Made by a program: the position numbers and the translations under genes. A stretch of DNA of 64,000 nucleotides from Candidatus Latescibacterota bacterium (lineage in GTDB: Bacteria; Latescibacterota; UBA2968; GCA-2709665). The notes beneath the pieces are model-generated. The model had not been told where the DNA came from. It made no database searches and saw only the letters and a list, made by a program, of their open reading frames with translations. Of this stretch, positions 1 through 64,000 are shown one piece after another. Each line of letters starts with the position of its first letter. Position 1 is the first letter of the stretch. Location: contig CAXXJS010000028.1 in NCBI GenBank assembly GCA_963662665.2, positions 128,001 through 192,000 of the forward strand, given 5' to 3'.

Positions 1-503
1 AGTCCGTTATTCAAAAAAACCTGAAAATGAATATGCGTTGCTCTGCCCGGATACCATCCCGGATAAACCGTTGTAAATGTGGCATCTCCAATCTCGTCGC
101 TCAACTGAATGCCCCTGCAGAAAGTCTGTCCGCTCGCATTTACACCGCCAGGTTGATTGGAAAATCCGGAATAAACCCCACGTGTATCGCAGTGCCACAC
201 ATCGACGCGAGCATTGACAACTGGCGTACACCCGGCATTTACATTCACCACATTCAAAGTCAGTTTAAGCGGCACACCCGTTATGTCTTCCGCAATATCC
301 TGTCGGAAATATTCGGGATTATCGCTTAGATTCAATGGAAAAGGTCCTGCTGTTTCTCGCGGTATCAGGATGCAGCTTCCCTCACCCAGCGCGGGATCTT
401 CACTGTCGAAGGCCGAATCCTCGCTGCAAGCCTCCATAATCAGGCCACCAGCGCCTATCAGACCAACGCCGCCCAGGCGTTTAAGAACGTCCCTTCGGTT
501 CAT
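1..503 (-). CDS. Tat-exported intradiol ring-cleavage dioxygenase-like protein (3' end runs off window)
   Basis: Not in ORF track. Manual translation from ATG at 503 (GGAG RBS upstream): MNRRDVLK twin-Arg signal, then ETAGPFP, VDVWHCD..GVYSG, RGIQ, TVYPGWYPGRATHIHF, the intradiol dioxygenase motifs. Confidence 0.88.
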   Translation of the reverse strand, partial: MNRRDVLKRLGGVGLIGAGGLIMEACSEDSAFDSEDPALGEGSCILIPRETAGPFPLNLSDNPEYFRQDIAEDITGVPLKLTLNVVNVNAGCTPVVNARVDVWHCDTRGVYSGFSNQPGGVNASGQTFCRGIQLSDEIGDATFTTVYPGWYPGRATHIHFQVFLNNG

Positions 504-587
504 TTATCTTCTCCAAAACAGAATCGGTTTCGCAGCACTGAAATTCATCAAACCGGGAAGGAGGACCGTGGGCTTGATCGTAAAAAC

Positions 588-624
588 AGAACCACCGGCC
601 TATTTCCGAGACCGGTGGTTCTTT
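588..624. terminator. Intrinsic terminator-like hairpin
   Basis: AGAACCACCGG...CCGGTGGTTCT inverted repeat with an A-run on the left (U-tract on the minus strand). Confidence 0.65.
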
Positions 625-632
625 GCGTTAAT

Positions 633-707
633 TTATCCCTTTGGTCGCCTTTGACCCTTAACGAATATGAGCCTCGGGCGGCGTCTTCGCCGTTTGATCT
701 GTGGCAC
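633..707 (-). CDS. Putative 24-aa Arg/Lys-rich small peptide
   Basis: GTG start with AGGGGG RBS; MPQIKRRRRRPRLIFVKGQRRPKG; followed directly by the hairpin at 588-624. Confidence 0.4.
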   Translation of the reverse strand: MPQIKRRRRRPRLIFVKGQRRPKG

Positions 708-1383
708 GATGACCACCCCCTTCTGAGTAAGAATATCGGTTTTATATATTTGATCGTTCTCCGTGAAGATTGGTTCCGGGAATCAACCTTGATTCGTAAT
801 TCTTCGGGGAAGTAAGACCGAATATATGCAAGTAGATTAAGGCGATTAGACTTCTGATTACCGGGATAAACCAGGTCACCGGACGTGAACTGAAAAAACG
901 TCCCTGTTTACGACCGTTACGCCCCGCTTCAGGGTTTTTCGTCTCGTTGCCGAGTTGCTGTTTTTTTCGAATTGGGGTTTATGGCGACCCGGTAAAGAGC
1001 TGTCAGCTATCAGTTTTTAGCTGTCGGCTAAACCCGACACGGTCTGGCGTTATCAATTCACGTCTATCAGCGCCTTGTCTTCGGCCACAATGACTCGGTC
1101 TCGCCTGCAGAGCGACTTTAACAACGGACTGTTAATGTGGGCGACTCCAAGAGGCGTCCCCGCGAATACGTGGTTGGCACATAATACGGCGATATCAATA
1201 TCGCGGATGGCGGCATTATTAGGGGCGGTTCCCGAACCGCCCGCAAAGCGCCGGCTTACCGCCCGGCGTCCCCGCAATGTAGTGTCAGACTGTAGCACGA
1301 ACTGGTAGTTCGCGGGTTATCGATGCGCGCGCGCTGATTGAAGGCACATCTGCAATCCGCCGATGGTGGAATCCCGCGCAAAC

Positions 1384-1499
1384 TGTCCATTTTCGGACAA
1401 TAGTGTATCATTATCGAACACTTGTTTAACAGTGTCGTTGGGCGATCATCTCACAAACAACTGTTATTTAGCAGTTTGAATCCATGGCACGATAATCGC
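1384..1499 (+). promoter_or_regulatory. Sigma54 promoter with tandem upstream activator sites
   Basis: TGTCCATTTTCGGACA (1384-1399), TGTATCATTATCGAACA (1404-1420), then TGGCAC-GATAA-TCGC (GG-N10-GC) at 1485-1499. Confidence 0.75.
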
Positions 1500-1582
1500 G
1501 AGTGGATAGAACGCCGGGAAGTCCGGCGATCCTCGTCCTTCGGTCCGGGGTGGTCTAAGGGAAATGCGTTGAGAGGGAATCG

Positions 1583-3946
1583 ATGTTCCGGAATTACCTG
1601 ATCGTTGCGTATCGCAATTTCATGCGGCTCAAGGTCTACTCCGTGATCAACGTGGTGGGCCTCTCGATCGGGATTGCGTTTTGTATTCTGACGTTCCTGT
1701 ACGTCCGGCACGAGTGGTCTTTTGACGCATTTCATGATAAGGCAGATCGGATATATCGCGTATATACGAAGGGAGAAGTGGGGGAAGGAAGTGTCGCCAT
1801 GGCGACGATGCCGGGACCTCTCGGCCCCGCGTTGGCGGAAGCATTTCCCGAACAAATGCAGCGGGTCGTAAGAATCCATACCCGGACTCGCACACTCCGG
1901 TATGAAGAACGTTCGCTTCGGGTACGTATTGCATATGTCGATCCGGGTTTTCGGGACGTCTTTACATTTCCCATGTTGAAAGGCGACCCGGAAACAGCGC
2001 TGGACGGCAAGGATGCCATCGTTATTACAGAGAAAACCGCTCGGAAATTCTTCGGTAGAGAAGATCCAATCGGTAAATCGATATCATTTACAAGAGATTC
2101 AGAAGTGCGTAAGGCGCTGATAACGGGCATCCTGAAAGATATTCCCGGGGTGTCCAGCATTCAGTTCGACTGTCTGCAGCCGTACGAGAATGTGGAGGAC
2201 GCGCTCAACACGTGGAATAAGACAAACAATACCAGCGTTTACGTGTTGCTGAACGAACAGGTCGATGTTGCGGCGTTGGAAGGCCTGTTTCCGCGTTTCG
2301 TTAAGTGGTCGTGGCCCATTATGGGCGAGAAGCAGGAGATGAAATTGCAGCCGCTTTCGGATGTGCGCTTCAGTCCGAAAATCCGTGGGCCCGAAACCGC
2401 CACGGACCGGGCATACAGTTACATCCTGTTGTGCGTTGCAGTTCTGATACTGTTTATCGCGTGCGTGAATTTTACGTCCCTCGCGCTGGCACGCTCGCCC
2501 TCCCGGGCGCGAGAGGTAGGCATACGCAAAGTAGCTGGTGCGCGCAGACTTCAGGTTATCGCGCAATTTCTGTCGGAGTCGATACTCCTGGGTCTTGTCG
2601 CGTTGGCGGTCGGCCTTGTGCTGGCAGAAGTACTGATGCCGTTGTTCAACCGCCTGATGGCGCAGGAACTTTCATTGGCTGAGAATCTGGATGGATCGGC
2701 AGTGGCCGCGTTGATCTGCATGGCCTTGATCGTGGGACTGTTTGCTGGCAGCTACCCGGCGTTTATCCTGTCCGGTTTTGTGCCGATTTATGTGCTCAAC
2801 GACCGATTGAGAATTGTCGGCGCAGGAGTTTTCAGCCGGTTTCTCCTGGTTTTTCAGATCGCGATGTCCGCGGCTCTGGTCATCTGTGCTCTGGTGGTGA
2901 CCCTTCAGCTCGACTATCTGCGGAACAAACCTCTCGGCTTTGACAGTGAACACCTGATTGGCGTCTGGCAAGCCGCCAAGCTCCGGGACCAGGGGAAAGA
3001 TGGCATTGAACCCTATCGGGACGCCCTCTTATCTCATCACGCGATTCTCGGCGTGACCGGAATGTTTCACCTGATGGACAACAGACAACAGTCGCGAGGT
3101 GGTGTGGCCCACGATGGAACAGACATCAAGGGCGTGGAGGTGTTTTACGTCGATTACGATTTTATTCCAACGCTGGATATCGAATTGATCGAGGGGCGGA
3201 ATTATTCACGAGGCCTTGAGACAGTCACTGCTGCGTCCGTGGTTATCAATGAGACGCTGGCCAGTCGGCTGGGGCCGGGGTCACCGATTGGAAAGACATT
3301 GAGATTTTTCGACGAAATGACGGTGATTGGGGTGGTGAACGATTTTCATTTTCGTTCGCTCCATCACAAGATCGGCCCCGCACTCCTGAAATGCGAGCCG
3401 GATTATCCATACGACCGACTGGTGGTTCGGGTTCGTCCCGACGATATCCCCGGCACCCTGGCATATATGAGAGATCGATGGGAAGCCGTGACAAAGTCCT
3501 CCGGATTCCACTATTTTTTTCTTGATGAGAGCATCGATCGCCAATACCGAACCGAAGAGCGACTCCATCGCATTGTCGGGTACGGCACGCTACTTGCCGT
3601 TTTTGTTGCGTGTCTGGGGGCGTTTGGATTGACGGCGTTTGCAGTAACGCGGCGAACGAAGGAGATCGGCATTCGCAAGATATCGGGCGCCAGTGTGACA
3701 GACGTCGTGGGTCTGCTGTCCCGTGAGTTAGTACTGTTGGTGGGGGCGGCGAATGCGATCGCGTGGCCGGTCGCATGGTGGGCGATGGATCGGTGGTTGC
3801 AGGATTTCGCGTATCGCATCGATCCGGGAGTCGGGACGTTCGTTGTGGGTGGTTTGCTGACGCTGGCGGTCGTGCTGCTGACGGTGATTACCCGGACGAT
3901 CCGGGCAGCCCGCGCGAATCCGGTGGATGCATTGCGGTATGAGTGA
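1583..3946 (+). CDS. MacB/FtsX-family ABC transporter permease (duplicated MacB_PCD+FtsX)
   Basis: 787 aa; MFRNYLIVAYRN start, two REVGIRK/KEIGIRK motifs, GVVNDFHFRSLH, C-terminal ANPVDALRYE. Confidence 0.93.
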   Translation: MFRNYLIVAYRNFMRLKVYSVINVVGLSIGIAFCILTFLYVRHEWSFDAFHDKADRIYRVYTKGEVGEGSVAMATMPGPLGPALAEAFPEQMQRVVRIHTRTRTLRYEERSLRVRIAYVDPGFRDVFTFPMLKGDPETALDGKDAIVITEKTARKFFGREDPIGKSISFTRDSEVRKALITGILKDIPGVSSIQFDCLQPYENVEDALNTWNKTNNTSVYVLLNEQVDVAALEGLFPRFVKWSWPIMGEKQEMKLQPLSDVRFSPKIRGPETATDRAYSYILLCVAVLILFIACVNFTSLALARSPSRAREVGIRKVAGARRLQVIAQFLSESILLGLVALAVGLVLAEVLMPLFNRLMAQELSLAENLDGSAVAALICMALIVGLFAGSYPAFILSGFVPIYVLNDRLRIVGAGVFSRFLLVFQIAMSAALVICALVVTLQLDYLRNKPLGFDSEHLIGVWQAAKLRDQGKDGIEPYRDALLSHHAILGVTGMFHLMDNRQQSRGGVAHDGTDIKGVEVFYVDYDFIPTLDIELIEGRNYSRGLETVTAASVVINETLASRLGPGSPIGKTLRFFDEMTVIGVVNDFHFRSLHHKIGPALLKCEPDYPYDRLVVRVRPDDIPGTLAYMRDRWEAVTKSSGFHYFFLDESIDRQYRTEERLHRIVGYGTLLAVFVACLGAFGLTAFAVTRRTKEIGIRKISGASVTDVVGLLSRELVLLVGAANAIAWPVAWWAMDRWLQDFAYRIDPGVGTFVVGGLLTLAVVLLTVITRTIRAARANPVDALRYE

Positions 3947-3951
3947 AGTCA

Positions 3952-4240
3952 GGCAGACAGGAATGTCTGCCCCACCCTCACACGGGCTTCCTCAGCATGA
4001 CAGCCAGAGCGGACAAGTGCCGGACGCATTTCGACGATGGCTATTGAAAGATGTCATTCTCCGAAGAATCTCCCGTCAGTTCAATTCTGCATAAGGCGGA
4101 ATCCCGGGTAAACAGTTTGCGCGGACACATTGCCAGCCCTGGGCTTCCTCAGGATGACCGTTTAAGCGCACGTGTCTCTGATACACTTCACAGAGTGTTG
4201 TCGCCGAACATGTCATTCTGAGCGGAGCGAAGAATCTCCC
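3952..4240. repeat. Cluster of REP-like palindromes
   Basis: GGCAGACAGGAATGTCTGCC (3952-3971); TGTCATTCTGAGCGGAGCGAAGAATCT (from 4211) and degenerate CTCAGCATGACA/CTCAGGATGAC copies. Confidence 0.7.
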
Positions 4241-4358
4241 GTCTGCTCGGCTGTCCAGTCGCCGGAAACCTGAGTCAACACATATGCGCGGACACATCGT
4301 CATGCCGACATCCTGCGATCCCGAGTGTTCTCAGGGAGATTGCGTTGAGAGGTGATCC

Positions 4359-6698
4359 ATGTTTCGAAATTACCTGATCGTTGCGTATCGCAATCTCATG
4401 CGGCACAAGGTCTACTCCGTGATCAACGTGGTGGGCCTCTCGATCGGAATTGCGTTTTGCATTCTGACGTTCCTGTACGTCCGGCACGAGTGGACGTACG
4501 ATGCATTCCATGAAAACGCGAAGCGGATTTACAGGGTCTACCTCCAGGATCGTACGAGCGCGAGCGGCATGACGCCGGATCCGCTGGGGCCGGCGCTGGA
4601 AGCGGCGTTTCCGGACGTTCGAACCGTCAGATTTGGCTGGGGCGCTTCCTCTGCGAAGTTTCAGGACCGGACCATACGCGGTAGCTTTAACTTTGCCGAT
4701 CCGGCGATTCTGGAAGTGTTCACTTTTCCGCTGCTGAAGGGAGATCCGGTGACCGTGCTGGAAGATCCGTCCTCTCTTGTGATCTCCGACGAGGCAGCTC
4801 GGAAATACTTTGGACATGAAGATCCCATCGGCAAAGTCCTTTCAGTGAAACTTTGGGGGCCACCGGCGGTGGACCGGGATTTCGTAATCACCGGGATTGC
4901 GAAATCCATTCCCAAGAATTCCAGCATCCGATTCGATTTTCTGGCTCCGTTTGCCGCCAGGGGCCAGGCGAGAAGTTGGTCAGTGAGAGCGATCCACACC
5001 TTCGTATTGCTACCGGAAAACCAACGTCCGGCAGAAGTCAAGGGTCGGTTTTCGAAGTTTCTAAAGTCCAGGCGGGGAGAACTGTGGGACGAGTCAATCG
5101 GCCTTCAACCACTTCTTGATATGCATCTCGGACGGGGTATACCGGGCCTCTGGGGAGCAGGCAATCCGGTATTTTCCTATATTCTTCTCGGAATCGCTCT
5201 GCTCGTGTTGGCGAATGCCTGCGTGAACTTCATAACCCTTGCCGTCGGCCGGTCATTCTCCCGCGACCGCGAGATTGCGATGCGAAAAACGGCCGGTGCG
5301 TCTCGGCCGCAGTTGATGATGCAGTTTCTTGGAGAGTCGATGCTATTGAGCGTGATCGCTATGATAGCCGGGGTCGGTCTGGCAGAGCTTCTCCTGCCCG
5401 TTTTCAACGATCTGTTACGAAAAGATCTCGCCCTTGGCGATCAGGCGGACGGAGTGGGGCTGGCGTTTTTATTGGGACTGGCGGCGGCCGTTGGGGTGGC
5501 AGCCGGCGGCTATCCGGCCTTGGTATTGTCCGGGTTTCATCCCATTGCAGTGTGGAATAGACGGCTCAGACTGGGAGCGTCCAGCCTGTTCGGACGGGCG
5601 CTGGTGGTTTTCCAGTTTGCCTTGTCGGTATTCCTGGTTGTTAGCACGTTTCTTATGATACGGCAACTGGAGCACCTGAGGACGAAACCGCTGGGCTTTG
5701 AGAGTGATCACGTCCTGCGAATCCGGGCATGGGACCTTTGGATGCGAGATACAGGCCTGGTCGGGGTGTACCGAAACGAGTTGATACGACACCATACAAT
5801 TCTGGGTGTGACGACAACCAGTCACGCGCTGAGCAACAGGACGAGGTACTCCCACACGGTTGAGCATAAAGGAAATGAAATCGACGTCGGACTCGTGGAT
5901 GTTGGCTACGACTTTCTACGGACTATGGGTGTGTCCCTTGTGGAAGGATCGGACTTCGATCCGCAAAGTACGGGTTCACAGTCTTCGATTCTCGTGAATG
6001 AGGCACTGGTCCGCCACCTGGGCTGGGATCATCCGGTAGTGGGCAGAATGCTGCGAATGGAAGAGCGGGATGTGACGGTAGCCGGCGTGGTAAAGGATTT
6101 CCATGTTCGCTCGCTGCACCACACGGTCCGGCCGGCGGTACTGAGGTTTACCTTGAACGAACATGGCAACGTGCTGGTCAGGATCCGACCGGAAAATATC
6201 TCCGGCACGCTGGCCTTCGTTAAGGAGAAGTGGCTTGAAGTCGCTCCGGACCTTCCGTTTCAGTATTCATTTCTGGACGACGAAGTGGACGGACAATACA
6301 GGAGGGAGGAGCGCTGGAACCGGATTGTCATGTATTCTGCATTGCTCGCGGTTCTGATCGCCTGTCTCGGGGCGTACGGGCTCACGGCCCTCTCCGTTGC
6401 GCGCCGGACCAGGGAGATTGGCATCCGCAAGGTCCTTGGCGCCCGTGGATCGGGAATCGTCTCCCTCTTGTCCAGGGTTTTCGTAAAGCTCGTGGTCATT
6501 GCAAGTCTGATTGCCTGGCCGGTGGCGTACTATGCGTCGCAGCGGTGGTTGCAGGATTTCGCGTATCGGATAGAACCGGGCATCGGCGCGTTTGTATTGG
6601 GTGGGATATTGATGCTGGCGGTCGTGTCGCTGACGGTGAGCGTCCAGGCCATCCGGGCGGCGTGGGCGAATCCGGTGGACGCGCTGCGTACGGAGTGA
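4359..6698 (+). CDS. MacB/FtsX-family ABC transporter permease (paralog 2)
   Basis: 779 aa; same architecture as 1583-3946, ends ANPVDALRTE. Confidence 0.93.
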   Translation: MFRNYLIVAYRNLMRHKVYSVINVVGLSIGIAFCILTFLYVRHEWTYDAFHENAKRIYRVYLQDRTSASGMTPDPLGPALEAAFPDVRTVRFGWGASSAKFQDRTIRGSFNFADPAILEVFTFPLLKGDPVTVLEDPSSLVISDEAARKYFGHEDPIGKVLSVKLWGPPAVDRDFVITGIAKSIPKNSSIRFDFLAPFAARGQARSWSVRAIHTFVLLPENQRPAEVKGRFSKFLKSRRGELWDESIGLQPLLDMHLGRGIPGLWGAGNPVFSYILLGIALLVLANACVNFITLAVGRSFSRDREIAMRKTAGASRPQLMMQFLGESMLLSVIAMIAGVGLAELLLPVFNDLLRKDLALGDQADGVGLAFLLGLAAAVGVAAGGYPALVLSGFHPIAVWNRRLRLGASSLFGRALVVFQFALSVFLVVSTFLMIRQLEHLRTKPLGFESDHVLRIRAWDLWMRDTGLVGVYRNELIRHHTILGVTTTSHALSNRTRYSHTVEHKGNEIDVGLVDVGYDFLRTMGVSLVEGSDFDPQSTGSQSSILVNEALVRHLGWDHPVVGRMLRMEERDVTVAGVVKDFHVRSLHHTVRPAVLRFTLNEHGNVLVRIRPENISGTLAFVKEKWLEVAPDLPFQYSFLDDEVDGQYRREERWNRIVMYSALLAVLIACLGAYGLTALSVARRTREIGIRKVLGARGSGIVSLLSRVFVKLVVIASLIAWPVAYYASQRWLQDFAYRIEPGIGAFVLGGILMLAVVSLTVSVQAIRAAWANPVDALRTE

Positions 6699-6817
6699 AG
6701 AGACTTGCCGTGCCCATGTATTGAGGCTGTCGCCCTCCCCAGCCTGGCAATCGGGGTTGTACCGAGGGGCGCAGGCTGCCAAGGTTGGACTTTTCCCGGT
6801 TGTGACATTGCCCCAAG

Positions 6818-6934
6818 TGTGCGTTTTCGGACATGTGTGTATCGAAATCGAACACTTTATTGTCGTTTGCTTGAAAGCGATTTCACATAGGTCTTTAAAA
6901 AATAACAATAAATAATCATTGGCACGGTTGTCGC
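6818..6934 (+). promoter_or_regulatory. Sigma54 promoter with tandem upstream activator sites
   Basis: TGTGCGTTTTCGGACA (6818-6833), TGTATCGAAATCGAACA (6838-6854), AT-rich spacer, TGGCAC-GGTTG-TCGC at 6920-6934; geometry matches 1384-1499. Confidence 0.75.
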
Positions 6935-6985
6935 TACGCGTGTTCAAAGGCACGGTACTTTGCAGGCATTCGACTTGAATAGGGA

Positions 6986-7618
6986 GTGGGCTCCATTGTG
7001 CTGAAAAAGAAAACTGAATGCACGCCGCTGCAGTGCGCCCCCGAGTCCGACGCGGCGCTGATCGATCGGGCGCTTGCGGGCGATGAGGGGGCCTATACGT
7101 ACCTTTACAGGGCGCATCGCGACCGTGTGCGCGCACTTGTACACCAATGTGCGAGGAGCGTGGATGAGACCGAAGACCTGGTTCAATTGGTCTTTATCAA
7201 GGCCTTTTTGGGGTTGGCCGGATTTCGCGGACAGGCCGCTTTCTCCACGTGGCTGACACGAATCGCGATGAACGTGTGCACGTCCCATTCACTGTCCATG
7301 AGAAAGCGGAAGAACTGGTTAAGTGACGTCGAGGGTGCGGCGCCAGCGCTCCAGTCGCGCTGGTACGCGTCGCCTGACGAAGGTCCCGAGGCCGCTTTGG
7401 CGCGAAAGGAGCGCCGGCAAATTGTGATGCAGAGCATCCGGGCGCTGCCGGAACGGCATCGGGAGGCGGTCTGTCTGCATTATCTTATGGAACGGTCCTA
7501 CGATGAGATCGTCGAGCAACTGCAGGTGCCGATGGGGACCCTGAAAGTCTGGCTGTACAGGGGGCGCCACGGGTTGAGGCGGAAGGTCGAACGGCTGGGG
7601 ATAACGGGAAGCACATAG
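6986..7618 (+). CDS. ECF-family sigma-70 factor
   Basis: Region 2 (EDLVQLVFIKAF..FRGQAAFSTWLTRIAMN) and region 4 (LPERHREAV..SYDEI..GTLKVWLYRGR). Start may be GTG at 6998. Confidence 0.92.
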   Translation: MGSIVLKKKTECTPLQCAPESDAALIDRALAGDEGAYTYLYRAHRDRVRALVHQCARSVDETEDLVQLVFIKAFLGLAGFRGQAAFSTWLTRIAMNVCTSHSLSMRKRKNWLSDVEGAAPALQSRWYASPDEGPEAALARKERRQIVMQSIRALPERHREAVCLHYLMERSYDEIVEQLQVPMGTLKVWLYRGRHGLRRKVERLGITGST

Positions 7619-7680
7619 GTACGGCAAGGAAACGACTCAGGATCGTCGGTTTTCGACGTCTCGAACGTCGTTAAGGAAAG

Positions 7681-9126
7681 ATGATGGAAGAGCAAAAACC
7701 AAAGAAGGAAGAGGGACGCGTGTTGCGGTTGAATCGAGCGGGTACGGCGTCTGATCGGCAGGCTTCCGATCGGGAGGCGTCTCAAGGTCCGGCGGACTCC
7801 GTTGGCGGAGATAAACCGGTTCCCGGGTTTGTGAATCCCGGTACTTCCGCGTCTGTACGGGAGACACCAACCGAGGGCATGGACCGCAGGATCCGGAAGA
7901 AGCTGTGGACGCCGAAGCGCATCATCAGTTTCGCCGCGATCGCAGGCTTTGTGGGCTTGGTGGTCTACATGGCCATATTCGGCGACCACAGCGCCAGGCT
8001 CAACGTGCAGGTCGAGCGAATCACGATATCTGAAGTCACCATCGGTCCCTTCCAGGAGTTCATCCCCCAGCGCGGCACGGTGATGCCCATTCAGACCCAC
8101 TATCTGGACGCGCTGGAAGGCGGGCAGGTGGAGGAGATTTTCCTTGAAGTGGGGGCGATGGTCGAACGGGGTACGCCAATCCTGCGGATGTCGAACCCCA
8201 CGCTTGAACAGACCGTATTGAGCCAGGAAGCCCAGTTGTTCGAGCAGATCAACAGAATGGAAAACACACGGTTGAACCAGGAAATCCAGGATATCCAGCG
8301 AAAACGCTCACTGATGGACATCGAACTGGAACTGCAAAGGTCGGAACGCGAATTTCTGAGGCAGAAAGCGCTATTCGAACGAAATTTCACGTCTCGAGAA
8401 AAATTCCTTTCGGCAGAAGACAGTTACAATCATGCCCAAAAGCTCAGGGTATTTATGCTGGAGACGGTCAGACGCGACTCACTGTATCGAATCAATGAAC
8501 TGGCTGCCCTGCAGAAGCGCGCGCGCAGCCTGCAGCTTCAACTGGATGACGTGCGCCGTCCATTGAGAAACCTGACCGTGCGTGCGCCGATCGACGGTCA
8601 ATTGTCCCAGCTCAACGCCGAAATCGGCAAGTTGATCGCGAAGGGGACCAGCATCGGCCAGATCGACGTTCTGGACGCCTACAAGATGCGTGCGGCCATC
8701 GATGAATTCTACATTACGAGAATTACAGCGGGACTCAGAGGGACGATTGAAATCGACGAACAGACATTCGAATTGAAAATCCGCCGGGTTTTTCCCGAGG
8801 TAAGGGAGGGGCAGTTCGAGGTAGACATGGATTTCACAGGCGATGCGCCGCGAAGCATCCGCCGCGGGCAGACCGAGCAGATTCGACTGGAGCTGGACGC
8901 GCCCGAAGAAGCGTTGCTGTTGCCGAGGGGCGGTTTCTATCAGACCACCGGCGGCAACTGGGTCTTCGTGGTGGAGGGCGACCTGGCCGTACGGCGCGAC
9001 GTCCGCATCGGACGCCAGAATCCGGAGTATTTCGAAGTGCTCGAGGGACTGGCTCCGGGAGAACGCGTTGTGACGTCGTCATACGAAAATTATGAGGATA
9101 TAGATAAGCTGGTATTAAATCGGTGA
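7681..9126 (+). CDS. Efflux periplasmic adaptor (HlyD/MacA-like membrane fusion protein)
   Basis: One TM segment, lipoyl halves (GGQVEEIFLEVG; VRAPIDG), long coiled coil, IGRQNPEYFEVLEGL. True start may be the internal MDRRIRKK. Confidence 0.9.
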   Translation: MMEEQKPKKEEGRVLRLNRAGTASDRQASDREASQGPADSVGGDKPVPGFVNPGTSASVRETPTEGMDRRIRKKLWTPKRIISFAAIAGFVGLVVYMAIFGDHSARLNVQVERITISEVTIGPFQEFIPQRGTVMPIQTHYLDALEGGQVEEIFLEVGAMVERGTPILRMSNPTLEQTVLSQEAQLFEQINRMENTRLNQEIQDIQRKRSLMDIELELQRSEREFLRQKALFERNFTSREKFLSAEDSYNHAQKLRVFMLETVRRDSLYRINELAALQKRARSLQLQLDDVRRPLRNLTVRAPIDGQLSQLNAEIGKLIAKGTSIGQIDVLDAYKMRAAIDEFYITRITAGLRGTIEIDEQTFELKIRRVFPEVREGQFEVDMDFTGDAPRSIRRGQTEQIRLELDAPEEALLLPRGGFYQTTGGNWVFVVEGDLAVRRDVRIGRQNPEYFEVLEGLAPGERVVTSSYENYEDIDKLVLNR

Positions 9127-9129
9127 GAA

Positions 9130-9237
9130 GTGAGCCGGGAGACGGGAGAAGAAAAACCTGAAAGCGGGGAGCCGTGAGCCGGGAGACGGGAGAAGAAAAA
9201 CCTGAAAGCGGGGAGCCGTGAGCCGGGAGACGGGAGA
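9130..9237 (+). repeat. About 2.5 tandem copies of a 44-bp heptamer-built unit
   Basis: GTGAGCCGGGAGACGGGAGAAGAAAAACCTGAAAGCGGGGAGCC at 9130 and 9174, partial at 9218. Confidence 0.9.
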
Positions 9238-9294
9238 GGAAAGACCTTGCCACCTGATGCGGCGCCAAACCCTTATAGGATAGGTACAAACACG

Positions 9295-9654
9295 ATGATG
9301 GAACTCAGCCACAAGAAGCTTGTAGTATGGAAAAAGAGCATCGAACTGGTGAACGAGATATATACCCTGACCGCCAAGTTTCCTTCCGCCGAGCTCCATG
9401 GCATTACCAGCCAGCTACGGCGATCTGCTGTCTCAATACCGTCTAACATCGCCGAGGGATCAGCAAGAACTTCGAATACTGAACGCAGAAGATTTCTCGA
9501 AATAGCCAGGAGTTCGTTGGTTGAGTTGGATACTCAACTTGAAATAGCACTAAACCTCCAATTGTGTTCGGACGACGACGTTCAGTCAATATCAGAAACG
9601 ATGAATCGATTGTTTGGTTTGCTGTCAGGATTGATTAGTAGAGTTTCCTCGTAA
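9295..9654 (+). CDS. Four-helix-bundle protein (23S rRNA IVP/Avd-like family)
   Basis: 119 aa; LVVWKKS..FP..E..GITSQLRRSAVSIPSNIAEG..RRFLEIARSSLVELDTQL. Confidence 0.93.
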   Translation: MMELSHKKLVVWKKSIELVNEIYTLTAKFPSAELHGITSQLRRSAVSIPSNIAEGSARTSNTERRRFLEIARSSLVELDTQLEIALNLQLCSDDDVQSISETMNRLFGLLSGLISRVSS

Positions 9655-10137
9655 CCCGTGCCGGGTCCTTAGCCATTTTTGTTACGGCTAATAAAACGAG
9701 CGGGCACTCATATCCTCTCCCGTCTAACGTCTTCCGTCTAACTTCGGAAAGAGGTGAGCCGGGAGAGGGTAGAGGAAAAACCTGAAAGCGGGGAGCCGTG
9801 AGCCGGGAGACGGGAGAAGACATCCTTGCCCGATTGGTTCATCCTTTATGCCACCGGCAAGAAATGAAACCGCACGGGGCAGGCAATCTCTCCCCGCTTC
9901 CGTCTAACGTCTTACCCCGGGTGAGGTGGCCGGGGGGCGGGAGAGGAAAGACCTTGCCATCTGATGCGGCGCCAGGTCAAAAAGGATAGAGAGGGAACGC
10001 CGTGTTGAAACTTTCGCGTCATGATTTTGAAATTGACAAAAGCGTTTCACCTTAACCCGTGCCGCTTCAGTAGCCATTATTATTGCGGCCAATAAAACGG
10101 ACGGGCACTCATATCATCTCCCGTCTCCCGTCTACCC
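9655..10137. repeat. Heptamer-arm elements including an empty copy of the four-helix-bundle cassette
   Basis: Left flank GGGAGAGGAAAGACCTTGCCAnCTGATGCGGCGCCA recurs near 9939; right flank TAACCCGTGCCG..AATAAAACG..CGGGCACTCATATC..CCCGTCT recurs at about 10053-10137. Confidence 0.8.
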
Positions 10138-10156
10138 TTTTTATAGGAGTTTCGAG

Positions 10157-10846
10157 ATGATCAAGACTGTGGATTTACAGAAGGTTTACCGTACAGAAGA
10201 GGTCGAAACCACCGCGCTCCGAAACGTCAACCTGGAGATCAGTGAAGGCGAGTTCGTTGCGGTGATGGGGCCGTCGGGTTGCGGCAAGTCCACGCTGCTG
10301 AACGTGCTGGGGTTGCTGGATAACCCGACCGATGGAGAATACTATCTGAACGACGTGGAGGTATCGAAACACACGGAGCGGCAGAGAGCCGATGCGCGAA
10401 AGGCGAATATCGGGTTCGTGTTTCAGAGTTTCAATCTGATCGACGAGCTGACCGTGGCCGAGAATATCGAGCTGCCGCTCCTGTACCTCAAGATGCCGTC
10501 CAAAGAACGCAGGAAACGCGTGGACGAGTCGATGGAGTATATGGGCATCAAACACCGCGAGAAACACTTCCCGCAGCAGTTGTCAGGCGGCCAACAGCAG
10601 CGCGTTGCCGTGGCGCGGGCGGTTATCTCGAATCCGAATATTATCCTCGCGGATGAGCCCACCGGGAACCTGGACTCCGCCAACGGCAATGAAGTCATGG
10701 GATTGCTGACGGAGTTGAATAAGAACGGGACGACCATCGTCATGGTCACGCACAAAGCCCACGACGCGGGATTCGCCCATCGCGTCGTTCACCTGTTCGA
10801 CGGCCACGTGGTATCCGAGAATATCAGAGAACAGGCGCCGAATTAG
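10157..10846 (+). CDS. ABC transporter ATP-binding protein (MacB/LolD-like)
   Basis: Walker A GPSGCGKST, LSGGQQQRV signature, ILADEPTGNLD, VTH. Confidence 0.96.
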   Translation: MIKTVDLQKVYRTEEVETTALRNVNLEISEGEFVAVMGPSGCGKSTLLNVLGLLDNPTDGEYYLNDVEVSKHTERQRADARKANIGFVFQSFNLIDELTVAENIELPLLYLKMPSKERRKRVDESMEYMGIKHREKHFPQQLSGGQQQRVAVARAVISNPNIILADEPTGNLDSANGNEVMGLLTELNKNGTTIVMVTHKAHDAGFAHRVVHLFDGHVVSENIREQAPN

Positions 10847-10999
10847 CTCATGTCAATCACGAGCCAAGATTTACATGGATGGACAGGATAAGCAGGATAA
10901 GAACGAACGTCCCCGGAAAACGCACATCATTCCGGTCTGCAACGGCGAATCCGGTCGACGCCTTGCGTCATGAGTAGCGCTCACGATTGGCTCTCCCGA

Positions 11000-11962
11000 T
11001 CACAACGTACCCACGTGACCGGCGCGGATGGCCTCGCACAGGCGCATGGTCTGCACGGCGTCGTCCAGGGTTGACCATGGCGTGCGGTCTTCCAGAATAC
11101 AGTCGACGAAGTGGACGATCTCGTTGAAGCCGGCCCCGCCCACGGCCTCGATTTCGTCGTCTCCCACCGAAAACGCCTCACCCCGCACATACCCCTCCAC
11201 CCGCGGCGCTCTCGTCAGATCGAGATAGACCGACAGGTCCTCCGCGTGCACTTCCGCCCGCTGGATCCGATAACCCACGCCATAGTGGCTCATCAGCACG
11301 CCGAACGTGCCGGTGTCAAAGCGCACAACCGCGTTGTGGCGGTGGGCGACCGGGCGCTCGCCGTCCTGCACCATGCCCCGCACCTCAACGGGTATCGCCG
11401 CTTCCTCCGGGCCGGAGCCCGCCAGCCAGCGGATCAGGTCCACGTGATGGATGGCGTCGCAGATCACGGGGTCGGGCGTTGCGTCCTTGAACCGGACCAA
11501 CGGCTTGTTGTACGTGGCGGCGACGTGTACCGCCCCTCCGCCGGCCCGGATTCGTCGCCGGACGGCCAGCACCTGCGGATAGTATCGACGGTTGAACGAT
11601 ACGATGCCTTTGCCGGTGCTATCCCGGACGGCGCGCGCCATCTGCTCCGTCTCACCGGCGTTCATTCCCGGCGACTTCTCTACCGAGGTGTGAATCCCGC
11701 GTTCAAGGCAATCGAGCACGATAGGTAGCAGATGCCCTGGATCCGTGACCACGTAAACGACGTCCGGCCGGCACGCGTCGAGCATCTGCAGGTAGTCCGT
11801 AGAGGCCAGGTCCGGCGCCCATTCGGCCCGGTTCTTCCGCAGGCGCTCCTCGTTGAGTTCAGCGATGCCCGCCAGCCGAAGGCGGGGTTCGTCGGTAATC
11901 ATCTGCAGGTGCGACTGCGCGTGCCCGCCACAGCCGATCACCGCCGCTTTCAGATCAGTCAT
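11000..11962 (-). CDS. Gfo/Idh/MocA family oxidoreductase
   Basis: VIGCGG, VEKSP, SFNRRY, DAIHHVD; AGGAG RBS before ATG 11962. Confidence 0.9.
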   Translation of the reverse strand: MTDLKAAVIGCGGHAQSHLQMITDEPRLRLAGIAELNEERLRKNRAEWAPDLASTDYLQMLDACRPDVVYVVTDPGHLLPIVLDCLERGIHTSVEKSPGMNAGETEQMARAVRDSTGKGIVSFNRRYYPQVLAVRRRIRAGGGAVHVAATYNKPLVRFKDATPDPVICDAIHHVDLIRWLAGSGPEEAAIPVEVRGMVQDGERPVAHRHNAVVRFDTGTFGVLMSHYGVGYRIQRAEVHAEDLSVYLDLTRAPRVEGYVRGEAFSVGDDEIEAVGGAGFNEIVHFVDCILEDRTPWSTLDDAVQTMRLCEAIRAGHVGTL

Positions 11963-12002
11963 GTCAACTCCTTTCAATTCGGGAAGACGTTAGAAGGAAG
12001 AA

Positions 12003-12140
12003 CCTGAAAGCGGTGAGACGTGAGCCGGTAGACGGTAGAAGAGGTCCGTGCCCGATCGGTTCTTCCTTTTTATGCGACCGGCAAGAAATGAAACCGAACG
12101 GGGCAGGCGATTTCTACCCTCTTTCGTCTAACGTCTTCCC
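12003..12140 (+). repeat. Heptamer-arm dispersed element (core TGCCCGATnGG..CGGCAAGAAATGAAACCG..GGGGC)
   Basis: Similar to about 9800-9912, 14285-14410 and the inverted copy at 20700-20818. Confidence 0.8.
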
Positions 12141-12149
12141 GCCTTTAGG

Positions 12150-12260
12150 AGACCTACCCCTTTCCCGGTTCCTGAAAGGGGGGAACTTACATCGCTTGAT
12201 GTATACCTGGTTCTGCTCCCCCTCTCCCCTTGGGAGAGGGGGTCGGGGGGTGAGGGTCTC
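12150..12260. repeat. CCCCTCTCCC..GGGAGAGGGG palindromic repeat
   Basis: CTCCCCCTCTCCCTTGGGAGAGGGGGTCGGGGGGTGAGGG; relatives at about 14235-14272 and 49807-49932. Confidence 0.7.
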
Positions 12261-12282
12261 CCCGCTCGCCGCTGTCCGCCAC

Positions 12283-12345
12283 GTAGGGTAACAGGTGTTC
12301 GGATACATAGGTAACACTTTTCGGGGCGGCCCTTGTCGGTTGACG
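12283..12345 (-). mobile_element. Probable IS481-family terminal remnant
   Basis: AAGTGTTACCTATGTATCCGAACACCTGTTACC on minus strand (tandem TGTTACC), reading ..RKVLPMYP like IS481 transposase C-termini; no transposase remains. Confidence 0.4.
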
Positions 12346-12480
12346 ATTGATCGCTGCGAGCGGTGCGCCATTTTTTCAATTGACACCTCTGGATATCTAC
12401 AAGTATCATGACTACTACATATTATGAAGGGGTCTGGGGATTGTACAACATATAGGAGGTCGGAACTGGACCGGCAAGAG

Positions 12481-14229
12481 ATGAGCCACGAGGAGAACTA
12501 CTGTTTCGATGTCTCGGGCTACCTCATTATGCGGGGCGTTTTAACTCCCGAAGGGGTCAAAGCCTGCAATCGGGCGCTCGAGCGTGAGGGCCGCGCGAGT
12601 GGCATGCTGGGATGGCCCGCGCCGCATCGGGAGCCGTTCCGCGACCTGATGGTCCATCCCCTGCTGGTTTGGTACCTGAACCAGCTGATCGGAGACGGAT
12701 TCCGGCTGGACAGCGAACCGGAGCTCATCGGCAATGCGGACGGGGATAGCGGCGGCCTTGTCGGCGGCAATGAACCGATGGACGCCGGCCGGGCCTACTA
12801 CATCCTTAACGGCCGCCGGCACTGCCAGGGCATACGCGCTATCTGGGCGCTGTCGGATACGTGCGCGGAAGACGGCGGGTTTTCACTGGTGCCGTGCAGC
12901 CACAAGAGCAACGTGGAAACCCCGGACGACGTGCTGAACGGAAGAGACGATCTGGGACTGACCGTACAGCCGTTGCTGGAGGCGGGCGACCTGCTGCTGT
13001 GCGCGGCGACCCTGCTTCAGGGCGTACGTCCCGGAACGGGGGAGCACACACAGCGGTTGCTCCAGTACAAATACGCGGGGCACGCGGCGGTGCAATCCAC
13101 CGGCGCCGGACCGAAGACCCAAAGGGAGGATCAGCCGGAATGGATGGCGGAATTGACGCCGGAGCAGCGTGTCATGCTGCACAAGCCGGGATACAGGGAT
13201 ACGGACCCGCCTCCCACGCTCAGTTCGGATGGAGTGACGTGTCGGGTGGACCCGGAACCCGACCTGTCCCACCCCTCCATCTATATCAGGAATCCGGATT
13301 CGAACATCGACGAGAAGGAGTTTTATTTTTGGGACCTGTGCGGTCATCTCGTCCTCCGAAACGTGATGACTCCGGAAGACCTGGCGCTGGCGAACGAGGC
13401 GATAGACCGGTTTACAGACCGCATCGTGGTTGAAAGCGTGGATCTCGCCATGGGGTCAAAAAGCCTGGCCGGAACCGGGCGGCCCACCATGACCGGGCTG
13501 CTTGAAATGCCCAGACCCTACTGTGAACCGTTCCGGAAAATGCTCGCCCACCCTGCAGTGGTACACCGCCTCACCTGGATGGGCGGGAAGGGCTTCCGGT
13601 GTTCGGGCTTTGAGGCGATCTGTACGGCCAGGGGAGGCGCCGGACACTTTCTTCATGGCGGCAACGAACCGTTGAGTCCGTCTCGCAACTATACCTTCCA
13701 AAACGGCCGCAGCTATGCGTTGGGTGGCCCATCCGTCGGGGTGGCCTGGCAATTGCGGGACGTCGCCGAAAGCGACGGGGGCTTTGCCTGCGTGCCGGGA
13801 AGCCACAAGGCGCAGTACCGCATCCCTAAGGGCGTGTGGACCTGCGACGATGACATGGGGCTTGTGTTACATCCGCTGACAAAGGCCGGGGACGTCATCT
13901 TTTTCATGGACGGCCCGCAGGCGCACGGCGCTCTGGCGTGGAAGAGCGACGTGCCGCGGCGCGTTATCCTCACGCGGTACTCCTCGCGGCACTTCAACGG
14001 GGGGGCCGCAATGGCGACCCCGGAGGAGCGATGGGGGGATCTTCTTGAAGGGATGGGCGAGGCGCAACTGGCGGTGATGCGTGGGCCGGACCGCGACGAG
14101 AAGGGCAACAACGTGCCACGGCTGGTTTCGGAAAACGGAAGCATCGAAGTCATTTACGACCGGAGTCAGGGTGGGCTCTACACCAAAGCGACCCCGAAGG
14201 TGGCGCCTGGTTCTGGCGTTCGAGGGTGA
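12481..14229 (+). CDS. Tandem two-domain phytanoyl-CoA dioxygenase (PhyH)-like Fe(II)/2-oxoglutarate enzyme
   Basis: Two repeats of E.Y.(F/W)D..G.L..R.V, W.L.D....GGF..VP.SHK, AGD. Only domain 2 has LHGG and AHGALAW....RR. Confidence 0.85.
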   Translation: MSHEENYCFDVSGYLIMRGVLTPEGVKACNRALEREGRASGMLGWPAPHREPFRDLMVHPLLVWYLNQLIGDGFRLDSEPELIGNADGDSGGLVGGNEPMDAGRAYYILNGRRHCQGIRAIWALSDTCAEDGGFSLVPCSHKSNVETPDDVLNGRDDLGLTVQPLLEAGDLLLCAATLLQGVRPGTGEHTQRLLQYKYAGHAAVQSTGAGPKTQREDQPEWMAELTPEQRVMLHKPGYRDTDPPPTLSSDGVTCRVDPEPDLSHPSIYIRNPDSNIDEKEFYFWDLCGHLVLRNVMTPEDLALANEAIDRFTDRIVVESVDLAMGSKSLAGTGRPTMTGLLEMPRPYCEPFRKMLAHPAVVHRLTWMGGKGFRCSGFEAICTARGGAGHFLHGGNEPLSPSRNYTFQNGRSYALGGPSVGVAWQLRDVAESDGGFACVPGSHKAQYRIPKGVWTCDDDMGLVLHPLTKAGDVIFFMDGPQAHGALAWKSDVPRRVILTRYSSRHFNGGAAMATPEERWGDLLEGMGEAQLAVMRGPDRDEKGNNVPRLVSENGSIEVIYDRSQGGLYTKATPKVAPGSGVRG

Positions 14230-14284
14230 GGGTCTCCCCCTTTCCTTTAGGAGAGGGGGCCGGGGGGAGAGGTCGCGAAAAAGA

Positions 14285-14410
14285 GGTGAGACGGTAGAGG
14301 TGAGACGGTAGAAGACGTCTTTGCCCGATTGGATCTGCCTCTATGCCATCGGCAGGATATGAAACCGCCCGGGGCTGGTCATCTCTACCCTCTCCCGTCT
14401 TACGTCTCAC
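14285..14410 (+). repeat. Heptamer-arm dispersed element
   Basis: GTGAGACGGTAGA arms, same core as 12003-12140, CCCGTCTTACGTCT right arm. Confidence 0.8.
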
Positions 14411-15393
14411 CGCATTTCATCCGCCCGTTTCTTCATGGGATCGTAGCCGATCTTGAGCGGCAGTTCGATCAGTTCGCGTGTGCGGGCGGATTCGTGCATG
14501 GCCATCAGCAGTTCAGTCGCGGCCCGACCCTTCTCGCCGCTGCTCCGGTGTTCAGCTCCGCCTTCCACCCATGCGATCATTTCCCGCGTCTGTTCGAAAA
14601 ACCCCGGTTTGGCTTCTTCCCGGTATGTTGTGATGCCGTTCGTGTCTGTAAGGACCACTTCGTCGAGGGCGGCGTCAATCGTCCCCTCGCTACCCAGAAC
14701 GCGAAAGCGGAACCCGTCCGTTGGCGTCCTTTCGCCCATTTCCACCACCGCGCGGGTCCCGGTGCTGAAGGCGACAAGCCCCATGCTCGATTCTTCGGCA
14801 GGAGAACCCTGATACATGGTACCACGTATTCGTGACGCCTGTCCCATCACCCAGTCCGCCTCCGGGTCCCCGAGAAGGTAGCGCATCATGTCGACGATAT
14901 GGGTGCCGTTGTCCACAAGGCAGCTTGTGAGATAACTCCAGACCAGGCGGGGGTGTCCGATAGCGCTTTCCGCAATCAGGCGGCGCGCCTTATTGAAGTT
15001 GGGGCTCTGGCGATGGCGGTGGGCAATGACCAGCCGCGTATTGTTCTGCCTGCAGGCCTGGATCATACTGTCGGATTCGTCCAGGCTTAAACACATCGGT
15101 TTTTCGCAGAGCACGGCTTTCGCGCCGGCGTTGGCGGCGGCGATGGTCTGCTCGGCGTGGACCATCGGGTAGGTACATACGCTGACGAGATCGATATCGG
15201 ACTCGTACTCGAAGAGGTCTTGGTGAGAAGCGTAGCGGCCGGGAATGTTCAACTGGTCGCAGGTCCTGTTGAGGTTCTCCGGATTGACGTCGCAGGCGGC
15301 AACGAGCTGGACGTTGCCCTGTTCCAGGTAGGCCCTCGCATGGCGGCCGGAGATGTTGCCGCAGCCTATGAGGGCCGCTCGGTAGGAGAGCAT
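14407..15393 (-). CDS. Gfo/Idh/MocA family oxidoreductase
   Basis: LIGCGNIS, LCEKPM, DNGTHIVD. Confidence 0.92.
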   Translation of the reverse strand: MLSYRAALIGCGNISGRHARAYLEQGNVQLVAACDVNPENLNRTCDQLNIPGRYASHQDLFEYESDIDLVSVCTYPMVHAEQTIAAANAGAKAVLCEKPMCLSLDESDSMIQACRQNNTRLVIAHRHRQSPNFNKARRLIAESAIGHPRLVWSYLTSCLVDNGTHIVDMMRYLLGDPEADWVMGQASRIRGTMYQGSPAEESSMGLVAFSTGTRAVVEMGERTPTDGFRFRVLGSEGTIDAALDEVVLTDTNGITTYREEAKPGFFEQTREMIAWVEGGAEHRSSGEKGRAATELLMAMHESARTRELIELPLKIGYDPMKKRADEMR

Positions 15394-15618
15394 CGATGTC
15401 GCTCCGTGTGATGGGTTTGGACCATAAGCCGGTCCAGGTGGTTGCGCAGGCGGTAGGGTTTTTGCTTGAATGAACGGGTCATTTCAAATACCATGTCCCC
15501 GAACATTAATGCAGATCCCCGCTTTATATATACCATCGGCTTACGCGGAATTCAAGCGATGTAACGCCACGTATCCGAGCGGTCCCCCAACCGACCGTTT
15601 GCGGCAAGGACTGAAGCG

Positions 15619-16875
15619 ATGAAGATCACGGAGATCGAGGCGATTCCGCTACGGGTTCCCTATGAAGCCCGGATCCGGAAGGCGTACCATCACTTCGCGA
15701 TGCAGGAGGAAGTGACGGTATACAAATTTCATACGGATACGGGGCTCGAGGGGCTGGGCGAGAATCCCGGACCGCCGCTCGTACAGCAGGCGCTGGATGC
15801 CTACATAGGTACCGATCCCTTCGACCACGTGATGGGGCAGGGTCGGTTCAATCTGGATATGGCGTGCTACGATCTCATGGGGAAGCACCTGGGCCTGCCC
15901 GCGTGGAAAGTGATGGGGCAGCAGGCGCGTCATTGGGTGGCGATGGGGTGGTGGATGCCCAGCATGTCGCCGGAGGACACGGCGGCGGAAGTCCAGGAGG
16001 CGGCTGATCGCGGGTACCGCGGCTTGAAGTGCAAGGCGCGCGCGTTTTACGACGTGGTGGAATGCGCTCAGACGATTCAGGACGTGGCGCCGGCGGATTT
16101 CCGCGTGGAATTCGATTTCAACGGCGCGTTGATATGTGTGGAGATGGCGCTGCCTGTGCTGAGGGCGCTGGAGAAAATTCCCGTCGTCAAAGGCGTCGAG
16201 GAGCCGATCTTCGCATACGATATCGAAGGATGGCGGAGGCTGCACGGCGAGATCCGCATCCCATTCTATCTGCACGGCGTACGCGTGCTGTCCGAGGCGG
16301 CGTCAAGGCAGCCTTCCGGACCGTGGACGGGCCTTCGCGCCGGGGATTTTGAAGGCGCGTTGTGCAGCCACGAGTGCGTACGCGACGCGCTGGCGGCGGG
16401 GTGGACGTTCGCCGCGGCGAATACACCGATTCTACTGCAATACGTGGGCACGGGAATTACCACGGCGTTTGCGCTTCATCTGGGCGCCGTGATGCCCACG
16501 GCAACGTTGCCGGGGGTGACGGCCAGCCACTCGTACGAAGACGATCTGATCGTGGACGCGCATCCAGTCCAGCGGGGTTTTATGAAGGTCCCGGAGGCGC
16601 CTGGCCTGGGCGTGGCCCTGGATGAAGATGCCGTCGCGAAGTATCGGGAGACGCCCGCGGCGGAATGGCCCCGGCATCTGTCGGTGGTGACGTTTCCGGG
16701 CGGCGTCAGGCATTACTATCGAAACCTGCAGCAGGCCGAGAGGCTGATGAAGCAGGGCGTGGACGAATCCTTTGCGCCCGGCGTTCGGCTGGATGAGTGG
16801 GAGGACGACGGCAGCGGGCGGTTCGACGGTTTGTGGAAGCGCCTGCAGGCGCAGGATTGGCCGGTATGGGACTGA
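15619..16875 (+). CDS. Enolase superfamily (mandelate racemase/muconate lactonizing-like) enzyme
   Basis: MKITEIE start, TDTGLEGLGE, DMACYDLMGK, KxK (KCK), DFN, EEP, PGLGVALD. Confidence 0.85.
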   Translation: MKITEIEAIPLRVPYEARIRKAYHHFAMQEEVTVYKFHTDTGLEGLGENPGPPLVQQALDAYIGTDPFDHVMGQGRFNLDMACYDLMGKHLGLPAWKVMGQQARHWVAMGWWMPSMSPEDTAAEVQEAADRGYRGLKCKARAFYDVVECAQTIQDVAPADFRVEFDFNGALICVEMALPVLRALEKIPVVKGVEEPIFAYDIEGWRRLHGEIRIPFYLHGVRVLSEAASRQPSGPWTGLRAGDFEGALCSHECVRDALAAGWTFAAANTPILLQYVGTGITTAFALHLGAVMPTATLPGVTASHSYEDDLIVDAHPVQRGFMKVPEAPGLGVALDEDAVAKYRETPAAEWPRHLSVVTFPGGVRHYYRNLQQAERLMKQGVDESFAPGVRLDEWEDDGSGRFDGLWKRLQAQDWPVWD

Positions 16876-16896
16876 TTCCGAGAGAGGTGTGGATCG

Positions 16897-17859
16897 ATGA
16901 AAGCGGCTAGATTGGTGGCGCCCCGGCGGTGGGAAATTGCCGAGGTGGAGAGACCCGAAGCGAACGGGAAGATGATGCTCGTTCGCCTGGAGCGGGTGGG
17001 GATCTGCGGGACGGACAAGCCGGCGTTCTATGGCATCGGCGCCTCCTATCCGATGGGGTTGGGACAGACGGGACACGAAGGCCTCGGTATCGTAGAAGCC
17101 TGTGCCTCCGGCGCCTTTAACGTTGGCGACCGGGTGCTGCTCTGGGGCTTCGACCGGGGCTTGTTCCAGGAATACGTGCTGGCCGATCCCGCGGGGTGCG
17201 TCAGACTGCCGATGGGCCTTAAGCCGGAGGTCGCTCTGATGAGCCAGTTGTTAGGTACGGTTATCCACTGTTTCTACAAACTGGGCAACGTGATCAACAG
17301 GAAGGCGCTGGTGATGGGGCAGGGTCCGGTGGGACAACTGTTCAACGCCACCCTGCGCAACCTCGGCGCAAGGACCATTATCGGCGTGGACCCGCTTCCT
17401 CACCGTCTGGCGGTGTCGCCGAAGATGGGCGCCACCCATACGATCGATTCCGGGACGTGCGATCTCTCGGAGGCGGTTTCGGAAATCACGGGCGGGGAAA
17501 TGGTGGACTTGGCGGTGGAGGCCGTGGGCCGGGAATCCACGTTCAACCTTTGCGGGGACCTGCTGCGCCAGGACGGAACGCTGGTTTATTTCGGCGTGCC
17601 GAACAAGGAGAATGCCGAGGGGCGGATGACGCTGTCATTTATGGAAATGTTCAGGAAGGAACTGCAGATCGTAACTTCGGTGGGGCCAAATCCGGGCCTG
17701 GACTATACGCTTGCGCTGGACTGGATCACCCAGGGCCGGCTGGACGTGCGGCCGATTCTGACGCACCTGATGCCGTTCGAGAAGATCCAGGAGGCGTTCG
17801 AACTGGCGTTTGAACATCCTGAAACGGACAGTGCGGTAAAGGTGGTCCTGGCATTTTGA
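16897..17859 (+). CDS. Zinc-binding (MDR) dehydrogenase
   Basis: GICGTD, GHEGLG, GQGPVG; lacks the structural-zinc Cys loop. Confidence 0.9.
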   Translation: MKAARLVAPRRWEIAEVERPEANGKMMLVRLERVGICGTDKPAFYGIGASYPMGLGQTGHEGLGIVEACASGAFNVGDRVLLWGFDRGLFQEYVLADPAGCVRLPMGLKPEVALMSQLLGTVIHCFYKLGNVINRKALVMGQGPVGQLFNATLRNLGARTIIGVDPLPHRLAVSPKMGATHTIDSGTCDLSEAVSEITGGEMVDLAVEAVGRESTFNLCGDLLRQDGTLVYFGVPNKENAEGRMTLSFMEMFRKELQIVTSVGPNPGLDYTLALDWITQGRLDVRPILTHLMPFEKIQEAFELAFEHPETDSAVKVVLAF

Positions 17860-17973
17860 CGGGGCCGGTATCGGCTGTTTCGTTGATACGACCCGTCTCG
17901 GGATGGCCAATCAGGGAAACGTTCCCCGCACTGAATCTTCCAACTTGAAGCGAAACCGGAGTGTTGACTGGCA

Positions 17974-19515
17974 ATGCAATGGATGCTTCCCATTTTGTTG
18001 CTCTGGTTGGTGCCGGGGCATACCGAGGAGAAACCTGTAATGCGTGTTACGACGACGATTGATTTCGGTCAGGATGTCGGACAGAATTGGGGGTCGCTGT
18101 TCGAAGCCCGGGACAAGGAGGGACGTGTCGTATTTGGCGCGGGCTTTGTGGGTGTCTACAATACGGCGTTTCGGATGGATCGGTTCACGCTGCAGTTTTT
18201 CCTCCGCGACGACGAGGCAGAGGAGACATTCGAGGCCCTGCCGCCCTCTACGGAGGACGGCGGCAGTTACCTGTTCGACCTGGATGGCCGGGTGTACTCG
18301 TGCAGCTATCACCAGGACCGGACAGCGCGATGGTGGGACGACGAAGCGGGCGGGTGGCAGGCGGACGAGAGCTTCGGCGTGGGCGAAACCGTTGCCGGGG
18401 ACGGAAAAATGCGGGTTGCCGGAAAGATATTCCAGTTCAAGGGAGGCGAAGCCTGGTACGACGGAGAGCGGATATTGGGGCCGCCCGCGTCAGGACATCA
18501 TCACCATTTCTATTACGCCCTGGGCTATCTGACGTTCTTCCATAAGGACCATGATTCGGATCCGCCGTACACCAGGCTGTACGCTGTTCCGTGGAAGCCG
18601 GGAGATGGACCGGTCGACCTGGATAAGGCGGTGACGCTGGACCTGAAGTATCCCCAGGAGACGCCGTTCTCCATCGGACAACTCGGCGATGAGATCGTGA
18701 ATTCCTCCAATATGGGCGGCGTCTACGTATTCGACGGGTCCAAATGGAAGATTGTGCGGGCGTCACTGGCGGGCGTGAGTTTTCAGCTGTATTCGATGTT
18801 GAACTGGTACGACGAGATGCTCATCGCACAGTACCCCACGGGAAATCTCTTCAGGTACGATGGCAAGGCGCTTCGTCACCTTGAGGACTCGCCGCCGGTA
18901 ATGCCCGGCGTGTCCGGCAGTGCGCGCGAGGCGCAGACAACCGCAATCTACGGAGGGGACCTCTACGTGGGGGTGTGGCCCTGGTCCGAGTTGTGGCGGT
19001 ACGATGCGCACGGGCACGAGTGGAAGTTTGTGAGGCGAAACTTTCGGAAGCCGCCGATTACGGACAGGATGACGCATCCATACGAAGACCGGGTGGTTGC
19101 CTACAACGAGGAACATGGTACTGACCTGGTGATCAACGAATGGGGACAACGCGTAACCGGACTGGCGCCGAACGGAGACGCAATGTTCCTGTCCGTGAGC
19201 GCCAAGGGTTGCCCCGTCCGTGACATGCGGCATTCATTCCTGCACGATGACGAGGTGTGGAACCAGTACCGCATGGTCTACCGGGTAAGAAAACCGGGCA
19301 GCGTCTCCGTGCCCGTTGCCTGGACGGGAGAGCCGACGACGCTTGAGTTTGCGATTGGAGAGGAAAGGATCGGCATCGCACAGGACGGGAGGTCCCTGGG
19401 TTCAGCGCCGGTCCCCGCCGGGCGAGCCGGGGCGGCAATGGACGCGGATATCCGATGGGGCAACGGCATGTTCGGACCCCTGCGGGCAAAGATGCGGTCA
19501 AACGAAGTGGAGTAG
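17974..19515 (+). CDS. Hypothetical secreted beta-rich (propeller-like) protein
   Basis: Signal-like N-terminus; repeated GxVYxFDG / GNLFRYDG / ELWRYD blades; lies between co-oriented genes. Confidence 0.7.
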   Translation: MQWMLPILLLWLVPGHTEEKPVMRVTTTIDFGQDVGQNWGSLFEARDKEGRVVFGAGFVGVYNTAFRMDRFTLQFFLRDDEAEETFEALPPSTEDGGSYLFDLDGRVYSCSYHQDRTARWWDDEAGGWQADESFGVGETVAGDGKMRVAGKIFQFKGGEAWYDGERILGPPASGHHHHFYYALGYLTFFHKDHDSDPPYTRLYAVPWKPGDGPVDLDKAVTLDLKYPQETPFSIGQLGDEIVNSSNMGGVYVFDGSKWKIVRASLAGVSFQLYSMLNWYDEMLIAQYPTGNLFRYDGKALRHLEDSPPVMPGVSGSAREAQTTAIYGGDLYVGVWPWSELWRYDAHGHEWKFVRRNFRKPPITDRMTHPYEDRVVAYNEEHGTDLVINEWGQRVTGLAPNGDAMFLSVSAKGCPVRDMRHSFLHDDEVWNQYRMVYRVRKPGSVSVPVAWTGEPTTLEFAIGEERIGIAQDGRSLGSAPVPAGRAGAAMDADIRWGNGMFGPLRAKMRSNEVE

Positions 19516-19540
19516 TTTCCATCATCACGAGGACAGGAAA

Positions 19541-28456: not shown

Positions 28457-31174
28457 GTGGACGTAATTAACGTGTTGACGCTGGCAGTCTGCTGCGTGAT
28501 TGCACTGGGCTGGGCGCGGCCCGCTGGGGCGGAGCCAACCCGCCCGGTATATCGCGTCGATGCGTCTTCGGAAAGGGTGAATCGCCTGAAACGATCGGTA
28601 TCCAGGGTGATGTCGATGCCCGAAGCCGACATGGTGGCTCTGGTACCTGACAAAACGGGATTCCGGTTTATGGGCTGCCCGAACTGTGACGAGGGGACGC
28701 AGGAGGGGCAGTTGCGATGGTCGATATCGGATCCGCACCGGGTGAAATGTCGATTTTGCGACATGGTCTTTCCGAACGATCAGTATCCCGAGGATCGGGT
28801 GATGAAGGTGGTGAATCCGGTGGGCGTGGAGGTGGCATATCCCTACTGGGAGGACGCGACCGGTTACAGGTATCTGTTTTCGGCCAGGGGATGGCGTGAG
28901 GCGAGGACGTATTTTTCGAGGATCGCGCAACTGTTCGGTGAGTTGTACCAGATGACAGGTGAGCAACCGTATGCGCGGCGAGCCGCGTTGATTCTGAATG
29001 CGTTCGCCCGGTATTACCCGGGTTTCCTGGTCAGCCGCGACTGGCCGCACCGTCCCAAGGGATTCGCAACGGAGCCGCCATATCCAAATGGCGGCGGGAA
29101 ATGGGGGCGGTGGCGCCACGACGAGATGCCAACGAACCTGGTGTTCGCGTACGATTCGATCTACAACAGCGGCGAGTTGGAGCGGCTCTCGGAAGAGATG
29201 GGGACGGACGTGAAGGCGCGTATCGAGAACGACTTCTTCCGGGGCGCCATTCGACAAGACCAATTTCACGAGACCGATTACGGCAACGCGGGGCCGCGGA
29301 TATACGAAGGATATATTGCGATCGGGCGGGTCCTGGGAGATCCCGGGCTGGTACACGAAGGCGTAAGGCAAAGCCGGGAACTGTTCAGGCGGACGTTCTA
29401 CGAGGACGGGTTCTGGATGGAGGGCAGTGTAGGTTATCATCAGATGACGATGGGGGGAATGAACAGGGTATTCCGTGCCGTTCGGGGGTACAGCGACCCG
29501 CCGGGGTATGTGCATCCGGAGAACGGGACGCGCCTGGAAGACCTGGACCTGGAACGGGATATCGCAGTGATTACCCGGGCAAAACGAATCCTGGACATCT
29601 GCCGATATCCTGACGGGCGGCAGATGACAATGCACGACAACTGGGCGCACTTCAGGAACCTGCGGGTACCCGATCGCTCGGTCTCGACGTTGCTGGCCGG
29701 CGTTGGGCACGCGTGGCTCGGGCAGGGAAAGGTTGACGAACAGGTACAGCTGCATCTGCACTTTTCCGGGGGCTACGGGCACCAACACGCGGATAATCTG
29801 AACATGGGTCTTTTCGCCAACGGTCACGAACTGTTGCCGGACGTGGGGTACACGCACACGCGGCACCGGGTCTGGAGTACGAGCACGCTGTGTCACAATA
29901 CGGTCGTGATCGATGAGCGGCGGCAGCATACCGGGGGCCGATCCGGACCGTCAGACGGACGTCTGCTGGCCTTCGAACCGGGGTTTGACGCGGTGAAGTG
30001 GGTGGAAGCGAGTGGAGAGCGGGCGTACCCGGGGCTGGCGAAGGTCTACCGGCGCTCGCTGCTTCTGGTGAACGCCGGGGGTTCGGACGTGTACGCGGTG
30101 GACCTGTTTCGCGTGACCGGTGGCTCGCAGCACGACTGGGCGCTGCACGGGAATGCGGATGCGGACGGGGACGCGACGGTCAGCGTTCCGCTCGCGAATT
30201 ACGGCGAACACATGCTGCCCGGCGTGGACGTCCGAATGCCCACGGGTGAGTCGGACCGGGGGGACGCCGAAGGTCGGAATATCGCCTACGCGTATTTCCA
30301 GAATGTCTCTCGTGGCGCGGCTTCGGACGATCTGAAGATCACGTTCAGCATTGACGATTCACCCGCGGCGGTGCGGACGCATATTCCCGGACAGGCGGGC
30401 GCGGAGGTGTTCGTGGGGGATGCGATGTCGTTTCGACGAGCGGAGGAGAACGATGCGCTCCAGGACCGGATTCGGATGCCGATCTTCCTTCTTCGCCGGA
30501 AGGGAACGTCGCCGCTCTCGAGCCGGTTCATCGCGGTACACGAACCGTTCTCAGGATCGCCATTCATAGAAGACGTGCGTCTGGAAACGCTGGATGGAGA
30601 CGCGGTGGGGATCGCGGTGAGCCATCACGGCGTTGTCGATCATATCGTGTATCGGGGAGGACCGGGAGACAACGCCATATCCATCGGAGACCTGTCGCTG
30701 AATGGCGAAGTCGGATTCGTGAGGGAGCGGGACGGCCGTCCGGAAATGATGGGTCTGTGGGGCGGTACGCTGCTGAAGTGGGATCAGATCGTACTCGAAG
30801 GCAGCGGCGCCTATGAGGGCGAAGTGACAGGTACCCTGAGGACCGAAGCCGGCGCGCCGCACGATGCACTGATCGTAAGCGGCGAGTTGCCGAAGGGCGA
30901 GGCATTGAAGGGTGCGACCGCGATCGTGACGTTCGGCGACGGATCTACCCGGGGATGCCGGGTGCGAGGGGTCGCGCGCGAAGGAGGGAAGACACACGTG
31001 TTGCTGGAATCCGATCCCGGGTTCGACGTCGACAGCGAAGGCATGCGTCACCTGTTCTTCCCGCATCGCGAGATCCCCGGGACGGTACGTTACCGCCTCA
31101 GAACATCGGCCTTCGTTCACACCGCCGACCGCTCGCTCACCTCAATCGGCGAGGCGAAGTTTTCGGGGAATTGA
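28457..31174 (+). CDS. Heparinase II/III-like secreted lyase
   Basis: Signal peptide, CPNC..CRFC, DGFWMEGSVGYH, GHQHADNL, DVGYTH, HNTVVID. Confidence 0.82.
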   Translation: MDVINVLTLAVCCVIALGWARPAGAEPTRPVYRVDASSERVNRLKRSVSRVMSMPEADMVALVPDKTGFRFMGCPNCDEGTQEGQLRWSISDPHRVKCRFCDMVFPNDQYPEDRVMKVVNPVGVEVAYPYWEDATGYRYLFSARGWREARTYFSRIAQLFGELYQMTGEQPYARRAALILNAFARYYPGFLVSRDWPHRPKGFATEPPYPNGGGKWGRWRHDEMPTNLVFAYDSIYNSGELERLSEEMGTDVKARIENDFFRGAIRQDQFHETDYGNAGPRIYEGYIAIGRVLGDPGLVHEGVRQSRELFRRTFYEDGFWMEGSVGYHQMTMGGMNRVFRAVRGYSDPPGYVHPENGTRLEDLDLERDIAVITRAKRILDICRYPDGRQMTMHDNWAHFRNLRVPDRSVSTLLAGVGHAWLGQGKVDEQVQLHLHFSGGYGHQHADNLNMGLFANGHELLPDVGYTHTRHRVWSTSTLCHNTVVIDERRQHTGGRSGPSDGRLLAFEPGFDAVKWVEASGERAYPGLAKVYRRSLLLVNAGGSDVYAVDLFRVTGGSQHDWALHGNADADGDATVSVPLANYGEHMLPGVDVRMPTGESDRGDAEGRNIAYAYFQNVSRGAASDDLKITFSIDDSPAAVRTHIPGQAGAEVFVGDAMSFRRAEENDALQDRIRMPIFLLRRKGTSPLSSRFIAVHEPFSGSPFIEDVRLETLDGDAVGIAVSHHGVVDHIVYRGGPGDNAISIGDLSLNGEVGFVRERDGRPEMMGLWGGTLLKWDQIVLEGSGAYEGEVTGTLRTEAGAPHDALIVSGELPKGEALKGATAIVTFGDGSTRGCRVRGVAREGGKTHVLLESDPGFDVDSEGMRHLFFPHREIPGTVRYRLRTSAFVHTADRSLTSIGEAKFSGN

Positions 31175-31297
31175 GGTGTAAAACACAACGCGACAACAGG
31201 ATGACGCGCACCCTCACCAGCTCATCATAACTCTTCTTGGACAGCACCCGGTAGCCCTGATTATGCGGGACATGCTGATCGTTTAAGCAGGATTATA

Positions 31298-31313
31298 CTG
31301 TACTAAAGTACAG
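31298..31313. promoter_or_regulatory. Perfect 7-2-7 inverted repeat, candidate NarL-family operator
   Basis: CTGTACT-AA-AGTACAG about 115 bp upstream of the SDR start; the operon ends with a NarL-type regulator. Confidence 0.55.
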
Positions 31314-31324
31314 GATTCAAACAC

Positions 31325-31352
31325 GCCCTCCGTTCGATGCGGAGGGCTTTTT
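31325..31352 (+). terminator. Hairpin with U-tract
   Basis: GCCCTCCG..CGGAGGGC followed by TTTTT. Confidence 0.6.
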
Positions 31353-31429
31353 ATATGGGTAAATTTCAAGCACGACAAGAGAAGGGCGGATCATCACGGT
31401 TGGCGTTTCAAAATCAGAGGAGGTTGACT

Positions 31430-32131
31430 ATGTCGAAGCGAACGGCACTGATTACAGGCGCATCTCGGGGATTGGGATTTGCACTCGCGCGTGAACTCGC
31501 ACGCCGGGGATGGCGATTGGTCATAAACGCAAGAGATTCGGAGGCACTGGAAGCCGCACGGGAAGAACTGGCAAAATGGACGGACGTTATCGCCGTTCCG
31601 GGAGATGTCACGGAGGCCGAACATCGTCTGGAGCTTTCTTGGGCCGCGCAAGGAGCCGGAGGGCTGGATGCCGTGATCAACAATGCCGGCATGCTTGGCC
31701 CGAGTCCACAGCCTGAATTGCTGGATTATCCACCCGACGTCCTGGAAGACGTGTATCGCGCCAATGTAGTTGCGCCTCTGGGTGTGCTGCAGGCGGTTCA
31801 ACAGGCGCTGAAGCCTGGCGCATGCGTGATCAACGTGACAAGCGACGCAGCCCGCGAGGCGTACGAGGGCTGGGGCGGATACGGTTCTTCAAAAGCGGCG
31901 CTTGAACAGCTTTCAAACGTGCTCGCCGCAGAACGTCCGGACTTGCGCGTGTACCGGGTGGATCCGGGCGATATGCGGACCCGGATGCATCAGGAGGCAT
32001 TTCCCGGAGAGGATATCAGCGACCGCCCGTTGCCTGAGACGAGCGTGGGGGGATTTATGGAACTGATGGAAGGTTCGTACGAGAGCGGGCGTTACGTAGC
32101 GCGGGAGTCATTCATTGCGACAGATAGCTGA
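31430..32131 (+). CDS. Short-chain dehydrogenase/reductase
   Basis: TGASRGLG, NNAG, YGSSK, VDPGDMRT; GGAGG RBS. Confidence 0.93.
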   Translation: MSKRTALITGASRGLGFALARELARRGWRLVINARDSEALEAAREELAKWTDVIAVPGDVTEAEHRLELSWAAQGAGGLDAVINNAGMLGPSPQPELLDYPPDVLEDVYRANVVAPLGVLQAVQQALKPGACVINVTSDAAREAYEGWGGYGSSKAALEQLSNVLAAERPDLRVYRVDPGDMRTRMHQEAFPGEDISDRPLPETSVGGFMELMEGSYESGRYVARESFIATDS

Positions 32132-32151
32132 TTCTGTATAGGGGGTTCTAC

Positions 32152-33258
32152 ATGTCCAATCCAATGCCGAGTACCGTATCACCCATTACTATAGTGGACT
32201 CACGGCTTGATTCTCTGGTCTTTGATCTGCCCTCGCGTCTTGAAGCAGGCGAGCCCCCGGAGGTACGTGGATTCGATCGAGACGAAGTCCGGTTGATGGT
32301 CTCGCGGCAAAGCGATGACTCAATCGAACACGTCGCTTTTCGGGATCTGCCCGGCGTGCTTCATGCGGGTGACGTGGTGGTGATCAATACCAGCGGTACC
32401 CGCAAAGCGTCGTTGCCTGTTTCCCGGTCCGACGGTCTGGAATTGAGGCTGCATCTGTCAACACGATTGCCGGCCGAAACGTGGGCTGTTGAAGTGCGCA
32501 CATCGGACGCCAAGGGGCCTTTCTTTCGGGCAAGTCCGGGCGAGGTGTTGGCGTTGCCCGGTGGCGGATCGGCGCATCTGCACGCGCCCTACAGGCCTGA
32601 ACACCGCGCTGATCCTGACGCTGACGTTCGTTTATGGATGGCCACGTTGAAATTACCCTGCGGCGTTAACACTTACCTGGACGTTTACGGCGCGCCCATT
32701 CGGTATGGATACGTGCGGGATAACTGGCCGATTGAGTACTATCAGAACGTATATGCGACAGAGACAGGGAGCGCTGAAATGCCATCGGCCGGGCGCGCAT
32801 TCACACCCCGGGTCATCACGAATCTGGTTGCAGAGGGCGTTCAGATTGCGCCGCTGATCCTGCACACCGGTGTGGCGAGTCTTGAATCCGATGAACCGCC
32901 GTACGAAGAATATTACCGTGTTCCGGAACCAACTGCACGCGTCATCAACAGCGCGCGCGAGAATTCTGGGCGGATCATCGCCGTTGGCACCACGGTAGTC
33001 CGGGCGCTTGAGACCGTTGCCGAAGAAGCGGGGTGGGTCTACCCGGGTCAAGGGTGGACAGACCTGGTGATTTCGCCGGAGCGGCCGATGCGGGTTGTAG
33101 ACGGCCTGTTGACCGGCTTGCACGAACCGCGCGCCACACATCTGGCGATGTTGCAGGCATTGACCGGTCCGGATCATCTACGTGCGACCTATGAAGAGGC
33201 ACTCAGCGAGGGATATCTGTGGCATGAATTCGGCGATCTGCAATTGATTTTGCCCTGA
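32152..33258 (+). CDS. Divergent QueA-like SAM:tRNA ribosyltransferase-isomerase family protein
   Basis: RDEVRLMV, GDVVVINTS, YQNVYA, GSAEMPSAGRAFT, LHTG, AVGTTVVRALET, TGLHEP, WHEFGD. Confidence 0.85.
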   Translation: MSNPMPSTVSPITIVDSRLDSLVFDLPSRLEAGEPPEVRGFDRDEVRLMVSRQSDDSIEHVAFRDLPGVLHAGDVVVINTSGTRKASLPVSRSDGLELRLHLSTRLPAETWAVEVRTSDAKGPFFRASPGEVLALPGGGSAHLHAPYRPEHRADPDADVRLWMATLKLPCGVNTYLDVYGAPIRYGYVRDNWPIEYYQNVYATETGSAEMPSAGRAFTPRVITNLVAEGVQIAPLILHTGVASLESDEPPYEEYYRVPEPTARVINSARENSGRIIAVGTTVVRALETVAEEAGWVYPGQGWTDLVISPERPMRVVDGLLTGLHEPRATHLAMLQALTGPDHLRATYEEALSEGYLWHEFGDLQLILP

Positions 33259-33301
33259 ACAGGAGATATATTGGCAGAGCCTACTCGCAGAAAGAATCCA
33301 A

Positions 33302-34480
33302 ATGCTATCGAAAGAAACCATGCCGACTTCGACCGACCAACTCGGACAGCGCAATCGCGAACTTACCGTTCTGAACGAGATTGCCCATGCATTGAACCAG
33401 TCTGTTGATCTCGATCAGGCCCTGGAAACAACGCTTCGAAAGGTTGCCGCACTACTCGGCCTGAACACAAGCTGGATATGGCTCATGAACGAAGAGACCG
33501 GCGAGCCGTACCTTGCGGCTGAACACAACCTGCCGCCCGCGCTGCAGGACAATCCGGTCAGAATGGGTGGGTGGTGCTATTGTCTGGACACCTACCGGCG
33601 AGGAGATTTGAAGGGGGCGGCGAACGTGAACGTTGTGACGTGCAGCCGTCTGAAGGGGCTTGTTGAAGGGACGGACGGTTTACGGTACCACGCGAGCATT
33701 CCGCTGTACGCGAAGGGGAAGAGAGTGGGAGTGATGAACGTGGCGAGCGGCGCGTGGCGCGAACTTTCGTCCGAGGACTTGCGCCTGCTCAACACCGTGG
33801 GCGATCTGACCGGCATCGCAATCGAACGGGCGCGTTTGTATGAACAGAGCGTAGAAACCGGGGTCGCGAACGAGCGTGTCCGACTCGCACGGGAAATTCA
33901 CGATACCCTCGGTCAGAATCTGGCGGCGATTCTGATGCGGCTGGAAACGCTGGATGCGTTGATTGACGACGATGCGGACCGAAAAAAGCTGTCCGGGATT
34001 CTGGGCGGGGCAATGGCGATTGCTCGCGACAATCTCGAGGAGGCGCGCCGTGCGGTACTGGACCTGCGGGCCGCGCCGCTCGAAAACCGTTCATTGCAAG
34101 GGGCATTGGAAGATTTGGGGAAGGCGATCGGATCCGAGGCCGGTGTGGACGTTCGTATAGAATGTGTTGGCGGACGTCCTCTATCAGCCAGCGTCGAATC
34201 CGGTTTGTATCGCATGGCGCAGGAGGCGATGAACAACGTCGTTGAACACGCGGGCGCAGAGAAGGCCCACGTCAAACTGACGTCGACGCCCGATTACGTT
34301 GCGCTTGTCGTTGAAGACGATGGTTGCGGATTCGACACGACAAACACCTTCCAGGGTCGTCACGGGCTCGCAGGAATGAGTGAACGGGCGCGCTTGTTGA
34401 GGGGATCAATGGTCATTGACAGCGCGCCGGGGCGCGGCACGCGATTGGAAATTCGTGTTCCTGCGCAGGAGAGGACATGA
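33302..34480 (+). CDS. Cytoplasmic GAF sensor histidine kinase (HisKA_3, AirS/YhcS-like)
   Basis: GAF with CYC-x19-CSRL; ERVRLAREIHD H-box; QEAMNN, DDGCGF, GLAGMSER; no TM segment. Confidence 0.9.
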   Translation: MLSKETMPTSTDQLGQRNRELTVLNEIAHALNQSVDLDQALETTLRKVAALLGLNTSWIWLMNEETGEPYLAAEHNLPPALQDNPVRMGGWCYCLDTYRRGDLKGAANVNVVTCSRLKGLVEGTDGLRYHASIPLYAKGKRVGVMNVASGAWRELSSEDLRLLNTVGDLTGIAIERARLYEQSVETGVANERVRLAREIHDTLGQNLAAILMRLETLDALIDDDADRKKLSGILGGAMAIARDNLEEARRAVLDLRAAPLENRSLQGALEDLGKAIGSEAGVDVRIECVGGRPLSASVESGLYRMAQEAMNNVVEHAGAEKAHVKLTSTPDYVALVVEDDGCGFDTTNTFQGRHGLAGMSERARLLRGSMVIDSAPGRGTRLEIRVPAQERT

Positions 34481-35097
34481 GCGCGCCGATTCGCATTCTG
34501 ATTGTAGACGACCATCCCGTCATCCGGGATGGCCTCACTGCGATGTTGAATACACAGACCGATTTTGAGGTCGTAGGTGAAGCCGGCGACGGCGAGGACG
34601 CGATGCGGAAAATCGCCGATTGGGATCCCGACGTGATCTTGCTGGACCTGGAGATGCCGGGCGTGGATGGGATTGAGACCCTTCAACGCTTGAAGGAAAT
34701 GGACGTTCGGGCGCGGGTGATTGTTTTCACGGTCTTTGACACGGACGAACGCATTGTCTCAGCCATGCGCGCGGGTGCAATGGGCTATCTGCTCAAGGGC
34801 GCGCCAAGAGAGGACGTGTTTCGCGCTGTCAGGGTGGTCAATGAAGGAGGCTCGTTACTGGAACCGGCGGTTGCTTCGAGGTTTCTGGACAGCATCAACG
34901 ATCCGGATGCGTTGACAGCGCGGCAAAGGGAAGTGCTGAAGCTGATTGCAACGGGTCTGTTAAACAAGGAAATCGCCGACCGGCTCTACATTTCCGAACG
35001 CACCGTCAAGTTCCACGTGAGCGAAATCCTCGCCAAACTCGGCGCGGGAAACCGTACCGAAGCAGTAGCAATCGCGACGGAGAAGGGATTGATATAA
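34477..35097 (+). CDS. NarL/LuxR-family response regulator
   Basis: IVDDH, LLDLEMP, GYLLK, LTARQREVL..NKEIA..TVKFHV; ATGA overlap with the kinase. Confidence 0.95.
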   Translation: MSAPIRILIVDDHPVIRDGLTAMLNTQTDFEVVGEAGDGEDAMRKIADWDPDVILLDLEMPGVDGIETLQRLKEMDVRARVIVFTVFDTDERIVSAMRAGAMGYLLKGAPREDVFRAVRVVNEGGSLLEPAVASRFLDSINDPDALTARQREVLKLIATGLLNKEIADRLYISERTVKFHVSEILAKLGAGNRTEAVAIATEKGLI

Positions 35098-35172
35098 ACA
35101 ACCGGTATTCAGCGCCCTGCGATCCGCATCGAAGGGTTGTCTTTCGGGAGCTGATATCCTCACGGATAGTAC

Positions 35173-35445
35173 TTGCTGGCCGACATGTACCAGATGTTCG
35201 TATACGGTAAGAAATACGGCTGCAGGAAGGTCGCGCTGGTCTATCCGAAGACGGACGAGTTTAATAAATCGTTACAATACGAATTCGACAAACAACTGTT
35301 ATTGACCTGTTTTCCGTTTGATGTGACCAAACCGGAGTGTGGCGTTAGAAAGATAATCGAAAATCTGAAAAACCGAGTTTGGTCGAATAAAGCGGAGAAA
35401 GAAAAAAAGAACCAGTGTGTTTCGATTTACGCTACAAGCGGTTGA
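35173..35445 (+). pseudogene. C-terminal fragment of McrC-like restriction endonuclease subunit
   Basis: ADMYQMFVYGKKY...LVYP is the McrC tail motif; the rest of the gene and mcrB are absent. Confidence 0.7.
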
Positions 35446-35544
35446 TTTCTGATGGTAACTTGGTATTCTACACACAGTCTGACCGGAATCTATTTTCACG
35501 GGGTCGGTGACGGTTAATGCTTCCGATTGCATTGGAGATGCTCG

Positions 35545-35832
35545 ATGATCAGAGGCGATAATCCGATTAAGAGATCTGATGATGATGTTATTGGTAGAGC
35601 AGTTGAAGCAAATAAGTTCGCTCGAAATGTACTTGAACTTGATACCAGTGAGGGGGCAGTAGTCGGTGTCTTAGGTCCTTGGGGTTCCGGGAAAACTTCC
35701 TTTATAAACCTGGCCAGGGAGGAATTCGAGAAAGCAAGGGTTCCCATTCTCGATTTTAATCCGTGGATGTTCAGCGGTACAACCCAACTCATTCAGGCGT
35801 TTTTTATAGAACTTTCCGCACAACTTAAGCAG
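35545..35832 (+). pseudogene. KAP-family P-loop NTPase, 5' part (IS21-interrupted)
   Basis: DNPI...DVIGR, GPWGSGKTS Walker A, FNPWMFSG; GGAG RBS. Confidence 0.9.
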
Positions 35833-36035
35833 TGTTAGTGATCGGTCATATGGAGCCATTTGGGGATCGCCATAATGGCGCCACGTGAGGATCGCCGTAA
35901 AGGCGCCACGCGAGGATCGCCGTAATAGCGCCATGTGAGGTAACCGGAAAAGGGGTCTCGGGCATTCCGTTCATCGTTGTTTACCTTCTGACGACACAGT
36001 GGATAACTATTCGCACAAGTCAGGAGGGATACAAG

Positions 36036-37610
36036 ATGTCAAACCGGAGGTTCGAGATGCACGAATACCGACACGTGATTGTCTGCATGCGGTTGGGACA
36101 GTCCGACCGCGCGATTGCCGAAGCCGGATTGATGGGTCGCAAGAAAGTGGGTCAACTGCGCCGCCTTGCTGCTCGTCACGGTTTTCTGGACCTTTGCAAA
36201 CCCGTGCCTGAGGAAGCCACGCTTGCGAAAGTGTTGGAGTTGGCTTCGACCCGTGCGGCTGTTTCCCTGGTGCTCCCGTATCGGGAGGAAGTCACCCGCT
36301 GGTGGCGACAGGGCATCCAGGGTACGACGATCCACCAGGCGCTTGTTTGCAAGTACGGATTTTCCGGCAGTTACTCGTCCATCCGCCGTTTTCTGCAGGG
36401 GTTGGAACAGACCCATCCGCGGGTCACGACGGTTCTGGGTTTCTCTCCGGGCGATGTTGCGCAGGTGGACTTTGGCGCCGGTCCACGCATCCAGGACGTG
36501 CATACGGGCCAGGTCTGCTCGACCTGGGTCTTTGTCATGGTCTTGGCCTGGAGTCGTCACCAATACGCGGCGTTCGTCACCGACCAGAAGGTCGCGACGT
36601 GGTTGCTTTGCCACCGCCACGCCTTCGAGTTCTTCGCTGGTGTGCCCAAAAGGGTGATGATCGATAACCCCAAGAGCGCCATCACCCGCGCGTGTTATTA
36701 CGATCCGGGCGTGCAGCGTGCTTACGCCGCCTGCGCCGAAGGCTATGGCTTTCTCATCTCACCGTGTCCCCCACGAGACCCCAAGAAGAAGGGACGCGTC
36801 GAGGCCGGCGTCAAATATGTGAAGAGAAACTTCCTGCCACTACGCGACTTCCGAAGCGTGGCCGACGCGAATGCACAACTTCGAGAATGGGTGCTCGCCA
36901 TCGCCGGCAACCGCATCCACGGCACCACGCAGGAAAAGCCGCTGAACCGCTTTGCGCAAACCGAGCGTCATCTCCTCACGCCTTTGCCCGATATCCCCCC
37001 TGAAGAAGCGTCCTGGACCCCCGTCAAAGTACACGGCGACTGCCACGTGCAGTTCGAAAAGTGCCGCTACAGTGTGCCTTTTAGCCTCGTGCGCCGCGAC
37101 CTCTGGCTGCGGGCAGGACCAACCACGGTCCGGATCTACAAGGATCAACAACTGGTGGCCGCCCATTCCCGTCTGCACAATCCCGGCGCCCGTTCCACTG
37201 TGGATGACCATCTGCCACCCGACGCCAGGGCCTACAAGATGCGAGATCCGCAATGGTGCTTGAAACAGGCCAAACGCATCGGGCCGGCCTGCCGGGAGCT
37301 CATCGAGTGCCTCTTTGCAGACAGGGTCCTCGACAAGCTACGCGCGGCACAAGGGGTCATCAGGATGGAAAAACGCTATGGCCCCGCCCGCCTGGAAGCC
37401 GCCTGCGCCCGCGCATTGGCTTTCGACAGTCCCCTGTATCGCACCGTCAAAACCATCCTGGATCGGGGACTCGACCAGCAGCCCGACACACCAAACACGC
37501 CCGATAAGCTGCCTGACGTCTATAAAGGCGCTGGGCTTTTTTGCAGAGAGACAACCGATCTGTTCCATCACATAGACAACGCTGCCCATTCCAAGGAGAC
37601 ACGGCCATGA
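36036..37610 (+). CDS. istA: IS21 transposase
   Basis: PGDVAQVDFG, IDNPKS, KGRVE DDE motifs, YSVP. Confidence 0.96.
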   Translation: MSNRRFEMHEYRHVIVCMRLGQSDRAIAEAGLMGRKKVGQLRRLAARHGFLDLCKPVPEEATLAKVLELASTRAAVSLVLPYREEVTRWWRQGIQGTTIHQALVCKYGFSGSYSSIRRFLQGLEQTHPRVTTVLGFSPGDVAQVDFGAGPRIQDVHTGQVCSTWVFVMVLAWSRHQYAAFVTDQKVATWLLCHRHAFEFFAGVPKRVMIDNPKSAITRACYYDPGVQRAYAACAEGYGFLISPCPPRDPKKKGRVEAGVKYVKRNFLPLRDFRSVADANAQLREWVLAIAGNRIHGTTQEKPLNRFAQTERHLLTPLPDIPPEEASWTPVKVHGDCHVQFEKCRYSVPFSLVRRDLWLRAGPTTVRIYKDQQLVAAHSRLHNPGARSTVDDHLPPDARAYKMRDPQWCLKQAKRIGPACRELIECLFADRVLDKLRAAQGVIRMEKRYGPARLEAACARALAFDSPLYRTVKTILDRGLDQQPDTPNTPDKLPDVYKGAGLFCRETTDLFHHIDNAAHSKETRP

Positions 37611-38386
37611 ACCCCATGCCTGAGCTGGCGCCCTTGCTCAAACAACTGCGTTTGTCCGGCATCGTCGAATCCCTGCCGACAAGAAACCGCGAGGCCACCG
37701 AAAAACAGTTGTCCTATGCTGAGTTCCTCGCCTTACTCATCCAGGACGAAGTCGCAAGACGCGAACAGAAAAAGTTCGCCCTCAGAGTACGTCGCGCAGG
37801 CTTCAGAAACGAAAAAACCCTCGAAGGCTTTGACTTCTCCTTCAATCCCAAGATCAATCAGACGCAAATCCAGGAACTGGCGTCCTGCCACTTCATCCAC
37901 GAGAAGGTCGCTGTCCTCATCGCCGGACCCTGCGGCACTGGCAAAAGCCACATCGCCCAGGCCTTAGGTCACTGCGCCGTCCGCAACGGCTACGATGTGC
38001 TCTTCTACACACAAACCAAACTGTTGGGACACCTGCACGCCGCCAGAGCCACCCATACCTTCGATCGCCGTTTCCACGCCCTGGCCAAGGTCCCCCTCCT
38101 CGTCATCGATGACTTCGGACTCCGACCCCTTAGCCCGCCGCACGAGGACGACTTCCATGACCTCATCGCCGAACGCTATGAACGCGCTGCCACTATCGTC
38201 ACCTCCAACCTCGACTTCAACGAGTGGGGTAACGCCTTCTCCAATCGACTCCTCGGCGCTGCAACACTCGACCGACTGCGACACGCCGCCTACCGCATCA
38301 TCCTCGACGGTCACAGCTATCGGTCTCCGCGTCCCCTACGTACACCACACAAAATCACCCTTGCAAAGGAGGTCACTAAAACCTAA
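37607..38386 (+). CDS. istB: IS21 helper AAA+ ATPase
   Basis: GPCGTGKSH, LLVIDDFG, TSN, LDRLRH; ATGA overlap with istA. Confidence 0.96.
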   Translation: MNPMPELAPLLKQLRLSGIVESLPTRNREATEKQLSYAEFLALLIQDEVARREQKKFALRVRRAGFRNEKTLEGFDFSFNPKINQTQIQELASCHFIHEKVAVLIAGPCGTGKSHIAQALGHCAVRNGYDVLFYTQTKLLGHLHAARATHTFDRRFHALAKVPLLVIDDFGLRPLSPPHEDDFHDLIAERYERAATIVTSNLDFNEWGNAFSNRLLGAATLDRLRHAAYRIILDGHSYRSPRPLRTPHKITLAKEVTKT

Positions 38387-38483
38387 TTACATGTCCCGTC
38401 TGAGACCCCCCTTTTGACCCTCGCTCACTGGCGCCTTTAAGCCGATCATGGGTGGCGCCTTTACACCGATCATTGACAAGCAG

Positions 38484-40250
38484 CGTACATCGTTTGCCAA
38501 AGTGGCTGAATCTCTTGGGAAATATGGCGATGCATTTGCCGGTATGGGATGGATTCCGTTTGTCGGTACCTGGTTTGAGCGAATACGCGTATTGGCGAAG
38601 ATTACACACAAGATCAGCGAAACTCAGAAAGATGGAGTTCACGCGAGGCGAAGGAGACTCAAAAACCTCCTTAAGAAAGTCGACAAACCCATTTTGGTGG
38701 TACTTGACGACATTGACCGACTTTCGTCTCCTGAAATCCGAGACATATTCAAATTGGTACGGCTAACGGCCAACTTCCCCAATATTATCTATATTTTGGC
38801 ATTTGACCGAACCCGAGTCGAAAACGCGCTTAGCGAAAATGGAATAAGCGGTCGCGCCTACCTGGAAAAAATCCTTCAGGTTGCATATGATTTGCCTGAA
38901 GTACCCGGTAATATACTCATAGAACAGATATCCTGCGCCTTGCAAGACGCTATCGGAAACATCGAGAACGTCAGCCAGGTCGATGAGCAAGTTTGGCCAG
39001 ATGTCTTCATGGATATCATTCGCCCACTCATTCGGAACATGCGAGATGTACGGCGATACGTCGCAACCGTTCACGGCACCGTAAAATCCCTCAACGGGAA
39101 AATTGCGCTTGCCGACCTCTTGGCGCTCGAAGCAATTCGCATTTTCGTTCCAGATGTATTTAGGCTTTTGCACGGTGCCATTGAAGGTCTGACCGGATCC
39201 CAAGAGATCGACTCTCAAACTCCCAAACCTAAATCTTATTTACAGCGGCAAGTCGACGATCTGACTGAAGCAGCGGGTGATCACAGAAATGTAGTCGAGA
39301 ACATGATTGCAAGAATCTTTCCGGCTGCCGGGGATTATGACTCGGGCGATGACCACCGAGCAGAATTGAGGAACGGGTGGCTTAGGAATCGACTCGTCGC
39401 TCATGCGGACATTCTGCGGTTTTACCTGGAACGACTAGAAAGTGACAATCTGCAAGCCTTTGAAAAAGCAGAGGGGCTATGGAAACACATGGCTGATCGC
39501 GAAGCCTTCGATAAATGTCTGCGTTCTCTCCATCCGAAACAACAGCAAGGCGTCGTTGCATCATTCGAGCTGTACGAGGATCAATTCCTACCAGAGTATG
39601 TAGTACCGGGTACGATCGTATTGCTCAACCTCTTGCCGCTTCCCGAACGAGATAATAGTGTGTTTGGTTTTTCTCCGACAATTACTATCACCCGTGTCGT
39701 ACTTCGCCTCCTAAAGTGCCTCGATGACTCAGCTTCGATCGAAAATGCGGTTCGCCTGATTCTACCAGAATTGAGATCGCTGTCTTCGAAACTAGAACTT
39801 ATCAGCATGGTTGGATACCAGGATGGAGTGGGTCATAAGCTGGTAATAGAAAAAACGGCATTGGAATTTGAGAAGGCTTGGCGTGAGGAAGTCAGATCAT
39901 CGTCAGTTGCAGATCTCGCGACTGAGCACAATCTCTTGGGCGTGCTTCTTCGTACGACACGCGCCGCAGGTCCGACGGAATGCCCGCTCAATATCGAGAA
40001 CTCTCCAGAAATGACGTTGGCCGTACTCAGGGCTGCTAAAGATGAGATCATTGGCCAATATCTCGGAAGTAGGGCGATCCAACGCAAACCGCGATTACAT
40101 TGGAAAGGTCTCATTGAACTGTACGGCGATGAGACGACGATAAAGGAGCGGGTTCAAAGTTTGAAGATCGCGAATCTCGAAGGTTCACGTGATCTTATCG
40201 CACTTGCTGAGAAATATCTAGGCGGATATCGAGATGAAGGATCACGTTAG
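38484..40250 (+). pseudogene. KAP-family P-loop NTPase, 3' part
   Basis: LVVLDDIDRL Walker B, YLEKILQ, RNMRDVRR; joins in frame with the 5' part once the IS and one AGCAG are removed. Confidence 0.9.
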
Positions 40251-40547
40251 TTACCATATGTAAAATGGTTACGATGTGACCAAGATAACTTTCGTCGAAC
40301 AGGCAAACCACAAAAGCCCACACCGTGAATGGCGCGGGCTTTTTTTCGTGAGTGGAAACAGCGGTATTGGTTTTCGTTCAAACTCCGTTTGTGAATATTT
40401 AATGGTAATCGGTAAAGAGTCTGGCTCACGCAAGTCCGCACGACTCCTGGGCATCGACCAAATATAGGATACTGTTATCGGAATGTTCGGGAAACGCATG
40501 ATGTATAAAAACGTGATTACATAGCGTGTCTCTCACTTACATCAACT

Positions 40548-41057
40548 TCAACGAGTACGCCTTGCCCTTCCGTTGCGCCGAATTGCGTCCGCGATAGGGC
40601 CAAGCCGAGACGGCCCCGAAAACATCCCCTCTTCAATAATTCTTCGGATTTCTCCGGGTTCCATCGATGCGATATATTTAAAAACTCTCGGAATGGAACT
40701 TGCTCTAGACTTGGACACAGGTGTGTCAATGCCATAGACCTGGCAAAAATTATCAATATCGCCAAATGTTGGCAGGAAATCTTTCCTTTCGAATTTTGTT
40801 GCAAGTTCAATTGTTACTTCCTCTTTGTCCTTATCAAGTTTCATTTTCTCAACATACTCAGGCGCACTTACCTTTGGCTTCTTTCTGGCAGGTCTTGTCA
40901 AACCGGCGCTTCGAGCCGGCGTTTCCCTACTTTTCGGACTCTTGACATGCAGCTCAGAATTGCGGATTTCCCGTAATGACCTTCCAACTTGCTCGAATCC
41001 AAACTGAAGAACCAACCCACGCAGCGTCTCTTTGAGATTAGAATTAGCATTGGTCAT
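40548..41057 (-). CDS. Hypothetical basic protein downstream of ParA
   Basis: 169 aa from ATG 41057 (GGGGG RBS), 20 bp after the parA stop; no recognised domain. Confidence 0.7.
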   Translation of the reverse strand: MTNANSNLKETLRGLVLQFGFEQVGRSLREIRNSELHVKSPKSRETPARSAGLTRPARKKPKVSAPEYVEKMKLDKDKEEVTIELATKFERKDFLPTFGDIDNFCQVYGIDTPVSKSRASSIPRVFKYIASMEPGEIRRIIEEGMFSGPSRLGPIADAIRRNGRARRTR

Positions 41058-41077
41058 AGCAATCGACCCCCTGGGAC

Positions 41078-41929
41078 CTACTCGATCCCTAAAGCTTGGA
41101 AGAATTCCTCTGCAAAAAAACGGAATTGATGAGCGTCCCCTACGTGAGAAAAATTCCCACGCATCATCTTCGGAAAGCCACGGGAAAGCGGAATCTCGTT
41201 CTCGAAAATACGCCATCCACTGTTGTCAACTTCTTCACGTATTTCTTCCATCGCTGTCCATTTTTCAGGACCACCCTCGTTTCCACTGTAGTGATAGGAT
41301 GAGTTGTTGATGACAACTCCAATCACATCAATCTGATGGCCTCGGTTGTTACGCCCGAACGCTTCAAGGGAGTCGTTTAACAACGGAAATCCAATTGTCG
41401 CAAAATACTCGGGCTTGACGGGAACGAGTACGTGGCGTGATGCATGGTATGCGGCTCGGGTGAATATTGATTCTGTCGGAGCGCAGTCTATAATGATAAG
41501 GTCTTTTTCCTGAAAATACTCTGCGATACACCGAGCGAGGACGGTTTCATCAGGCTTAAGTGAATTTATCAAATTGTCGGAAAAATCAAATCTGGATGGA
41601 ATGACCCGAACATTTCGACCCCCTAAACGAGACGTGTCTAAGGCTATGCTTTCAACATCGAGTGAACCCGGTGATCCAGTATTAGCGCTTGGAGGTTGGT
41701 ACCCTCTGAATATTTCGACAATTGAAGGGGACTGGTTGTTCAGAAATTGTTTATATCGCGTGTCTCCCATGAGTGCTTGAGAAAGGTTGGCCTGTGGATC
41801 GAGGTCAATAGCGAGGACGTCAAGATTCGACGGAGCATAGTGACACAGCAATGCCGCAATTGTCGTTTTTCCAACCCCGCCTTTCATATTGATCACCGAA
41901 ACACTAACGGGTCCATTTACCGAATTCAT
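41078..41929 (-). CDS. ParA/Soj-family ATPase
   Basis: Deviant Walker A NMKGGVGKTT, DLDPQANLS, IDCAP, LVPVKP. Confidence 0.92.
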   Translation of the reverse strand: MNSVNGPVSVSVINMKGGVGKTTIAALLCHYAPSNLDVLAIDLDPQANLSQALMGDTRYKQFLNNQSPSIVEIFRGYQPPSANTGSPGSLDVESIALDTSRLGGRNVRVIPSRFDFSDNLINSLKPDETVLARCIAEYFQEKDLIIIDCAPTESIFTRAAYHASRHVLVPVKPEYFATIGFPLLNDSLEAFGRNNRGHQIDVIGVVINNSSYHYSGNEGGPEKWTAMEEIREEVDNSGWRIFENEIPLSRGFPKMMRGNFSHVGDAHQFRFFAEEFFQALGIE

Positions 41930-42475
41930 TACGATTTTCCCCTTACTGGATTGATAGAAGCCCGACCCTTATAGTATAGACGACCGTACTGGTTCCGTAT
42001 TTCCCCCGATCCCGAAGTACACAGACTGCGGCCCGGCTAGGTTTGGTTCCCGGCACGGCGCGAAAGGGTCGCTGTGCTCTTTTGAAAACCCAAAGGTCAA
42101 GCACTTATGCGAGAGGACACTTGACGGCAGATATTGGAAACAGCGCGAAGACTTCCGATGTGGAAACGGGAAGTTATTTATTATATCTACTCAGAATGAA
42201 TACGCAGTGCAAGTGCTTTATTGGAGCAGGTGCGGTTTTTACAGGGTGTTTGTATTCAACAGCCGGTACTTTTCAGCGCCCCCGGATAGACAAAATAAAA
42301 AGAGCGTCAGTGCGTTACCTGCGTTGAGCCTGTCGAAAGGCCCGCGCCTTCGCTACCTTCGCCGGCCCTTCGACAAGCTCAGGGGACCGGCTCGGGGCGG
42401 GGCTAAACTACGTACGATGCCTGCGCTGAGCCTGCCGAAGTGAGCTTGTCGATCCGTTGAAAAATCATGTCTGAA

Positions 42476-42636
42476 GGTGGGGCGGACATTCCTGTCTGCC
42501 CGGCACAGGTGATCCTGCAGATGGCGCCGTCCAATTTCCAGTGGGGGAGACGGCGGCGAGTCGTGGTTTGCACGGTTTTTGGATTGTGAGGACTCGGGTT
42601 TATGAAAGTGCGCAGACAGGAATGTCCGCTCCACCC
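42476..42636 (-). pseudogene. REP-flanked remnant of REP-associated tyrosine transposase (RAYT)
   Basis: Reads ..RRRLPHWKLDGAI..IT between inverted GCGGACATTCCTGTCTGC REPs. Confidence 0.6.
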
Positions 42637-42678
42637 ATTAATATCTTCGTTTGTACTTGCGTCTTTACCTCTTGATGA

Positions 42679-42715
42679 TAAAAAACCCCGCGCTGAAACT
42701 GGCACGGAGTTTTTG
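42679..42715. terminator. Bidirectional terminator-like hairpin downstream of btuC
   Basis: AAAAAACCCCGCGCTG..TGGCACGGAGTTTTT. Confidence 0.55.
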
Positions 42716-43087
42716 TGTGTACTGTAACTGCGCCTGACGAGACATCCCCGGCAATTGGAGTCTTGCACCAAGATTATTACCCCGGTTGCGCTCATGTCTT
42801 AAACAAGCTGCTTGCCTGCGATTGGGGGTTGAAACCCCCCACCACCGTCGTCGGCCCTTCGACAAGCTCAGGGAACCGGCTCGGCTTCTGCGACTCCCCC
42901 TCAAGGGGGGAGTGATTGGGCTCTATCAGGTACCACAAACTGCCAGTTTGTGGTACGGTCGGTGGGCCGCTGCCATAAATAGGCGGATCTTTGCGGCTTT
43001 CATCCTGCCCATCCTACCTGCCTGTGCGTGAGGCACGCACGCAGACGGGTCCATCCATGTAAATCTTTGCCTATGGAGTTCATTTCG

Positions 43088-44155
43088 CTAGATCGTCTTG
43101 CTCAGGTTTCTGCGGTGCAGGATGAACCAGATGACCACGGGGGCGCCGATGAGGGAGGTCACGGCATTCAGCGGGAGAACGTACTGACTCCCCGGCAGAT
43201 GGGCGAACAGATCGGATAGCAGCGCGAGGGTTGCGCCGAGGCAGATGACGGCGGGCATGAGCACGCGGTGGTCCGACGTGTGCAGGAGACTGCGGCAGAG
43301 GTGCGGCACGGCCAGGCCGAGGAACGCGATGGGCCCGCAGAAGGCGGTGGTGGCGCCCGCGAGAACGGACGCACTGACCAGAATCCACAGGCGGGCGCGT
43401 TTTACGTTGAGCCCCATGCTTCTCGCGTAATTCTCTCCCAGCAGGAGTGCATTGAGAGGCTTGATGCACAGCAAAGCCAGCAGGAGGCCGAACAGAGTTG
43501 TGCAGACGAGCACCGGTATCTGGCGCCACGTCACGCTGCCGAAACTGCCAAACGTCCACAGGATGTACGATTGAATCTGTTCCGGAACGCTGAAGTAAAT
43601 CAAAATGCTGACGAACGCCGCGGTCGCGTATCCGAACATCAGGCCCAGTATGAGAAGCGTCATCACGCTGCTTACGCTGCGCGAAACCAGCAGCACGCAC
43701 CCCAGCACCGCGGCGGCGCCCAGGATTGCCGCAACAGCCAGGCCGAGGTCGCCCAGAAAGCCCAGTCCGGCGATCAACGCGCTACCGGCCGCGCCAGCCG
43801 TCAACACCACGATGGCCACGCCGAGACTGGCGCCGGCGCTGATGCCGAGCACGAACGGATCGGCGAGCGGATTGCGGAACAACGTCTGCATCTGCAGGCC
43901 GCTGACAGCCAGCGCGGCGCCGGCCAGCACCCCCGTGATCGCCCGAGGCAGTCGGATGGTGTGAATGATGATGGCCCAGGCGGGAGAACTCGTCTCCCTT
44001 CCAAGGACAACGTCAAACAGTCCGGCCAGCGGAATGCGGACCGATCCGAGCGAAAGGCTCAGACCGAACGAGATCAAAAGCAGCAGAAAGAGCCCCGGCA
44101 CGAGGATCCTGCGCCGCGGTCCTTCCCTTACGTCGTCTCCCGGTTCCGACCTCAT
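43088..44155 (-). CDS. btuC: Cobalamin/iron ABC transporter permease (FecCD/BtuC)
   Basis: IRLPRA, FRNPLADPFVLGISAGA, GENYARSMG, GPIAFLGLAVPH; ATGA overlap with the ATPase. Confidence 0.88.
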   Translation of the reverse strand: MRSEPGDDVREGPRRRILVPGLFLLLLISFGLSLSLGSVRIPLAGLFDVVLGRETSSPAWAIIIHTIRLPRAITGVLAGAALAVSGLQMQTLFRNPLADPFVLGISAGASLGVAIVVLTAGAAGSALIAGLGFLGDLGLAVAAILGAAAVLGCVLLVSRSVSSVMTLLILGLMFGYATAAFVSILIYFSVPEQIQSYILWTFGSFGSVTWRQIPVLVCTTLFGLLLALLCIKPLNALLLGENYARSMGLNVKRARLWILVSASVLAGATTAFCGPIAFLGLAVPHLCRSLLHTSDHRVLMPAVICLGATLALLSDLFAHLPGSQYVLPLNAVTSLIGAPVVIWFILHRRNLSKTI

Positions 44156-45198
44156 CCCGTTTTTCCCGACTCCTGAAGAGCTTCTATTCCATATTCGCAT
44201 TTGATCGCCGTGATCAAGTCGTATATGGAATAGAATTCCATTGTCGTTTCGTCACGTTTGAAACGCCAGGTGACGGTCTCGCCGTCCAGGACGTCGATGC
44301 TGCGCCCGGATGCCGCGTCACGCACCTGAAATCCCGCCCTCTCGAGCGCCCGCCTTGTCCAATACGCGTGCCGCCCCTTTCCATTGACTTCGACCGTGGC
44401 CTGGCCGCGCTCCGCGGAAAGCCTGAACGCGCCCGAATCGGCGTCAAAACGCACGCCATCGCTCCCGAACGCTTCTTCAAAAGCACCATTGAGGACGAGG
44501 TCCTCCGGCGCGCCGGTCTGCAATGCGCCGTCTGACGGCAGGAGATAAATGCGGTCCGCGCATCGAAGGGCGAGATCCAGATCGTGCGTGGAGAGGAGGA
44601 TGGTTTTCCGGGTCGTATGTGCGAGATTTCGCAATAAAGCCATGATTTCCACGCGGCGGGGCAGATCCAGAAAGGCCGTGGGTTCATCCAGGATCATCAG
44701 GCCCGGCTGCTGCGCCAGCGCGCGCGCGATCATCACCTTCTGGCGCTCGCCGTCGCTGAGTTCGGATACGTTGCGGTGTTCCAGGTCCTCTGCCCCCGCC
44801 GCCCTGACTGCCCAGTTAACGGCCTGTTCGTCTTCGGGGGCGAAGCGTCCTATCCAATCGGTATGAGGATATCGTCCCAGGCCGACCAGATCGCGCACCG
44901 TCATGGTCCCTGCGCTGACGCGGTCGGTAAGCACAACGCTGAGGAGTTGGGCGACTTCCGTCGCGGACATCTCCGCGATGTCTCTTCCGGTGATTTGCAC
45001 GTGTCCGTCCAGCGGTGGCTGCATCCCGGCAAGCGTGCGTATGAGCGTGGATTTCCCCGCGCCGTTGGGACCCAGCAGACAGACGAATTCACCGCGATCG
45101 AGCGCCACGTCGATATCGCTGGCTACAATGCGTGGCGGCCGACGGCCGCTCTTGTATCCGATGGTGAGGTCACGCGCCGTTAGAATCGCCGCAGTCAC
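44152..45198 (-). CDS. btuD: Cobalamin/iron ABC transporter ATP-binding protein
   Basis: GPNGAGKST, LSDGERQK, ILDEPT, STHDLDLA. Confidence 0.88.
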   Translation of the reverse strand: MTAAILTARDLTIGYKSGRRPPRIVASDIDVALDRGEFVCLLGPNGAGKSTLIRTLAGMQPPLDGHVQITGRDIAEMSATEVAQLLSVVLTDRVSAGTMTVRDLVGLGRYPHTDWIGRFAPEDEQAVNWAVRAAGAEDLEHRNVSELSDGERQKVMIARALAQQPGLMILDEPTAFLDLPRRVEIMALLRNLAHTTRKTILLSTHDLDLALRCADRIYLLPSDGALQTGAPEDLVLNGAFEEAFGSDGVRFDADSGAFRLSAERGQATVEVNGKGRHAYWTRRALERAGFQVRDAASGRSIDVLDGETVTWRFKRDETTMEFYSIYDLITAIKCEYGIEALQESGKTG

Positions 45199-45223
45199 CG
45201 CGCCTCCGAGAAAATCAAGCGCC

Positions 45224-45475
45224 TTACTTCAAGAGCCGAAGCCGCTCGAGATCGTCCTCTCCCCACTGAGCCTGACGCTCTACGATTGGCTTCAGGGTGC
45301 CCACCGCAAAGGTCTGGTTCATGTTGTACAGGTGGACGGTTGTCATTCTCCCGTCCGCTTGCACAAAAAAACGGGTCACGCCCTTCCTTCTGTATTCGCG
45401 AAACCCGTCTCTGTTTAAGGCCCGAATCAACCTGCGTGCCTTCAGTGAACGAAGCATGCTATAATCAATAGCCAC
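45224..45475 (-). CDS. hicA: HicA-family protein lacking the catalytic His
   Basis: LIRAL..DGF...RKG, DGRMTTV, GTL..I; GSH motif reads GVT. Confidence 0.75.
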   Translation of the reverse strand: MAIDYSMLRSLKARRLIRALNRDGFREYRRKGVTRFFVQADGRMTTVHLYNMNQTFAVGTLKPIVERQAQWGEDDLERLRLLK

Positions 45476-45476
45476 A

Positions 45477-45746
45477 TCAGATAGCTACGGAGACCATTGG
45501 TACATCGCGGACGTCAATCTGTGAAGATGGCTCGGAGGGGATCTCTTCTCCATTCTCCAGCAGGCACGCAACGAGAAGATCAACAGCGTTTTTTAGATTC
45601 TCCAGGGCCCCTTTCTCAGTATTTCCCCAACTCGCAGCCCCCCTATGCTCCAGCGCAGGAATATAAGCTCGCCAAACGGCCTTTGAATCCGGCTCATCGG
45701 GCCATTTGTCTTTCTCCAGGACTGCCTTGAACAGATACGTTTTCAT
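45477..45746 (-). CDS. hicB: Short HicB-family antitoxin (no DNA-binding domain)
   Basis: AYIPAL..GAASWGNTEKGALENLKNAV...GEEIP; GAGGAG RBS. Confidence 0.85.
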   Translation of the reverse strand: MKTYLFKAVLEKDKWPDEPDSKAVWRAYIPALEHRGAASWGNTEKGALENLKNAVDLLVACLLENGEEIPSEPSSQIDVRDVPMVSVAI

Positions 45747-45947
45747 ATTCTCCTCAGAACGGATGTTATCACGAGCCGGACTTGAGACAGACGATTTTAT
45801 CACCGTTTTCATGTCATTTGGTTACCAACGGCGAACGACGACTATCGAATAATTCCGCCGATCTTGTTTGTTGGCAGCAGAACCGTTTGCGAAAAAATAG
45901 CGGACTGACTCTTGAAAGTCAAAGAACGGCAAGTCTTCGCGCGGCCG

Positions 45948-47534
45948 TTACTTTGCCAGTACCATCTTGCGCGTGACCACGTCTCTCCCTGCCTGGAGCC
46001 GGTACAGGTACAAACCCGTACTCACCTGGCGCCCGGCCGCGTCGCGCCCATCCCACGCGACCGTATAGTTTCCCTCTGGCTGGAACTGTCGAACCAGCAA
46101 CCGGACCTCTTGGCCCAATACGTTGTAGATTGCAAGTTTCACGTTCACCGCCTTGTCCAGCGAATAGCGTATGGAAGTGGCGGGGTTGAACGGATTCGGA
46201 CGGTTCGGACCCAGCGAAGCCGCCACCGGCCTGACTGCGCGCACGTCGCCATTCAGATTGACTTCGTAAGTTACTGTTCTGCCGGGCATCAGAGGAATGC
46301 TGCTCCAGCTTGCAACGGTCTTACCGTTTGACGTACGTACGCGCGCCCGGTACATGCCGTTTACACGACGGCGCGCATCCGCAGTCACTCGCACGACGGC
46401 GCGTCCCGTCTCATCAGTCGTCTTTCGCCACGCAAAATCAGGCGCGCGGCCGGATATCGAACGCGAGACCTCCACGGTCAGACCGCTAACGTCGCCATCG
46501 CCCACGACCTGTACTTCCATCTCGGAGACCTCTTCGAAAGCCGTATCGTCCTCCAGATATATGCCGGCGCCCACGATAAACGTCTGTCCGAAGACGTTGA
46601 TCGGGATCACGTAGCTCAGCTTGGGCGACTGGGTGTCCTCATCTCCGACGACCGCAGGATTGTCCCAGTAATATTTAATGAATCCGCCGCCCGCTACGCC
46701 TGTCTCGATGATCTCCTGGACAATCCTCACCCCGTTGACATCTTCGACGTCGATCAGATTTTCCCCATATTGACTGGGGTCTGCGGTGCCGTGAAAGATC
46801 AGTACACCTGAGGTGCTCACGACAAAGATGTAAATCGAGCCATGTTTGAAATCCTCGCCCTCGGTCCTGATCGCGGCCTGAACGGTTGCCAGGTAGGGAT
46901 AACCTTTTTCCTCAATTATCGGCACGAGGACCCTCAGGCCCTCGACAAAAGCTTTGAGGGACTCCCTGTCCTTCACGTCGCGGGCCGTTACTTCCAGCAA
47001 GTCAAAGATGTTCGGCTCGGCTTCGACGTCTGACAAATCCATATGGAAGCCGCCAACAAGGATGAAGTCCTCCCCGCGAATGGCAACGGGAACCGCGTAG
47101 GCGAGTTTGGATGAATCGTCGTCCTCAACGGCTGGATCGTCCCAATAGTACTCGACGAATCCTCCGTCATCGTCAGCCGCGGCGAGCATATCCGGGACAA
47201 TCTTCGTACCCCTGTCATCCTCGAGATCGAGAATATTCTTGTCCTCAAACTTCACGTCGGCCGCGTGAAACTGCACGAGTCCCTCAGCGGTCAGAATGAC
47301 GAGATAGACCGTGCCGGCTTTCCAGTCATTCTCGGTCCTGAATGCCTCCACCAGTCGACCCACGGCGGCGAAGTCAGCGGCGTTATCAAGGGAGTCCCTG
47401 GCCGATTCCACAAAGGCCTTCAGGGTTTCCCGGTCCATCACGTCACCTGCCGTCGTCCTGTTGTCCTGTGCAGCCGCAGGATTTGGAGAAAAACAGATAC
47501 CCGCCAGACTCAAAATGACAAGCAGAGATCTCAT
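45948..47534 (-). CDS. Secreted protein with two single-Cache domains and a C-terminal FlgD-Ig/T9SS-like sorting domain
   Basis: Signal peptide; two copies of Y......G...FH...N..D.ED..G..IV...GGF..YYWD.P...KL.Y; C-terminal NRPNPFNPATSIRY..IYNVLGQEVR..WDGRD..G.YLYRL. Confidence 0.82.
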   Translation of the reverse strand: MRSLLVILSLAGICFSPNPAAAQDNRTTAGDVMDRETLKAFVESARDSLDNAADFAAVGRLVEAFRTENDWKAGTVYLVILTAEGLVQFHAADVKFEDKNILDLEDDRGTKIVPDMLAAADDDGGFVEYYWDDPAVEDDDSSKLAYAVPVAIRGEDFILVGGFHMDLSDVEAEPNIFDLLEVTARDVKDRESLKAFVEGLRVLVPIIEEKGYPYLATVQAAIRTEGEDFKHGSIYIFVVSTSGVLIFHGTADPSQYGENLIDVEDVNGVRIVQEIIETGVAGGGFIKYYWDNPAVVGDEDTQSPKLSYVIPINVFGQTFIVGAGIYLEDDTAFEEVSEMEVQVVGDGDVSGLTVEVSRSISGRAPDFAWRKTTDETGRAVVRVTADARRRVNGMYRARVRTSNGKTVASWSSIPLMPGRTVTYEVNLNGDVRAVRPVAASLGPNRPNPFNPATSIRYSLDKAVNVKLAIYNVLGQEVRLLVRQFQPEGNYTVAWDGRDAAGRQVSTGLYLYRLQAGRDVVTRKMVLAK

Positions 47535-47603
47535 AATCGCCCTTTCCGGTTAACGGGTTTATTGGTTCACTCAAGCACGGCAGATCAAGATAGTGGCGGG
47601 ACA

Positions 47604-48584
47604 TCAGAAAGTCAACCCGGGCGGGCACAAAACGAACATACAGGCCGCCGCCGCGCATGTCGCCAACAGACAGGTAGCAATGACAAACCGGCACATGCGG
47701 CGCATGTCTCCGGGCTGTCCGCCTTCCGGGTCGGACCCGTCGCCCAGCCAGAGGTCTGTAATCTTCTCTCCATCCTGCCAGATGGGACCTGCCAGACGCC
47801 GCTGCACCGCGCCGGCGGCCGTCGCTTCGCTCCAGCCGGAGTTCGGCCCGGGAACGAGCGCGTGCTGCCGCCATCCGGCAAGCAGCGCCTTGCGGGTGGA
47901 ACATCCCGGCAGGAAAAAGGCGACAAACGCCATCAGCAGATAAGTCAATCGTGCCGGGACATAGTTAAGTACATCGTCCAGCCGGGCGCCGCACCAGCCG
48001 AAGTGTCGGTATCGCGGTGTCATGAAGCCCACCATTGAATCCATGGTGCTGACCACCTTGAAGAATACGATCCCCGGCAGTCCAAGAACCGCGTACCAGA
48101 AGACGGGCGAAACAAACCCGTCCACCGCATTCTCGCTCAAACTCTCCATACCCGCACGCCGGCAGGCCGCGGCATCCATCGTGTCGGTATCGCGCCCGAC
48201 AAGCATCGAGACCGCCCTTCGCGCGCCGTCCGGATCGGCGGCCCGATCAATGGCCAACCCGTGCCTGCACAAGTCCTTAAGCGCGATCATACTAAATATA
48301 ATATATGCCTGAAATATCCATCCGACCTCATATTGCACGCGGCTCAACACCATCGTCAGGCCACAGAGAACGCCCAGCCAGAACGTGGAGAGCAGCAGCA
48401 ACAGAATACACCCGCCCACGCGACCGTCCAGGCGAAGTCGACGCAGCATCCGCTCAATGAGGGACAGTGTCGCGCCAATCAGACGAATCGGGTGCCATGC
48501 ATAAACCGGGTCGCCGAACAGACCATCCAGAACCACCGCGAAAAGGATAAGAAAAGGGTCCGGCGCAAACAGGGTCAGGTCCAT
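47604..48584 (-). CDS. cbiB: Adenosylcobinamide-phosphate synthase
   Basis: GDP...HPI, LVGRDT, ESLSENAVDG, TMDSMVG, ARLDDVLNYVPAR, PNSGWSEA. Confidence 0.94.
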   Translation of the reverse strand: MDLTLFAPDPFLILFAVVLDGLFGDPVYAWHPIRLIGATLSLIERMLRRLRLDGRVGGCILLLLLSTFWLGVLCGLTMVLSRVQYEVGWIFQAYIIFSMIALKDLCRHGLAIDRAADPDGARRAVSMLVGRDTDTMDAAACRRAGMESLSENAVDGFVSPVFWYAVLGLPGIVFFKVVSTMDSMVGFMTPRYRHFGWCGARLDDVLNYVPARLTYLLMAFVAFFLPGCSTRKALLAGWRQHALVPGPNSGWSEATAAGAVQRRLAGPIWQDGEKITDLWLGDGSDPEGGQPGDMRRMCRFVIATCLLATCAAAACMFVLCPPGLTF

Positions 48585-49699
48585 TTCAGACGCCATCCGA
48601 GGGCGAGCGCATCGTAAACGAGTTCCAGCAGGTCGCCTTCCTTCGCGTGAAGCCTGGCGTAACAGAACGGCCACTCCCCGGGTCTCGCTGCCAGCGAAGC
48701 CGCCAACGTGGCTGCCTGCTGCCGCAGCACCGGATCGGCCAACGAATGTGAAATCGCGCCGCATCGCATGCGGTCCCAAACCGCCGCGAACGCGTAGGCC
48801 GCCGCCGAAACGCGCGGCTCATATACGACGGACTCAAAGTTTTTTTCCAGCAATATGCGTTCTTCTTCCTTCAAACGTATGTCCATCGCCCGCAGAAAAC
48901 GGTCGCGACGGAACCCGTACCGTTTCAGCGCGTGGAAAAGGCTTCTCGTATGGGATGGCTCGAGCCCGTTCTGCCATCGCAGGGCTTCCAGTGTGGCTTT
49001 GCGTACCGACCTCCCGATCAACTCCCCCAGTTTCGCGTGATGGCCGGCGTTGGTCTTCGGTGCTCTCGTATCGTCCAGAGGCGCCGCGATACAATACTGG
49101 TCGGTCCCGGTGCCCGTCGCGAGATCCTGAGAATAGCGGCTCGAGACGGCGAGGTCACGCAGTGCGGCGGACTTGCCCTCGGTCATCGTGACTGCCGCAC
49201 GCGCTATCGCGCCCGGCGTGAGCGGCCAATTGATGAATACCATGGTATTGATCGTACCCGCGTGCGAATGCGCTTCGATCCAATTTGCATCCTCTTCATG
49301 CCAGGCTGCCGGATCGCCCGCACATCCGGCATTGCCCTCCACGCCCGCCGTCACAACCGCACACACGCGCAATTCGGCATGGGTTTCTACGGTGTGGGCC
49401 GCACAGTTCATATTCGCGGCCGTACCCATCACGGCGACGTCATCCGGGGGCAGGCCGCGTTCCTCGCAGACGTGGCGATGATAGCCCGCCTGGCCGAGTT
49501 GCCTGATCAACGCAAACCGGGCATCGTGCCCCGAACCCTCGCAACTCTGGTGATTCAAGAGATATTGGATGCCCGTGCACAAGCCGCCGCGATGCGCTGA
49601 TGTACTCAGCACCTGGTGGGGCGTCAACAATTCCGCGATCAGAAAACGCCCATCGCGACGCAGATCGTAGTGTTCATTGCGATCGATATATTCATTCAT
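48575..49699 (-). CDS. cbiZ: Adenosylcobinamide amidohydrolase
   Basis: MGTAANM, VTAGVEGNA, AGTINT, TEGKSAAL, ATGTGTD. Confidence 0.92.
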   Translation of the reverse strand: MNEYIDRNEHYDLRRDGRFLIAELLTPHQVLSTSAHRGGLCTGIQYLLNHQSCEGSGHDARFALIRQLGQAGYHRHVCEERGLPPDDVAVMGTAANMNCAAHTVETHAELRVCAVVTAGVEGNAGCAGDPAAWHEEDANWIEAHSHAGTINTMVFINWPLTPGAIARAAVTMTEGKSAALRDLAVSSRYSQDLATGTGTDQYCIAAPLDDTRAPKTNAGHHAKLGELIGRSVRKATLEALRWQNGLEPSHTRSLFHALKRYGFRRDRFLRAMDIRLKEEERILLEKNFESVVYEPRVSAAAYAFAAVWDRMRCGAISHSLADPVLRQQAATLAASLAARPGEWPFCYARLHAKEGDLLELVYDALALGWRLKWT

Positions 49700-49935
49700 A
49701 AGCAGAAAAAGCAGCGGTCAGCAGTCAGTTAAAAGCAAGAACCAAAGGCAGCCAGGAGCAAAAACGAAAGGCAAAGTCTAATTCCACCTCTCCACCGCCC
49801 CGCAGACCTCTCCCCCCGGCCCCCTCAGAACCTATCCCGCCTGCCTGGCGGCAGGCACCCTTTCCTGAAGGAAAGGGAAAAGCGGGTCACGAAATAGGAT
49901 CCCGGTTCCCCCTTCCTTCAGGAAGGGGGTTAGAG

Positions 49936-50180
49936 TCTTACAGTAAGCCTTCAACGCAAGATACGTAGATGTTTGATCATGCTGTTTGCATACGGTAAGG
50001 CGTTGAAGTCCCCCCACCGCATCAGCCGTCGCCGGCCCTTCGACAACCCTTCGACAAGCTCAGGACAGCGGCTCAGGGATCGGCTCGGCTTCTGCGACTC
50101 CCCCTCAAGGGGGGAGTGATTGAACCTTCAAACGGGCTCGCCCGATCATTGCCATCTGTTTGGTTGCGGCTGAGCACAGC
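49936..50180 (+). repeat. About 245-bp MITE-like dispersed repeat, copy 1
   Basis: Highly similar to the reverse complement of 62764-63009. Confidence 0.85.
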
Positions 50181-50189
50181 TAAGCCGCG

Positions 50190-51829
50190 CTAGGAGTCTG
50201 CGCCGCAGGAGTTTTTACAAAGGGCGAGGTGTGTCCGTGAGTCGGGTTGGTCGTTATGTTGGGAGTGGTATGATGAGTTTTGGGTACGGTGATCGTTGCA
50301 GGCAGGCGTGTTGAGGGCGAGATTCCAGGGATCGTGGTTTCCCGTATGTCGAGTCCATAAGGACAGGACACCCGAACCCATGCTTCAACACATCGACAAC
50401 GCTGCCATCCGCTTGACGTTCAACGCGAGGCAGACCAGATCCCACTCGGCACGCACCTTTTCCAGCCCCCGGAAGCTGAAGCGCCGGAAGCCCAATACCT
50501 CCTTGATCCATCCGTTGGGCGCCTCCGAGAGCCACTTGCGCTTCGCATACAGGCCCCGACCTTCCGGGCTGGTGAGCTTCTCGCCCATGCGATGGGTCGC
50601 CGGAAGCGTCTCCGAATCGACGTCCACCTTTTCCTTGCCCTCCCGCCCCAGCGCCACGTAACCATCAATGCCACGCTCCTCAAGCGTGGCCAGGTCCTCC
50701 TCGTTGCAGTAGCCCGCATCCGCCAGAACCGCGTCCGGCTTGACCCCGAATGTCTCTTGCACACCATCCAGCAAGGGGAGCATAAAGCCCTGATCGGTGG
50801 CCTGTGACCCCAGATGCACAGCCACGATGATCTGACGCTCGGCGTCCACCACCGTCTGCGCGTTGTAGCACTGCTGGAACCCCTCCGCGCTCGTCTTCAT
50901 GATCCGAGACTCGGGGTCCGTGAAGTTGCTCTGAGCCTTCGGGTCGGGCTCGCCATAGGCTCTTTTGTAAGGCCGCCCGCCCTTCGGGTTGCGCTTCTGA
51001 CCCGGTTTGCGCCCGCGCGCATCGTCGACGGCTCGTTGCGATGCTTCCAGACGCTCCCTCGCCGCCCTGATCGCCGCCAGACGAGCCTGCCTGCGCTGCA
51101 ACTCGACCGGCAACTCGTCGCCACGAACATCCACGCCGTAACGTGCATCCTCCTCGGCATCAATCGACACAGCACCCGAAAGCAACGCCCCGATCTCTTT
51201 CTCCAGACGAGCCTGTTCCTTCAACATCCGCTCGTAACTCATGGCCTTGCGCTTGCTGGCCTTCGCTCGTACCTTCGTGCCGTCTAAAGATAACGTCCCG
51301 AAACGTACCAGGCCCATCTCCCGTGCCACACCAACCACCTCCACGAACAAACGCCCGAAATCTTCCAGGTGACGACGCCGAAACTCGCAGATCGTCCGGT
51401 GTTGTGGGAAATTGCCCGCCGCCAACATACGAAACGCCACGTCCTCCTCCAGCTTCCCAGCGATCGCTCGAGACGAATACACTCCCGTCGCGTACCCATA
51501 GATCAATACCTTCAACATCATCGATGGATCATATGGCGCGTTGCGACGACCATCGCCTTCATAGGGCGCGTAGAACGACCCCAGATCCAGGGAATCCACC
51601 AGATCGCTCACCTGGTGCGACAGATGACCTTCAGGCACCCACTCCCGAAGATCCGGCGCCAACAGCAATATCTGGTCCGGGTGATACGGTCGAAACGTTG
51701 TCGGCATGGATCGCTCCCTCCCCTGACATAACACACAACGATACCCTTGACATATACCAACTACACGACCCATTATACCTACAACTACATGTCCATTGAA
51801 ATGAATTTTCCTGCGGCGCAGACTCCTAG
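50190..51829 (-). mobile_element. IS1182-family insertion sequence
   Basis: Perfect inverted ends CTAGGAGTCTGCGCCGCAGGA / TCCTGCGGCGCAGACTCCTAG; CTAG is the likely target duplication. Confidence 0.93.
50385..51707 (-). CDS. IS1182-family transposase
   Basis: YDPSMMLKVLIYGY, SSRAI, DGTKVRA, TDPESRIM, YNAQ, ADAGY, GFRRFSFRG. Confidence 0.95.
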   Translation of the reverse strand: MPTTFRPYHPDQILLLAPDLREWVPEGHLSHQVSDLVDSLDLGSFYAPYEGDGRRNAPYDPSMMLKVLIYGYATGVYSSRAIAGKLEEDVAFRMLAAGNFPQHRTICEFRRRHLEDFGRLFVEVVGVAREMGLVRFGTLSLDGTKVRAKASKRKAMSYERMLKEQARLEKEIGALLSGAVSIDAEEDARYGVDVRGDELPVELQRRQARLAAIRAARERLEASQRAVDDARGRKPGQKRNPKGGRPYKRAYGEPDPKAQSNFTDPESRIMKTSAEGFQQCYNAQTVVDAERQIIVAVHLGSQATDQGFMLPLLDGVQETFGVKPDAVLADAGYCNEEDLATLEERGIDGYVALGREGKEKVDVDSETLPATHRMGEKLTSPEGRGLYAKRKWLSEAPNGWIKEVLGFRRFSFRGLEKVRAEWDLVCLALNVKRMAALSMC

Positions 51830-51919
51830 GGGGTAGGTCACGCGCTCCTTACCGGAATCCACTTCTCGTACCACAACGTGAGTCCATTGCGCGGCGTCGC
51901 ATACGGAATAGTTACCAAC

Positions 51920-52022
51920 ACTTCTTCCTTCCTCCTTTCTCCTTCTCCCTTCTTCTTCCTTCCTCCTTCTTCCTTCCTCCTTCTTCCTTCCTCCTTCTTC
52001 CTTCTCACTTCCTCCTTCTCCC
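51920..52022. repeat. Pyrimidine-only degenerate heptamer tract
   Basis: About 100 bp of CTTCTTC/CTTCCTC units immediately after the stop of 52029-53273. Confidence 0.85.
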
Positions 52023-52028
52023 CATTGT

Positions 52029-53273
52029 TCATCCACCGCCAAATTCCGAGGCGAAGATAAGGAAGTCCTGAAAATCGACCTCTCCATTGCCGTTCAAGTC
52101 GAACCTGCCATCGAAGTCATCGTCGCCGGCTGTCCCGCCAAACGCGGAGGCGAACGCCACGAAGTCGCTGAAATCCACAACGCAGTCCCCATCGAAATCC
52201 GCCACGCTGCCCAGGAACGCGATGCTGGACGGCGGCAGACCCGTGCCGATCGGACCGGCCACAAGCGCATCCGTACTCACGTCGTAGACCTTCACGCCGG
52301 CGGATGCCGGATCGCCGAAACTCCCCTGGTCCAGAACATATAACCTCCGGCCGAACACGCCCAGGCCTGGTACGAATCCGCCGGAAAGACCGTCCAGACT
52401 CCGGGAAACCGACTGCGTTGCCAGATCGAGCCGTTTAACGGCATTGACGAAATTCGCGTCCGTAACCACGGCATACCCAACACTTTCGGATATCATCACC
52501 AGAGAACTCAGGTTACCGCCCGCGGTCGCCTCATCCAGCACAACGCCTTCGCTCCGCATGGTCTCGAGATCGATCACCTCGATGCCGCCGTCGGTCAGAT
52601 CGGTGTACGAATTTACCGCACTCACGAACCACTTGCTGCCTCGCCGGGCGGCACCCGCGGGATTCTTGCTCGCCATCGCGATCCCCTGTACGCCCTCTAC
52701 AACCGGATCCGCGTCCACCAACATATCGGAGGCGACGTCAATGACGGCAATGACAGAAAACTCGGTTGGAACCCATCCGTTCTCCCTGTCCAGCCGATGA
52801 CATGCCGCGAACAAGTGTCCTTCGTGTACCGCGAGTTGAGACGTTTCAGGCAGGCCGTCGGCATCCGCGAACGTCGAAAGGTCGACCGTTCCCAGCGAAT
52901 CGCCCGTAACGGGATTGACAACGAGCAATTGCGTTCGCTCATATAGCGAGACATAGGCTTTCTCTTCATTGACAAAGGCGATGTCGTGGGGATTTGAGCC
53001 GTTGCCCGTGGAATATTGTATCAACGGCGTCGTCAGGTCAGAGATATTCAAGACGATCACATTGTCCTGTCCCAGACGATTGATAACGTACGCCTTGTCG
53101 CGATACGTGCGGACGACGGCGTCCGAATGAATGGTCAGATGATCGGTCGCCGCCGCATTATTGCCCAGATCCAGACTCGATAATCCGCCGCTGCTGTAGT
53201 CCGTTGTGGTAACGACCGCCTGATTGGCCAGTGCATCCGTCGCAAGAAACAGAACGAGCAACAACCATCTCAT
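52029..53273 (-). CDS. Secreted beta-propeller (YncE/BtuG-like) with C-terminal dockerin-like EF-hand domain
   Basis: Signal peptide MRWLLLVLFLA; NRLGQDN, GSNPHDIAFV..KAYVS; tail DFDGDCVVDFSDF..DLNGNGEVDFQDF; follows the TonB receptor. Confidence 0.75.
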   Translation of the reverse strand: MRWLLLVLFLATDALANQAVVTTTDYSSGGLSSLDLGNNAAATDHLTIHSDAVVRTYRDKAYVINRLGQDNVIVLNISDLTTPLIQYSTGNGSNPHDIAFVNEEKAYVSLYERTQLLVVNPVTGDSLGTVDLSTFADADGLPETSQLAVHEGHLFAACHRLDRENGWVPTEFSVIAVIDVASDMLVDADPVVEGVQGIAMASKNPAGAARRGSKWFVSAVNSYTDLTDGGIEVIDLETMRSEGVVLDEATAGGNLSSLVMISESVGYAVVTDANFVNAVKRLDLATQSVSRSLDGLSGGFVPGLGVFGRRLYVLDQGSFGDPASAGVKVYDVSTDALVAGPIGTGLPPSSIAFLGSVADFDGDCVVDFSDFVAFASAFGGTAGDDDFDGRFDLNGNGEVDFQDFLIFASEFGGG

Positions 53274-53389
53274 TAAATCCTCCCCTCGGGTAAAGTGTTC
53301 GTGACATCGACCGGATATTTCAAACTGCGCCGGACAGGTAGACGGAGACGGGTGCGCTCCGGGGCCATCGCAATCCGTCCCACCATTGC

Positions 53390-55585
53390 CTATTCCGTTT
53401 TGACGCTCACGAAAAATGCGCGGCCCGGCAATGGATAACCCCAGGTATCGGCGATCTGCGCGCCGGATATGTTCTTGGCATCCAGTCCGATTTGCAACCG
53501 CAGTCCGGTATCCACCTTCACGCCGGCATTGTGAATCTGACGCATCGATAGACGGCGTCGATTGGCCTGGTCCAGAAAGCTGCCGTCTTCGAGGCTGTAA
53601 TCGTAAGCCAGGGTCCAACGTCCCAGCCGCGCCGTCGCGCGGACAAACAGCGCGTGGGGCGGACGGTTGGGCAGAACGTTACCGGCCAGATACGGAATTG
53701 CCGATCGGTCTCTTGCATCCTGAAACGTGTAATTCCCGGAAAGGCAGAGGCGTGGTCCGAAGCGCCTCTGAGCGGTTATTTCCAGCCCGTACACGCGAGC
53801 TTTGCCGATGTTGACGGGCCGCGACGTGGCCTGAGACGTGTGTACAAACTGGATCAGGTCTTCATAGCGATGATCGAAGAACGCCAGTTCCAGCGTATTC
53901 GTCCCATCCGAATAGCGTACGCCTCCGTCCCACGCGAATCCGTATTCGGGACGGAGATTGACGTTGCCCACCACGCCGCCGCGGTCGCCGAAGAGCTCGA
54001 AGAAAGACGGAATCCGGAAGACGCGACCGGCATTGGCCTTGAACGCAAGGTGGGATGCCAGGTCAAGCCGTACGCCGGTACGCACGCTCGTGAGATTGCG
54101 GGTATTCGGGGAATCCGGCGCAAGGGGAGAGAAATCGAACGGGTTCGCGCCCGTAAACGAACTGTGAATAAGCCGTTGTTCGACGCCCGCGGACCAGACG
54201 CCAACGTTCCCGGGCAGGGAAACATCAACACCCGCGCGCGCGGTTAAAGCCCATCGCCTGCTGTCGAAGTAATTCGCGACGCTCCGGATCCGCTTTGTGG
54301 GCACATAGGCCTCCCGACGCAGGCCGATCGCGGCCGTTGTATTGCAGCGCGAAAGCAGAACCGTTTGCAAACGGCCCCGCCATCCATAGGTGCGCGTGCG
54401 GTAGTCGTTATCCTGACGGCCGATTCCGACTTCGCCGTCGAGGTCGCGGAACCGCTCCCCGGTGTGCGTGACGTAAAACGACTGATGCGTGCTCATGCCG
54501 TTCAACAGCGCCCGATTCTCGTACGTGAGTTCGGTCATCGTCCGGAAGGCGTCCAGCTGCGCGTTCCGTGACTGATTGTTGCTGATACCGGGCATGCCCT
54601 GGACCTTCCAGTACATGGTCTCGTGAACGGACAAGCCGCTGTTTTCCCCCAACGCGCGCCGCCATTTGCCCAGCAGGTTAATGGACCGGTGGTCGTTGTT
54701 CCGGCGCCTGCTCCATACGTCGTCACCGGCATTGTATTCGGTCCCGTTGTCGTCCATAAACCCGAAATCGTTATCGCTTTGCGCGTAGTCGGCCACAACG
54801 AGAAACTCCGACTCCCCCCGCGTACCCGCGATTACGCCGCTCAGCGACCGCGTATCAAAAGCCCCCCACGATCCACGAACGCCATGTCGCCATCGTCTCT
54901 GCAGCCGGCGGGTGCGCACGTGCACGGTTCCGCCCATGCCGTTGCCACCGGCGCCCGCACCGCGATACACTTCGATCTGTCCGACGTGCGCGAGCGGCAG
55001 GTTGCCAAGGTCCACGCCTCCGCCAAAGGCGGCATTGAGCAGGATGCCGTCGAGATACACTTCAACCTGGTTGGCGGATGAACCCCGCAGAGAAATCGTG
55101 CTGAATGCGCCCAACCCGCCCAGGCGCTTGACGTGTACGCCCGTGGCTTCGGCCAGGACGTCGGGCAGGGTCGTCTCTCTGTCCGCGAAGCTCTCTCGCA
55201 CAATGACAGTGGCGTAAGCGGGATTCCGCTGAATATCGCCGGCGCCGAAGGGTTCGGCGATTACCGGGTAGTCATCGAGAGGATAGGTTCTGGGCGTCAG
55301 TCCGATGACAACGCCTGTTGTTCCTGTCACGCTGATTTTTCGCTGTACGGGATGGTAGGCGATATGCGATATTGCGAGCGTATACGTGCCGGCATCCAGA
55401 TTGGAAAAATAGAATTCGCCGCGGTGGTCCGTCTTTGTCGCAATATCGGCGCTGATAACGCGAACCCCCGCGTTGGCAATGGGCACTCGCGTTTCCGTAT
55501 CGGTGATACGTCCGGCAATCTCCGCCGCCTCAAGCGGCGCGGTTGCGAGGAGGCTCGACAGGATGAGAAAACGTAGGGTTCGCAT
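53390..55585 (-). CDS. btuB: TonB-dependent receptor, probable cobalamin transporter
   Basis: N-terminal carboxypeptidase-regulatory-like domain, plug ISLRGS..QVEVYLDG..IEVYRG, barrel ending PLPGRAFFVSVK; downstream of the B12 riboswitch. Confidence 0.85.
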   Translation of the reverse strand: MRTLRFLILSSLLATAPLEAAEIAGRITDTETRVPIANAGVRVISADIATKTDHRGEFYFSNLDAGTYTLAISHIAYHPVQRKISVTGTTGVVIGLTPRTYPLDDYPVIAEPFGAGDIQRNPAYATVIVRESFADRETTLPDVLAEATGVHVKRLGGLGAFSTISLRGSSANQVEVYLDGILLNAAFGGGVDLGNLPLAHVGQIEVYRGAGAGGNGMGGTVHVRTRRLQRRWRHGVRGSWGAFDTRSLSGVIAGTRGESEFLVVADYAQSDNDFGFMDDNGTEYNAGDDVWSRRRNNDHRSINLLGKWRRALGENSGLSVHETMYWKVQGMPGISNNQSRNAQLDAFRTMTELTYENRALLNGMSTHQSFYVTHTGERFRDLDGEVGIGRQDNDYRTRTYGWRGRLQTVLLSRCNTTAAIGLRREAYVPTKRIRSVANYFDSRRWALTARAGVDVSLPGNVGVWSAGVEQRLIHSSFTGANPFDFSPLAPDSPNTRNLTSVRTGVRLDLASHLAFKANAGRVFRIPSFFELFGDRGGVVGNVNLRPEYGFAWDGGVRYSDGTNTLELAFFDHRYEDLIQFVHTSQATSRPVNIGKARVYGLEITAQRRFGPRLCLSGNYTFQDARDRSAIPYLAGNVLPNRPPHALFVRATARLGRWTLAYDYSLEDGSFLDQANRRRLSMRQIHNAGVKVDTGLRLQIGLDAKNISGAQIADTWGYPLPGRAFFVSVKTE

Positions 55586-55588
55586 AAG

Positions 55589-56716
55589 CTATGGATCGAG
55601 CTTTCTATAGTACTTGAGTTGGTGATCGGGCTGCAGGTCGGGGTACAGAATTTTTATGATATCGGCCAGCAGCACGTCCGGCTCGATCAGGCCGGTTTCC
55701 CAATAGTCGTTGCCGCCGTTTTCATTGAGGCGCGCATTGGCGTTGAAGACCCTGCCCGTTTCAACCGCCTTGAATTGCCCGTACCGTTCATCTTCCGCGA
55801 CAACGTTGCCAATGGATTGCCATTCGTTTCTCATGGTGATCCAGATGTCGGCATCGTGCGCCTTTTCGTAGACCGATTCGAAATCCAACGTCAGACTCCG
55901 CCGCGATTCATTGCCCCCCCACAGGTAATTCGCGCCCGCGTCCTCGAGCAGTTGCGCGGGATATGATTTTCCGCCGGACATGAACCAGGTTCCGCGCCAC
56001 TGGGATCCGACGAAGACGGTGGGTTTCCTGTCAGGCCGTAAATTTGCGGTCAACGATTTGCGCGCGTCGTATCTGACTGCGATGCTGTCGAACAGCGCGG
56101 CGGCCAGGTTTTCCTTGTTGAAAAAGGCGCCCATGAATTTCAGCCATTCCACGCGTCCCAACAGCGTCGGTTCGGCATAGGCGGCATTCACCACGGCGGC
56201 CGCTCCGGCCTGCTGGAGAGAATGGTATGCATTGTCCTGTGACGGGGCGTCGATGACGACGATATCGGGCCGGAGCACGAGGACCCGCTCCAAATCGATG
56301 GACCTTCCCCTGCCGACTTCCGTTATTTTCCCCGCTGCGAGACGCTGTCTGACGGCTTCAGAGTTGACGAATTTGACGTTGTCGACCGCAACGAGGCTTC
56401 GAATCTCATCCAGCTTTTCGATATGCGGCAGGTGTGTCGTGGACGTGGTGATCAGGGCGCGTACGGGTATCCGGATCCTCGGTGCCCCTTCATATCCGTC
56501 TGGTGATTTTCTACCTCGCTGTACCAGGATGTACTTAAGCGTTTCCCCCGTTGCGGTCCCCGGCACGACGACGGTCAAGACCTTGTACCCGTCGAAGTAC
56601 TCAACGCCAAATCCCTCGGCATATTGCAGTGACATCTGCGCGCCGACAGGTATCGCCGCCACGCAGACTCCGATGCAACAGATCAACCGAATCCAGAACC
56701 GGACATTCAGCACCAC
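55589..56716 (-). CDS. btuF: Cobalamin/iron ABC periplasmic binding protein
   Basis: STTHLP, EPTLLGRVEWLKF, DAGANY, NDYWETG; GTG start after GGAGG. Confidence 0.85.
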   Translation of the reverse strand: MVLNVRFWIRLICCIGVCVAAIPVGAQMSLQYAEGFGVEYFDGYKVLTVVVPGTATGETLKYILVQRGRKSPDGYEGAPRIRIPVRALITTSTTHLPHIEKLDEIRSLVAVDNVKFVNSEAVRQRLAAGKITEVGRGRSIDLERVLVLRPDIVVIDAPSQDNAYHSLQQAGAAAVVNAAYAEPTLLGRVEWLKFMGAFFNKENLAAALFDSIAVRYDARKSLTANLRPDRKPTVFVGSQWRGTWFMSGGKSYPAQLLEDAGANYLWGGNESRRSLTLDFESVYEKAHDADIWITMRNEWQSIGNVVAEDERYGQFKAVETGRVFNANARLNENGGNDYWETGLIEPDVLLADIIKILYPDLQPDHQLKYYRKLDP

Positions 56717-56734
56717 ATCGACCTCCAGCCGTAA

Positions 56735-56905
56735 ACCTCTACCCCTCAACCTCACCGGGGTAGACGTGAGACGCAAGACGTGAGTACAAGCAGAGCCGAC
56801 GTCAAGCCGTGCCGGGTAACCCGCCACAACACACTTCACGCATCTTTCGGCTATCCGGTGGTGTTGGGCGGCCCCCTTACGTCTACCGTCTCACCTCTTA
56901 CCGCC
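56735..56905. repeat. Heptamer-arm element in the btuF leader
   Basis: GTAGACGTGAGACGCAAGACG ... TTACGTCTACCGTCTCACC inverted arms around a unique core. Confidence 0.65.
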
Positions 56906-56907
56906 TC

Positions 56908-56943
56908 AAAAAAAAATCCCTGAATTCCTTGCGGAAATCAGGG
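56908..56943 (-). terminator. Intrinsic terminator, likely riboswitch expression platform
   Basis: CCCTGATTTCC-GCAA-GGAATTCAGGG-A-T9 on the minus strand. Confidence 0.85.
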
Positions 56944-57014
56944 TCATAACCAACCATGCGGCCGAAGCACGTGTTTATGTCACCTATTCCCGAATCCACG
57001 AGGAAATCTGTTAG

Positions 57015-57175
57015 GTCTGAGATTCAGGCAGGTCTTCTGGCTCCTGGATCATCTGTTTCCCGCGCCTTCCCGGTTTTAACCAGTGGCATATTTGCGGAAA
57101 ACATCCCCAGTTACAGCGGCGGGACCGCAACGGATTTTCACCGTTTTCCCTGTTTCGTGACCTGAATCCGAAATT
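57015..57175 (-). ncRNA. Cobalamin riboswitch
   Basis: AACAGGGAA-AACGGTGAAAATCCG..CGGTCCCGCCGCTGTA, GCCACTG, GGGAAGG, B12 box GAGCCAGAAGACCTGCC; P1 GATTCAGG/CCTGAATC. Confidence 0.95.
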
Positions 57176-57180
57176 TCTAT

Positions 57181-58878
57181 CCTGACCTATTCATGAATCG
57201 TCAGGGATTGCAGATTCGTGCAGCAGAAGCAGCTTTCGAGTGAGTCTAAGAACGCAGGAGAAAGCTGGCTGTGCGGAACTGGCGTTTTCAAGCGATTTCA
57301 GGGTGTGTTTTTGTAGCAGGGTCGGGTGGAGGCGTCAGGATGACCCTGCTGTGACTGCCAAGAGCACAGACTTCTCCATGGCTTTTGATGGTAGCAATCA
57401 AGACGTGAAGGCGGCCTGGTCCAGATGGAAACGTTATGGCATGGCGGTTCCCAGATTGTAGAGCATGGTTCGATAGAGGTGTTTGAGTGGAAACGCCGTT
57501 GGCAGATGGAACGTGATTTTGGTTTTCAGTTCACAAACGCGCCCGGCGACTTTCAAGATGCGGTTTTGCAGCGTATTAAACTGGGCGTTCGTCCACGTGG
57601 TGCCGCGCAACCCGATATGGGCCAGGGCGTGTACCAACACATAGGCGGCGCTGTGGAGAAAGAGCCGGAAGTGATTGGCATGGAAGGTGTGGCAAGAGGT
57701 GCGATCGGAATGCAGAAAGGTCTTGTGATTCTTGATGAAGTTTTCCATCCTGCCGCGTGAGCAATAAGCGGTTTTGTAGATGAATGACGGTTGTGCGCCG
57801 TTCAGGTTGGTGACCACGAATCGGACATTGTGACCTTGCGGGTTGACTTCTGCCTTGCAGATGATGCGGCGTGGGGAAGACCAGCTGCCGGCCTGATAGT
57901 CCCAACAGCGATACAGGCGCACAGGTTTTCCCCCATCGGCATACAGCGCTTTGGCCTGGTCCATCAAGGGCTGTGCCAACCGCAGCAGCACCGCGTTTCC
58001 GCTTTGTCCGAGGATAAAAAACACATCGTTTTCGTCACACATCGTGTGTACTTCCGGACACGAAAAGTGTGAATCGCCACGCAACAGGATCTTGACATCG
58101 GGCCATGCGTGACGCAGGTAGGCGATCACCCGTTTGAGAATCGACACGATCTCTTTGCCCGTGGGTCGGCGGCCCGGACGCAAGACCGTCGTGATCAACT
58201 TGCCGGTTTGCCCTTCATAGATATGCAGGGGTTGGTAGCAATAGCCCTTGAAATACGCATTGAATAACGACAACTGCTGGGATCCATACACCTTGTCTTC
58301 CGTGTCATCGATATCCAACAGGATGGCTTCGGGGGGGTGCTTATACGAGGCGATAAACGCATCGGCAAAGGCCGTCGCGATCCGATATAAATCACCTCTG
58401 GTGATCCGGTTCTCGAACCGACTCATCGTGGGTTGACTGGCCAGGTTGGCACCGGTGACCGGCAACCGATCGCAGGCCGCCTTGAAGCCGGGGTCGCTAC
58501 GCAACGTATTGCAGTCGTTCGCATCTTCATACCCACACGCCATCTGAAAGACACGCTGACGGAGCAGGTCCACCGACGGGTGATCCACGTAACTTGGATG
58601 CCGACGATCTGTTATCGCCTCGACGATCCGACACAAAATGCCGATTTTGGATTCCACCTCTCGAAGCAGCATCGCCCCGGTGTCGCTGGTCAGCATGCCC
58701 CCGTCGAAGGCGGCTTCTACCCGTTTGCCAGAAACACTTGCGAAAGACATCCTTTGTTGTTTATCTTGACCTGCCACGGTAGTTTCCTCCCGGTTCATTG
58801 TTATCAGGTTATTCGCGTAACCATAATATAATACAATGACTTGGGTAAGGAAACTACCTTTTTTGTGAATTATTCAGA
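57181..58878 (-). mobile_element. IS1380-family insertion sequence
   Basis: Imperfect ends CCTGACCTATTCATGAA / TTGTGAATTATTCAGA; 4-bp target duplication CTAT (57177-57180, 58879-58882). Confidence 0.9.
57434..58798 (-). CDS. IS1380-family transposase
   Basis: FDGGMLTSDTG, GYEDAND, LASQPTMSR, LDIDDT, LRGDSHF, RGRMENFIK. Confidence 0.95.
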   Translation of the reverse strand: MNREETTVAGQDKQQRMSFASVSGKRVEAAFDGGMLTSDTGAMLLREVESKIGILCRIVEAITDRRHPSYVDHPSVDLLRQRVFQMACGYEDANDCNTLRSDPGFKAACDRLPVTGANLASQPTMSRFENRITRGDLYRIATAFADAFIASYKHPPEAILLDIDDTEDKVYGSQQLSLFNAYFKGYCYQPLHIYEGQTGKLITTVLRPGRRPTGKEIVSILKRVIAYLRHAWPDVKILLRGDSHFSCPEVHTMCDENDVFFILGQSGNAVLLRLAQPLMDQAKALYADGGKPVRLYRCWDYQAGSWSSPRRIICKAEVNPQGHNVRFVVTNLNGAQPSFIYKTAYCSRGRMENFIKNHKTFLHSDRTSCHTFHANHFRLFLHSAAYVLVHALAHIGLRGTTWTNAQFNTLQNRILKVAGRVCELKTKITFHLPTAFPLKHLYRTMLYNLGTAMP

Positions 58879-59087
58879 CTATGTAATTGCTGCTCTAATT
58901 AAATCTGAAAAATCCTCCTGCTGAAAGACCATCGTCACGAACTGTCAACCCGTTCAACGTTGGCGACGCGTGGTCTGTGTATTCGACAATATACGACGCC
59001 GGTTCGACAACATCAAGAACTTTGTTTCGAATCGCTCCGCTTTGCTCTTAGCGGAAAAAACCTGACCCCAGTTGAGAGGCGCATCCT

Positions 59088-59342
59088 TTATGCAAGTTTA
59101 GCCGCCTTTTTGCCGTGGGTTATTCCAAGCAGTCCGTCAATAGACAGGTCTTCATCGATTAAAGGCCAGTGAACGCCATATCCGGACGGTGACACCTCGT
59201 ATGTATTTCTCTCTCCGGACGTGGCATTTAAGAGTACGGACGATATATGGCGGACCTTAAACCTCCTGACGTGGCCGTCGATTGTCAGGACCATTTCGTC
59301 GTGTTCAAAATGAAGATCACTTACCTTGTGATGCCTTCTCAC
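59088..59342 (-). CDS. DUF2442-family antitoxin-like protein
   Basis: LLNAT..ER..YEVSPSGYGVHWPLIDEDLSIDGLL. Confidence 0.85.
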   Translation of the reverse strand: MRRHHKVSDLHFEHDEMVLTIDGHVRRFKVRHISSVLLNATSGERNTYEVSPSGYGVHWPLIDEDLSIDGLLGITHGKKAAKLA

Positions 59343-59380
59343 CTTTGACGCCTCCGTTCGAACTTATCCCATTTTTGCTC
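59339..59380 (-). pseudogene. Possible last 13 codons of a DUF4160-like partner gene
   Basis: EQKWDKFERRRQR-stop overlapping the DUF2442 GTG (GTGA); in-frame TGA immediately upstream. Confidence 0.4.
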
Positions 59381-59943
59381 TCACAAGAGGCCGAGGCGCA
59401 ACCTTGCGATCACCGATATTCTATCGCAGAGGCTGTAATGTCATTGCAGTATCGACCAGGAATTCAGCTCACGGATTTGTTGTTTGCGAACCCGTGCGTG
59501 TGGCGTACAAAATGGATGTGTCGGCTACGGTTAATATTACAAGATTTGGTGCGGAGGAGAGGACTTGCACCTCTCTGCGTTTCTCTCGGCTGATAAATGC
59601 CTACGTAAGTGTTAATCTCTCGTCTGGATTGGGGTGTCCCACTATGGCTCCGCAGAAACGCCACTCCGCATCATACGCGTGATTGAACGAATGGGTTATC
59701 CACGAGAAACTCCTTTATCAAAAATGCTGACTTAGAGATCCACACTTCCAACCCGAACAAGATACTCACAGTTATTTCAACATTTACCGAAATCGCCAAG
59801 CCCTTGTTGTTGCTGTACCAGAACAGGCTAACGATAGTTAAATCCCGTATTCAATTTACATCGAAGCCTCTTCCATTTCAACTAGAATTGGCACAATCCC
59901 AACCGTTACTGCGATAACGTCAAGAACAATTGTATTTCGATTT

Positions 59944-60171
59944 TCAACTGGTGCTCTTCTTCGAATCTGCCGGTCCGCTGGCCCCGTCAATAAATGACCG
60001 AAGTGCGCTATTTACCGCCTCCTCGGTGGGAAATGCCCTGGCAACGTCCGGCTCGAGCAAGACGAGATTTGTCCCGGATCGAAAAAACTTGAAATACTTG
60101 CCCCTGACGCCGGGACCGAGATCTCCACGGCGATATTCCGGTCGCAGTTCGTCCGGTTCAGCCCTGTTCAT
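59944..60171 (-). CDS. BrnA-like antitoxin
   Basis: DELRPEY..GVRGKY..LVLLEPDVARAFPTEEAVNSALR; AGGAGG RBS. Confidence 0.8.
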   Translation of the reverse strand: MNRAEPDELRPEYRRGDLGPGVRGKYFKFFRSGTNLVLLEPDVARAFPTEEAVNSALRSFIDGASGPADSKKSTS

Positions 60172-60230
60172 AGATCCTCCTTTCCCGACGCGTCATTAAA
60201 CGCGCACTTATAATTCTCGTCATTCCAGTT
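60158..60230 (-). pseudogene. 3' remnant of BrnT-like toxin
   Basis: TRIISARLMTRRE then, after a one-base shift, RRIYEQG-stop; RIISAR is the BrnT tail motif. Confidence 0.6.
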
Positions 60231-61055
60231 TTACCTGTCCGGTCTGTTGAGTTGTTTACCGAGTCGCTTTGCCAGCGCAGGGAACTCGCTGCCGAACAGG
60301 ATGCAGCCTTTCCGAGTTACTGACTGCCCCGGTGCAATATCACCAAAAAGTGGCCTGCTATGCAGACAATGATGCCCGTCAGCGTTCTGCAAAGCCGAAG
60401 TCGCGCATTCATATCCCAACGCTACTGCCTTGGACCTGTCATGAGAAACGGCGCCCAGGATGGCCGGTCGATCTATGGCCGTGTTGCTTCTTCCCCAGAA
60501 CCATGCTGACCTGTTGACCCATTCCTTTTCGTAGTCCATAAGGTCTGCATGATACGCGGTCCGAATTTCCATGGTTCTGTGAAGATCACCCATGCTTTCC
60601 GGCTTACCGTTCACCAGGATGCAGGATCGTTTGACTTCATCTTGATCCAGGAAATCAGATGACTTTGCCTGGAGACATCCGCCATCAGAAACGACGTCAT
60701 AAAATCTCGCGGATGACTGATTCGTGAGGGTCAGCGTCAATTCTACACTATCCTCGAGTCCGGACAACGCTGCTCTGAGAACAAGACCCGTTATGAAGTT
60801 GTGTCGAATGACCCTCCCCGAGGGATCCTTTTGGCGGTATGCCAACTGCTCTTTGATGTACTCAGGCGTTGTCTGCCATTCGTATGCCCATGCATTGTCT
60901 CCCGTCCTGGTCCATTGAGGGCAGATCTTCTGCCACATCATCGTCACGCCATTCATCGACGTGATGACTTCCGGAAACTGGATGGACCACTTCAGATCCC
61001 AGTCCAGGTGATGAATATCAACGAATCGCGTTTGGGCAGGCTGCACCAGTATCAC
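60231..61055 (-). CDS. Hypothetical protein
   Basis: 274-aa ORF co-oriented with neighbours; HHCLHSRP motif; start uncertain. Confidence 0.65.
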   Translation of the reverse strand: MILVQPAQTRFVDIHHLDWDLKWSIQFPEVITSMNGVTMMWQKICPQWTRTGDNAWAYEWQTTPEYIKEQLAYRQKDPSGRVIRHNFITGLVLRAALSGLEDSVELTLTLTNQSSARFYDVVSDGGCLQAKSSDFLDQDEVKRSCILVNGKPESMGDLHRTMEIRTAYHADLMDYEKEWVNRSAWFWGRSNTAIDRPAILGAVSHDRSKAVALGYECATSALQNADGHHCLHSRPLFGDIAPGQSVTRKGCILFGSEFPALAKRLGKQLNRPDR

Positions 61056-61119
61056 TTTTCTTTTCCCCTCTGCATGAACAGCAACACAGAAATGTGAGTC
61101 AGGTGTAGTTATCGCTTAT

Positions 61120-61830
61120 TCAGGCTTGCACTATTTGAACAGACTTGTACGTCAGTTCCCAGTGTTTCTCGCCCGGCCATTCCCGGTATTGGACGTCCGT
61201 TCCGAAGCCACTTAACGTGGCAGCGAGTTCCTGTTCGGTCGGGAAATTTTTTACGATGTCGTACTCCTGTCCATCCGAGAGAACCCGCCGCTCAATGGTA
61301 TCGCCTTTGGAATCCTCGTGCCGTTGTGTGGCCATACCGTCAACTCTGGGAATATCATATTCGAGCTGGTCCGAATACAGCACCAGCGCTCCGGGAATCA
61401 GCCTTCGGTGAAGCGATTGCAGGAACTGCCGCACGCGGGTTCTTGGAACGTGCGACCACCACCAGACAGCGAACGCCGCGGTGAATGTACCGACCTTGGG
61501 GTCCAGGGAATACGCGTCAGCCAGACGGAATTTCACATGCGGTAGATGTTCACATCTCGAGCGCGCACGCGAGATCATCTCCGGGTTGACGTCAACGCCA
61601 ACAACCGACGTCGCGGTTTCCGCCAGGGCTTCCGTCCAGTATCCCGTCCCGCACGCAATCTCAAGGACATCATGGCCCTTGAACAGTTGCTGGTATCTCT
61701 TCTTTTTCGCAACACGGAATGGGTGCGCGTCGGGCGTCAGATATCCCGCGCTACGATCGTATTCCGGAGCGCGCGCAGCATAGTATCTGGCCGTTTCTTC
61801 GGATACCGCATCGTTGGAATGAGGCGTCAT
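61120..61830 (-). CDS. Class I SAM-dependent methyltransferase
   Basis: YYAARAPEYD, VLEIACGTGYWT, GVDVNPEM, WWSHVP. Confidence 0.9.
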   Translation of the reverse strand: MTPHSNDAVSEETARYYAARAPEYDRSAGYLTPDAHPFRVAKKKRYQQLFKGHDVLEIACGTGYWTEALAETATSVVGVDVNPEMISRARSRCEHLPHVKFRLADAYSLDPKVGTFTAAFAVWWWSHVPRTRVRQFLQSLHRRLIPGALVLYSDQLEYDIPRVDGMATQRHEDSKGDTIERRVLSDGQEYDIVKNFPTEQELAATLSGFGTDVQYREWPGEKHWELTYKSVQIVQA

Positions 61831-61904
61831 TTCGATAGTCCCTTTAAAATTTTCCGATGCTGCGGCAATTTCACGAGGGGTTTCTTCGAGCCTTCCCAAG
61901 GAAC

Positions 61905-62729
61905 TCAGACCATACCTACTCTCTTGAACAGGAACAGCGCCTCGACCGTAAAGGCCGCCCGGTGTTCCTCTCCATGATTGGTGATCCAACCCCCGTCATC
62001 GTGCTGATAGCCCTTTACCTTTTCCAGCGATAAATCGAAAAGGTCTGCCGCAATTTCACCGGCAAGGTGGCTGGCATAGGCGATCGAGATCGTGTCTCCC
62101 GGGTCCGCCTTGTCCGCCGTTACCGCATCGTAGAGAACCTTCGTGCAGCCTCTGATAATTGCTTCATCGGCTTCGTCGCCGGTTCCAATCAGACTCAACA
62201 GCGGCATTGCCATCCAATGTGTGTGCTGGTAGACCGGAAATTTCTCGCCATCCCATGCCTGCCGGATAAACGCCACTGCTTTCGAAAAATCCACATGTCG
62301 TTCCAGGCCCGATTCTTTCAGTTTGCAGCACAGTGCCGAAGTGAGCCACACCTGATTCTCGTGCCGCCCGGGCAGCATCCAGAAAGGCGGGTTGAAGTTG
62401 ACGATCTCATCCGGTTCGTCCCAACTCCCGTCTTCGCGCTGGGTTTTCCGGAGGAACTCCAGGGTGTTCCGCAGAACCGGGCTGTTCCGGTCCCCGATCC
62501 AGTTCAACCACTGCAGGGCCACCCACGTCGCGCTGATGATTGACACGTCACCCTGGAAGTCCTTGTCGGTTCGCGTCCAGCCGCCATCATCTCTCTGGCA
62601 GGTCTCCAGGGAGTCGATCACGTCTTCCCGGCCGCAACTGCCGCTTGCAAAAAGGGCGAGACTTGAAAGAACGGGATCATTCGTGGCAAGAACGAAAGCG
62701 GTTGCCTTGTCCGGATCTACGGCGCCCAT
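61905..62729 (-). CDS. Prenyltransferase/squalene-cyclase repeat protein
   Basis: Three QW-type motifs: QRDDGGW, QREDGSW, QHDDGGW. Confidence 0.75.
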   Translation of the reverse strand: MGAVDPDKATAFVLATNDPVLSSLALFASGSCGREDVIDSLETCQRDDGGWTRTDKDFQGDVSIISATWVALQWLNWIGDRNSPVLRNTLEFLRKTQREDGSWDEPDEIVNFNPPFWMLPGRHENQVWLTSALCCKLKESGLERHVDFSKAVAFIRQAWDGEKFPVYQHTHWMAMPLLSLIGTGDEADEAIIRGCTKVLYDAVTADKADPGDTISIAYASHLAGEIAADLFDLSLEKVKGYQHDDGGWITNHGEEHRAAFTVEALFLFKRVGMV

Positions 62730-62763
62730 GTCTTCAACCTCATCGTAAGCACTTCCTGGCTTC

Positions 62764-63009
62764 GCTATGCTCAACCCCAACCAAACAGGTGGCAATTATA
62801 GGGCGAACCCGTTTGAAGGTTCAATCACTCCCCCCTTGAGGGGGAGTCGCAGAAGCCGAGTCCGTCCCCTGAGCCGCTGTCCTGAGCTTGTCGAAGGGTT
62901 GTCGAAGGGCCGGCGACGGCTGATGCGGTGGGAGGATTTCAGCGCCTTACCGTATGCAAGCAGCATGATTAAATATGCACACATCTTGCGTAGAAGTCTT
63001 ACTGTAAGA
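62764..63009 (-). repeat. About 245-bp MITE-like dispersed repeat, copy 2
   Basis: Inverted counterpart of 49936-50180. Confidence 0.85.
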
Positions 63010-63120
63010 AACTAAAGGAATCCCGCCCAATAATATACTGTATTAAGTATATTATAATTAGCATATCAAATACACGAATCAATAGACTGATCTACTCATG
63101 AATTGTCAAGGTTCGCCGTC

Positions 63121-63528
63121 TTATTCGCAGTTCTGTCTCTCGAAATTTCGAACCACCATACCCACGCACTCCGAAAACTCCTGCTTGACGTAGAAATCGG
63201 CCACGTCCCGGTCGCACACAAGGTCGATCATGTAGAGATGTCCAACCTGTTCGAGCATTCGCCGGACAAGCTCGGCGCCAATGCCCATCCCCTGGTAGTC
63301 GGGAAGTACGCTGAGGTGGGGAATATATGCGCAGGATACGCCGTCCGAGACGGCGGAAATCCAGCCGACGACCGCACCTTGCGTGGAAACTGCCAGAACA
63401 AGGTAATCGCTGCCCTGAATAATCCTGAAATGTGCATCCGGGGAGGGTGGATTGGGTCAACCCATGAAGTGACCCTTGAGATTTTCGGGCCGGATTCCTT
63501 CAAGCGTATTCTGATATCTGATTGACAT
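63121..63528 (-). pseudogene. GNAT N-acetyltransferase with in-frame TGA at codon 24
   Basis: Manual translation MSIRYQNTLEGIRPENLKGHFMG*PNPPSP..SDGVSCAYIPHLSVLPDYQGMGIGAELV..IDLVCD..FY; TGA at 63457-63459. Confidence 0.85.
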
Positions 63529-63614
63529 CGCGTCACGTGTGCCCATGAGATTCTTCCCGCATCATGTTTCCTGACGTCTTCACCGTTCCCGAGTACTTTC
63601 TCCCTGACGCATGA

Positions 63615-64000
63615 TCAGGCACCTGTCGTGGCGGGTCTCGCGGCGACGACTACAAGCCGATCGGATTCCCTGCCGTATTCCTCCCCTTCAAAACTCCCGC
63701 ATAGGTTCACGCCCCGAAAGCCGGCGGCAAGCAATCTGTCCTTCAACTCCTGGCCGGAATAGACGGTGTGGTGAAATTTGAAGGTGCGGACCTCCGCCCC
63801 CTTGATGATGATCCATTCATTCCTGATGCGGGACCATTCGTCGAAAATTTCGTGGCGCTGAATCAGCAGGGTGCCGTCTTCAAGCTTCTCGGAGGCCGTC
63901 GGCTGGAAGATGCGCGCCAGCTTCTCCTTGCCCATGAGGTCCATCACGAGACGTCCGCCGGGCTTCAGGCTGGCAAAGATCTTTCGCAGCACCCTGACGT
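63615..64000 (-). CDS. Class I SAM-dependent methyltransferase, C-terminal part (5' end outside window)
   Basis: LKPGGRLVMD, YSGQELKDRLLAAGF, RLVVVA. Confidence 0.8.
   Translation of the reverse strand, partial: VRVLRKIFASLKPGGRLVMDLMGKEKLARIFQPTASEKLEDGTLLIQRHEIFDEWSRIRNEWIIIKGAEVRTFKFHHTVYSGQELKDRLLAAGFRGVNLCGSFEGEEYGRESDRLVVVAARPATTGA

Follow-up and report, generated by a model that had tools for sequence, protein, structure and literature searches.

Does a QueA-like enzyme that is encoded beside a short-chain dehydrogenase/reductase (SDR) and a two-component system act on preQ1-tRNA or on another substrate, and what switches it on? This question is raised by one locus in a 64,000-nucleotide stretch of a Candidatus Latescibacterota genome (contig CAXXJS010000028.1, positions 128,001 to 192,000; the whole stretch is called the window here). 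As an earlier note on this DNA had described, four co-oriented and closely spaced genes follow a palindrome located exactly at 31298-31313; they span 31430-35097 on the + strand, with intergenic gaps of 20, 43, and -4 nt, and encode, in order, the SDR, the QueA-like protein (QueAL), a GAF-HisKA_3 kinase, and a NarL-type regulator. The features of the locus are as follows.

31298-31313, no strand assigned: operator palindrome CTGTAC-TAAA-GTACAG, predicted site of the NarL-type regulator (sequence and conservation)
31325-31352, + strand: G+C-rich hairpin (stem 31325-31347) followed by a T-run, intrinsic-terminator-like (terminator scan)
31360-31365, + strand: predicted -10 hexamer TAAATT, 46 nt past the operator end
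31417-31423, + strand: ribosome-binding site GAGGAGG of the SDR gene (sequence; AGGAGG-like sites at the same place in related loci)
31430-32131, + strand: SDR gene, 233 aa, classical short-chain dehydrogenase/reductase (PF00106, 124 bits)
32152-33258, + strand: QueAL gene, 368 aa, QueA-like paralog (PF02547, 250.7 bits)
33302-34480, + strand: soluble sensor histidine kinase gene (GAF_2, HisKA_3, and HATPase_c)
34477-35097, + strand: NarL/FixJ-type response regulator gene, receiver plus GerE helix-turn-helix (PF00072, 102 bits; PF00196, 76.6 bits)

The longest SDR open reading frame starts at 31337, and homologues start at the ATG at 31430, 3' of GAGGAGG. In all four proteins, the Kyte-Doolittle mean was at most 1.28 in every 19-residue window; thus, all four look soluble, including the kinase, for which solubility had been claimed. 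The upstream neighbour of the operon is a heparinase-like gene.

Judged from profile and motif comparisons, QueAL is a second, divergent paralog of QueA, the tRNA preQ1(34) S-adenosylmethionine (SAM) ribosyltransferase-isomerase (EC 2.4.99.17). It matched the PF02547 (Queuosine_synth) profile over its full length (positions 3-322 of 322) and scored below both NCBIfam QueA cut-offs (NF001140, 174 versus 324 bits; TIGR00113, 150.8 versus 267.45 bits); within the window's genome, canonical queA reached 437.8 bits against PF02547, versus 250.4 bits for QueAL. The motif swaps claimed previously (AAPTAGLHF to EMPSAGRAF, TNFHLP to TGLHEP, and F(F/Y)S(F/Y)GD to WHEFGD) proved real: the canonical blocks AAPTAGLH, TNFH.P, and (F/Y)S.GDAM are absent from QueAL and AEMPSAGRAF, TG.HEP, and WHEFGD, invariant within the paralog family, stand instead, while the blocks GTT..RALE, G.T, H.P, and GD are common to both. 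Moreover, 93 columns were invariant in 25 QueAL sequences from six phyla, including new acidic and histidine residues in GSAEMPSA, HEP, and WHEFGD. In an AlphaFold2 model (pLDDT 81.7), QueAL keeps the QueA two-domain fold, including the small beta-barrel; the only Foldseek matches at E values of 0.001 or less were the QueA entries 1YY3, 1VKY, and 1WDI (E values of 1.6e-24 to 4e-23; TM-scores of 0.52-0.56 query-normalised and 0.62-0.69 target-normalised), to which QueAL is ∼26 to 30% identical, and no ligand-bound structure was among these three solved entries. QueAL is not the sole queA of its genome, since a search for a separate canonical queA and tgt found both on other contigs. None of the que genes searched lies in the window (canonical queA and queF are on contig C10, the one tgt on C37, and queC on C20 and C10), in agreement with the claim that no tgt or other que gene is nearby.

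To describe the distribution of the family, a profile of 25 paralogs was used. Results revealed QueAL in 37 of the 151 genomes of the window's phylum at 428 to 647 bits, with full-length canonical matches at 200.6 bits or less, and in 21 of 81 genomes of another order (a count that includes the unpublished G202 and G225). The best 120 database matches, from Chloroflexota, Actinomycetota, and others, were all at least 55% identical to QueAL, and identities across phyla among them ranged from 55 to 92%. These comparisons mark QueAL as a distinct, strongly conserved family apart from canonical QueA. Among 80 related loci from six phyla, an orthologous SDR (52 to 95% identity) adjoins QueAL in 74. 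The operon is a self-contained, horizontally mobile module, the core of which is QueAL with its own classical SDR. The module recurs across several bacterial phyla, including genomes without a detected queuosine pathway. When the cluster was profiled against tgt, as the earlier note had suggested, four genomes whose completeness is not given (G159, G172, G192, and G233) had QueAL and neither a canonical queA nor any TGT-family match. A further genome (G002) had QueAL without canonical queA, and two others (G236 and G228) had both, with tgt right beside the canonical copy. Most carriers, including the window's genome, also have tgt and preQ1 genes, and several have extra TGT-family paralogs. 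The proposed conservation of the cluster stood in part: the gene set and the palindrome recur across phyla, but the window's four-gene order is found only in close relatives, outside of which the kinase and regulator genes lie upstream of the enzyme genes or are unlinked.

The SDR has the features of a classical member of its family, with the cofactor motif, NNA, and the catalytic Ser-Tyr-Lys; T9, G10, G14, and G16 (TGxxxGxG), N84, N85, A86, S138, Y151, and K155 were invariant in 25 orthologues. The nearest solved SDRs include a ketoreductase, xylulose reductase, YciK, 3-oxoacyl-ACP reductases, and sepiapterin reductases. In 10 of the 80 loci, the SDR either carries a fused VOC domain or is separated from QueAL by one, and some Rubrobacter-type loci carry luciferase-domain, DUF6069, PNPOx-like, and MBL genes between the box and the SDR. 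Since a SufR-like regulator is paired with the enzymes in other lineages (3' of QueAL in L082 and L083), the kinase is one of several switches for the enzyme pair.

As to that switch in the window, the HisKA_3-HATPase_c kinase (H-box REIHD) and the adjacent receiver-GerE regulator (receiver motif LLDLEMP) form a NarL/FixJ-type two-component system; the regulator gene starts 4 nt inside the end of the kinase gene. The NCBIfam NarL, NarX, and NarQ models all scored below their cut-offs. Regulator orthologues (55 to 93% identity) adjoin the kinase in related loci. The CxC-x19-C motif noted earlier in the GAF kinase corresponds to C92, C94, and C114, with no Cys upstream of C92; these residues and H130 were invariant in 25 of 25 orthologues, making H130 a possible fourth ligand of the Cys site. 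Such a Cys3-His site could also bind zinc or have a structural role. Among the 151 genomes of the phylum, kinase and QueAL were both present in 34, QueAL only in 3, kinase only (any QueAL match below 428 bits) in 5, and neither in 109, a table that overstates the link because kin are not independent. In the kinase-only class, one kinase is a fragment (G044), and in one genome (G142) the contig that carries the kinase also has part of a QueAL gene. The co-occurrence holds even where the genes are unlinked; for instance, in genus g4, all 15 genomes with QueAL have the kinase, and of the 5 without QueAL, 4 lack it and 1 has a 166-residue fragment.

The palindrome CTGTACT-AA-AGTACAG, read exactly at 31298-31313, is perfect and lies where it had been placed, but the conserved operator is a 6-4-6 repeat, CTGTMC-N4-GKACAG, rather than 7-2-7: variation across related loci falls in the central four bases, the half-sites being fixed, and 16 of these loci have the exact CTGTAC-N4-GTACAG. 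The 4.86-Mb assembly has a single match to the strict pattern CTGTMCNNNNGKACAG, at the operator; about one such palindrome per genome is expected by chance, and the significance of the site comes from its conservation at the same position in related loci. A box agreeing at 9 or more of the 12 positions was present in the 300 nt ahead of the enzyme genes in 55 of 80 loci, compared with 120 of 1,600 control windows. A TANNNT hexamer was found at an offset of 46 nt in 33 of the 55 loci (no other offset between 30 and 61 was shared by more than 7 loci), which would put the box centre near -66 of the predicted start site. With its fixed spacing to the predicted -10, this conserved inverted repeat travels with the regulator gene and is a candidate site for the regulator. 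Between the operator and the predicted -10 sits the terminator-like hairpin, in which 9 of 9 pairs are kept among 19 Latescibacterota-type sequences, with one pair being U-A in 11 of them and C-G in the other 8, and with G-U variants at two pairs; it is probably an intrinsic terminator of the upstream heparinase-like gene.

It is improbable that the box instead belongs to another regulator, such as a LexA-type repressor, with the two-component system controlling something else. The box does fit CTGT-N8-ACAG, the pattern of E. coli SOS boxes, and a box agreeing at 10 or more of the 12 positions stands in 20 loci that have no kinase or regulator gene within 6 kb. However, several boxes would be expected for a LexA regulon, whereas the strict pattern occurs once in this genome; a box of that quality precedes the enzyme genes in 29 of 29 loci with a linked orthologous kinase and/or regulator; genomes with a box and no linked kinase encode an orthologous kinase elsewhere (51% identity in G160, G001, and G005 and 72% in G004); the co-occurrence profile of kinase and QueAL agrees with two-component control; and the box lies upstream of the predicted -10, an activator position.

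On the enzyme side, QueAL would very improbably be a stress-time isozyme of QueA that makes epoxyqueuosine on preQ1-tRNA and is expressed only when the two-component system is on. The full-length PF02547 match, the QueA fold, the common blocks, and the tgt and preQ1 genes of most carriers would suit an isozyme; against this stand the sub-cut-off scores, the replacement of canonical invariant blocks (at least three motifs) by other invariant residues, the four carriers without detected tgt or canonical queA, and an obligate SDR partner that queuosine synthesis does not need. Charge also separates the two proteins, with QueAL of the window at a net -18 (pI 5.0) and canonical QueA of the same genome at +10 (pI 9.6), a 28-unit difference; 73 paralogs averaged -13. 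Because two canonical QueA copies in one Acidimicrobiia genome are acidic too, charge makes a soft argument that QueAL is not shaped like an RNA enzyme. The same acidity weighs against modification of another macromolecule (an amine-bearing RNA or DNA base or a protein side chain), with the SDR tailoring the attached ring. For such a target speak the cross-phylum identity, which is very high and usual for enzymes fitting a conserved macromolecule, the extra TGT-family paralogs of several carriers, and the retained beta-barrel domain, which makes a nucleic-acid substrate possible. We nevertheless regard it as rather doubtful, considering that the 108 flanking ORFs include no recurring nucleic-acid or transglycosylase gene next to QueAL (no family matching more than five), that four carriers lack any TGT-family match, and that the recurrent companions are small-molecule enzymes. 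The altered motifs and the constant company of the SDR would also fit a catalytically dead QueAL that serves as a SAM- or ligand-binding subunit of the SDR or as a sensor, but the 93 invariant columns have the pattern of a remodelled active site rather than decay, and a dead protein is quite unlikely.

The best reading of the whole locus, to which we give slightly better than an even chance, is therefore a two-component-activated, SAM-dependent, non-tRNA pathway, of which the chemistry and any Fe-S sensing are what we infer. Under this pathway, the GAF domain would probably have a reactive thiol site or bind a metal or an Fe-S cluster at Cys92, Cys94, Cys114, and His130, by which the kinase would probably report redox or oxidant stress. 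The phosphorylated regulator would bind CTGTMC-N4-GKACAG, centred near -66, as well as a weaker half-site around -40, and so activate a promoter whose -35 is poor and whose -10 hexamer is TAAATT; in the window, activation would also boost the regulator's own synthesis, because kinase and regulator genes are in the same operon, and the hairpin would probably block read-through from the upstream gene. QueAL would use SAM and QueA-type sulfonium-ylide chemistry, and its nucleophile would not be preQ1-tRNA but most likely a small molecule. The SDR would then reduce or oxidise the ribose-derived product at a carbonyl or hydroxyl group, with the glyoxalase/VOC-fold domain probably also acting on this product in some lineages.

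Parts of this arrangement resemble known systems. The DosS/DosT-DosR system of mycobacteria combines soluble GAF kinases, which sense through haem in the GAF domain, with a NarL-family regulator, and NarL sites are 7-2-7. The likeness to DosR and NarL sites lies in a palindrome with an ..AC-N4-GT.. core at an activator position; the half-site sequence differs, and the conserved sensor residues here are Cys3-His rather than of the haem type. The AirSR (YhcSR) system of Staphylococcus aureus, as described, has a [2Fe-2S] kinase and a NarL-type regulator and shares with the present system a CxC-containing cysteine cluster in the N-terminal sensor region and a HisKA_3-type kinase with a NarL/LuxR-type partner (PMC4601167, PMC8774646). 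The AirS motif is given there as four cysteines, Cys-X7-Cys-X-Cys-X17-Cys (PMC4601167), and a fourth cysteine is missing here, as had been pointed out; the kinase has three in C-x-C-x19-C, plus the invariant His 16 residues on. In addition, AirSR is described as a global regulator, whereas the system here appears dedicated to one operon, considering the single strict box.

More specifically and more tentatively, at somewhat less than an even chance, QueAL and the SDR may convert the SAM ribose into an (epoxy)cyclopentane-diol, free or on a small-molecule amine or thiol, as part of a redox- or oxidant-stress response switched on by a new Cys3-His GAF kinase here and by other Fe-S-type regulators elsewhere. 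Our literature search found no paper on the SDR-QueAL pair or its product, and the passages of a 2022 review that call QueA "a unique enzyme" for SAM-derived carbocycles leave a non-tRNA relative unmentioned (PMC9092360). If true, this would be the first QueA-type chemistry outside tRNA.

The operon consists of four co-oriented genes at 31430-35097 according to the gene calls, which are listed here with the elements in front of them.

31298-31313: box, a candidate operator palindrome (family consensus CTGTMC-N4-GKACAG)
31360-31365: predicted -10 hexamer, TAAATT
31430-32131, + strand: SDR, a classical short-chain dehydrogenase/reductase (PF00106, 124 bits)
32152-33258, + strand: QueAL, a QueA-like paralog (PF02547, 250.7 bits, profile positions 3-322 of 322)
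33302-34480, + strand: kinase with GAF, HisKA_3 and HATPase_c domains
34477-35097, + strand: NarL-type regulator with receiver and GerE helix-turn-helix domains

The intergenic gaps were 20, 43 and -4 nt, respectively, and no membrane-spanning hydrophobic stretch was found in any of the four operon proteins. The most likely start of the SDR is the ATG at 31430, which follows GAGGAGG and is where its orthologues begin; a longer SDR open reading frame, from 31337, starts within a hairpin located between the box and the -10 hexamer. Long open frames had raised the suspicion of an SDR-QueAL fusion, which was rejected since the two matches in locus L083 lie in different frames. Longer forms were represented by nine proteins of 662-842 aa, three of which carry SDR and QueA domains (two of these three also a receiver or ArsR-type domain); all but one of the nine are single-member clusters, and they could be merged gene calls. 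The predicted QueAL-SDR complex scored 0.00, which counts neither for nor against an interaction.

The earlier note had raised the possibility of a separate canonical (queuosine-pathway) queA and tgt, and both were found in this genome, whose assembly is 92% complete: queA on contig C10, with 437.8 bits against PF02547 versus 250.4 bits for QueAL in the same assembly, and tgt on contig C37, alongside queC on C20 and C10 and queF on C10. QueAL scored 174 bits with NF001140 (cut-off, 324) and 150.8 bits with TIGR00113 (cut-off, 267.45). An alignment of 73 paralogs and six canonical copies from the same genomes revealed that GTT..RALE, G.T, H.P and GD are common to both, and that PPE.RG, NTS.T, HLST, GSAEMPSA.R.FT, LHTGV.S.E..E.PY.E.YRV, LTG.HEP..HL and YLWHEFGD are invariant in the paralogs only. 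The three motif swaps previously read from the sequence alone are real, all of them falling within these paralog-specific blocks. The AlphaFold2 model of QueAL (pLDDT 81.7) contained both QueA domains and matched, at E ≤ 0.001, only the QueA entries 1YY3, 1VKY and 1WDI, and a search of the ESM Atlas excluding PF02547 returned no usable match. Moreover, a profile built from 25 paralogs matched 37 of the 151 genomes searched in the window's phylum at 428 to 647 bits, with full-length canonical matches at no more than 200.6 bits, a distribution indicating that it separates QueAL cleanly from canonical QueA. The net charge was -18 for the window's QueAL, -13 on average for the 73 paralogs and +10 for the canonical QueA of the same genome; this argument is soft, because two canonical copies of one Acidimicrobiia genome are likewise acidic.

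A scan with one genome per species yielded at least 546 relatives, and the best 80 loci, which were compared, came from Latescibacterota, Gemmatimonadota, Chloroflexota, Actinomycetota, Armatimonadota and Bacteroidota, with Thermogemmatispora among the cultivated carriers and the top match (92% identical) in Latescibacterota. Among these best 80 of at least 546, an orthologous SDR (52-95% identity) lay directly upstream of QueAL on the same strand in 74; the remaining six comprised two cut by a contig end (L078 and L080) and four without SDR (L038, L059, L067 and L069). Such comparison indicates that QueAL and the SDR form a conserved two-enzyme unit. Orthologues of the kinase (52-95% identity) and of the regulator were present in 27 and 29 of the same best 80 loci, respectively, either downstream in the window's order (L004-L009, L022 and L025) or upstream, in the order kinase, regulator, box and enzymes, in Rubrobacter-type and some Chloroflexota loci. 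In addition, 10 of these best 80 loci had a glyoxalase/VOC domain, either fused to the SDR or encoded between it and QueAL, and the predicted operons included a 'Luciferase domain' protein (PF17648; eight loci), a DUF6069 membrane protein (five), a PNPOx-like protein (three or four) or an MBL hydrolase (two). A SufR-like regulator directly follows QueAL in L082 and L083 (TIGR02702, 106-113 bits, not reaching the cut-off of 178.8). The 108 flanking open reading frames of loci without kinase or regulator showed no dominant neighbor and no family of more than five members; HTH_20 occurred in four of them, and no MerR/SoxR family was among the 25 families listed.

The genes upstream of the window's operon encode a Kelch-repeat protein (27379-28359) and, at 28265-31174, a heparinase II/III-like protein of 969 aa; in the seven loci closest to the window's (L004-L009 and L022), but not in other lineages, both genes keep this place beside the operon. 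Directly after the regulator gene, G+C falls from ∼58% to 46-49%. In this island (35100-41000), 35173-35445 is a short McrBC-like tail fragment, and a gene for a KAP-family P-loop NTPase is split into two parts (35527-35838 and 38448-40250) by an IS21-type element (istA, 36036-37610; istB, 37541-38386; G+C, 57-62%).

The relationship to queuosine synthesis was followed across genomes by searching 10 further carriers for PF02547 and TGT, eight of which had canonical queA, QueAL and tgt together. In the closed 11.3-Mb chromosome of genome G002, QueAL was present and canonical queA was not found; in genome G159, QueAL was the sole PF02547 copy and a TGT match was not found. QueAL occurred in 21 of 81 genomes of G159's order, a count that takes in the unpublished G202 and G225, and additionally in G185 as two contig-end pieces. 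A second PF02547 match was missing from five of the 21, and a TGT search of four of these five paralog-only genomes (G159, G172, G192 and G233) gave no match, to be read as not found rather than absent, as genome completeness was not given. In G236 and G228, which carry both copies, tgt lies directly beside the canonical queA. In all four searched paralog-only genomes, neither queuosine gene was found, as independence from queuosine would predict, and the comparison indicates that the SDR-QueAL unit is distinct from queuosine synthesis. As a separate observation, the genomes of L029, L036, L043 and L047 (G001, G002, G005 and G160) each have a TGT-family match of ∼300-311 bits, which in G001, G005 and G160 is additional to a canonical tgt (492-542 bits); several further TGT-family pieces occur in G002, two of them adjacent to each other and together covering both profile halves.

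Reading of the sequence confirmed the palindrome CTGTACT-AA-AGTACAG at 31298-31313; its description as a 7-2-7 repeat did not hold, and the conserved form is 6-4-6, because across related loci the half-sites are fixed while the central four bases vary. The same pattern, constant half-sites with a variable center only, ruled out an RNA hairpin and fits a protein-binding site. The exact form CTGTAC-N4-GTACAG was found in 16 loci of several phyla, and every one of the 29 loci with kinase and/or regulator, plus 20 without, had a box of at least 10/12 positions before the operon's first gene. In the 300 nt preceding the enzyme genes, at least 9/12 positions were matched in 55 of the best 80 of at least 546 loci (12/12 in 11, 11/12 in 21, 10/12 in 8 and 9/12 in 15), versus 120 of 1,600 control windows. 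A TANNNT hexamer followed exactly 46 nt past the box in 33 of the 55 loci, with no more than seven at each of the other offsets from 30 to 61; in the window this hexamer is TAAATT (31360-31365), and the box center would therefore lie near -66. A weaker half-site, CTGTCC or CCGTCC, is also present 7-8 nt past the box in loci of Chloroflexota and Rubrobacter and would lie near -40; together with the box it suggests an activator layout.

CTGT-N8-ACAG would also fit a LexA-type regulon; nevertheless, the strict box pattern has one site in the whole assembly, 31298-31313, which argues for a dedicated regulator instead. A known riboswitch in the leader was set aside because 30800-35600 had no Rfam match at E ≤ 1. 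A minus-strand promoter across the palindrome (TTGAAT-17-TATAAT) is not conserved in L005-L009, and a 19-codon minus-strand open reading frame at ∼31215-31275 lacks its ATG in L005, as judged by eye. The hairpin GCCCTCCGT-TCGAT-GCGGAGGGC, followed by a T-run between the box and the -10 hexamer, kept nine of nine pairs in 19 related sequences, one pair being U-A in 11 of them and C-G in the other 8, with two G-U pairs in L009; the G-U pairs point to selection as plus-strand RNA. Since the predicted start site is downstream of it, the hairpin is read as a probable terminator that serves the co-oriented gene upstream and is packed into the -35 region, rather than as a leader attenuator.

Several variants of this region were observed. 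Most of the Latescibacterota loci L010-L020 have a degenerate box in the same place, typically CTGTCC-TAAA-GAACGG. L013 (5093-5171) has CATGTCC-TAAA-GACATGG where relatives have CCTGTCC-TAAA-GAACGGG, and, with both halves differing, is suited to a test of regulator/operator co-variation. In the Chloroflexia locus L061 (2334-6001), SDR and QueAL are 3.7 kb apart, each with its own box-like site (12/12 before SDR at 1527; 10/12 before QueAL at 5827), as if an insertion had split the operon and the box had been duplicated or retained. Close relatives (L004-L008 and L022) share a conserved stretch of ∼30 nt, CCCTCACCAGCTCATCATAACTCTTCT (window ∼31206-31235), that lies ∼70-100 nt ahead of the operator and holds no conserved open reading frame; in L007, L008 and L022, repeated GAGCTTGTCGAAGGGTCG-like units, resembling a small repeat element, have added 150-350 nt to the same spacer.

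The same 151 genomes were searched for the kinase. Among genomes with QueAL, the kinase was found in 34 and not found in three (G068, G126 and G154); among those without QueAL at ≥428 bits, five had the kinase and 109 had neither, these counts coming from kin genomes that are not independent. The five kinase-only genomes include G044, with a 166-residue fragment only, and G142, in which the contig with the kinase also carries a partial QueAL-like piece. In one genus (g4), where kinase and QueAL loci are 53 kb to megabases apart, the kinase was present in 15 of 15 QueAL genomes; of five without QueAL, four had no kinase and one a 166-residue fragment. Carriers from other phyla in which no kinase is linked to the box have an orthologous kinase-regulator pair at another place in the genome (51% identity in G160, G001 and G005; 72% in G004). 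Kinase and enzymes thus appear to travel together even when unlinked, and these comparisons indicate that the two-component system and operator are dedicated to the QueAL-SDR unit in this lineage.

Residues C92, C94, C114 and H130 were invariant in 25 of 25 kinase orthologues, within the near-invariant stretch GWCYCLDTYRRGDLKGAANVNVVTCSRL...LRYHASIPLY. AirS of Staphylococcus aureus binds a [2Fe-2S] cluster via Cys-X7-Cys-X-Cys-X17-Cys (PMC4601167; PMC8774646); compared with this motif, the window's kinase is without the first cysteine and its spacing is x19 rather than X17. Clusters with fewer cysteine ligands have been published, namely a three-cysteine [2Fe-2S] cluster in NreB (a 2026 paper, PMC13478379) and a GAF-domain [3Fe-4S] cluster with only one proven cysteine ligand in CSK/Hik2 (PMC6949291), which makes a metal or cluster site in the kinase GAF domain plausible by analogy. 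A zinc or thiol switch at the Cys3-His site would fit as well.

In the proposed working of the system, the kinase would sense redox or oxidant stress through Cys3-His, and the regulator would activate the promoter from ∼-66. QueAL would apply QueA-type SAM chemistry to a non-tRNA nucleophile, probably a small molecule, and the SDR, and the VOC domain where present, would act on the product derived from the ribose. Epoxide-opening enzymes are among the members of the VOC family; such an activity would suit the epoxide product of a QueA-type reaction and is only a lead.

In a 2022 review (PMC9092360), QueA is presented as a one-off: one enzyme and one substrate, with the SAM ribose as carbocycle donor. 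No paper on a QueA paralog, the SDR-QueAL pair or this two-component system was found in the literature searched, which did not extend to subscription journals; within it, the enzyme family is known, and the QueAL subfamily, its partner, operator and sensor are not described. Several parts of the system can be tested directly: both enzymes are small and soluble, the regulator comes with a defined 16-bp operator and a predicted promoter, the sensor domain carries three Cys plus His, and some carriers, such as Thermogemmatispora, are in culture. These findings suggest that QueA has a widespread second subfamily, accompanied by a reductase of its own and by switches dedicated to it, in genomes where the queuosine pathway was not found, which would imply an as yet undescribed metabolite or adduct derived from SAM in Chloroflexota, Actinomycetota, Latescibacterota, Gemmatimonadota and others.
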